A stretch of 23,288 nt of DNA, taken from the NCBI GenBank assembly GCA_039091855.1, contig JAWCLA010000004.1, forward strand, positions 14,045 through 37,332. Reading direction: 5' to 3'. A model generated the notes under the pieces. The model was not told where the DNA came from. It ran no database searches and was given only the letters and a program-made list of their open reading frames with translations. Position numbers and translations under genes: made by a program. The DNA is from Candidatus Aenigmatarchaeota archaeon (GTDB lineage Archaea > Aenigmatarchaeota > Aenigmatarchaeia > QMZP01). Positions 1-23,288 of this stretch are shown here, one piece after another. The stretch's first letter is position 1; every line of letters starts with the position of its first letter.

Positions 1-2
1 GG

Positions 3-659
3 AAGTGCGTGACAGAGAACATAGGGATTGAGAAGATTGTTAAAAACGTGGTGTCCAATCCTAACATAAGATACATGATAATATGCGGAAAGGTTCCGAT
101 GGGACATTTCGTTGACAACGCGATAATTTCCCTCATAGACAACGGTGTGGACGAGGAAGGGAGGATCATAGGTGCAAGGGGCGGAATTCCTGTCGTGAAA
201 AATCTCTCCAATGAGGAGATAGAGAGGTTCAGGAAGCAGGTCATTCCAATCAACATGGCAGGAGAGACTGACACAAAGAAGGTTATGGAAAGGGTTGAGG
301 AGCTTTTTGAGAGGAATCCCGGACCTTTTGAGGGAGGGCCTCTCTCTGTTTCGGAAGAGATACAGAGGGTTGAGGCACATCACACAGAAAGGGACTATGT
401 GGCTGATCCCAATGGATATTTCACAATTCATCCCAACAAGGAAAAAGGTGAGATTGTTGTCCACCACCATAACATAAATGGGAAAATCACAAAGATTGTG
501 GCAGGAAAAACAGCTGAGGAGATATACCACACAGTAGTTCGGCTCGGGCTTGTTTCCAGGATGGAGCACGCCGCATATCTTGGAAGGGAGCTCGCGAAAG
601 CCGAGCTCGCTTTGAGGAAAAACCTGGATTACGAGCAGGACAGGGAACTTGATTTTTGA
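3..659 (+). CDS. MtrA/MtxA-like corrinoid-binding domain fused to a C-terminal DUF4346-like domain (5'-truncated by the window)
   Basis: Frame is open from nt 3 (KCVTENIGIEKIVKNVVSNPNIRYMIICG..GH..LIDNGVDEEGRIIGARGGIP..IERFRKQV), matching MtrA motifs including the GH cobalt ligand. The C-terminal DPNGYFTI...HAAYLGRELAKAE...YEQD is the DUF4346 signature. Confidence 0.85.
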   Translation, partial: KCVTENIGIEKIVKNVVSNPNIRYMIICGKVPMGHFVDNAIISLIDNGVDEEGRIIGARGGIPVVKNLSNEEIERFRKQVIPINMAGETDTKKVMERVEELFERNPGPFEGGPLSVSEEIQRVEAHHTERDYVADPNGYFTIHPNKEKGEIVVHHHNINGKITKIVAGKTAEEIYHTVVRLGLVSRMEHAAYLGRELAKAELALRKNLDYEQDRELDF

Positions 660-686
660 AATGTGTTATTTAAAGGAGGTATGTAA

Positions 687-1463
687 ATGGAGAGGCAAAA
701 CGTTCCATACAAACCGCTTGTGGTAAGCGGGGAGACGCTTGGAGAAGCTTGGGAAAAATCGGTAAGGATGATGATGGAACAAGGATACAACAGGTTTGTC
801 AAGGCTCCGGAATACCAGACATGGACGAAAGATTCGCCTATGTTCATAATGGTTTCGGACCCAATGAAGGAGCCGAGGCTTTCCCCAAAGGCTCCTATAA
901 CAAGAAGCATGGCAGAGGAGTATGCGCACAGTTTGATACACGGTCATTCAAAGGACAAGGAGAACAGCTTTGAGTACACCTATTACGCGAGACTGAGGCA
1001 CTATCCTGACTGTCTCGTGAGGGCTGGCGCACCGCACGTTGCGGACGAGCATCAGAACAGAGAGTATATCCATAAGGTTTCCGGTGGGAAGTGCATAATG
1101 CAGCGGCTTGACCAAGTTGAGGAGGCAATAAAAATATTCAGGAAAGACCCAACAAGGAGGACAGTGGTTTTGCACACGTGGATTCCTTTCAGGGATTTGG
1201 CAAAGTTCACTCCCGAGAGGATAGACACATCCTCGCCCTGCCTGGTAATAATGCATCCTCAGGTTGTTGAGGAAAAGCTGCATATGAATGTGGTTATGAA
1301 GACTAATGACTTGTACAGCGCCTGGCCGGGGAATGCATACGCTTTCACTGCGCTGCAGAAGTATATGGCTGACGAACTTGGAATAGGAGTTGGGCACTAC
1401 AACCATTTCTCGGTGAGCATGCAGGTTTACGAGGAGGTTTACGAGGCGGCAAGAGGGGTTTAA
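687..1463 (+). CDS. thyA: Thymidylate synthase (ThyA-fold), archaeal type, with atypical motifs
   Basis: F-x-YTY..RL, DQV..P-T-RR, catalytic PC, MKTND (canonical MRSND), WPGN, SMQVY (canonical SAHIY). SD aggagg upstream. Confidence 0.8.
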   Translation: MERQNVPYKPLVVSGETLGEAWEKSVRMMMEQGYNRFVKAPEYQTWTKDSPMFIMVSDPMKEPRLSPKAPITRSMAEEYAHSLIHGHSKDKENSFEYTYYARLRHYPDCLVRAGAPHVADEHQNREYIHKVSGGKCIMQRLDQVEEAIKIFRKDPTRRTVVLHTWIPFRDLAKFTPERIDTSSPCLVIMHPQVVEEKLHMNVVMKTNDLYSAWPGNAYAFTALQKYMADELGIGVGHYNHFSVSMQVYEEVYEAARGV

Positions 1464-1472
1464 TCTATCCTA

Positions 1473-1673
1473 TTAAATCATTAACTTTTGACACATCCAA
1501 TGCAACTCAAATGGGGATTCTCTTTTGGAACTTTCAATCGACTTGTAAACAGGACACTCCACTTCACAGTTATCTATTTTTGTTTTGTATATGCAGTTAT
1601 CAAGAGCCAAAAGCCCGTGGTTTATGCAGTGCTTCCAGAAAATGCAGTCTTCAGGAGAATTTACCCTTTTCAT
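1473..1673 (-). CDS. Small Cys-rich hypothetical protein (66 aa)
   Basis: ATG-started ORF filling the gap between thyA and the methyltransferase, co-directional with the latter. 6 Cys and 3 His. No family recognised. Confidence 0.45.
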   Translation of the reverse strand: MKRVNSPEDCIFWKHCINHGLLALDNCIYKTKIDNCEVECPVYKSIESSKRESPFELHWMCQKLMI

Positions 1674-1713
1674 TTAACTCTTTTCATTTTTGGTAGAAAA
1701 CAATTTAAGCATT

Positions 1714-2967
1714 TCATTTAGGGATGAAATTCCTTTTTGTGTACCTGAGCTCCGGAATGTCCTCCGGCTTTGATTGCGGTTCCGGAACCTTCTCGAAAAC
1801 CCAGATTTCTCGGATTGTCCTGTGCCTTTTCTCCTTGTCTATGTAAGGAAACGAGCCCTTAATGTTGTGCTTTGCAAGTATGTTTACAGGCTTCAGCCCG
1901 ACCTTTGCTGCCATCCTTTCAGCCTCAAGATGCGCGAAATGCTCGCCGAACTCAAACCTCGGGAATACCATACAAGCCCTTCCCTTTGGTTTGAGGAGAA
2001 CGGAGAACTCCCTCAGGGATTTTTCGTAAAGGGTTTTTAGTCCCCGGAGTATTGACTCCGCCTTGTTCTCGTCAGGCTGGATTTCAAGGGGCGGCCCCAA
2101 GTATGGCTCTGTGACTATTGCGTCTATTGATTTTGGCTCAAACACCCTCGAAAGTTTTGTTGCGTCCAGTTTAAGGATTTTTTTCTGCAGGTCCGGCAAG
2201 GGAATGTTATAATCCCTTGAAAGCCAAGTCAGGTTTGATATGGTGTCCATGACGCACTCCTCATCAATGTCACTCCCCCAAACATCAAAGCCCATAAGGG
2301 AGGCTTCCTGAAGTATTGTGCCTATTCCACAGAACGGGTCAAGAAGTTTGCCCTCACTCAACCCTGTGAGGTTTATCATTATCCTTGCGAGACGCGGTGG
2401 TATTGAAAAAATCGGCCTCTGCTCAGGGCGGAAAATGTCGCGCTTCTGGAACTCAAAGGGGTTGTGGACAGAGATTGTTTTCCCGAGATGTATTTTTTTC
2501 TTGGTGACGCATATGACAGCTTCCTCCAAGCCCTTTTTTATCACCTCTACGTGTGTGAGCGCGCTCCTGTTTTTCGGAATGGGCATGAACTTGGAATTGA
2601 TGCCGGACTCCCTGAGGTTTTTCTTTATGGCCTTTGCGAAGTGCTGAAAGAACTTGTTGTTCTTCCTGCTGTCTGGATATATGCTAACGCCGAACACCCT
2701 TGTTCTCGGAAGGTCGCTGACTGGTATGTTTTCGAAGATGCTCTCCGGGCGGAGTGTCGGCTTCCTGTCAAACGACTCCACAAGCCTGCAAACCTTTATC
2801 ATCCCTCCGAGGTGGTTGGCGTCCGGGGTTTTCTCTGCCTCTGCCGTGATAAAACCGTTTCCTATCTCAGCAATCCTGAAGTAACAATCATTTGAATCAT
2901 ACCAGGAGACAAGCTCGGCGAGGGACAGGTTGGGGTTTTTCCCGGGGATGAAAATGCAGCGGTTCAT
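1714..2967 (-). CDS. Trm11/TrmG10-like SAM-dependent tRNA methyltransferase (UPF0020 RNA methylase family)
   Basis: SIPPRLARIMINL, motif I LLDPFCGIGTILQEA, GSDID, LDAT, motif IV-like IVTEPYLG. SD aggag upstream. Confidence 0.8.
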   Translation of the reverse strand: MNRCIFIPGKNPNLSLAELVSWYDSNDCYFRIAEIGNGFITAEAEKTPDANHLGGMIKVCRLVESFDRKPTLRPESIFENIPVSDLPRTRVFGVSIYPDSRKNNKFFQHFAKAIKKNLRESGINSKFMPIPKNRSALTHVEVIKKGLEEAVICVTKKKIHLGKTISVHNPFEFQKRDIFRPEQRPIFSIPPRLARIMINLTGLSEGKLLDPFCGIGTILQEASLMGFDVWGSDIDEECVMDTISNLTWLSRDYNIPLPDLQKKILKLDATKLSRVFEPKSIDAIVTEPYLGPPLEIQPDENKAESILRGLKTLYEKSLREFSVLLKPKGRACMVFPRFEFGEHFAHLEAERMAAKVGLKPVNILAKHNIKGSFPYIDKEKRHRTIREIWVFEKVPEPQSKPEDIPELRYTKRNFIPK

Positions 2968-3023
2968 ATCTCTCCTTAAATAGTTGATTTTTGAATATTA
3001 TAAAGAAAGTTTGCAGGTGTGCT

Positions 3024-3584
3024 ATGATACTTCCAGACCACGAGATTAAGAAACTCCTTAAAGAGGGAAAGCTTGTCATAGAGCCGCTTGATGACCCTGA
3101 GACGCAGATACAGCCGGCCTGCGTGGACTTGAGGCTGGGCTCTGAGTTCAGGGTATTCAAATACACGTCAGAGGCTTTCATAGATTCGAGGAACCCGAAG
3201 GAATACACGCAGACATTTGTGACAGACGGAAAGCCTTTCATCCTTCACCCTAAGGAGTTCGTTCTCGGTATCACGAAGGAAACTATAAAGATACCGCCTG
3301 ACATTGCTGCCTATGTTGACGGAAGGTCATCGCTCGGTAGGATTGGCATAACAGCTCACATAACTTCAGGATGGGTAGATCCTGGATTTTCAGGAAGGCT
3401 TGTTCTTGAGATTTCAAACCTTGGAAAGATGCCAGTAACCCTCTATCCTGGAATGAGGATATGCAAGCTCCTTTTGTTTAGAATGAGCTCGCCCTCGGAG
3501 GTTCCATACGACAAGAGGAAGGGCGCGAAATACATAGGCCAAAAAACAGTTTTGGAGAGCAAAATACACAGCGAAAATGAATAA
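3024..3584 (+). CDS. dcd: dCTP deaminase
   Basis: MILPD.EI, IQPACVDLRLG, GRSSLGRIG, VDPGFSGRLVLEISN, LYPGMRIC. Start moved to ATG 3024 after SD caggtg. Confidence 0.95.
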   Translation: MILPDHEIKKLLKEGKLVIEPLDDPETQIQPACVDLRLGSEFRVFKYTSEAFIDSRNPKEYTQTFVTDGKPFILHPKEFVLGITKETIKIPPDIAAYVDGRSSLGRIGITAHITSGWVDPGFSGRLVLEISNLGKMPVTLYPGMRICKLLLFRMSSPSEVPYDKRKGAKYIGQKTVLESKIHSENE

Positions 3585-3588
3585 GGGT

Positions 3589-3632
3589 GTTAAATTCTTT
3601 CTATGTCTTCTCGGGTTGGGATTTAACTTTTT
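3589..3632 (+). terminator. Possible terminator after dcd (stem plus T-run)
   Basis: gttaaattc (3589-3597) pairs with ggatttaac (3619-3627), followed by TTTTT. Confidence 0.35.
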
Positions 3633-3663
3633 CATCAAAAAGCCTTTTAAGTTAACAGCGACA

Positions 3664-3680
3664 AAAGAAACGCTTATAAG
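3664..3680 (+). promoter_or_regulatory. Putative BRE/TATA promoter for rpl10e
   Basis: Purine-rich aaagaaa followed by cttataag, about 65 nt upstream of the start codon. Confidence 0.4.
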
Positions 3681-3745
3681 CACTTCTATTCTATTATTTT
3701 CACAGTTGAAGTTGGTTTATCAACGTCTTTCCAATCGGTGATTTT

Positions 3746-4270
3746 ATGGCGCTCAGACCGGCGAAATGCTACAGGACTGTGAAAAGGCCTTGGACAAGGC
3801 AGTCCAGAGCAAAACCCAGAAAGGGCTATGTTAAAGGTGTCCCGGGAAGCAAGATTCACAAGTTTGAGATGGGAGACCCGAAGAAACCATACTCACTTAG
3901 GGGGTTCCTTGTTTCGGAAAGCGACGTGCAGATAAGGCACAATGCGCTGGAAGCAGGAAGGGTTGCTGCCAACAAGGCGATGGACAAGATGGTAGGTGCA
4001 GATACCTATTTTATGAAGATTCTGGTATATCCCCATCACGTTCTCAGGGAAAACGCCACTGCAACGGGAGCAGGCGCGGACAGGTTCCAGACAGGAATGA
4101 GGCTCGCATTCGGCAGGCCAATAGGAACGGCTGCACAGGTCAGGAAAGGGCAGAGGATAATGGAGATAAGGGCAGACAAGGAAGCAGAGGCAAAAGTTAA
4201 GGAGGCATTGAAAAGGGCTGCCGCCAAGTTCCCGACAACCTGCAGGATAGAGATTGAAAAGGCGGAATAA
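3746..4270 (+). CDS. rpl10e: 50S ribosomal protein uL16 (L10e)
   Basis: MALRPAKCYR, QIRHNALEAGRVAAN, YPHHVLREN..ATGAGADRFQTGMRLAFGRPIG. SD ggtga. Confidence 0.97.
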   Translation: MALRPAKCYRTVKRPWTRQSRAKPRKGYVKGVPGSKIHKFEMGDPKKPYSLRGFLVSESDVQIRHNALEAGRVAANKAMDKMVGADTYFMKILVYPHHVLRENATATGAGADRFQTGMRLAFGRPIGTAAQVRKGQRIMEIRADKEAEAKVKEALKRAAAKFPTTCRIEIEKAE

Positions 4271-4273
4271 AGG

Positions 4274-4548
4274 TTGTTGGGTGTTTCATTTTTAACGTAT
4301 GCGATTAAGAGAAGTTTTGCGTGACCAAAATTTTGGAGATCGCAAAGTCCCTCTTAATCGCTGTTCAACAACTGAAACCGAAGCGTGAGTTGAGGCACCA
4401 ACTGCCGAAAAGCTGTGGGGTGCAGCCATCGGTCTTTAGTTGTTTCTTGTTGTCCAGAATGCCATTCTGGGAAAGTTGGGCACAATAAAACTAATTGTTT
4501 GTCCACAACATATTTCCCAGAACCAGTAAGAAAAACATCAGCCAACAA
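4274..4548 (+). ncRNA. Candidate ~275-nt multi-domain structured RNA of unknown family
   Basis: Closing stem 4274-4286/4533-4548. Internal stems 4301-4311/4351-4361 (11 bp perfect), 4367-4381/4429-4444 and 4465-4474/4513-4522 (10 bp perfect). G-U pairs favour the + strand. Confidence 0.45.
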
Positions 4549-4577
4549 ATAACTTAAAGAATCTGTAAATAGACAGT

Positions 4578-5828
4578 TCATCCTACCATTACATTCATAA
4601 ATGCCTTTGCTATCATCTCCTCCTCATACCCTGCATTCAGAAGGTCTCTTGTTATTTTTTCCCTGCTCTCGTTTCTTCGCAGGCTCTCGAGTATGTGCTC
4701 CTTTATTATTTCAATGTCATCAAACTCGTTTGGTGCTGGGGGAGGCAATGGGTAAGTTGGATATGGCTTCCTTTGGACAGTGGACTCCCTGAGCTTTGTG
4801 AATATGTTGCCCTTTTCATACGAGGGTTTTGGTGGGGAAAAGGTTTCAGGCTCAGGCGCAACATACCTTGGGCCTGGCCTTGGCGCGGGTGGTATCTCCC
4901 TCTTTGGCGGTGGAAGAAGCTTTTCCATCTCCTCCTCAGGCGTTGGTTTTGGCTTCTCGTGTTTTGTTTGAAATGGCTCAACCTTCTTCTCCCTGAATGC
5001 TGGCTTTTGGCTTTCTCTCAGAATTTCTTTTCCCCTTTCCTCATAAACCCTTCTTTCAAGGGAATTAAGCCTCATATCGAGATGCTTTATCCCGTCCATA
5101 TAATAGTTTGAAAGTTTTTGCACCCTGTCTGTAAGCTGCGTTATCACATCGTTCAATTCCTTCACTCTCTGCTCAAACCCGCTTGCAATCTGCCTTATGC
5201 CTTCGGTGTCTGGCTTGTCCTTTTGCTGCCCGAGAGATTTTACCTTGTCGTCAAGCTGCGAGATTTTTTCAACTATTGCCTTTATCTCTCCCTTGTCTTT
5301 TTCGGGCGCTGCTTTTAAGCCCTCAATCTTGTCATACATCTGCTCAAGGACTCCCTCTATTTCATCGAACCTTTTGCCGAAATCCGAATTCTGCTTCTCC
5401 AAAGCCGAAACCCTGTCTATTATCTCCCTGATTGCGTCAGAGTATCCCTTGCCTGAGGATTTTTCTGTCCGCAGCTCAACAAAATCCTTGTGGAGATTGT
5501 TCACCTTGTCAGTGAAGATCTCAACCGCCTGCATAATCTCCTCGTTCCTGTTCCTCAGCTCAATCACCTGCTTTTCCAGAGATTCTGACTTTTCCACAAG
5601 CTCCATTAATCTTTTCTTGGCTTGCTTGTCCTCACTGCCTTCAACCAATGACCTATTAAACTCAGCCATTACTGCCTTTTTATCCGATATGGTTTTTTTG
5701 GGTGGTGGGGGTATGTCCTGCTTTTTTAATGCGATTTCAGAAACAGCTGGTTTTTTTGGCTTTTCAACAGACGCTGGCTTTTTAGTTTTTTCGGAATCCT
5801 TTTGCTTGGAGAGTTTTTTTGATTTCAT
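4578..5828 (-). CDS. Coiled-coil hypothetical protein with a Pro-rich linker and a short C-terminal helical domain
   Basis: 416-aa ORF with a Lys-rich N-terminus, a long heptad-patterned middle, a Pro-rich segment and C-terminal IKEHILESLRRNESREKITRDLLNAGYEEEMIAKAF. Confidence 0.8.
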   Translation of the reverse strand: MKSKKLSKQKDSEKTKKPASVEKPKKPAVSEIALKKQDIPPPPKKTISDKKAVMAEFNRSLVEGSEDKQAKKRLMELVEKSESLEKQVIELRNRNEEIMQAVEIFTDKVNNLHKDFVELRTEKSSGKGYSDAIREIIDRVSALEKQNSDFGKRFDEIEGVLEQMYDKIEGLKAAPEKDKGEIKAIVEKISQLDDKVKSLGQQKDKPDTEGIRQIASGFEQRVKELNDVITQLTDRVQKLSNYYMDGIKHLDMRLNSLERRVYEERGKEILRESQKPAFREKKVEPFQTKHEKPKPTPEEEMEKLLPPPKREIPPAPRPGPRYVAPEPETFSPPKPSYEKGNIFTKLRESTVQRKPYPTYPLPPPAPNEFDDIEIIKEHILESLRRNESREKITRDLLNAGYEEEMIAKAFMNVMVG

Positions 5829-5943
5829 TCCAAAAACCCTTTAGTTTTTTACCTATTATATTTGGTATATATAAAATAAGTGGTGCTTTGAGAATTGTAA
5901 GGCTTTTCTCAATCTTTTATATTTGCAAAACAGAATTATGCTC

Positions 5944-7605
5944 ATGAAGGATTTGATACTGAAATATGCACTTCAGAACGCTGTTTTTTATAACGGCAAG
6001 GCTGACCCCAAAGCCGTTCTCGGAAAGGTGATGGCAGGGGAGCCTGAGCTGAGGAAAAGGATAGAGGAAGTCAGAAAGGAAATAGAAAAAGCGATAGAAA
6101 AGGTTAACAGCCTTTCCCTTGAAGAGCAGAGAAAAATGCTTGAAAAGATTGCGCCCGAGCTTCTTCAAAAGGAGGAAAGGAAGCAGGAAGGGCTTCCCGA
6201 ACTGCCTGGTGCAAAAATGGGAAAGGTAGTCACGAGGTTTGCACCTTCACCGACAGGGCCGCTGAACATATCCCACGTATTGAGGGCTGTGATGCTTAAC
6301 TACCTTTACGCGAAGAAGTACAAAGGAAGATTCATCCTCAGGATTGAGGACACAGACCCATCCAAAATAGGCACTGAATATTACGATATGATAAAAAGCG
6401 ACCTAAGAAGCATAGGGGTTAAGCCTGACAAAATAGTTGTGCAGTCAGAAAGGATGAAAAGGTATTACAAGTACGCAGAGCTCCTAATAAGAAGGGGGAA
6501 GATTTTTGCCTGCTTCTGCCCGTCTGAAAAATTCAGAAACCTTAAAGAAAAAAAGAAAAGCTGCCCTGACGAGAACTCCACTCCTTCCCGAAACCTCAAG
6601 GCTTGGAATTACGCACTGAAGGGAAAGTACAAAGAGGGTGAGGTTGTTTTCAGGCTGAGGACATCAATGAGCGAGCCAAATCCCGCTCTGAGGAACCCTC
6701 CAATGCTGAGGGTATGTGATGACAGGCATCCGATTCAGGGAAGCAAGTACAAGGTATGGCCGCTTTACAATTACGCAAATGTGATTGACGACCACGAGCT
6801 CAAGGTCACTCACGTGTTCAGGGGAAAGGAACACGAGCACAACACAGCGATACAGAAAAGGCTCTATGATGCCTTGAAATGGAAGCCGCCTGTTGTTTTG
6901 AACTTTGGGATGATATACCTTCCTGGGGAAAAGATTCACACAAGGGACATAAGGGAGTGGATAAGGGAGAAAAGGGTTTCTGGTTGGGACGACCCAAAGC
7001 TTCACACCATCAGGGCATTGTTAAGGAGAGGCTTTCTCCCAAAGACATTCCAGCTTCTTTCCATACAGACAGGGCTTTCAAAGACTGACATAAGGCTAAG
7101 TTGGGAGAACATAGAGGGAGTAAACAGGAAGGTCATAGACCCTGTCGCAAACAGGTACATGGTTGTCACAGAGCCTGTCAGGATATCGGTTATGTCTGCT
7201 CCTGAAATAAGGGAAGTTTACGAGCCCTTGCACCCGGACTTTCCGAGAAGGGGGAGGAAAAAAATTCCCGTTGACCTCAAACAGATATGGATTTCTGGCG
7301 AGGACTTCAGGAACCTTCAGGGGAAGGAGTTCAGGCTCAAGGGACTTGGAAACATTCATTTAAGGGGAAATGAAGGCTATTACACAGGAAACCAGATCTT
7401 GGGTGACATGCAAAAAATCCAGTGGGTTTCGGAGCCTAATGTTAAGGTTAATATTGTAAAGCCTGAAAAAACTATAGAAGGGCTTGGAGAGCCGAACCTC
7501 TTGAAGCTTAAGCCTGGGGCTCTCATACAGATGGAAAGGATTGGCTTTGGAAAGGTTGACAGAGTTAGCAAAAATGAAGTTGTGATATTCTTCGCCCATA
7601 AATAA
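5944..7605 (+). CDS. gltX: Glutamate--tRNA ligase, archaeal type
   Basis: KYALQNA, VVTRFAPSPTGPL, FILRIEDTDP, WPLYNYANVIDDH..THVFRGKEH, SGWDDPKL.T, IQMERIGF. Start taken at ATG 5944. Confidence 0.95.
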   Translation: MKDLILKYALQNAVFYNGKADPKAVLGKVMAGEPELRKRIEEVRKEIEKAIEKVNSLSLEEQRKMLEKIAPELLQKEERKQEGLPELPGAKMGKVVTRFAPSPTGPLNISHVLRAVMLNYLYAKKYKGRFILRIEDTDPSKIGTEYYDMIKSDLRSIGVKPDKIVVQSERMKRYYKYAELLIRRGKIFACFCPSEKFRNLKEKKKSCPDENSTPSRNLKAWNYALKGKYKEGEVVFRLRTSMSEPNPALRNPPMLRVCDDRHPIQGSKYKVWPLYNYANVIDDHELKVTHVFRGKEHEHNTAIQKRLYDALKWKPPVVLNFGMIYLPGEKIHTRDIREWIREKRVSGWDDPKLHTIRALLRRGFLPKTFQLLSIQTGLSKTDIRLSWENIEGVNRKVIDPVANRYMVVTEPVRISVMSAPEIREVYEPLHPDFPRRGRKKIPVDLKQIWISGEDFRNLQGKEFRLKGLGNIHLRGNEGYYTGNQILGDMQKIQWVSEPNVKVNIVKPEKTIEGLGEPNLLKLKPGALIQMERIGFGKVDRVSKNEVVIFFAHK

Positions 7606-7686
7606 GTTCAAGAATGATTTTATTCAAAGGTTTTTAGCTTGCTATATCAAGACAATAGCATAGTTCCGGTAAAGTTTTTTGCGTTC

Positions 7687-7713
7687 CAAAGCCTTTTTTG
7701 AAAAAAGGCTTTG
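7687..7713. repeat. Perfect 13-bp inverted repeat (hairpin; possible terminator or attenuator)
   Basis: caaagcctttttt-g-aaaaaaggctttg followed by tttt, between gltX and the MgtE-domain gene. Confidence 0.7.
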
Positions 7714-7798
7714 TTTTGCGCACAAATAAAAGCAACTGAATACAAAATATAACTATTTCTGTCATTCTCTGTTCATTGGCATTATTTGGGCTGGGAGT

Positions 7799-9109
7799 AT
7801 GGTCTACTTCAGTCAGCTTAAGGGCAGGCCTGTGTATGACTCGGAAGGGAAGAACATAGGCAGCCTTATTGATATGGTTTTTGTTGACGGAGAGAAATAT
7901 GCCGAGATTTCCCATTTGGTTTATTCTTACAAAAAAACACGCAGAAAGATATCCTGGAGCTTTGTGAGGGAGCTTAAGGACAACCCTGAAACACCTGGGC
8001 TGGATGCTGACATCTACCTGAATGCGCCTGAAAGGGAGCTTAACCCAACCTTTGAGACAGAGAGGGAGTTTCTCGTGAGCAAGCTTATCGACAAGCAGAT
8101 AATAGATGTCGACGGGGTTAAGGTGGTGAGGGTAAACGATGTTCTTCTTGGAAAGATTGAGGGCAAGTTCTGCATTGCGGCTGTATGCGTCGGTGCAAAG
8201 AGCTTCCTTCGCTCGCTTGCAGGAGAGAAGCTTGCGGATTTGATAGGTGGCAAGTTCAGGGAAAAGATAATACCTTGGGAATATGTGGAACCTCTTGACC
8301 CTGACATACAGAAGCTTCACATAAGGCTCAGAAGAAGCAAGATAGCGGACATGCACCCGGCTGACATTGCCGACATTATGGAGGACCTGACTTACAAGGA
8401 GAGGGAACTCATTTTCAATGCATTGGACAGGGAAAAGGCAGCGAAGACAATAATAGAGTCGGAGCCTGAGATACAGAAGTCTTTCCTTGCGGGAATGAAG
8501 GTCAACAAGATAGTGGAAATCCTTGAGAGCATGCCGCCAAACCACGCGGCTGACATAATAAGCATACTTCCTGCTGACATGAGGGAAAACATACTTGCTA
8601 ACATGAAGCAGGAAAAAAGCAGGAAGGTAAGGGAGATAATGAAGTATCCCGAAGATTCCGTTGGGTCGATAATGCACACGGAGTTCGTTTCCGTTCCCTC
8701 GGACTTCAAGGCTCAGAAGGCGATAGAGCTTTTGAGAAAGACAAAACCGAGCTCTGACAAGATGTACAGGATTTATGTCGTGGATAATGAGGGAAAGCTT
8801 CTCGGGTTTTTGCCGCTTGGCTCCCTCGTGACAGCGCCTGCCAACGAGAGAATAGAGAACCTTATGAAAACGAGAATAATAAAGCTTTTAACAACCACAT
8901 CAAAGCAGGATGCCGCAAATGCCCTTGCAAAGTATAACCTTTTTGTACTTCCCGTGGTTGACGAAAACGGGGTATTGAAAGGCATAATAAGGGCTGATGA
9001 CGTAATATCAGAAGTTATGCCAAAGTCCTGGAAAAAAAGAAGGTTTGTGGCAAGAAGGACAAGGAAATTCAACGGAAGGTTTAACTCAAGCTCTGGCAGG
9101 AAGAGCTGA
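7799..9109 (+). CDS. Soluble MgtE-like cytosolic protein (PRC-barrel-like, MgtE N-domain, CBS pair; no TM domain)
   Basis: LKGRPVYDSEGKNIG, DKQIIDVDGVKVVRVND, MHPADIADIMEDL, YPEDSVGSIMHTEF, IYVVDNEGKLLG, LPVVDENGVLKGIIRADD. Confidence 0.88.
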   Translation: MVYFSQLKGRPVYDSEGKNIGSLIDMVFVDGEKYAEISHLVYSYKKTRRKISWSFVRELKDNPETPGLDADIYLNAPERELNPTFETEREFLVSKLIDKQIIDVDGVKVVRVNDVLLGKIEGKFCIAAVCVGAKSFLRSLAGEKLADLIGGKFREKIIPWEYVEPLDPDIQKLHIRLRRSKIADMHPADIADIMEDLTYKERELIFNALDREKAAKTIIESEPEIQKSFLAGMKVNKIVEILESMPPNHAADIISILPADMRENILANMKQEKSRKVREIMKYPEDSVGSIMHTEFVSVPSDFKAQKAIELLRKTKPSSDKMYRIYVVDNEGKLLGFLPLGSLVTAPANERIENLMKTRIIKLLTTTSKQDAANALAKYNLFVLPVVDENGVLKGIIRADDVISEVMPKSWKKRRFVARRTRKFNGRFNSSSGRKS

Positions 9110-9150
9110 TGATTTTTAAATAATTGTTTTTCATAAATTTGCGGGTGGTT

Positions 9151-10401
9151 GTGCTGAAGTTTAAAAACAGGAGGAACAGGATTCTGCTCTTTCTTGCAGT
9201 CATAGGTCCGGGATTGATAACGGCAAATGTGGATAATGATGCAGGTGGTATAACCACCTATTCTGTTGCCGGTGCACAGTTCGGATACTCAATCCTGTGG
9301 ACGCTGATACCGATAACCTTTCTGCTCATAATAGTTCAGGAGATGTGCGCGAGGATGGGGGCTGTGACAGGTAAAGGCCTTTCGGACCTCATAAGGGAAA
9401 GCTTCGGGGTAAGGATAACATTTATTGTGATGATCGGGCTTCTCGTTGCTAATTTTGCAACCACGGTTTCCGAGTTTGCAGGAATAGCTGCGGCAGGGGA
9501 GATTTTCGGGACAAGCAAATATATAATTGTGCCGATATGCGCCGTGATTGTTGTTTCCCTGATATTGAAGTCGAACTACAGGTTTCTCGAGAGGATACTG
9601 CTTCTTATGATTGTTTTCTATTTTTCTTACATAATATCCGGTATAATGGCAAACCCTGACTGGGGAGAGGTGGCAAGGCAGACCGTCACGCCTTCATTCA
9701 CCTTCAGCTCTGCTTACCTGATAGTTCTGATTGGCGTCATAGGAACCACAATAACCCCGTGGATGCAGTTCTACCTGCAGTCCTCGATAGTTGAGAAGGG
9801 AATAAGGGCGCAGGATTACAAGTATTCCAGGATAGAGATTATTCTTGGTTGCATAATGACTGATGTCATTGCCTTCTTCATAATAGTTGCCTGCGCAGCA
9901 ACGCTTTTCTCAGCAGGCATATCAATAAACTCTGCAGCTGACGCGGCGCTCGCATTGGAACCGCTTGCAGGAAAATTGGCTAAGGAACTTTTTGCCCTGG
10001 GATTTTTCGGCGCAGCGCTTTTCGGCGCTTTCATACTTCCCCTGTCAACAGCATTTTATATCTGTGAAGCGTTTGGTTGGGAATCAGGGGTCAGCAAGAA
10101 GCTTGGCGAGGCAAAGCAGTTTTATGCGGTCATAGGTTTGATGGTTATGTTATCTGTTGGGGTGATTCTCGTTCCAAACGTTCCGCTCGTTCAGCTAATG
10201 CTTACATCACAGGTCATCAACGGTCTGGTTCTTCCTGTAATACTTGTTGCCATAGTGAAGATAATAAATAACGAGGGCATAATGGGGGAGTATGTGAACT
10301 CAAAGTTCTACAACTTTGTCGTCTACCTCTCAACAGGAATAATAATAGCTCTTTCTGTCCTTATGGTTATAACAACCGTTTGGCCGGGTATTTTTGGGTG
10401 A
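9151..10401 (+). CDS. NRAMP/SLC11-related divalent metal transporter (NRMT-type, probably Mg2+)
   Basis: About 11 hydrophobic helices. GPGLITANVDNDAGGITTYS replaces DPGN; also QEMCARMGAVTGKGL and GTTITPWMQF. Likely GTG start at 9151 after SD gggtgg. Confidence 0.9.
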   Translation: MLKFKNRRNRILLFLAVIGPGLITANVDNDAGGITTYSVAGAQFGYSILWTLIPITFLLIIVQEMCARMGAVTGKGLSDLIRESFGVRITFIVMIGLLVANFATTVSEFAGIAAAGEIFGTSKYIIVPICAVIVVSLILKSNYRFLERILLLMIVFYFSYIISGIMANPDWGEVARQTVTPSFTFSSAYLIVLIGVIGTTITPWMQFYLQSSIVEKGIRAQDYKYSRIEIILGCIMTDVIAFFIIVACAATLFSAGISINSAADAALALEPLAGKLAKELFALGFFGAALFGAFILPLSTAFYICEAFGWESGVSKKLGEAKQFYAVIGLMVMLSVGVILVPNVPLVQLMLTSQVINGLVLPVILVAIVKIINNEGIMGEYVNSKFYNFVVYLSTGIIIALSVLMVITTVWPGIFG

Positions 10402-10409
10402 TTAATAAT

Positions 10410-11894
10410 TCAAGCAAAGCTTTTTTTGAAGTAGCTCTGAAGAAATTCCGCAAATTCCTGGTTTTTCTTTGCGAGGTTTAGAATTTCCTTCGGCTCGAGA
10501 ATTTCAAACTTTTTTGAGATTGACTTCGCGGGGTATGAGGCGATTCCCTTTGACTTCAGGTTCTTTTCTGTGTCCTTCAGGGATTTCCTGAGCTTTTCCT
10601 CTGCTGTTGTGAATTCCCGTTTTGTTTCTGCGACCCAGTATATTCCCTCAACCCAAACCCTTCCTGCTTTTGAATATTTAGCGACAAACTCATCAGAATG
10701 CCTCTTTGAGAAGACAAAGGGTCCGACAAGCTTCCTTACTTTTGGCAGCGACCAAACCTCCATCTCGAAAATCAGAATGCATTCTTTCTGGTCTGCCCAG
10801 CAGTCCCTTCCCATTACAACAAACTCGTTTTCCTTAAGTATGTCCGCAATCCTTCTCGATGTCCTCCTTATCTGAGGCCACATTATGTCATCGATGACGT
10901 CAGGCCTGCTGAACCTGACGCCAACCAGTCTCGTCCCCCTCCCGTCAAGAAGTTTTTTGATTTTTTTCGGGTCAGGCTTTTCCTTTTTTGGGAAGAAGAA
11001 ATTCTCGCTTGGGCTTTCAATAAAATCCCTGCAGGACTTAACAAGTTTTGTGAAATTCTCCGGAGAGAAAGATGAAGCCACATTCCTCTTGGGGTCAACA
11101 GGGTCTATAACAACAAGGGGCTGGTTCCTGAACCTTTTAATTACAGCTTCCCTTTCATTGTGATGCCCTTCAATGTCTATTAAAACACATCCTGCCTCCC
11201 ATTGCGAAGCTTGGTCAATGAAGTTCTTGAACGACTTGTAGTGTATTATAAGGAGCTCACAAAGATAGCCTGACATTCCGAGAACCTTTGCGTCAGAGCC
11301 GTAAATTCCTATTCCCTTGGCAAACTGCTTCAGAAGGCGCACCTGAGGCGCAAGTGCAGGAGACATGTTTTCTGAAAGCCACCTGTTATGGAAAGGCGTC
11401 CTGTCAACTGCTGACTTTATCTTCTCTGCCGACTGCACAGCATAACAGGGAACTATGTCTATGTCATACCAAGATCCTTTTTCCTTTTTCCTTGCCTTTC
11501 CTATGATTTTCCTTTCTTCTTTAACAGATTTTGTGAAGACCCTTGCCCTTACGTAAGGGTGCTCTGCATAGGCAATTACATATTCGGCTCCAAGCTCCTT
11601 TGCTATTTTCCTTCCTATCTCCAGTCCTGTCTTCTCAAGGCTCTCTCTGGTATGGCTTTCTGGAAACATTATGAAAATGTCAAATTCCTTCTTGTCAGGA
11701 AGCCACGTGTCTCGCATATAGCTTCCAGCGAGGGTTTTTTCAAGCCCGTATGGTTTCAGTATTTTTTCCGTCACGCCAAGAACCTTTTCTATGAAAGCCT
11801 TCGTCTCTTTCTGCTCCTCCTCAGAGGGCGTTATCTTCCTCAACACCTCTGTAAGAAGCTGGTGTATTTTCAGAACTTGGGATTTTTCTGGCAT
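10410..11894 (-). CDS. cca: Archaeal class I CCA-adding enzyme
   Basis: GSYMRDTWL..EFDIF, AYAEHPYV, DIVPCY, SAVDRTPFH, GMSGYLCELL, DPVDPKRNVAS. Confidence 0.96.
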   Translation of the reverse strand: MPEKSQVLKIHQLLTEVLRKITPSEEEQKETKAFIEKVLGVTEKILKPYGLEKTLAGSYMRDTWLPDKKEFDIFIMFPESHTRESLEKTGLEIGRKIAKELGAEYVIAYAEHPYVRARVFTKSVKEERKIIGKARKKEKGSWYDIDIVPCYAVQSAEKIKSAVDRTPFHNRWLSENMSPALAPQVRLLKQFAKGIGIYGSDAKVLGMSGYLCELLIIHYKSFKNFIDQASQWEAGCVLIDIEGHHNEREAVIKRFRNQPLVVIDPVDPKRNVASSFSPENFTKLVKSCRDFIESPSENFFFPKKEKPDPKKIKKLLDGRGTRLVGVRFSRPDVIDDIMWPQIRRTSRRIADILKENEFVVMGRDCWADQKECILIFEMEVWSLPKVRKLVGPFVFSKRHSDEFVAKYSKAGRVWVEGIYWVAETKREFTTAEEKLRKSLKDTEKNLKSKGIASYPAKSISKKFEILEPKEILNLAKKNQEFAEFLQSYFKKSFA

Positions 11895-11906
11895 GAATAA
11901 TTTTTG

Positions 11907-12208
11907 ATTCCCCTGCTTTTATAGGTTGGCAAGTTGTTTGCACAACAGAGGTAAGCCGAAAATATGTTTTGATAATATGACACCTTGGTCACTCTGCGGG
12001 CTAATGCCCGCAGTATAATTGGTTCAGGTGTCATAAATATTACTTGCGCTTCATACCCAACTGAAGCAGGGAATTCCCGCCTCTATGTTACTTATTTTAA
12101 TTCTGGAAAACTCTGAATTTGGAAGCGCTTTCAATCTGGAAGATGTGCGGCATCAAAGCTTGTAGGTTAAGGGCCAAGCCTTTGTCATTTGCTAAATTCC
12201 AGAGTTAA
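11907..12208. other. Highly base-pairable intergenic region (candidate ncRNA or leader) between divergent cca and CBS genes
   Basis: Stems 11976-11985/12026-12035 (10 bp perfect), 11994-12001/12006-12013, 12048-12053/12062-12067, 11907-11919/12063-12074 and 12097-12108/12197-12208. Confidence 0.45.
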
Positions 12209-12223
12209 TTTGAAGAGCCGAAA

Positions 12224-12239
12224 AGCGAAAACTTATATA
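12224..12239 (+). promoter_or_regulatory. BRE/TATA promoter of the CBS-Toprim-dnaG gene run
   Basis: agcgaaaa-cttatata about 30 nt upstream of ATG 12269, typical archaeal spacing for a short-leader or leaderless transcript. Confidence 0.6.
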
Positions 12240-12268
12240 GTTGTTTCACAACAATCTATTGTGGTTTG

Positions 12269-13126
12269 ATGTTGAGCCTTTTCAGGAAAAAGCAAACTCA
12301 GGAAAGCGGTTGCGGCTTAAACATAACCAATTTTGCAAATCCTGGGGATTCTGTCCTTAGGATTGCTTCAAGGGGGGTTTTATATTCTTCTGAAAACAGC
12401 GGCGTCATAGACGCGCTTGGTTATATGCTTAGCGGTATCAGAAGGCTGCCTGTTGTGGACGAGAACGAGAGGCTGACAGGAATTGTCTCCACAACAGATG
12501 TTTTGGACTTCATAGGAGGAGGGGAAAAGCACAAGCTTTTCAGCAACACAGGGCTCAGCGCAAAGGTCAGGAAAATAATGTCTCCCTGCATTCATTTCGT
12601 TTCAGCAACCGACAGCATCCCTGTTGCTTTGGAAATATTCAAGGAAAGCGGAAAACCCATACAACCCGTTATGGAAGATAAAAAACTTGTTGGAGTGATT
12701 ACAGAAACAGACATAGTAAATCTCATGTCAAAGAGGACAGGGGTGAAGGTTTCTGACATAATGACAAGAAAACCGATAACAGTTGACAGGAACAAGTCTG
12801 TTTATGATGTTGCAAGAATGCTTTGCAGGGGACCTTACAGGAGATTGCCTGTGGTGAACAATGGCGTGCTTTTGGGGATTGTCACGCCTTACGACATTCT
12901 CTCTCACCTTAACTCAAAGGAGGCGCTCAACATGCTAAGGTTCGAAAACTCCCCCATAAAAGAGATAATGAGAAAGGATGTCGCTTACATCAGGCCTGAT
13001 GCCGACATTTACGAGGCAGTTGCAATGATGAAGATTAAAAAGGTCTCAGGCCTTCCTGTTGTTGACGAGGACGCTGACCTTCTCGGAATGATAACAAAGA
13101 GGGACATAATAAACGCAATGGGGTGA
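12269..13126 (+). CDS. CBS-domain protein (four CBS motifs)
   Basis: IRRLPVVDE..LTGIVSTTD, QPVMED.KLVGVITETD, YRRLPVVNN..LLGIVTPYD, SGLPVVDE..LLGMITKRD. Confidence 0.92.
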   Translation: MLSLFRKKQTQESGCGLNITNFANPGDSVLRIASRGVLYSSENSGVIDALGYMLSGIRRLPVVDENERLTGIVSTTDVLDFIGGGEKHKLFSNTGLSAKVRKIMSPCIHFVSATDSIPVALEIFKESGKPIQPVMEDKKLVGVITETDIVNLMSKRTGVKVSDIMTRKPITVDRNKSVYDVARMLCRGPYRRLPVVNNGVLLGIVTPYDILSHLNSKEALNMLRFENSPIKEIMRKDVAYIRPDADIYEAVAMMKIKKVSGLPVVDEDADLLGMITKRDIINAMG

Positions 13127-13130
13127 GAAA

Positions 13131-13325
13131 TTGCCTCTTCCAGGAAGATTCAAGTGCATATGTGGTGAAGAGCACAGGATTATATTCAGGACATACATTG
13201 ATACGGGTGAAACGAGAGTTCCTGTGGGCTTGGGGTGCAAAAAATACAGGAAAGTCATTGAAAATGCTGAACGGGGTTTTTACAAAAAGGGCAAGCTGGA
13301 GTGTTTTCTTTACTACCATGAATAA
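13131..13325 (+). CDS. Small Cys-containing hypothetical protein (64 aa), possible zinc binder
   Basis: TTG start after SD ggggtga. FKCICGEEH motif plus two further Cys. Its stop overlaps the start region of the Toprim gene, suggesting coupling. Confidence 0.6.
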   Translation: MPLPGRFKCICGEEHRIIFRTYIDTGETRVPVGLGCKKYRKVIENAERGFYKKGKLECFLYYHE

Positions 13326-13872
13326 AAAAATTGACATAGAGGAAATAGAGTCGGTTTTGGAGAAGCTGAAAGGCAACATTCTTATTGTGGAGGGAAAGAA
13401 GGACTATGACGCATTGAGGGGCTTGGGATTGACCCACATAGTCAAGGTGAACAGCAGACATGTTATTAAAGTTGTTGAGGAGGCAGTTTCCCTCAGGAAA
13501 AAGCATAAAAATAGGCAGGTTATAGTATTGACAGACTTTGACAGGGAAGGGCGAAAGCTGGCTTCCAGAATCACGCTCTTACTGCAAAGCCGTAAGATTC
13601 ATGCTAACTCAAGAATAAGGCGTGATGTGATGAGATTGGGAATATCAAGAATTGAGGAAATGTCCTGCCTGAGGGCTGAAATTTTAACAGCCAGGGACGG
13701 GACGGTTAGCATAATTGATGAAAATCCAAAGGAGTGTGATGATTATGGCGAAGCTTGCACCGACTTCAACAAAATATGTCATAAAGGCAAGGATAAAGGC
13801 AAAGGGTGTGATAGAAAAGCCCGACGTGATAGGGGCGATATTCGGGCAAACCGAAGGGCTTCTCGGTTCTGA
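13318..13872 (+). CDS. Small Toprim-domain protein (primase-like / RNase M5-like)
   Basis: ILIVEGKKDYDALRGLG and VIVLTDFDREGRKLA Toprim motifs. Start taken at ATG 13318; the upstream part of the ORF call is probably not translated. Confidence 0.85.
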   Translation: MNKKIDIEEIESVLEKLKGNILIVEGKKDYDALRGLGLTHIVKVNSRHVIKVVEEAVSLRKKHKNRQVIVLTDFDREGRKLASRITLLLQSRKIHANSRIRRDVMRLGISRIEEMSCLRAEILTARDGTVSIIDENPKECDDYGEACTDFNKICHKGKDKGKGCDRKARRDRGDIRANRRASRF

Positions 13873-15022
13873 CCTGGACTTGAGGGAGTTACAGAGAACG
13901 GGAAGGATAGGCAGAATAGAAGTAAACATAAAGTCAAACCAGGGAAATTCTGAGGGAGAGATTATAATCCCTTCTTCACTTGATTCTGCGGAAACCGCTC
14001 TGATAGCAGCAACGCTGGAAACGATTGAGAGGATAGGACCCTGCATAGCGACAGTTAAGCTCGAGAACGTAGAGGACATGAGGTCAGAGAAAAGGAAATA
14101 TGTCGTCGAAAAGGCAAAGGAGATTCTAAAGAACCTTGTCGAGGCAGGAGTCCCGAGCGCTGCGGAAATATCCGAACAGATAAAGGAGGCTGTGAGGACT
14201 CACGAGGTAACGAGTTACCACGGATTGCCTGCTGGCCCGAACATAACAGACTCCGACAACATAATAGTGGTGGAGGGCAGGGCAGATGTTGTGAACCTGC
14301 TTAAATACGGAATAAGGAATGTCATTGCCATAGAAGGAACTTCTGTACCTCCTGTGATATCGGACCTTTCAAGGGAAAAGGTAGTCACTCTTTTTGTTGA
14401 TGGTGACAGGGGAGGTCAGCTAATACTTAAAGAGGTTCTCCAGCTGGCTGACATAGATTATGTGGCAACGGCTCCGCAAGGAAAGGAGGTTGAGGAGCTC
14501 ACCAAAAAGGAGGTTTACAAGGCTCTCAGGGAGAAGGTTTCTGCAGAGCAGTTCAAGATGGAGCTCAGGCCTGATTTGGAAAGGAACGGAAGGTTTGATG
14601 TAAGTGAATATCAACCACAGGCAGAGCAAAAGGTGGAATCATTCGAGCAGAGGCAAAGAACGCAGGGAAGGAGGGAGCAAAAACCAAAAGTTGAGATAAC
14701 TCCTGAGCAGAGAGAGCTTTTTTCCAAGACGCTTGAAGAGCTTGTTGGCACAAGGGCTGCCTGCATATTTGATTCTGAAAACCAAGTGTTAGGGAAGGTG
14801 CCTGTCAGCGAGCTTATGGAAGCCCTGAAAACAGTTGAAAGCCCGTATGCAATAGTGTTTGACGGAAAGGTTGACTTCAGGCTCAACTCTATGGCAAAGA
14901 GAAAGGGAGTGAAAATCCTTGTCGGGATGGAGAAGGAAAGGTTTTCAACCTCCCTTTTGGTAATGGACAGGAAGGATATGGAAATAGTTGCTACTAAAAA
15001 TGCTGAAGAGAATAAAGCTTGA
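13746..15022 (+). CDS. dnaG: Archaeal DnaG (primase-like, exosome-associated)
   Basis: KYVIKA...EKPDVIGAIFGQTEGLLG.DLDLRELQRTGRIGRIEV, IIVVEGRADV, FVDGDRGG. ATG 13746. Confidence 0.96.
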
Positions 15023-15174
15023 GTGCACAGGACTTCTTTGCCTTTTCTTTTATTTTTAGTGATCCATAGGAAACCGCACCATCAATCCCCTTTCCAGAAT
15101 TCACGTGGAATAGTGTGTTAAGGATATCACACATTAATTGAATAACCTGTTAATGATGCGAAGGTTATCTTGCG

Positions 15175-15369
15175 CTACTTCTTGAACTGCCCGACTGTCT
15201 TTACCAAATCCTTGTGGGTTAGAAAAAGAGAACGGCAGCAGTATCTCTCGAGACCGAGCTCGTCCAGGACCTTTTGCGGATTCCTTCCCTTCTTCACTTC
15301 CTTCTGGTATGTTTCCCAAAGATGACCTACCGGTTTCCCGCAGGTCATGCATCTTATAGGTATTATCAT
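15175..15369 (-). CDS. rpoN: DNA-directed RNA polymerase subunit N (Rpo10)
   Basis: MIIPIRCMTCGKPV...LDELGLERYCCRSLFLTH. Confidence 0.96.
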   Translation of the reverse strand: MIIPIRCMTCGKPVGHLWETYQKEVKKGRNPQKVLDELGLERYCCRSLFLTHKDLVKTVGQFKK

Positions 15370-15481
15370 ATGCTTCGCCTTGTGATAGCTCACATTATTA
15401 TTGTTTACCTTTCCGACTTGAAGGAGAAGTTCCTTCGGAACTTCCACTTAACCTTCGCCTTGTGACAATTCAATTTTGTCA
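15370..15481 (-). promoter_or_regulatory. Conserved leader element, copy 1 (upstream of rpoN)
   Basis: 15465->15405 is 48/61 identical without gaps to 16729-16789. Hairpin gaagttcc-gaa-ggaacttc. TCACAAGGCGAAG occurs twice (15465->15453 and 15385->15373). Confidence 0.75.
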
Positions 15482-15553
15482 AAACAGCATCTTTCTTGCC
15501 TTGGGTTCCATCTGCCTTATTGGAGGTACCATAATGACTTTTTGTTTTTGCAT

Positions 15554-15598
15554 TTTATATTTATAAAGTTTTCAGAGAAAGGATTAATCAGTTTAAAA
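15554..15598. promoter_or_regulatory. Divergent promoters for rpoN (-) and rpa (+)
   Basis: Minus strand gaaaactttataaatataaa (15573->15554). Plus strand tttaaaa at 15592-15598, about 23 nt before the rpa ATG. Confidence 0.5.
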
Positions 15599-15620
15599 CA
15601 ATTCAAATTGTGTGTTGGTT

Positions 15621-16628
15621 ATGTTTTCGCTTGAAGAGATTGTGGAGAAAATCTGCGAGCACACAGGGATGACACAGAAGAAGGTTTTACAGCTGATAGA
15701 CGAAAAGGAAGAAGAGCTTTCAGGACTTGTTTCAAGGGAGGGTGCCGCTTATATCGTTGCAAGGGAACTCGGGATAAGCCTTCTAAGGGAGACAAAAAGG
15801 CAGCTGAAGATAAAGAACCTCACAGACGGGCTGAGGTCTGTTGACCTCGTGGCAAGGATCATAGGAATATCCGAAATAAGGACATTTGAGAAGGAGGAGA
15901 GGAAAGGCAGCGTGGTCGGGCTTATTTTGGGTGACGAAACAGGTATGGTAAGGCTTCCTTTATGGAATGAGGAAGCTGACATAGTTTCTGACCTTGGGCT
16001 GAAAGAGGGCGACGTCATAAGGATAACAAGGGGATTTGTCAAGATGGACAACAGGGGAAACATCGAGCTAAGGATAGGCAGGGGAAAGATGGAGAAGGTT
16101 GAGGAGGAGGTAAATCTTCCAGAAGTGAACGAGATGAGCGGAAGCCTTGTTCCACAAAGAAAGCTGCTTTCCGAAGTCAAGGAGGGTGATATCGTTGAGA
16201 CAAGGGCTTGCATTGTTCAGCTTTTCAGGAAAAATCCCTTCTTCGAGGTTTGCTCCGAATGCGGTATGAGAATGAAGCCCAGGGCAGGAAAGCTGGTTTG
16301 CGACGAGCACGGGACAGTCAAGCCTGACTACCAGATTGTTATTTCAGGCGTGATAGATGACGGATACGGAAATGTCCGTGTGGTGTTTTTCAGGGAATTG
16401 GCAGAAAGGCTTTTCGGAAAAACTGCTGCTGAACTAAGGGCATTGGCGCAGGAGAAGGTTGATCCTCTGATTATTTACGACTTGTTTGATGTGTTAGGAA
16501 AGGATTACATAATTGCTGGAAGGGTAAGAAAGAACGAGCTCACCGAGAATCTTGAGCTTATAGCTAACAGGTTGGAGGAGCCTGACATAAGAAAGGAGTT
16601 TGAGCTTCTGTTAAAGGAAGTTTCATAG
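15621..16628 (+). CDS. rpa: Replication protein A (OB-folds plus zinc finger)
   Basis: N-terminal helical domain (GLVSREGAAYIVARELG), OB-fold LGDETGMVRLPLW, C-x2-C...C-x2-H finger, IDDGYGNVRVVFF. Confidence 0.9.
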   Translation: MFSLEEIVEKICEHTGMTQKKVLQLIDEKEEELSGLVSREGAAYIVARELGISLLRETKRQLKIKNLTDGLRSVDLVARIIGISEIRTFEKEERKGSVVGLILGDETGMVRLPLWNEEADIVSDLGLKEGDVIRITRGFVKMDNRGNIELRIGRGKMEKVEEEVNLPEVNEMSGSLVPQRKLLSEVKEGDIVETRACIVQLFRKNPFFEVCSECGMRMKPRAGKLVCDEHGTVKPDYQIVISGVIDDGYGNVRVVFFRELAERLFGKTAAELRALAQEKVDPLIIYDLFDVLGKDYIIAGRVRKNELTENLELIANRLEEPDIRKEFELLLKEVS

Positions 16629-16692
16629 ATATTTAAGATTTAAATACAACATCAAATTGTGGGTTGCATTTATATTTGTTGGATTGCCAAAA

Positions 16693-16819
16693 ATGGAAAT
16701 TAAAAGGTTTGAGAAACCAAGTTTTCCATCACGAGGCAAAATTTAATTGGAAGCTTCGAAGGAGCTTCTCCGTTAAGTCATAAGGGTAATGACAGCCTGA
16801 ATTGTCACAGGCGAGGCAT
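16693..16819 (+). promoter_or_regulatory. Conserved leader element, copy 2 (upstream of radA)
   Basis: Homologous to the rpoN leader. Hairpin gaagcttc-gaa-ggagcttc (16750-16768). Ends TCACAGGCGAGGCAT-ATG. Confidence 0.75.
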
Positions 16820-17818
16820 ATGCCAAGGCTTTCAAAGGAAAAGGACATAGAGGAAGAGCAGGAAAAATCCACAATAGAGGATGAGCTCAGGAGCATACCA
16901 GGAATAGGGGAAAAAACAATAGAAAAGCTCAGGGAAAGCGGTTATGACAACCTTATGGCTATAGCCGCCGCGATGGCTTCTGACCTAGCTGCTGCTTCTG
17001 GTATTGGTGAGGAGACTGCAAACAAGATAATAAATGCCGCAAGAAGCAAGCTAAAAATGGGGTTTGAGCCCGCTAGCGAGGTATTGAAGAAGAGGGAAAG
17101 CATAGCTAAAATAACAACAGGCTCAAAGGCTCTCGATAGTCTTCTGGGAGGAGGCGTGGAAACGCAGGCAATACTGGAAGCCCATGGAGCGTTCGGCTCT
17201 GGGAAATCACAGCTTGCCCACCAGCTCGCTGTAAATGTACAGCTTCCACGTGAAAGAGGCGGGCTGGAGGGAAAGGCGGTATTCATAGACACAGAGCAGA
17301 CATTCAGGCCCGAAAGGATTGTTGACATGGCAAAGGCATTGGGCATTGACCCCAACAAGGCGCTGGAAAACGTGTTCGTTGCAAGGGCCTACAACTCAGA
17401 CCACCAGATTCTTCTTGCTGAAAAGGCAGAGGAGGTCATAAAGAGGGAAAACGTAAAGCTTATTGTTATAGACTCCCTTACTGCATCTTTCAGGAGCGAC
17501 TATATGGGCAGGGGAACCCTTGCGAACAGGCAGCAGAAGCTGAACCGACACCTTCACCACTTGCAGAGGATGGCAGACGTGTACAACCTTGCTGTTTATG
17601 TGACTAACCAAGTGATGGCAAGGCCTGACATACTTTTCGGCGACCCGACCGCGCCGATAGGGGGACACATAGTCGGGCATCAGGCAACATACAGGCTCTA
17701 CCTGAGAAAAAGCAAGGAAAACAAGAGAATAGCAAAGCTCATAGACTCGCCGTGGCTTCCCGAGGGAGAAACAGTTTTCACAGTAGGGACAGAGGGAATA
17801 AGGGACGTCGAGGATTAG
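16820..17818 (+). CDS. radA: DNA repair and recombination protein RadA
   Basis: N-terminal HhH (IPGIGEKT), [15 protein letters not shown], Walker [23 protein letters not shown], Walker B LIVIDS, TNQV, GGHIVGH. Confidence 0.97.
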
Positions 17819-17879
17819 GGATTTGTTCATTTTCTCGTCTTCCAATAATCTGGTCTTCAAAACAAAAAGGACATTTTGA

Positions 17880-18518
17880 TTATCTAGTAGAACGAAGTGG
17901 AACGAACACGCATCCAAAATACTCCTTTGTTTTCAGTTTGCCTCTGATTTTCTTTCCTGCTGTAAGCGTTTGTATGCCATAGGGCTCTCCAACAGGAGCA
18001 ACAATGATGCCCCCTTCTTTCAGCTGACTTACGAGTGAATTGAAAATGACTTTTGGTATTGCGCACGTAACTATTATCTTGTCAAACGGGGCCTTGGAAG
18101 GAAGCCCCTTAGAGCCGTCTCCTGACACAACCTCTACGTTCCTTATGCCTGTTTTTTTCAAGTTAGACTTTGCGAACTCGGTTAGCTCCGGAAAAACCTC
18201 AATGCTGTAGACCTTTCTCACAAGCACAGAAAGTACAGCTGACTGATAGCCCGAGCCTGTTCCTATTTCCAGTGCCTTGTCGGTTTTTTTGGGTTCAAGA
18301 AGCTCTGTCATTATTGCAACCATATGTGGAGCTGATATTGTCTGCCCATAGCCTATCGGAAGAGGGTGGTCAGAATATGCAGAATCCCTCATCTCTGCCG
18401 GTATGAAGTTTTCCCTTGGTATTTTCCTGAATGCATATTCTACCCTCTTGGTTTTTATATACCCCTCCGTCTTCAGGTTTGCTATCAGGCTTTCTCTCTT
18501 TTGTTCAAGACCAAACAT
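17880..18518 (-). CDS. pcm: Protein-L-isoaspartate O-methyltransferase
   Basis: IPRENF, AYSDHPLPIGYGQTISAPHMVA, LEIGTGSGYQSA, GDGSKGLP..APFDKIIVT, CVFVPL. Start reassigned to ATG 18518. Confidence 0.95.
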   Translation of the reverse strand: MFGLEQKRESLIANLKTEGYIKTKRVEYAFRKIPRENFIPAEMRDSAYSDHPLPIGYGQTISAPHMVAIMTELLEPKKTDKALEIGTGSGYQSAVLSVLVRKVYSIEVFPELTEFAKSNLKKTGIRNVEVVSGDGSKGLPSKAPFDKIIVTCAIPKVIFNSLVSQLKEGGIIVAPVGEPYGIQTLTAGKKIRGKLKTKEYFGCVFVPLRSTR

Positions 18519-18547
18519 AATATAAGATTGAAAAATCAAATTAAAGC

Positions 18548-19225
18548 ATGTTTTACGACCTTCACGTAAAGGCTGATGTTGAGAAGGCTGCCGAAATGGC
18601 AAAAAAACTTGGTTTCTCGGGAATAGGCCTAATTGTTCCTTGGGAAAAAAGGCAGGAAGTCCCAAATATGAGGGAAAGGGCAAAAAACACAAAGGGAATT
18701 GACATATCGGTTGGGGTTGAGCTTTCAGGAAAGGCAAAAGATATTCAGAAGATTGCAAGATCCATAAGAAGGCAGTACGAGCTTGTTTTAGCAAAAGGTG
18801 GAACAGAAGAAACCAACAGGACAGTGTTGGAAACTCCTGAGGTCGACATCCTTGTCAATACGAATCTTGAAAACGGGCAGCCTGGAATAAACCACATACT
18901 CGCGAGGCTTGGCGCGAAAAACAACGTGGCAATATGCTTTGATTTCAGGGAGGTATTGCAGAGCGTCAAAAAAACCCGCTCAGAGCTCCTCTCCTCATTG
19001 ATTGAAACTGCAAGGTTTGTAAGGAAATACAAATGCCCGTTTGTTCTTAGTTCAGGCGCGCTTAACGAGTGGGACATGAGAAGCCCATCGGAGCTGATTG
19101 CGTTCGGAAAATTCCTCGGGTTTGACGAGAGGCAGTGCAAGAAGGCGCTGAGCGGGGAAATCCTGCGCGAGAACAGGAAAAGGCTATCCGGAAAGTGGAT
19201 AATGCCAGGGGTGGAGATTGAATGA
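18548..19225 (+). CDS. rnp3: Ribonuclease P protein component 3 (Rpp30)
   Basis: MFYDLHV, LGFSGI, GGTEETNR, VDIL, INHILARLGAKNNVAI, PFVLSSGA...MRSPSEL, PGVEI. Confidence 0.9.
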   Translation: MFYDLHVKADVEKAAEMAKKLGFSGIGLIVPWEKRQEVPNMRERAKNTKGIDISVGVELSGKAKDIQKIARSIRRQYELVLAKGGTEETNRTVLETPEVDILVNTNLENGQPGINHILARLGAKNNVAICFDFREVLQSVKKTRSELLSSLIETARFVRKYKCPFVLSSGALNEWDMRSPSELIAFGKFLGFDERQCKKALSGEILRENRKRLSGKWIMPGVEIE

Positions 19226-19683
19226 GAATACAGCCGGAATTTCCGCTAAAGAGGAAGGGAAGCAAAGAAACAAATCAAGAGGTTAAGGATAATGAAAATA
19301 AGAGAAGAAGAATTTTTTATTTTGGCATTATTGCAGCTTTGTTTTTGGCTGTGTTATTGGCTGTGATTTGGACATACCCAAAGCCACAGACCTATCCCGT
19401 CCTTAGCGACTCGGCTGTTATTGCGGAGATGGAAAGGCTCAAGGTTGTGAATTCAGAGCCCAAGAAAATAAACCCTTCTGATTACCCCAAGGTTCTCGGG
19501 ATTTACTGGAAGAACAATCTCACTCTGGTGGAACAATACTACTGCTCTGACGTGTGCCCTGATTACGGAAGGGTGGACTTGGTTTTTCAGGGAATAGACT
19601 CTGCCGATTGTCCATCTGTTGGAGGAAGGGTTCTCCGCGATCTGGCTTGGGGCGGATATGTTGGATGCGAACCGAGGTTATGA
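19222..19683 (+). CDS. Single-pass membrane-anchored hypothetical protein with a Cys-containing extracellular domain
   Basis: Basic cluster KRRR then a hydrophobic helix. YYCSDVCPDY, CPSVGG and GYVGCEP motifs. ATGA overlap with rnp3. Confidence 0.75.
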   Translation: MRIQPEFPLKRKGSKETNQEVKDNENKRRRIFYFGIIAALFLAVLLAVIWTYPKPQTYPVLSDSAVIAEMERLKVVNSEPKKINPSDYPKVLGIYWKNNLTLVEQYYCSDVCPDYGRVDLVFQGIDSADCPSVGGRVLRDLAWGGYVGCEPRL

Positions 19684-19884
19684 TTTTACTTCCCAATATT
19701 GCTTCAGTATATCTTTCCAGTTTTTAGGCTCGTTTGGAATGTTTATTTCATAAACACCTTCACAGAGTTTTTTTATGTAAAAGCCTTTTGAGAATATATC
19801 AATTCCTGACTCATACAAAACAGAAGCCAATATGTCCTCCCTGTTATAAATCGTGTCCGGAACAAATATTAATGTAAGTGCCAT
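19678..19884 (-). CDS. Small hypothetical protein (~68 aa)
   Basis: ATG 19884 lies just after the thioredoxin-like gene stop. Fills otherwise unexplained sequence. No family recognised. Confidence 0.45.
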   Translation of the reverse strand: MALTLIFVPDTIYNREDILASVLYESGIDIFSKGFYIKKLCEGVYEINIPNEPKNWKDILKQYWEVKS

Positions 19885-19891
19885 AACGGTC

Positions 19892-20347
19892 TTAAAATAT
19901 CTTTCCAAAAAGCTCATCCTTTGTTAATGCCTCCCTTGTCCTCATAACCTCCTTCCCGTTCTTTACCAATATGAGAGTGTGATGGTTTGTCACGTTGAAC
20001 TTTTCCCTCAGTCCCGTGTTGAAGTCGTACTCAAAATACCTGAAATATTCAAACTCGTTCGGGCTTGATTTTTCTACGTGTTCAAGAAGCGACTCTATCT
20101 CAGATATCTGCGCTATGCAGACATCGCATCCTGATTCGTAAAAGAATATCAAGGCAGTTTTGTTTTGCGAAATCCAGTCCTCGAGCCTCTCGTGTGCCAT
20201 ATCTTGTAGATGGCTCGAAGGGATAAAGGTTTTCTCCACAGCAAGCCCTGTTGATGGGGTCTGAGAAACATATTGCTGCATATTAATTGAAATTAAGAAT
20301 GCAAAAAGGCAAACAAAACCGAAAGCAACGAAAACCAGCTTGCGCAT
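19892..20347 (-). CDS. Membrane-anchored thioredoxin-fold protein
   Basis: N-terminal TM/signal segment, LIFFYESGCDVC (CxxC), LREKFNV...TLILVKNGKEV. ATG 20347 after SD aaggtg. Confidence 0.8.
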   Translation of the reverse strand: MRKLVFVAFGFVCLFAFLISINMQQYVSQTPSTGLAVEKTFIPSSHLQDMAHERLEDWISQNKTALIFFYESGCDVCIAQISEIESLLEHVEKSSPNEFEYFRYFEYDFNTGLREKFNVTNHHTLILVKNGKEVMRTREALTKDELFGKIF

Positions 20348-20361
20348 TTTTGCACCTTTCA

Positions 20362-20652
20362 TCAGGCAACCCTTGGGCCCTTGAAGAATCCCTTCTCCTT
20401 GTTTTTGGTATTGCCTAGCGCCTCTCCCTGAGTCAGGGATTCTTCAACCTCGTCCTTCCTTAAAACGTTTTTAATCTCAATTGGGTGGAAAGACGGCTTT
20501 ACTCCCTTTGTTTTGATCCTTTCCAGGTCCCTGAATGCCTCAAGAATTGACTCAAGTTCCTCTGCAAACTTCTCAACCTCTTTCTCCGTGAGCTTCAGCC
20601 TTGCGATTTGTGAAACGTGCTGGACTGTCTCAGGGGAGATTTTTTTTGCCAT
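20362..20652 (-). CDS. gatC: Asp/Glu-tRNA amidotransferase subunit C
   Basis: ISPETVQHVSQIARLKL, NVLRKDEV, GFFKGPRV. SD aggtga. Confidence 0.93.
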   Translation of the reverse strand: MAKKISPETVQHVSQIARLKLTEKEVEKFAEELESILEAFRDLERIKTKGVKPSFHPIEIKNVLRKDEVEESLTQGEALGNTKNKEKGFFKGPRVA

Positions 20653-20661
20653 GTTCTATAT

Positions 20662-21819
20662 TCACCTTTCATTCTTATATAGCAAATCGCGTGCTTCTTC
20701 GACCCTCTTCTCCAGCATCAGTTCGAATATGCTCTCAAACTTCTGCGGGTCAAGTCCTGCTGCAGAAAGGTTTTGTTGCAGGATTTTCCTTCCCATTTCC
20801 TGGACAGAGACTCTTTGCTCTTCCAAACTCTTTGCCTCAATCTGCTCATCCTCAAACTCCTTCTTGAAGGATAATATCGCCCTGTCTTTAAACTTCTCTT
20901 CCAACGGACTTGTGTCAATCTCCTTCCCTGTTAGCTTTATTCTTATTATTGGTTTTTTATTATGCTGTTCCTCAAGGATTCTTTCAATCTCGTTCTCTAC
21001 GTCCTCTGTTTTTGGGCTTTCGAATGCCCTGTAGTAAACCTTTCTCTGGCTTTCAAGCTCCCTGAACTCAATATCTCTGGTTTTTGTGTCAACAACCCAG
21101 AACCCTCTTGACTGAACTGACTCCTTGTTAAGTTGGGTTTGTATTGTTGAGCCTGGTATCAGGACAGGTGCCTCTGAATGTTCTGATTGTTGGGGCTCGT
21201 GGATGTGACCAAAGACATAAAGGTCAAATCCCTCAGGAAGATTTTCCTTCTCTATGAAATTCTCTGAACACAAAAATGGCGAGATTGACTGGTGGAGCAT
21301 AAATATGTTGAAGCATCCCTTAACAGGCTTCGGGTCCCATTCCTTAATTATTGATTCGGCATATTGGTCGGGCACTCCTGAAAGGCCTTGCACGCATACT
21401 TTTTCGCCATTTTTTTCCAAAACAACACCGTTAGCGTGAAGATATATAACAAATCCTGCCTTTTCGAGCCCTTCAACAGGGTTCATAAGGCCCTTTGGTC
21501 TTCTCTCATGCGTACCGTGTATTGCTATCACAGGAACCCCTGTGTAATTGAGCGGTGAGTGGACAGAAAGGTCCTTTCCTATTCCCTCATAAACCCTTGC
21601 ACCACCCTTCCAGAACATTGTCTTCATAAAAAGTTGCATGGCGCGGACAAGGGTTTCTGTGCTGGGGTTTTTTGTGTCAAATATGTCTCCTGCAACAAGT
21701 ATGGCATCACATCCCTCGCTTGCATCTATTGATTCCTCTGCAGCCTCAAAACAGTCATTCTCCCTTTCAGTCCCAGTGCCGTAGCCAAGATGCATATCAG
21801 ATATTATGGATATTCTCAT
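20662..21819 (-). CDS. mre11: Mre11/SbcD-family DNA repair nuclease
   Basis: Metallophosphoesterase motifs SDMHLG, AGDIFD, IHGTHE, LHQ, GHIH and PGS, plus a capping domain. Confidence 0.88.
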   Translation of the reverse strand: MRISIISDMHLGYGTGTERENDCFEAAEESIDASEGCDAILVAGDIFDTKNPSTETLVRAMQLFMKTMFWKGGARVYEGIGKDLSVHSPLNYTGVPVIAIHGTHERRPKGLMNPVEGLEKAGFVIYLHANGVVLEKNGEKVCVQGLSGVPDQYAESIIKEWDPKPVKGCFNIFMLHQSISPFLCSENFIEKENLPEGFDLYVFGHIHEPQQSEHSEAPVLIPGSTIQTQLNKESVQSRGFWVVDTKTRDIEFRELESQRKVYYRAFESPKTEDVENEIERILEEQHNKKPIIRIKLTGKEIDTSPLEEKFKDRAILSFKKEFEDEQIEAKSLEEQRVSVQEMGRKILQQNLSAAGLDPQKFESIFELMLEKRVEEARDLLYKNER

Positions 21820-21849
21820 AGCTTTTAGTTGGAATAAAGGGATAAATAG

Positions 21850-23007
21850 TTATTTTCCTGACAGTGCCAAAAATACCAGTAAAAGTGAGAACATTCCTGC
21901 TATCTCAAAACCTATCGCTATACTTTGCGAAGAATATAGAAGCGTTATTGTGGTCAAAATCACAAAAACAGTCTTTCCGGCACCGAGCCAGAAGTCCCTG
22001 AAAACCACCCAGTTGAGCATATTCCCTTTCTTTGCCTTTTCGCAGAATTCAACATAGATGGGAACGCTTATTATTGTAGTGAATATTCCAGCAAGCATTG
22101 ACGCAAGAAATGCCTCAACAGGAGTCTCGATGAAAAGTCTTACTATGCAGGTAAGGGTGTATCCGAGAGAGCCGTATATTAGCATATTCCTGCGCCTTTG
22201 TGCGCTTGCGCTGAACTTTCCAACAAAAAGGGTGAGTATCGCTATCCCTGCACCGAAAAACGAGGCCGACAGTCCGGTGAAAAGCAAACCGAATTTCTGG
22301 TATACAAAAATGTTCCAGAGCAGAAAATCGTTTGCGAATATCACGCCCTGCACTATGAAAAATGCAAAGGATTTCCTCTCAAGGAAAAGCCAGGACTGCC
22401 TCATCCTAAGGCTGAAGCTCTTCTTGTAGTCCTTTGTGAGCAGGAATGGAATTTGGGAAATCGCTATCAGGGAGATAACTATTATAAAAACCTGAGAGAA
22501 GCCGATTTTGGACAGGAGGAAAGCTCCTATAAATGGAGCGACGGTTGCAGATATCTGAGGAAGGGCTGTAAGATAGCCAACCTGCACGGCGCTGTTTACT
22601 ATGTCCGAGTTCTTGACGAATTCTGCGTTGGTGGCAACCCAGTAAAGAATTGCCGAGAAGCCACCGAGAAGAGCAACGAAAAAAATGAAATCCGTTATGT
22701 AATTGACAAAGAAAAGCAAGGAGAAAAAAACTATTAGCATAGGAGCCCTGTATATTATCGTGTGCTTGAAGCCAATCCTTGCAGATATCTCTGCAGCTAA
22801 TGGGGTGAGCAAAAACATTGCACCCCAGTAAACCAGCATAAAGGAGAAGGATGTAACAATTGTGAACCCGTTCTCTATCAGGTATATGGGAATGAAGATG
22901 CTTATCAGTGAAACCGCAAAGGTCTCTATCACCTGGTTGAAATATATCTCTCCCATCTCGTCCTTCAGACGGGTTATGTTGAAAAGGGTTCTCAATTGTC
23001 TGTACAT
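21850..23007 (-). CDS. MFS transporter
   Basis: About 12 hydrophobic helices. SLISIFIPIYL, ARIGFKH loop motif, APFIGAFLL. Confidence 0.88.
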   Translation of the reverse strand: MYRQLRTLFNITRLKDEMGEIYFNQVIETFAVSLISIFIPIYLIENGFTIVTSFSFMLVYWGAMFLLTPLAAEISARIGFKHTIIYRAPMLIVFFSLLFFVNYITDFIFFVALLGGFSAILYWVATNAEFVKNSDIVNSAVQVGYLTALPQISATVAPFIGAFLLSKIGFSQVFIIVISLIAISQIPFLLTKDYKKSFSLRMRQSWLFLERKSFAFFIVQGVIFANDFLLWNIFVYQKFGLLFTGLSASFFGAGIAILTLFVGKFSASAQRRRNMLIYGSLGYTLTCIVRLFIETPVEAFLASMLAGIFTTIISVPIYVEFCEKAKKGNMLNWVVFRDFWLGAGKTVFVILTTITLLYSSQSIAIGFEIAGMFSLLLVFLALSGK

Positions 23008-23288
23008 ACACTTCGCCTTTTTAAAAACCAGGCTCCTTAGAAAAACACATAATGAGTCTTCCTTTCTAATAATTTATTGAAAAACAGAAAGGAAGGAGCC
23101 TCATAACTATTAAGGTTAACCATATAATAAAGCTGATTCCTTCGCTTCAACTCAATTATCTATGCAGTTTTTGTTCAGACAGTTTTTGGAAAGACGATTT
23201 ATTATATTGTCTAAAGTCTTCAATCGCTACAGGTTCCGAAAAATATAAACTCTATCAATTTTTATGGAGGGTTATAAACAGATCCAAC

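Follow-up and report, generated by a model that had tools for sequence, protein, structure and literature searches.

Gene linkage and gene absences in tiny symbiotic archaea and bacteria point to a previously undescribed route to thymine

Introduction

Why would a tiny archaeon keep, directly upstream of a gene with the thymidylate synthase (TS) fold, a gene resembling the corrinoid-carrying subunit of a methanogen methyltransferase? The locus lies in a window of 23,288 nucleotides (the whole stretch of DNA analysed here) from Candidatus Aenigmatarchaeota archaeon, a DPANN archaeon whose 0.69 Mb genome (G000) is 84% complete. To our knowledge, thymidylate is made by only two established routes, ThyA together with DHFR and the flavin-dependent ThyX, and both take the carbon from methylene-folate. 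ThyX was itself discovered through the kind of genomic argument used here. A sequence-only reading of the window had proposed that the two genes form a non-methanogenic one-carbon module that supplies or recycles the donor for dTMP or another modified pyrimidine and possibly replaces DHFR. We found no description of this pairing in those parts of the literature on MtrA, thymidylate synthase, cobalamin and CPR/DPANN organisms that were at hand.

Results

An MtrA-like domain joined to DUF4346

The first open reading frame of the window had been read as an MtrA-like domain with a GH motif fused to DUF4346, and the profiles agree: it matches Pfam MtrA (PF04208; E 4.1e-38, 131.2 bits for a cut-off of 25, model positions 49-164 of 173) and PterinBD-DUF4346 (PF14251; E 2.4e-25, 89.6 bits for a cut-off of 29.6), and the motif is G34-H35. 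The gene is split by a 10-N scaffold gap (Table 1). Both pieces were located, the N-terminal one (G000:C33:13913-14035) covering profile positions 4-44 and the window piece 45-263, so that the whole protein would be about 270 aa long. When aligned by profile to solved MtrA (5LAA, E 1.9e-59; 8Q3V, E 1.1e-55), H35 (codon 105-107) falls on His84 and E5 (codon 15-17) on Glu54. These are, in the sections of Wagner 2016 (PMC4915002) used here, the axial cobamide ligand of MtrA and its hydrogen-bond partner. Both residues are invariant in an alignment of 18 relatives, and their equivalents are present in 231 of 265 family members, including the window protein itself and four of the eight TS-fused forms. 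From these conserved residues, the MtrA-like/DUF4346 protein is predicted to bind a cobamide. A PF04208 search of G000 found no second MtrA copy. Databases label these genes 'tetrahydromethanopterin S-methyltransferase subunit A'.

Table 1. Features of the locus, in window coordinates
Feature	Position	Strand	Remarks
5' ~55 codons of MtrA-like/DUF4346 gene	upstream of 10-N scaffold gap, outside window		
MtrA-like/DUF4346 gene, 3' part	3..659	+	218 codons and stop; open at 5' end
MtrA-like corrinoid-binding domain (predicted)	6..353	+	residues 2-117 of window ORF; PF04208
DUF4346 domain	405..641	+	residues 135-213; PF14251
Spacer	660..686	+	27 bp; Shine-Dalgarno AAGGAGGT at 673-680, 6 nt 5' of ATG
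Divergent ThyA-fold gene, probable thymidylate synthase	687..1463	+	258 aa
dCTP deaminase gene dcd	2991..3584	+	TIGR02274 216 bits; about 1.5 kb downstream

The protein shares its fold family with MtrA (5LAA, 5L8X, 8Q3V) and the cytoplasmic homologues of MtrA, and retains part of the GAIP...N meander motif as GGIPVVKN. It differs from MtrA in having no membrane helix, at the site of which stands DUF4346, with nothing after it, and its TIGR01111 score (125.2) is under the cut-off of 249.15.

The AlphaFold2 (AF2) model of DUF4346 (pLDDT 94) consists of three strands followed by two helices. Foldseek found nothing clearly similar among solved folds in the PDB (best E 0.14), a wide VIA-align search peaked at Z 6.2 with ribosomal and EVH1-like chains, under the usual noise level of 7-8, and an ESM Atlas search with this part gave no usable match. 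We found no literature under the name DUF4346. The domain does match the C-terminal end of the DHPS-like protein TIGR00284 (E 6.7e-17, model positions 401-497), in which it follows a pterin-binding barrel, whereas in the window protein it follows the corrinoid domain, and a search of G000 found no Pterin_bind domain. With the TS fusions described below, this match substantiates the earlier statement that DUF4346 is found together with pterin-binding domains and with TS domains. An N-terminal MtrA-like domain in TIGR00284 was considered and dropped, the match being restricted to the C-terminal DUF4346 part.

A divergent protein with the thymidylate synthase fold

The stop codon of the MtrA-like/DUF4346 gene (657-659) is separated from the next ATG, at 687, by the 27-bp gap that had been noticed, and dcd lies at the distance originally given. 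The dcd reading frame probably begins at an ATG at 3027, with a MILPDHEIKKLL start, as in relatives. As the first reading had stated, the window was found to hold no other mtr subunit.

The product of the downstream gene matches Pfam Thymidylat_synt (PF00303) at 42.8 bits, for a cut-off of 24.3, and misses the cut-off of the methanogen-type TS family TIGR03283 (123.1 versus 174.55 bits). Its AF2 model (pLDDT 84) retains the overall fold and matches TS-fold structures, among them numerous ThyA chains (Foldseek, E about 1e-10). In 38 sequences the putative catalytic Cys185 (codon 1239-1241), R157/R158, D208 and N216 do not vary; they correspond to C146, R126/R127, D169 and N177 of E. coli ThyA; R166 of the latter is replaced by K205. 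Genes of the same pathway (dcd and tmk) lie nearby, as would suit a ThyA or TIGR03283 enzyme. It differs from these families in the N-terminal half, where no sequence similarity to ThyA could be detected, only residues 137-256 being alignable, and in two additional cysteines, C109 and C136, which are invariant and specific to the ThyA-like family. In ThyA the N-terminal half contains much of the folate site, whose hydrophobic contacts in E. coli we take to be W80, W83, L172 and F176; the equivalents of the last two are S/N211 and G215. D169 presumably contacts the pterin, and since its equivalent D208 is invariant, a pterin may still bind the ThyA-like protein.

The best PDB match is the CMP hydroxymethylase MilA (sequence E 1.1e-5, fold E 1.7e-11), and the phage dCMP hydroxylase AfhB (9IQC/9IQU) is among the top fold matches (E 4.5e-11). 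That these two enzymes, and not ThyA, come first could suggest that the product is another modified pyrimidine nucleotide, such as a hydroxymethyl or hydroxy derivative. Yet N216 is an asparagine, as in the uracil-specific ThyA, where MilA has an aligned aspartate; we take this position as a marker of uracil specificity. A different product would also leave these genomes with no source of dTMP, because other TS are rare or missing (ThyX in 1/17 module genomes, canonical ThyA in 0/7) and thymidine kinase was found in none of five genomes. Furthermore, the ThyA-like gene is followed in CPR by a dTMP kinase gene. We thus regard a product other than dTMP as very improbable, and plain dTMP as likelier than the other modified pyrimidine of the sequence-only reading. 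According to the titles of its entries, AfhB binds FAD, and it is a precedent for a TS fold with a non-folate cofactor, although it differs from the ThyA-like protein in substrate (dCMP), reaction (hydroxylation), cofactor and the lack of a corrinoid partner.

The two genes are linked in two domains of life

We analysed the neighbourhoods of relatives of the MtrA-DUF4346 protein at 80 loci, the 20 closest being L003-L022. A ThyA-like gene is present at 16 of the 80, all of them among the 20 closest, which come from Aenigmatarchaeota and from several groups of CPR/Patescibacteria. At 14 of these 16 loci it is the next gene downstream and at the remaining two (L007, L020) it is within 1.7 kb. 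Of the four loci among the 20 that miss it, two (L013, L016) are contig ends. The conserved neighbourhood extends to dcd, which occurs at 17 of the 80 loci, every one among the 20 closest, and the order in CPR is dcd, MtrA-DUF4346, ThyA-like, dTMP kinase, deoC. At the level of genomes, a strong ThyA-like match was found in 17 of 151 genomes of the window's phylum. All 17 also encode MtrA and DUF4346, and in 14 the genes are on one contig at most 2.5 kb apart.

The proteins are also fused, in three ways: MtrA-DUF4346-TS (P0249, P0310, P0349), MtrA-TS-DUF4346 (P0337, L083, L084) and DCD-MtrA-DUF4346 (P0243). The fusions fall between 382 and 651 aa, and no homologue of the MtrA-DUF4346 protein was found at 651-2000 aa. 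A profile scan of viral contigs found no relative.

The pairing is not due to chance. The linkage in relatives that was expected of a functional module is conserved (16 of the 20 closest loci), which also bears on the alternative that the downstream gene is an ordinary folate-dependent ThyA working on imported folates and the MtrA-like gene an unrelated neighbour. Symbionts import many cofactors, and the catalytic residues of ThyA are retained. CPR are, moreover, generally rich in folate-cycle genes: the portion of a survey of 4581 CPR genomes used here (PMC11974145) gives folA in 54.8%, glyA in 81.3% and folD in 79.7%. But a chance neighbour would hardly be adjacent in two domains of life, co-occur in 17 of 17 genomes and be fused independently in two domain orders. 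The association with DHFR differs as well: within one sample of 101 CPR genomes, the 21 with canonical ThyA are exactly those with DHFR (21/21), whereas the seven genomes with the ThyA-like gene have no DHFR (0/7). Of the explanations that we considered, this one is the least credible.

Genomes with the module mostly lack genes for the folate cycle of thymidylate synthesis

No MtrH was found in five genomes including G000, nor MCR alpha in five genomes of the genus, G000 again included. A full mtr/mcr set is thus missing as judged by these two proteins, and the host of the window is a non-methanogen. This sets the window gene apart from MtrA in function as well as in architecture, its association being with dTMP genes and not with coenzyme M methylation.

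Searches of G000 found no ThyX, DHFR, Pterin_bind, SHMT, FolD, MtrH or thymidine kinase. The outcome was similar for the closed 0.69 Mb CPR genome G001 (CP179887.1), where SHMT, DHFR, ThyX, FolD, MtrH, thymidine kinase and Formyl_trans_N were searched with no match, and DHFR was found in none of G001-G005. Accordingly, a canonical DHFR, which would have spoken for a conventional TS, was absent from the module genomes examined. In larger samples, which consist mostly of incomplete metagenome-assembled genomes and of relatives that are not independent, ThyX is present in 1 of 17 module genomes versus 88 of 134 others of the archaeal phylum (151 genomes), and SHMT in 1 of 17 versus 76 of 134. The seven module genomes of the CPR sample show the same trend for SHMT (1/7 versus 62/94) and have no canonical ThyA (0/7). 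There are exceptions, ThyX being found in two of these seven (G190, G205) and a ThyX fragment in the archaeal module genome G121.

ThyX is a functional analogue of the module, in that it is a TS that needs no DHFR, and in the archaeal sample the two are largely mutually exclusive. It has an unrelated fold and a flavin cofactor, and, unlike the module genomes, those genomes of the phylum that have ThyX usually retain SHMT as well, frequently adjoining thyX. Cobalamin is already needed in G000, which encodes an NrdJ-type B12-dependent ribonucleotide reductase (RNR; TIGR02504, 735.9 bits).

Adjacency, complete co-occurrence, three kinds of fusion and these absences give strong comparative support to the proposal of a non-methanogenic dTMP module that makes DHFR unnecessary. 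The part of the corrinoid protein may be methyl supply, pterin recycling or reduction.

Discussion

Our results suggest that the MtrA-like/DUF4346 and ThyA-like proteins act jointly in making dTMP, which we hold to be highly probable. They would constitute a two-component thymidylate synthase, to which the corrinoid protein would bring either the methyl group or else reducing power. A directly catalytic corrinoid is also favoured, with less assurance. That its role is methyl transfer to dUMP, by the mechanism below, is an attractive possibility to which we give slightly less than even credence, and the same near-balance applies to the combined reading of both genes as one thymidylate-synthesis unit working in this way.

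In the proposed mechanism, the ThyA-fold protein would bind dUMP and activate C5 through its conserved cysteine, as ThyA does, with the MtrA-like/DUF4346 protein as its corrinoid-carrying partner. As happens in MtrA and MetH, the cobamide would switch from Co(I) to methyl-Co(III) and back, and it would pass an electrophilic methyl group to the cysteine-activated dUMP. dTMP would be formed without methylene-tetrahydrofolate and without dihydrofolate as a product, which would explain why SHMT, FolD, DHFR and ThyX are dispensable in module genomes. Candidate donors for the re-methylation of Co(I) are a methyl-pterin, as the single operon with mtrH might indicate, or SAM. Physical contact between the two proteins, the transfer itself and the donor are all parts of the model; when two copies of the ThyA-like protein (L004) were co-folded with P0016 from separate alignments, ipSAE was 0.00 and 0.01, for a mark of 0.32, an outcome that speaks neither for binding nor against it.

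The scheme has precedents. MetH and MtaABC-type systems use a His-on corrinoid that shuttles a methyl group from a donor to an acceptor enzyme, its cobalt alternating between Co(I) and CH3-Co(III). By analogy, the same logic could apply to the module, with the difference that the methyl group would go to a carbon nucleophile (C5 of dUMP) on a TS-fold enzyme. If the module is compared with a three-component methyltransferase, it has a carrier, judged by homology, and a candidate acceptor in the ThyA-like protein, but an MtrH donor occurs in only one of the 151 genomes of the phylum (G073), where it is part of the module (gene order MtrA, MtrH, DUF4346, ThyA-like). That searches for MtrH, and for Pterin_bind in G000, found no methyl-loading enzyme in most module genomes speaks against methyl transfer.

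Alternatively, the corrinoid protein could be a redox partner or a substitute for DHFR. The ThyA-like enzyme would then take a methylene group from a tetrahydropterin or from formaldehyde, and cob(I)amide would give two electrons, either to reduce an exocyclic methylene intermediate, which is the role of the flavin in ThyX, or to re-reduce a dihydropterin. The absence of DHFR from G000, G001-G005 and the seven CPR module genomes fits this explanation, as do the retention of D208 and the union of DUF4346 elsewhere with enzymes that release dihydropterin or handle pterins (the DHPS-like TIGR00284, MtrH). In free-living bacterial relatives the N-terminus carries a cysteine-rich extension, a possible Fe-S site like those of cobalamin reductases, and one study (PMC8316439) reports that formaldehyde can be activated by an enzyme to methylate nucleotides. 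However, window-type proteins have no such extension, no Co(II)/Co(III) reductase was identified, and the loss of SHMT and FolD removes the source of methylene-pterin too. Besides, what the MtrA fold is known to do is to carry methyl groups (PMC4915002). A redox role therefore seems unlikely to us, though it is the foremost of the alternatives.

The corrinoid is apparently not needed in all members of the family. His84 and Glu54 are lost in many fused MtrA-TS-DUF4346 proteins (L083, L084; four of the eight TS-fused forms), and genomes such as G017, G034, G036 and G039, which also have ThyX and SHMT, contain long ORFs that begin MtrA-like and end in DUF4346, probably the fused form. Hence, not every TS of this architecture requires a corrinoid. 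Such losses, which affect 34 of 265 members and suggest a non-catalytic role in these, raise the question of a regulatory or scaffolding module, in which the MtrA-like/DUF4346 protein would sense cobalamin or another ligand, or assemble dcd and TS, with the one-carbon unit obtained otherwise. Fusions to two different enzymes of the pathway, dcd and TS, agree with this, and so do the ArsR-type regulators beside free-living relatives (21 of 60 loci); coordination with the B12-dependent RNR of G000 would make sense. Nevertheless, regulation leaves dTMP synthesis without SHMT, FolD, DHFR and ThyX unexplained, within the ThyA-linked clade conservation is very strong both at the corrinoid ligands and across the entire MtrA core, and the DCD fusion can be explained as read-through of neighbouring genes of the CPR operon. 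We consider a regulatory role improbable, and less plausible than a redox one.

Returning to a catalytic methyl-corrinoid, the module might represent a third, cobalamin-dependent route to thymidylate, in which a TS-fold enzyme uses a methyl-corrinoid on a partner or fused domain, with no methylene-folate, DHFR or flavin. The route would have spread by transfer between DPANN and CPR, and it may bear on the one-carbon donor of the methanogen-type TS. We give this broader claim about the same credence as the mechanism itself, somewhat less than even.

These observations have a practical side for annotation. In the parts cited here, one study (PMC10904782) treats mtrA as exclusive to methane metabolism, but the subunit A or methane-metabolism label of mtrA-like genes is misleading in CPR and DPANN genomes. 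Overall, gene linkage and absences in tiny symbiotic archaea and bacteria point to a previously undescribed route to thymine. If the corrinoid is catalytic, this route would be a new enzyme class, would give vitamin B12 a new role in making DNA precursors, and would explain how some ultra-small symbionts synthesise DNA without a folate cycle.

Results

The window (G000:C33:14045-37332) belongs to a draft genome (689 kb, 38 contigs, 84% complete) with Aenigmatarchaeota MAGs as its nearest named relatives, and the gene content of the window is archaeal housekeeping: L10e, archaeal GluRS, CCA-adding enzyme, RadA, an RPA-like protein and a DnaG-type Toprim protein. The sequence-only reading had described an MtrA-like domain with DUF4346, a ThyA-fold gene and, beyond it, dcd, and Pfam matches and ORF coordinates confirmed it on every point (see table). 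The N-terminal ~55 residues of the MtrA-like protein lie upstream of a scaffold gap that splits the gene, in a different frame. Since the upstream piece covers profile positions 4-44 and the window piece 45-263, this is a single gene of ~270 codons, for which gene callers will give a truncated protein. The opposite-strand methyltransferase between the ThyA-like gene and dcd recurs at the same place in L003 and L004, the nearest two of the related loci. The 416-aa protein further downstream gave only weak, sub-threshold coiled-coil matches in Pfam.

Features of the window, the rest of its genome (G000) and related genomes
Feature	Position	Strand	Details
Scaffold gap, 10 N	G000:C33:14035-14044		Directly 5' of window position 1; shifts the frame
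MtrA-like/DUF4346 ORF	3-659	+	5' end open; Pfam MtrA E 4.1e-38, PterinBD-DUF4346 E 2.4e-25
Stop codon of this ORF	657-659	+	
Shine-Dalgarno site AAGGAGGT	673-680	+	Precedes ThyA-like gene
ThyA-fold protein	ATG at 687	+	258 aa
TIGR01177/Trm14-like RNA methyltransferase	1714-2967	-	104 bits, below cut-off
dcd	2991-3584		Downstream of ThyA-like gene
416-aa protein	4578-5828	-	Lysine-rich N-terminus, long coiled-coil-like middle, proline-rich stretch
NrdJ, adenosylcobalamin-dependent RNR (L088)	G000:C34:795-2594	-	TIGR02504, 735.9 bits
MtrA-Thymidylat_synt-DUF4346 (L083)	G083:C3 2379-3770	-	464 aa; Pfam; adjoins thymidylate kinase
MtrA-Thymidylat_synt-DUF4346 (L084)	G061:C15 1873-3324	+	484 aa; Pfam; adjoins dcd-like gene
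Variant operon (L085)	G073:C2:17000-23500		MtrA (194 aa), MtrH, stand-alone DUF4346 (96 aa), ThyA-like
Tandem double-Thy1	G067:C11:15280-16503		
Tandem double-Thy1	G101:C18:13133-14356		
Tandem double-Thy1	G046:C2:73173-74411		

Searching with a profile of 18 relatives recovered solved MtrA structures (5LAA, E 1.9e-59; 8Q3V, 1.1e-55; 5L8X, 6.2e-51). In MtrA, Glu54 is hydrogen-bonded to the axial ligand His84 and linked to a conserved meander segment, GAIPF...EN (Wagner et al., PMC4915002). The equivalent residues, E5 and H35 in window ORF numbering, show no variation in our alignment of relatives, where the meander reads GGIPVVKN. When 265 family members were aligned to a single HMM, both residues were kept in 231 and missing from the remaining 34, mostly through a change of His to Phe. 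A membrane helix is lacking, MtrH was not found in this genome or in four other module genomes searched, and MCR alpha was found in none of five genomes of the genus. The window protein is a soluble, non-methanogenic MtrA homologue, whose MtrA-like domain, judging from its sequence, very probably binds a cobamide. The predicted DUF4346 model (pLDDT 94) consists of three strands followed by two helices, and fold searches against solved structures gave no convincing match. Among 77 sequences, its polar residues D20, H74, Y77, E81 and Q97 are invariant and E39-H40 nearly so (folded-piece numbering).

The ThyA-like protein passes the Pfam thymidylate synthase (TS) threshold (42.8 bits) and falls below the methanogen-type TS equivalog (123.1 vs 174.55). 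Its sequence alignment to ThyA is confined to the C-terminal half (residues 137-256), the N-terminal half being unmatched, and the invariant cysteines C109 and C136, the family's own, lie inside a low-confidence insertion of the AF2 model. Invariant in 38 sequences are C185 (in SSPC), R157, R158, D208, N216, H240 and Y248. Profile alignment to E. coli ThyA equates C185 with C146, R157/R158 with R126/R127, D208 with D169, N216 with N177 and K205 with R166; N216 is the uracil-type Asn. A rival explanation is that the product is another pyrimidine: the best, if weak, PDB sequence matches are MilA CMP hydroxymethylase (1.1e-5) and ThyA (3.9e-4), and the model (pLDDT 84), which has the TS fold, has as top fold matches MilA, AfhB (a phage dCMP hydroxylase that uses FAD) and many chains of ThyA. 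The uracil-type Asn argues for thymidylate.

A contig scan found 452 MtrA-DUF4346 relatives, the best 80 of which were examined by tblastn for the ThyA-like gene. It is present in 16 of these 80 loci, all within the 20 closest (L003-L022), from Aenigmatarchaeota and several groups of Patescibacteria (CPR); it is the next gene downstream in 14 and at most 1.7 kb away in L007 and L020. Four of the 20 closest loci miss it: L013 and L016 reach the contig edge right after the gene, and L014 and L015 are flanked by other genes. dcd occurs in 17 of the best 80, every one among the 20 closest, and the CPR gene order is dcd, MtrA-DUF4346, ThyA-like, dTMP kinase (TIGR00041, 154 bits), deoC. We sampled 151 genomes from the phylum to which the window belongs: a strong ThyA-like match occurs in 17 (and a weak one in G083). 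MtrA and DUF4346 are present in all 17, with both genes on one contig and at most 2.5 kb apart in 14 and on separate contigs in G044, G121 and G140. Full-length MtrA-DUF4346 occurs without the ThyA-like gene in G131 and, on a small contig, in G132.

Fusions of the same domains also occur. HMMER over 1.84 billion proteins gave 2446 matches at E <= 1e-3, and the 10 long representatives that were domain-annotated include MtrA-DUF4346-TS (P0249, P0310, P0349), MtrA-TS-DUF4346 (P0337) and a 508-aa DCD-MtrA-DUF4346 protein (P0243) whose domain order mirrors the CPR operon; the other five have MtrA-DUF4346 and unannotated extensions. A profile search of the 151 genomes found ORFs of 465-610 aa whose N-terminus is MtrA-like and whose C-terminus is DUF4346, ~1 kb apart. 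The long ORFs of this kind in G017, G034, G036 and G039, whose genomes retain ThyX and SHMT, are likely a fused form. In the fusions L083 and L084 the MtrA-like domain lacks both Glu54 and His84, and these proteins are either degenerate or have a different function.

Neighbourhood, co-occurrence and fusion make it highly probable that both proteins function as a single unit. Much less probably, the MtrA-like gene is a coincidental neighbour; the linkage and fusions speak for a joint function. The two proteins also co-vary in identity to the window pair (Pearson r = 0.85, 16 loci), an effect that common ancestry by itself would give as well.

The more distant relatives among the best 80 (L023-L082, e.g. 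L024, L025, L031, L039; 33-45% identical) come from free-living Nitrospirota, Acidobacteriota, Paenibacillus, Clostridium, Bacteroidota, Verrucomicrobia and others. All 60 of these loci lack a ThyA-like neighbour; their neighbourhoods contain ArsR-type regulators in 21 cases, heavy-metal P-type ATPases in 10, RND pumps in 9 and CusB/HlyD proteins in 4. The N-terminus of these relatives is extended by ~105 aa of Cys-rich sequence (KCWxCGC ... YDCLGCxxCxP), a possible Fe-S or metal site, and they could be corrinoid proteins for metal or metalloid metabolism.

Module genomes lack much of the usual thymidylate pathway. Searches of G000 for ThyX, DHFR_1, Pterin_bind, SHMT, FolD (THF_DHG_CYH_C), MtrH and thymidine kinase gave no match, nor did those of the closed CPR genome CP179887.1 (G001, with locus L010) for SHMT, DHFR, ThyX, FolD, MtrH, thymidine kinase and Formyl_trans_N. 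ThyX is present in 89 of the 151 archaeal genomes, 1/17 with the module vs 88/134 without (Fisher p = 2e-6, descriptive only, because the genomes are related and mostly incomplete MAGs). The exception, in G121, is a fragment that lies on a separate contig in an open frame of 93 aa. SHMT is present in 77 of 151, 1/17 (G073) vs 76/134. Many ThyX genes in this phylum take the form of tandem double-Thy1 ORFs (~450-590 aa), and SHMT is often the adjacent gene. Among 101 genomes of G001's order, the seven with a ThyA-like gene compare with the other 94 as follows: SHMT 1/7 vs 62/94, canonical ThyA 0/7 vs 21/94, DHFR 0/7 vs 21/94 and ThyX 2/7 (G190, G205) vs 49/94. DHFR and canonical ThyA occupy an identical set of 21 genomes; as an internal control, this shows that the search recovers the classical ThyA-DHFR coupling, which the ThyA-like enzyme escapes. 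A survey covering 4581 CPR genomes gives folA in 54.8%, glyA in 81.3% and folD in 79.7% (PMC11974145).

Discussion

This replacement pattern, the uracil-type Asn, dcd and dTMP kinase as flanking genes and the lack of thymidine kinase suggest that the unit is likely the cell's thymidylate synthase. In the open-access papers searched we found none on DUF4346 or linking MtrA homologues to thymidylate synthesis, and an earlier mention elsewhere is possible. Against our reading of a two-component synthase with a corrinoid partner stand the ThyX genes alongside the module in two CPR genomes, the fused proteins without His and Glu, the ThyX and SHMT kept with the fused-like ORFs, and the conserved Asp208, a possible sign of continued pterin binding.

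Conserved corrinoid ligands, in genomes without a methylene-folate source or DHFR, make a catalytic part for the corrinoid rather probable. Less probably, the MtrA-like/DUF4346 protein might be regulatory or a scaffold, with which the ligand-less fusions would agree and the ligands kept in most of the family would not, or might act in redox or as a DHFR substitute, where the lack of DHFR and a bound pterin would fit. Our preferred mechanism, held tentatively, is a MetH-like methyl relay: the MtrA-like domain, as methyl-Co(III), would methylate the Cys-activated C5 of dUMP, and the corrinoid would go back to Co(I) with no dihydrofolate produced. MtrH methylates MtrA with a methyl-pterin as donor; its presence in the G073 module (PF02007, E 1.5e-51), which SHMT divergently adjoins, therefore fits the relay. 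No second MtrH turned up in the 151 phylum genomes. The main weakness of the relay is that a methyl-loading enzyme was not found in the remaining module genomes.

The 54-60% identity between archaeal and CPR versions of the ThyA-like protein points to its gene having been transferred between DPANN archaeal and CPR symbionts. As G000 encodes an adenosylcobalamin-dependent ribonucleotide reductase, it must obtain corrinoids anyway, and its dNTP synthesis depends on scavenged cobalamin.

Follow-up and report, generated by a model that had tools for sequence, protein, structure and literature searches.

In the 23,288-nt stretch of DNA analysed here (the window), the genes for RNA polymerase subunit N (rpoN) and RadA are preceded by similar leaders, which raises the question whether the two genes are controlled together by a dedicated RNA or operator, as the original prediction held. 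Positions 15465 to 15405 on the minus strand (rpoN leader) and 16729-16789 on the plus strand (radA leader) do align without gaps and are identical at 48 of 61 positions, while the best 61-mer identity in shuffled rpoN/radA intergenic pairs was 34, with a mean of 29.7 (60 mononucleotide shuffles). The predicted compensatory changes were also recovered: the two hairpins (15423-15445, minus strand, and 16749-16771, plus strand) differ by one double change, U-A to C-G, and one C-G to U-G change, and both leaders are closed by the same box followed by CAT-ATG. A structured element in the sense orientation and with genuine covariation thus precedes both start codons. It had been taken to belong to no known family, and a covariance-model search of the whole window, on both strands, gave no Rfam match to it at E ≤ 1.

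The rpoN leader (minus strand) holds one full 80-nt repeat unit. This starts with a box, TGTCACAAGGCGAAG (15453..15467), which opens nearly every unit genome-wide, and continues with the hairpin, in which a fixed base, GGAAG/CTTC(U)CC, and a GAA loop enclose a variable 4-bp middle, as seen from the fold and from covariation over 48 distinct copies; the 3' flank and an A-rich tail, referred to as 'M', follow without conserved structure (15386..15422). The terminal box (15373-15385), a putative Shine-Dalgarno (SD)-like ribosome-binding site, and a 3-nt spacer (15370-15372) together cover 15370..15385 and adjoin the ATG at 15369-15367. The rpoN coding sequence has 64 codons (15178..15369; Pfam RNA_pol_N, E = 3.9e-27) and the N-terminus of the protein, MIIPIRC, is kept across the family.

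On the plus strand, comparison with four congeners identified a genome-specific insertion between an RPA-like gene and radA. The unique part of this insertion (16629..16728), with a TATA-like tract at 16667-16679, has no second copy elsewhere in the genome. It is followed by a diverged first box (16729..16742), the hairpin, with the middle CUUC/GGAG, one U-G pair and the GAA loop, the 3' flank (GTTAAGTC) and tail (16772..16802), and a terminal box (16803-16816), which is the consensus minus one base. With its CAT spacer (16817-16819) the last feature (16803..16819) adjoins the ATG at 16820-16822 of the radA coding sequence (16820..17818; Pfam Rad51, E = 8.3e-93, and also HHH_5). The minus strand of the window also carries a solo box of the same kind (23011..23023), 3 nt 5' of the ATG at 23007-23005 of an open reading frame (21850..23007), with a score of 11.9 bits (E = 0.14) that is weak alone, and a promoter-like module of the same repeat system, denoted 'P' (23179..23225), in which an inverted repeat around a TATA-like loop is followed by TCGTCTTTCC.

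In this Aenigmatarchaeota genome of 0.69 Mb, a covariance model built from genome-wide copies detected 40 strong units distributed over 22 loci (E ≤ 1.2e-5); 30 of the 40 matches are sequences on which the model was trained. The rpoN and radA copies scored 73.9 and 64.0 bits (E ~1e-17 and ~1e-14), and since both were among the 30 sequences used to build the model these scores are not independent; a pattern search gave 19 matches vs none for the reversed control. Each unit comprises an SD-like box, then a hairpin whose base and loop are fixed while its middle covaries freely, and finally a tail of one of three types. The box is GTCACAAGGCGAAG, the core of which, AGGCGA, is one base off the SD word AGGTGA of the genome; the hairpin has 9-10 bp, with the constant base, the GAA loop and a 4-5-bp middle of any pairing sequence; and the unit length, which depends on the tail type, is 65-68, 80-82 or 116-122 nt and mostly not a multiple of three. 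Units follow one another head to tail in the sense orientation, and an extra box 3-4 nt before the start codon closes the series.

Two of the 22 arrays are cut by contig ends, leaving 20 that could be assessed. Eighteen of these lie in sense and upstream of a gene, as had been expected of matches to such a model, and in 14 of the 20 the last box lies 2-6 nt before the start codon. An orientation-blind mobile repeat had been named as one outcome that would speak against co-control; the element is indeed a dispersed repeat, but its orientation is not random. The genes 3' of the units are unrelated and include, by Pfam, those for aEF-1beta, MinD/ParA, L37Ae, S8e, RpoN, RadA and an EF-Tu-domain-2 protein, and further genes which, from our reading, we take to encode a CPSF-like protein, NrdR-RNR, a tRNA-binding protein and small membrane proteins. 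One copy is in antisense orientation within the putative intron of a tRNA-Met-like gene (contig C11) and one array faces the 3' end of a convergent gene, and placement is therefore not strictly tied to leaders. ARAGORN predicted no tRNA in the window or in 15 loci and four in the whole genome in intron mode, and Rfam gave two sub-threshold tRNA matches; given these results, the tRNA-Met-like gene, and a tRNA-like gene that follows a box in a genome of another genus (see below), are our own reading.

The 25 compensatory variants of the stem make it certain that its structure is under constraint. These 25 distinct middles comprise 106 Watson-Crick, five U-G and one A-C pairs, and these counts favour a fold of the sense strand. 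Among the 48 distinct copies, 96.3% of 383 cells were paired vs 80.5% in shuffles and 37-61% in slid controls, and 63 cells had changes on both sides vs 16.2 in shuffles, a value reached in none of 500 shuffles; these shuffle statistics overstate independence, the alignment having been made to fit the model, with most of the aligned copies drawn from a single genome and connected by recent copying. RNAalifold gave no second conserved helix in full units; an outer helix beyond the hairpin (CUCAA/UUGAG, UUAAU/GUUAA) is present in some units and absent from the commonest type. A switch in which the box would pair with the CUUCUCC strand was considered and rejected, the hairpin being far more stable.

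Within the genome the copies form a mosaic, with stems, linkers and tails reassorted between them, and they resemble one another more closely than copies occupying orthologous sites in sister species do; over 100 nt, the repeat tract at rpoN shares 96% identity with the copy preceding the S8e gene, which lies on another contig. An exact-pattern search of 40 relatives gave no match and the covariance model was needed, which found matches in all four congeners and in one of 56 other relatives, the latter of one other genus. Among the congener matches, 14 of 16 are again followed by the box and a start codon, at different genes. The radA copy is inside an insertion of ~150 nt that is missing in all four same-genus genomes, where radA instead starts 20-45 nt after the RPA-like gene with an ordinary SD. 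The rpoN copy is found in one of the three same-genus genomes with rpoN and was absent from all 26 genomes inspected elsewhere in the family; reciprocally, two of ten element-bearing congener genes with an orthologue here carry the element here. Absence in relatives, which the original prediction had set against itself, is accordingly what was observed, at the radA site (none of four congeners) as well as, with one exception among three, at the rpoN site.

A 19-base gapped pattern matched 63 times in 185,579 species genomes, with ~60 matches estimated by chance; seven of the 63 are family members, in four Aenigmatarchaeota or 'archaeon' metagenome-assembled genomes, and six of these have a self-complementary middle while the seventh pairs save for a mismatch in the first pair. 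The repeat family is limited to this genus and one neighbouring genus. Such a repeat appeared undescribed in Aenigmatarchaeota or DPANN in a full-text literature search, in which papers were judged mostly by titles and abstracts. With 40 units at 22 loci before many unrelated genes, and with the orthologous sites of relatives mostly empty, the claim of a dedicated system co-controlling rpoN and radA does not stand.

The original prediction had further placed the control at translation initiation. This is plausible for the box as such, which is shared and sits at the SD core position of the genome; it is the dedicated control of rpoN and radA that falls away. The enriched pre-start words genome-wide are GAGGTG, AGGTGA and GGTGAT; AGGCGA and GGCGAA form a second class. 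The 392 well-defined starts divide into 86 SD-like, 15 box-type and 291 that are neither. Genes of the SD class have a G-rich A/T minimum at -13 to -8, and the box is a purine-rich word where the other genes of the genome place theirs; the terminal box of rpoN, with GGCG at -10 to -7, matches the G-rich core position of the SD class. Moreover, AGGTGA or GGAGGCGA is found in the box of some copies, and rpoN orthologues of other genera have GGTGAT at the box position. Relative to the canonical anti-SD, AGGCGA has one central mismatch, the C of the box being opposite A, and the canonical words dominate genome-wide; the assembly holds no SSU (16S) rRNA gene. The count of RAGGCGAW...ATG exceeds the reversed control in almost all of 60 relatives and was left unused, since it is inseparable from Lys-Ala-Lys codons.

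With moderate confidence, we consider the element to be a self-amplifying promoter/5'-leader expression cassette and not one that regulates rpoN and radA in particular; a multi-copy hairpin repeat before many unrelated genes points to a fast-moving leader cassette rather than to a switch coupling the two. The series of units would be transcribed as a 5' leader, with the start set either by an upstream TATA or by a repeat-borne P module that would place it at the first box, and the last box would act as the ribosome-binding site. The P module is also the longest tail type of the family; 22 nt separate the end of its TATA-like word from the box, in line with the genome-wide TATA-to-ATG spacing of 22-23 nt, and the module is also present 7-8 nt before a tRNA-Arg(CCU) gene and a second tRNA-like gene. 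The hairpins would be structures of the leader RNA, most plausibly protecting its 5' end or tuning initiation. Units may be gained, lost and copied between genes via recombination or template switching across the repeated box, and given such copying any gene with a box-type leader could acquire units; recombination across the boxes we infer from the direct repeats alone. A tempting false lead, a riboregulator linking transcription and recombination, is thereby removed, and a DPANN repeat family is documented instead. Although it measures 0.7 Mb and is 90% coding, the genome still harbours a non-coding element that amplifies itself and is tolerated in leaders and introns, and the family provides a natural series of 25 compensatory stem variants. 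The data also suggest that whole expression signals (promoter module, leader and ribosome-binding site) are exchanged between genes which, if true, matters for gene-start calling and promoter models in DPANN genomes.

Such a leader cassette has partial counterparts in bacteria. The 5'-terminal stabiliser hairpins, e.g. in the ompA leader, likewise present a stable stem-loop near the (here predicted) 5' end, then an unstructured A-rich tract and then a ribosome-binding site, but they are single-copy and gene-specific, whereas the family here is multi-copy and known from DNA alone. Neisseria Correia elements have terminal inverted repeats, a TA duplication and sigma-70 promoters, unlike the family here, which adds a ribosome-binding-site-like box at a fixed distance from the ATG. 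As outlined in PMC10969869, Correia elements lie mostly immediately upstream of genes, bear promoters and are co-transcribed and processed in leaders, and the family here resembles them as a multi-copy element upstream of genes that bears a promoter, in our case a predicted one in the P module. Pneumococcal BOX, in the outline given in PMC3049150, consists of boxA, variable tandem boxB and boxC, folds into stem-loops when transcribed, frequently lies 5' of genes and raises or lowers downstream expression; like the family here it is a composite dispersed repeat of modules, one of which is tandem in variable number. According to the same outline (PMC3049150) BOX has terminal inverted repeats, target duplications and an excess between convergent genes, whereas the units here have direct-repeat ends, are predominantly in sense and upstream (18/20), and their last module abuts the start codon; the host is also archaeal and there is no sequence relationship.

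Among the alternatives, a selfish single-stranded DNA hairpin element (REP/BIME-like or an IS200-type MITE), with the DNA hairpin recognised by a Y1 (HUH) transposase and copies tolerated only in leaders and introns, is unlikely but retains some probability. The loop is closed as C(GAA)G, a motif that forms unusually stable mini-hairpins in DNA, and the bulged T in the stem is also a feature of IS608 ends; the genome analysed here, by far the richest in copies, carries two Y1_Tnp genes on one contig (C37), one with an in-frame TAG; presence or absence of copies differs between sister species; and one copy is antisense in the tRNA-like intron. REPs and BIMEs are short GC-rich imperfect palindromes in high copy that form stem/linker mosaics, with the stem kept by pairing and not by sequence, and the family here is similarly a mosaic of few stem and linker types with a stem conserved through pairing. 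REPs are however mainly 3' of genes, in both orientations, and co-occur with REP-flanked RAYT, whereas Y1_Tnp was detected in one of six element-bearing genomes, and so in none of the other five, yet in 13 relatives without the element (all genomes being incomplete), and the hairpins that flank the Y1_Tnp genes differ in sequence from those of the family. In contrast to MITEs, the units have no terminal inverted repeats, their ends being the same box in direct orientation and their only inverted repeat the internal hairpin; the flanking direct repeats of 13-21 nt belong to the unit, and the transposase search covered Y1_Tnp. The predominantly sense, upstream placement with fixed ATG spacing likewise argues against a selfish element. 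A TnpB zinc-ribbon gave one sub-threshold match (17.4 bits), within or beside the L37Ae gene. For BIME, the outline in PMC3049150 mentions an attenuator role.

There is a small chance that the element acts as promoter DNA and not as RNA, with the tail providing the TATA, the box being the TATA-start spacer of a near-leaderless mRNA and the GGAAG...CTTCC palindrome the operator of a dimeric factor. The majority of genes in this genome are leaderless and show an A/T peak at -28 to -22, and in last units of the M type the A/T-rich word ends 25 nt before the ATG, which could mean a leaderless gene with the box as untranscribed promoter DNA. The P module is a plausible promoter within an inverted repeat, and in the other-genus genome a box lies directly 5' of a putative tRNA gene, which an SD role leaves unexplained. 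A protein operator, however, needs no complementary middle, yet the 25 middles pair (U-G five times and A-C once), and several congener copies lack an A/T-rich tract between hairpin and box. Family genes have low best TATA scores (median ~3 vs 5.6 for ordinary genes), at positions that are off, so that neither geometry fits cleanly; across arrays there is no fixed TATA-to-box distance, the best upstream TATA being 3 to 61 nt from the first box.

More speculatively, the hairpin plus box could be a portable post-transcriptional control module, in which the stem base and GAA loop would dock a lineage-specific RNA-binding factor or the ribosome, and, since the cassette would spread from one box-type leader to another, a mobile element would rewire between sister species which genes belong to a regulon tied to growth (ribosomal proteins, RNA polymerase and replication factors, RadA and EF-1beta); we attach a low probability to this. 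It is improbable that each unit is a small-RNA gene, or gives rise to an independently functional, stable hairpin RNA cut from the leader: transcription could start from internal P modules at each next box and the unit ends are fixed, but there is no Rfam match, and variation is confined to the stem middle, which is self-pairing and unable to guide anything. The units do not resemble CRISPR repeats, the whole 66-120-nt period being conserved and the only variable stretch a self-complementary 9-13-mer. Excision as a bulge-helix-bulge intron, cut at the same place in successive boxes, would need a self-complementary 4-mer to form the 4-bp helix between the two 3-nt bulges, and by inspection the box has none.

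A cis-regulatory RNA or operator dedicated to co-regulating rpoN and radA is highly improbable: both genes do have the covarying hairpin in sense and share the box adjoining the ATG, but the element also precedes unrelated genes among the 22 loci, the two copies are poorly kept in congeners (radA, absent in 4/4; rpoN, present in 1/3), and the rpoN copy arose recently by duplication of that at S8e. It is also highly improbable that the units are coding insertions translated as N-terminal extensions. The frame is open for 78 nt upstream of rpoN to a GTG at 15447 and for 321 nt through the array at a pilin-like gene (contig C12), but most unit lengths are not divisible by three, at most loci a stop ends the upstream frame after 0-78 nt, and RpoN N-termini in 29 genomes begin at the ATG after the box. 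Rickettsia palindromic elements, which insert in frame into coding sequence according to the outline in PMC10969869, are similar as hairpin repeats spreading within a small genome, but differ in that the rpoN and radA copies lie outside coding sequence, 5' of conserved N-termini, with lengths that break the frame.

Finally, DNA contigs from four runs showed excess depth over 15344-15491, the repeat depth being 8-16 times that of the flanks. Contigs break inside the repeat, and backward joints of 68 and 80 nt are explained by tandem copies and have no bearing on polymorphism here. The repeats also break assemblies, with two arrays ending contigs, while the radA leader is spanned by one DNA contig.

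The leaders of rpoN (15405-15465, minus strand; start codon at 15369-15367) and radA (16729-16789, plus strand) align without gaps and are identical at 48 of 61 positions, while the best identity among shuffles of the two intergenic sequences (n = 60) never exceeded 34. Both carry a hairpin with a GAA loop; between the two, one stem pair shows a double compensatory change and another goes from C-G to U-G. Each leader closes with an identical box, then CAT and the ATG. Pfam identified the gene products (RNA_pol_N for RpoN and Rad51 for RadA), and Rfam gave no match at E ≤ 1 over the window. On these points the original prediction was confirmed, as was its remark that no known family was recognised. 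Its proposal of a dedicated rpoN-radA regulator is rejected, given that the element forms 22 arrays, mostly at unrelated genes, and that the radA unit is present in none of four same-genus genomes (congeners). The leader element is a new variant within a known kind of dispersed repeat, and it probably works as a leader cassette, a role that we consider putative.

The genome from which the window derives (689 kb in 38 contigs, 84% complete) was searched with a 25-base leader pattern allowing ≤3 mismatches, which gave 19 matches and none for the reversed control. A profile search together with R1, a covariance model of the repeat built from 30 copies, gave 40 strong matches (E between 1e-16 and 1e-5) and a further 14 weak matches, mostly solitary boxes. 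These group into 22 arrays with one to six units each. Each unit opens with a box, TGTCACAAGGCGAAG; a short linker leads to the hairpin, and a tail completes the unit. Base (GGAAG with CTTC-U-CC) and loop (mostly GAA) of the hairpin are constant, and its middle of 4-5 bp is variable. The tail is A-rich and unstructured, and with its three types the units measure about 66-68, 80-82 or 116-122 nt; one stem type was found with several flanks and tails. An extra box closes each array 3-4 nt ahead of the start codon. The rpoN leader is composed of one 80-nt unit and the terminal box, and the radA leader of an older, more diverged unit and the terminal box.

Placement was assessed for 20 of the 22 arrays, the remaining two running off contig ends. 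The last box is positioned 2-6 nt ahead of an ORF start codon in 14 of these, and four are in sense with a gene downstream without abutting its start codon: after the box, one has a canonical Shine-Dalgarno (SD) sequence, one an 18-codon ORF and one a start codon about 90 nt downstream, while in the fourth, at a pilin-like gene, the box is located within an open frame. Hence, 18 of the 20 are in sense and upstream of a gene. One of the other two is antisense inside a putative intron of a tRNA-Met-like gene (by reading; ARAGORN makes no call), and the other runs towards a convergent ORF, facing its 3' end. The genes behind the arrays are unrelated and encode, according to Pfam, aEF-1beta, a MinD/ParA ATPase, L37Ae, S8e, RpoN, RadA and a small EF-Tu-domain-2 protein, and, as read from the translations, a CPSF-like protein, an NrdR-ribonucleotide reductase fusion, a tRNA-binding protein and several small membrane proteins. 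At the pilin-like gene (contig C12, 15093-15420), AAG takes the place of the ATG that follows the last box elsewhere, and an in-frame TTG 10 codons ahead of its Gly-Gln cleavage motif would give a possible short prepilin leader of typical form, MNCGKAKLKG.

To analyze covariation, copies of the unit in this genome and the four congeners (50, of which 48 are distinct) were aligned to R1. Standard pairs occupy 96.3% of 383 cells compared to 80.5% after shuffling, and changes on both sides were found in 63 cells compared to 16.2, with none of 500 shuffles reaching the observed value; these statistics overstate independence, since the alignment is model-fitted and most of the aligned sequences arose by recent copying in a single genome. 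Sliding the partner 1-3 columns reduces pairing to 37-61%. The 25 different hairpin middles together have 106 Watson-Crick, five U-G and one A-C pairs, and stems can be ordered in steps, e.g. UCGGC/GCCGA, UUGGC/GCCGA and UUGGC/GCCAA. The hairpin is under structural constraint. U-G is tolerated and its antisense equivalent is not, which points to a fold of the sense strand, whether in RNA or in single-stranded DNA. No further conserved helix was detected in the full units beyond the hairpin.

The words over-represented ahead of start codons in this genome are GAGGTG, AGGTGA and GGTGAT, with AGGCGA and GGCGAA as a second class. Among 392 well-defined starts, 86 are SD-like, 15 box-type and 291 have neither word, the last showing an A/T peak at -28 to -22, which is the leaderless archaeal pattern. 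GGCG of the box is positioned at -10 to -7, within the G-rich zone of the SD-class genes; moreover, AGGTGA or GGAGGCGA replaces the usual box word in some copies, and rpoN orthologues in other genera have GGTGAT at the place of the terminal box. The box is at the position of a ribosome-binding site and probably behaves as an SD sequence; any pairing with the anti-SD would be putative, and the 16S gene is absent from the assembly.

The longest tail, P, is a promoter-like module. Its inverted repeat GACG...CGTC, whose inner bases covary, encloses a TATA-like loop, and TCGTCTTTCC with roughly 10 nt more comes after the repeat. Approximately 18 of 30 regular-expression matches are P-type. Many arrays are headed by P, at times as two tandem copies, and P with box and ATG also occurs without the hairpin. 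P is also present 7-8 nt ahead of a tRNA-Arg(CCU) gene and of a second tRNA-type gene (tRNA identity from a sub-threshold Rfam match and reading). Its TATA-like word ends 22 nt ahead of the box, and the motif model for ordinary genes ends 22-23 nt ahead of ATG; transcription is therefore predicted to start from the first one or two bases of the box. Arrays without P follow no fixed TATA-to-box rule, the best upstream TATA being 3-61 nt from the box. In last units with the A-rich M-type tail an A/T word ends 25 nt ahead of ATG, so that a near-leaderless start would be possible as well. Genes of the family score low for TATA (median about 3 vs 5.6 for ordinary genes) and off-position. Transcription through the units is favoured over such a near-leaderless start on three grounds: an A/T tract is lacking between hairpin and box in many of the congener copies, folding depends on the strand, and the box acts like an SD sequence.

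A P-type module is also located in the window at 23179-23225 (minus strand), ahead of the ORF at 21850..23007, with a solo box (23011-23023, minus strand) 3 nt before its ATG. The leader between them is unique, about 170 nt long, and has a 10-bp hairpin, CTTCCTTTCT...AGAAAGGAAG. A similar P-plus-leader start is present on contig C22 near 6746 (minus strand), and P, unique hairpin leader and solo box may represent a second repeated leader type.

R1 gave matches in all four congeners (7, 4, 4 and 2) and 11 matches, with a longer stem, in one genome of another genus; the other 55 relatives gave nothing (stricter filters, incomplete genomes). In 14 of 16 congener matches, box and start codon follow within 70 nt, at genes that differ from those in the window's genome, i.e. 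(by reading) L10e, L13, L14e, L15e, both RFC subunits, an Spt4-like protein and acylphosphatase. A pattern scan over one genome per species (185,579 species) gave 63 matches, about the chance expectation; only the seven found in four MAGs, whose titles read Aenigmatarchaeota or 'archaeon', belong to the family. Absence in relatives had been named as evidence against the proposed regulator: the family is present in the four congeners, but the orthologous radA and rpoN sites mostly lack the unit. The gene between rpoN and radA (15621-16628, plus strand) encodes a single-strand-binding protein that resembles RPA, with an OB fold, Rep_fac-A_C and a DUF2240 N-terminus. In all four congeners 20-45 nt separate this gene from radA, which has a normal SD sequence, and an operon of the two is therefore probable there; in the window about 150 extra bases, holding a TATA-like tract and the unit, precede radA. 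The repeat insertion thereby parts the RPA-like gene from radA. At rpoN, the unit is present in one congener (G003) with a completely different stem middle and absent in two (G001 and G004), as well as in 26 further family genomes, which have a TATA box and mostly GGTGAT instead. Reciprocally, 10 of 14 element-bearing congener genes have an orthologue in the window's genome, and the hairpin is present in two of the 10. The rpoN tract and the S8e-leader copy are 96% identical over 100 nt. Together, the likeness within the genome and the absences at orthologous sites indicate that copies are homogenised or newly made within a genome, with turnover between species. About 150 nt upstream of rpoN in G001 (contig C59), and upstream of its TATA box, is a hairpin of related design, GAAGGTGTC-TTCG-GACACCTTC, without the usual 3' flank and box, which may represent either a unit in decay or the adjacent gene's terminator.

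The units have no terminal inverted repeats; it is the box itself, 13-21 nt long, that forms their direct repeats. A link to the two IS200-type Y1 transposase genes on contig C37 (7094-7453, with an in-frame TAG, and 9001-9324, both minus strand, 1.5 kb apart, no TnpB found) is disfavoured, as their flanking hairpins, of the CCCCG(C/T)CAT/ATG(G/A)CGGGG type, differ from that of the repeat; no Y1 gene was found in the five other element-bearing genomes, and thirteen genomes without the element have one. On this basis we infer that units would be gained, lost and transferred by recombination or template switching across boxes, and such exchange from box to box would also account for why units are in sense, join at a fixed point and grow in tandem.

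The closest analogues are BOX elements, Correia elements and REP/BIME mosaics, all modular dispersed hairpin repeats in bacteria. The inner module of pneumococcal BOX elements varies in tandem number, with measured effects on neighbouring genes (PMC3049150), and Correia elements bear promoters and are mostly upstream of genes (PMC10969869). Unlike these, the leader repeat has direct repeats at its ends, is almost exclusively in sense within leaders, abuts the start codon with its last box and has an archaeal host. No published description of it was found among titles and abstracts.

Finally, the tRNA-Met-like gene with the antisense array (contig C11, about 12050-12290; 1427-1660 in the extracted locus L027) has, by reading, a CAU anticodon loop. 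Its interruption of about 170 nt after the anticodon holds one full antisense unit between two antisense boxes, and a second interruption apparently follows the T-loop. Standard tRNA finders nearly fail on this genome: ARAGORN with introns allowed found four tRNAs, three of them intron-bearing, and Rfam gave two tRNA matches only, both sub-threshold. In the element-bearing genome of the other genus (G047, contig C12, about 4296-4400), a tRNA-Thr(CGU)-like sequence begins 5 nt after a box, and the repeat units there seem to constitute the 5' leader of a tRNA.

Follow-up and report, generated by a model that had tools for sequence, protein, structure and literature searches.

In bacteria, structured repeats scattered through the genome are well known (REP, BOX, MIRU). 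Mycobacterial MIRUs occur at tens of loci and contain a small ORF that a -4 overlap couples to the gene behind it, whereas REPs typically form inverted pairs, mostly 3' of genes and flanking a RAYT gene. BOX elements, which are bacterial, are not known to have a fixed start-codon junction or a terminal box resembling a Shine-Dalgarno (SD) sequence, and PATEs, the IS200/IS605-derived MITEs of archaea and cyanobacteria, have end hairpins in common with their parent insertion sequence and are not known to be arrayed in tandem, in sense orientation, at start codons. REPIN elements are treated in two papers (PMC8049555, PMC3184786). Identical upstream sequences before non-homologous genes have been ascribed to mobile promoters or promoter reuse (PMC3575422), and the TAACTGA leader repeats of Beggiatoaceae are direct 7-nt words in leaders near start codons, with no hairpins (PMC4679880). 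Among the literature matches listed, we found no archaeal description of interspersed hairpin or SD-bearing repeats.

The DNA studied here, called the window, is a stretch of 23,288 nt from Candidatus Aenigmatarchaeota archaeon (assembly GCA_039091855.1, contig JAWCLA010000004.1, positions 14,045-37,332 of the forward strand; GTDB Aenigmatarchaeota; Aenigmatarchaeia; QMZP01), and coordinates are window positions, position 1 being its first letter. The 689-kb genome to which it belongs (G000, with contigs cited as C1, C33, C36, C37 and C38) was considered together with four congeners, G001, G003 and G004 among them, and with genomes of two further genera that hold variant units (G062, G024); a covariance model of the repeat unit, R1, was run on G000 and its relatives. 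A first-pass annotation had seen in the leaders of rpoN and radA a shared structured element and had inferred that it controls these two genes together. As an interpretation this falls short, since copies of the unit form a family spread over the whole genome. Since about 40 copies are present, mostly stacked before the start codons of unrelated genes, we regard the element as a spreading leader module and not a private switch. The two copies belong to a family of modular, structured repeats dispersed in one Aenigmatarchaeota genus, which probably serves as a portable leader and ribosome-binding-site cassette and not as a dedicated rpoN/radA regulator.

By analogy, the family most resembles the MIRUs. 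It seems to work like a MIRU without being one, because its units contain no coupled ORF: they are not multiples of 3 (67, 80, ~120 nt), and no consistent ATGA/TGATG overlap occurs at their junctions. In both cases short units (tens to ~100 nt) form direct tandem arrays of variable copy number at tens of loci, co-oriented with transcription, and both lie in operon gene gaps, at start codons, with a built-in device that would keep the downstream gene translated. However, the device here is an SD-like box, the units also contain a hairpin with covariation, they come from a DPANN archaeon, and their sequence does not resemble that of MIRUs. REP, BIME and REPIN elements are likewise small extragenic hairpin repeats, imperfect palindromes present in tens of copies and transcribed together with adjacent genes, as the present units would be, and the genome with the burst of copies has a Y1 (HUH) transposase gene; however, the present units lie 5' of genes as direct tandem repeats, and the end hairpins of the Y1 genes are of another kind. 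The BOX elements of Streptococcus pneumoniae are similarly modular, with a tandemly repeated internal module, stable predicted RNA hairpins and an intergenic position, frequently near gene starts, but their sequence is unrelated to the Aenigmatarchaeota unit. The likeness to PATEs is that of small non-autonomous hairpin elements in an archaeal genome that also encodes an IS200/IS605 TnpA, and the end hairpins of the resident IS200/IS605 copy are not shared with the A or B units. Mobile promoters also place one upstream sequence before non-homologous genes, whereas the present units lack a TATA consensus. The Beggiatoaceae repeats are direct repeats in leaders too, hairpins being confined to the Aenigmatarchaeota units.

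Anatomy of the unit at rpoN, at radA and in the genome

The genes behind the two units in the window are rpoN (RNA polymerase subunit N, 64 aa; 15175..15369, minus strand; PF01194, E 3.7e-27) and radA (332 aa; 16820..17818, plus strand; PF08423, E 8.3e-93), as they had been named from the start. A repeat search of 14800-17400 returned as its longest inverted pair 15405-15465 and 16729-16789 (61 nt, 79% complementary, 48/61), which reproduces the gapless 61-nt match of the two leaders, 48/61 identical. The full unit in the rpoN leader (15405..15465, minus; R1 77.4 bits, E 2.9e-16) consists of the box TCACAAGGCGAAG at 15453-15465, the hairpin GAAGTTCC-GAA-GGAACTTC at 15426-15444, and then TCCTTCAAGTC with an A-rich tail. 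It is followed by a terminal partial unit (15370..15385, minus), in which the same box (15373-15385) plus CAT abuts the ATG at 15369-15367, leaving GGCGA 5 nt from the start codon. The full unit in the radA leader (16729..16790, plus; R1 69.8 bits, E 1.5e-14) has a degenerate box, TCACGAGGCAAAA, the hairpin GAAGCTTC-GAA-GGAGCTTC at 16750-16768 with one T.G wobble, and then TCCGTTAAGTC and the tail; a terminal box with a 1-nt deletion, TCACAGGCGAGG, plus CAT (16805..16819, plus) abuts the ATG at 16820. Both copies thus lie in sense orientation directly 5' of a start codon and both leaders end TCACA(A)GGCGA(A/G)GCAT-ATG, as had been described, and at E values of 3e-16 and 1.5e-14 chance similarity is far exceeded. 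Between the two hairpins one pair changes from T-A to C-G on both sides, and another turns from C-G into T.G, a pair that can form on the sense strand but not on the other, so that the GAA-looped hairpin, its double compensatory change and its sense-only wobble are real in both copies.

Between rpoN and the RPA-like gene lies a TATA box region, CATTTTATATTTATAAAG (15551..15568), which is conserved in congeners and is the likely rpoN promoter, ~85 nt upstream of the unit. On the other side, an extra spacer (16629..16728, plus) with the TATA-like boxes ATTTAAATA and TTTATATT separates the RPA-like gene from the radA unit; spacer and unit make up a 191-nt gap where congeners have ~22-39 nt. Elsewhere in the window, a box-like ribosome-binding site, TAAAAAGGCGAAG plus TGT (23011..23023, minus), stands without a hairpin before the ATG of a 385-aa ORF (21850-23007) and reaches only 12 bits with R1 (E 0.18), and the same leader holds a degenerate copy of the second, B-type module (23180..23225, minus) just downstream of a TATA box. 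The window gave 0 Rfam matches at the gathering score, in agreement with the earlier statement that no known family was recognised, and at a permissive threshold 15300-16900 plus four arrays gave only two unrelated matches (E 0.72-0.82).

In G000 as a whole R1 finds 40 copies in 22 head-to-tail arrays. The search with a covariance model, proposed in the first-pass annotation in the expectation of hits before start codons, therefore did return further sense copies in that position, but in the form of 40 copies and not of two genes. With nhmmer there were 47 matches at E<=1, and the 13-mer of the box with <=1 mismatch occurs 37 times, against 0 for the reversed control. The common build is the box, a hairpin (GGAAG, variable stem, GNA triloop, CTTC), then TCCGT and an A-rich tail; as RNA, the box reads UCACAAGGCGAAG and is followed by GGAAG, the variable stem, the GNA triloop and CUUC, then U-CC-GU and an A/C-rich, weakly structured tail. 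The B-type module has a hairpin followed by TCGTCTTTCCAAA. Units measure 54-120 nt, mostly 67 or 80 nt, and are 96% identical between loci; an array contains 1-6 full units stacked in the direction of transcription, and its last partial unit is the box alone. Read depth (run X1; DNA) is 45-96 over the rpoN unit and 4-6 in its flanks. A look through the listed sequencing runs gave no RNA run that contains the locus.

The helix is maintained by compensatory changes. When 33 units of G000, making 31 distinct rows, are aligned, pairing holds in 99.6% of 229 cells, and three pairs change on both sides (43 cells), a result matched by 0/500 shuffles, while slid controls pair at 33-57%. In an alignment fitted to R1, 30 matches from five other genomes (29 distinct rows) pair in 189/189 cells, with 5/7 pairs changing on both sides. 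The structure proposed for two leaders is thus borne out by true covariation. Moreover, G.T wobbles are confined to the sense strand (five hairpins against none), and the sense-strand loops are GAA, GTA, GGA or AAA; one unit has a flipped loop (TTC for GAA) inside an otherwise sense-oriented unit.

Several other candidates were considered. A CRISPR array was rejected because the would-be spacers, the stretches between boxes, are themselves conserved among units and loci. Mimicry of the 16S 3' end, suggested by (T)AACAAGG in both the box and the h44-h45 linker and by the likeness of CUUCUCC to the anti-SD, was judged too weak. No K-turn, BHB or C/D-box motif was seen in the hairpin by eye. Pattern scans of viral contigs gave single matches at chance level only, and R1 gave box-level matches only (19-20 bits, on L159-L161); four 15-mer matches on viral contig L193 are not the element. 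A metagenome scan had no hairpin among the at least 120 matches listed, whose number is close to the chance expectation by our own estimate, and true copies may lie beyond them.

Placement at start codons and turnover among relatives

Fourteen of the 22 arrays terminate as box + 3 nt + ATG, where the ATG opens a sense ORF with a length of 57 aa or more. Besides rpoN and radA, the unrelated ORFs behind arrays encode aEF-1beta, a MinD/ParA-like ATPase, L37ae, FttA, S8e, a tRNA-binding protein, NrdR-RNR and membrane proteins. The presence of the same unit before at least 14 unrelated ORFs does not fit a co-control system specific to rpoN and radA. Six arrays depart from the canonical junction (one in a tRNA intron, one in a gap between convergent genes, one with AAG for ATG, one that ends 22 nt short of a 21-aa ORF, and two of ambiguous type on C36 and C37), and two further arrays are cut by contig ends (C33:1-235 and C38:22258-22391). 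Going by our own crude ORF map of G000, all arrays between co-directional genes share the orientation of these genes, the tRNA-intron copy excepted. Copies scattered regardless of gene orientation had been named as a mark of a mobile repeat that would speak against a regulatory system; the copies are indeed dispersed and apparently mobile, but they are not independent of orientation.

The terminal box is most likely, judging from its sequence and position, the ribosome-binding site of the downstream gene, because AGGCGA is one mismatch from the SD of the genome, AGGUGA, at an equal distance from the start codon. Words enriched upstream of G000 genes are AGGTG, GGTGA and GTGAT (4-4.5 fold), and the distance to the start codon peaks at 4 nt for GGTGA and 5 nt for GGCGA. 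As the 16S gene of G000 itself is absent from its assembly, the anti-SD was taken from congener G003, whose 16S 3' end is GGATCACCTCCT; against 3'-UCCACU-5' of this congener, AGGCGA pairs at 5/6 positions. With a C opposite A in the SD:anti-SD duplex, AGGCGA would be a weaker SD than AGGUGA. In G001, rpoN has the SD GGAGGA at the position of the G000 box. Control of translation initiation by the rpoN/radA unit, as proposed initially, is possible, since the terminal box occupies the SD position.

Not all copies are in translated contexts. In G000 one copy lies antisense in the tRNA-Met intron, abutting the antisense of the CAT anticodon; G024 has one copy directly before a tRNA gene, at an ATG overlapping G1 of the tRNA, and another inside a 23S rRNA insertion; and related hairpins occur in the 16S region of G003. 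These copies weaken the view of translation as the only role, and they argue that the family either has another role as well or has no host function at all.

R1 matches number 40 in G000, 1-4 in each of the four congeners and 8-10 in G062, with no match in the remaining 85/91 genomes of the order; variants of the family are found in at least two other genera. The units of the congeners stand before other genes than those of G000. At orthologous positions, the radA and S8e sites are filled in G000 only, the radA site being empty in 4/4 congeners. The rpoN site is filled in G000 and G003 and empty in G001, G004 and G062, so that the unit is missing from rpoN in 2/3 of the congeners in which the gene was found. 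The aEF-1beta site is filled in G000 and G062, the L37ae site is filled in G000 and has a variant unit in G001, and L2 carries a unit in G024 and G062. This pattern speaks against rpoN and radA as partners in a shared system. Absence from relatives, also cited beforehand as evidence against such a system, is partial: the radA and rpoN sites are mostly empty, but congeners carry their 1-4 units elsewhere. With the unit before 14 unrelated ORFs and these two sites often empty, the objections foreseen in the first-pass annotation are upheld in part.

Competing explanations

The unit might define a post-transcriptional regulon, its hairpin (GG...U-CC foot, GNA loop, UCCGU flank) being bound by one RNA-binding protein or nuclease that would co-regulate the translation or decay of the element-bearing mRNAs of ~20 genes, rpoN and radA included; this amounts to the first-pass proposal in a wider form. 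Such a regulon would account for compensatory changes that keep the helix across three genera, for the conservation of the single-stranded flanks (box, UCCGU), for units in sense orientation 5' of start codons, for the many information-processing genes among the targets and for the recurrence of the same genes in distant genomes (aEF-1beta in G000 and G062, L2 in G024 and G062). Nevertheless, we consider it unlikely: the genes that carry the unit change from congener to congener, with orthologous sites frequently lacking it, the 1 to 6 copies per leader follow no pattern, and some copies accompany stable RNAs, one preceding a tRNA gene, others lying in rRNA insertions and one running antisense within a tRNA intron.

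It is rather improbable that the family is REP/RAYT- or PATE-like, with hairpins mobilised as single-stranded DNA by a Y1 (HUH) transposase of the IS200/IS605 type and with RNA features as by-products. Such mobilisation would explain the burst in G000, as PF01797 (Y1_Tnp) has two matches there (C37:7094-7453 and 9001-9324) and none in the four congeners, which lack the amplification; sense-only G.T wobbles and GNA triloops suit folded single-stranded DNA as well as RNA, and the flipped loop of one unit looks like an event at the DNA level. However, one tnpA has an in-frame TAG and the other lacks the N-terminal strand, no TnpB was found, and neither tnpA gene has an A or B unit beside it. Copy 1 is flanked by hairpins (CCCCGTCAT-TT-ATGACGGGG and CACCGCCAT-TT-ATGGCGGGG) that show no relation to those of the A and B units. 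Moreover, orientation tracks transcription on both strands of single contigs and not one replication strand, and the element is present in the four congeners, where no Y1 gene was detected.

A mobile promoter, whose A-rich tail would be a TATA-like box giving a start at or near the ATG and a leaderless mRNA, with arrays as promoter stacks, seems quite improbable to us. What defines 'putative mobile promoters' is that non-homologous genes have one upstream sequence in common (PMC3575422), and G000 is dominated by leaderless starts with TATA at -30..-25. As ARAGORN detected only 1-4 tRNAs, the promoter consensus was derived from the positions of TATA words before ORFs and not from tRNA genes: promoter-proximal genes are leaderless with TTTATA(A/T)A at -30..-25 (48 leaderless genes). 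The tail has AATAATAAT at -33..-25 from the ATG in 80-nt units and TTTGTATG at about -28..-21 in 67-nt units. Yet the unit tails lack the TTTATA(A/T)A of those 48 genes, no A/T-rich box at all occurs in the tail at radA (GGGTAATGACAGCCTG) or in the short G003 and G024 units, and true TATA boxes lie upstream of entire arrays (20-35 nt upstream of some on C1 and C36 and at three G024 loci). Four arrays begin 3-31 nt past the stop codon of a co-directional gene, which leaves no room for a promoter there, and a promoter gives no role to strand-specific wobbles or helix covariation. By its sequence features, then, the unit is not a promoter of the usual kind, although the tail of the 80-nt unit may have weak promoter activity because its A-rich stretch at -33..-25 occupies the usual TATA position.

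That the inverted repeat is the palindromic operator of a dimeric transcription factor, at or after the transcription start, is very improbable: the palindromes are perfect, with conserved outer half-sites (GGAAG/CTTCC), and near predicted starts at some loci, but inner stem and arm spacing vary freely while pairing is kept (G000 has stems of 8-10 bp, and in G062 both stems and loops are longer), several copies lie 3-31 nt past an upstream stop between co-directional genes, far from any visible promoter, and G.T wobbles would be mismatched half-sites.

Spread of the family and its meaning for the host

Returning to the portable leader cassette, we infer that the family sits in transcribed non-coding DNA, that is, in 5' leaders and in gaps between genes of one operon, with transcription running through the arrays. 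The hairpins fold locally, which would leave box and tail free, and they may protect the 5' part of the mRNA, in a stabilising or insulating role. The element has reached many unrelated genes and was amplified in tandem in G000; candidate routes are insertion or recombination aimed at a position close to the start codon, followed by slippage or unequal crossing-over. No transposition signature (TIR, TSD) was found at array borders, so it is the distribution of the copies that suggests mobility; the 13-mer repeated at both unit ends belongs to the unit itself and does not occur at the rpoN site of G001, which is empty. That the element supplies a ribosome-binding site is probably the reason why it is tolerated.

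Somewhat speculatively, and with a small chance of being right, the element could be a cassette homing to start codons: a small mobile module without coding capacity, it would aim at the site immediately 5' of (T)ATG and place a hairpin and an SD-like box there. The idea of targeting comes from copies whose contact with an ATG has no explanation in translation, in the tRNA-Met intron of G000 and at the tRNA gene of G024. Such a cassette would convert leaderless or operon-coupled genes into leadered, SD-led genes, and radA may be an example, with an operon junction of 22-39 nt in the congeners against a leader of 191 nt in G000.

In one 0.7-Mb genome of the symbiont type, the leaders of ~20 genes are built from stacked copies of two hairpin modules, and the genes so equipped include those for ribosomal proteins, a translation factor, FttA, RpoN and RadA. 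For annotation, it matters that such repeats break assemblies at gene starts and that two copies alone in view can pass for gene-specific riboregulators. The loci also form a series made by nature, running from 0, 1, 2 ... to 6 units and including orthologous sites with and without the element, in which the effects of leader, hairpin and weak SD on archaeal translation and mRNA stability could be followed, and they offer an example of a repeat that spreads without harm to the genes where it lands. If one factor also binds the foot of the hairpin, this spread would have wired ~20 mostly informational genes of a reduced DPANN genome into one post-transcriptional regulon.

Units at rpoN and radA and their copies across the genome

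The leaders of rpoN (15175-15369, minus strand; PF01194) and radA (16820-17818, plus) share an element, and this observation of the first-pass annotation is confirmed. Two full units, at 15405-15465 and 16729-16789, came out of the repeat search as a 61-nt inverted pair with 79% identity (48/61), and a 14-nt inverted pair lies at the two ATGs. The hairpin changes read from the two copies, a double change from T-A to C-G and a change from C-G to T.G that pairs on the sense strand only, were likewise borne out. The proposal of a regulatory RNA or operator specific to rpoN and radA was not supported, the repeat family being genome-wide and its sites turning over. The window contains these two full units, their terminal boxes (the last partial unit before each ATG), a box-like ribosome-binding site (23011-23023, minus) and a degenerate copy of a second module, B (23180-23225, minus). 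Just past the 3' end of rpoN, at 13123-15022 on the opposite strand, two Toprim-domain ORFs of 249 aa (13123-13872) and 435 aa (13715-15022) lie in different frames and overlap by ~160 nt as listed; they may represent a DnaG-type primase that has been split or duplicated.

The source genome (G000; 689 kb, 38 contigs, 84% complete) has as nearest relatives by RadA only Candidatus Aenigmatarchaeota MAGs; the window is positions 14045-37332 of its contig C33. The sequencing runs found to contain the locus are DNA data from hot-spring metagenomes, none of them RNA. When the two leaders were compared with all of G000 by short-word blastn, near-identical copies came up on many contigs, for example at 96% identity over 100 nt on contig C13. 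The 13-mer TCACAAGGCGAAG, allowing at most one mismatch, occurs 37 times (reversed control, 0), and a profile search with the unit gave 47 matches at E<=1, which fall into 22 head-to-tail arrays of 1-6 full units each. A covariance model of the unit, R1, built on 33 units (alignment A2), gave 40 matches. Read depth and contig joints, checked in four public assemblies, agree with a high copy number: depth in run X1 was 45-96 on the rpoN unit vs 4-6 in its flanks, contigs break at this unit, and there are joints that "go back" by 80 and by 68 nt, the pattern that a tandem multicopy repeat should produce. The radA copy is spanned by one X1 contig.

Anatomy and covariation of the hairpin

Each unit consists of the box TCACAAGGCGAAG, about 8 nt, a hairpin, the segment T-CC-GT(C/T)AAGTC and a tail. 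The hairpin reads (T)GGAAG, 4-5 variable base pairs, GNA, 4-5 bp and CTTC. Three forms of the tail give periods of 67 nt (ending in TTTGTATGCAAG), 80 nt (A/C-rich, ending in AATTG) and about 120 nt, the last including the hairpin module B, GACGAC-loop with CCAACATAAC-GTCGTC-TTTCCAAA. Some 20 copies of this module exist, and they are often found at the 5' border of arrays and directly after TATA boxes.

Of the 229 cells of the 8-bp helix in A2, 99.6% are paired, with both-side changes at three pairs (43 cells); none of 500 shuffles came up to the alignment in pairing or in covariation score, and with the partner slid out of register pairing fell to 33-57%. Thirty matches from five genomes apart from G000 were aligned too; in this alignment, which is model-fitted and hence biased toward structure, 189 of 189 cells pair, with both-side changes at five of seven pairs. 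Hairpins with G.T wobbles number five on the sense strand of the element vs none on the other, and the B stem GACGGC/GTCGTC has the same asymmetry. Sense-strand loops are GAA, GTA, GGA or AAA, flipped to TTC in one unit. Relative to shuffles, folding gave z = -2.8 for the rpoN leader and -2.1 for that of radA; since the antisense strand of the rpoN leader reached -2.2, folding energy alone does not decide the strand.

Position at gene starts and a putative ribosome-binding site

Of the 22 arrays, 14 end in the box, followed by 3 nt and the ATG of a sense ORF 57 aa or longer. The genes so reached are those for aEF-1beta, L37ae, S8e, FttA/aCPSF1, a tRNA-binding-domain protein, a MinD/ParA-like ATPase and an NrdR-fused reductase, as well as rpoN and radA, along with four ORFs without a confident Pfam match, small hydrophobic ones among them. 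The box alone precedes two more genes, for a rhomboid protease and for a basic protein that we take to be S12. Contig ends cut two other arrays and two are ambiguous, one on C36 ending 14 nt short of the likely start and one on C37 before an 18-aa ORF. The four that do not fit lie antisense in a tRNA intron, between convergent genes, before AAG in place of ATG, and 22 nt before a 21-aa ORF. According to a crude ORF map, arrays between co-directional genes are all in the orientation of the genes, with the tRNA-intron copy as sole exception, and four start 3-31 nt past the stop codon of a co-directional gene that lies upstream. At the AAG site, which follows a three-unit array (C12:15290-15620), the downstream frame has a pilin-like N-terminus (KGQ / LVFEFIVAVIVF); its start could be an in-frame TTG within the last unit, in which case part of the repeat may be translated as signal peptide.

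Among 259 genes of G000, TATA-like words peak at -30 to -26 from the start codon (66 matches vs 10-27 per other bin), and 48 TATA sequences give TTTATA(A/T)A with the ATG about 22 nt on, which indicates leaderless starts. Words enriched directly 5' of start codons are AGGTG, GGTGA and GTGAT, and the 16S 3' end of the congener G003 reads GGATCACCTCCT. The distance from the start codon peaks at 4 nt for GGTGA and at 5 nt for the GGCGA of the box. In another congener, G001, the rpoN site is without the element and has GGAGGA at the position of the G000 box. The tails of units are without the TATA consensus, and some G000 arrays (C1, C36) and three elements in G024, a genome of another genus, have proper TATA boxes 20-35 nt on their upstream side. 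From this spacing, the GGAGGA of G001 and the placement of TATA boxes, we infer that arrays would be transcribed leaders or intercistronic spacers, the last box serving as putative ribosome-binding site of the downstream gene.

Distribution, turnover and nature of the repeat family

R1 matches were found in six of 91 genomes of the order: 40 in G000, 4, 3, 2 and 1 in its four congeners, and 8-10 in G062, of another genus, whose congener G006 had none. The stricter pattern CTTCTCCGT-N15-45-AGGYGAA matched 26, 4, 3, 6 and 0 times in the five genomes of the genus, 0-1 times in 36 other genomes and never in controls. Congeners carry single units before other genes, which by our reading of the translations encode L13, L14e, L15e, Spt4, acylphosphatase and, in G003, rpoN; one also precedes the orthologue of a small G000 membrane protein gene. 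G024, in a third genus, has 13 box matches, 11 with a hairpin-(T/C)CCGT element 5' of the box. Eight of these 11 stand before ORF start codons (including L2), a ninth immediately precedes a tRNA gene, a tenth what we read as a possible tRNA, and the last sits inside a 23S rRNA insertion; of the other two boxes, one has a CCGT segment but lacks a clear hairpin and the other matches by chance.

Which orthologous sites are filled bears no relation to the kinship of the genomes. The radA site is filled in G000 only, the RPA-radA gap being 191 nt vs about 22-39 nt in the four congeners. At rpoN, the element is present in G000 and G003 and absent from G001, G004 and G062; the S8e site is filled in G000 only, aEF-1beta in G000 and G062, L37ae in G000 with a variant form in G001, and L2 in G024 and G062, not G000. 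This patchiness, together with the 96% identity of units across loci, suggests recent spread with amplification in tandem, not an old fixed regulon.

Every genome of the genus (five in all) has the RPA-like OB-fold gene (15612-16628, plus) next to radA and in the same direction (15612-17818 in the window; congener loci L013-L016); the pair is likely a conserved operon, split in G000 by the 191-nt spacer with TATA-like boxes. In the congeners a ~100-nt leader 5' of the RPA-like gene bears another covarying hairpin, GAAGGNGTC-loop-GACNCCTTC, and in three of the four a conserved stretch, GCGCCTTCCTCCAGCCAGCAGG, with an anti-SD-like CCTCC within; the G000 gene is without this leader and appears leaderless (GTTTAAAA at -29). 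In G024 (C29:2600-5092, locus L017) the match to RadA is split into residues 9-130 and residues 130-330, ~1.5 kb apart within a single 856-aa open frame, a layout suggestive of an intein in RadA.

The antisense unit of G000 lies in a tRNA-Met(CAT) gene (C11:12051-12349; 202-500 of locus L023) with two introns, one of 168 nt that follows the anticodon loop and one of 57 nt within the T-loop. Its terminal box begins at the first base of the first intron, so that the abutted "ATG" is the complement of the anticodon. The intact gene was missed by ARAGORN and by Rfam; after in-silico removal of both inferred introns, ARAGORN returned a 74-nt tRNA-Met. The G024 element before a tRNA reads "box + TGT + ATG", its G being the first base of the tRNA gene. 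These two cases offer a lead that the ATG junction may be due partly to the mode of insertion or recombination, beyond selection for translation alone. ARAGORN reported one tRNA in G000 (689 kb, 84% complete), four with the intron option; with so few, most of its tRNA genes probably have many introns, are split or are non-canonical in some other way. In the G003 rRNA operon (L128) the 16S gene spans ~2.0 kb and has an insertion near its 3' end carrying a GGAAGTTGC-GAA-GCAACTTC hairpin; similar sense-strand hairpins flank the 16S gene upstream and downstream, and the G024 23S gene (L134) has a ~50-60 nt insertion with a TCCGT...TCGCAAGGCGAAG segment.

No terminal inverted repeats or target duplications were seen for the repeat. 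Two IS200/IS605-type Y1 transposase genes are present in G000 (C37:7094-7453 and 9001-9324, locus L130) and none in the four congeners; one is interrupted by an in-frame TAG and the other is truncated at the N-terminus, their flanking hairpins (CCCCGTCAT-TT-ATGACGGGG type at copy 1) are unrelated to those of the unit and module B, and the search found no TnpB. The 6 kb around them, with many small ORFs, may be a mobile island.

The nearest functional analogue is the mycobacterial MIRU, which a review (PMC12548453, section 11) describes as mobile and as inserting at start codons, where a coupled small ORF keeps the downstream gene translated. In the repeat the corresponding device would be an SD-like box in place of a coupled ORF, and the unit has a covarying hairpin. 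REP/BIME, BOX and PATE elements each have single features in common with the repeat, which fails the tests that define them. Among the literature matches listed, no description of a comparable archaeal element was found. The element is a lineage-specific, structured repeat family that abuts start codons and has been amplified in G000.
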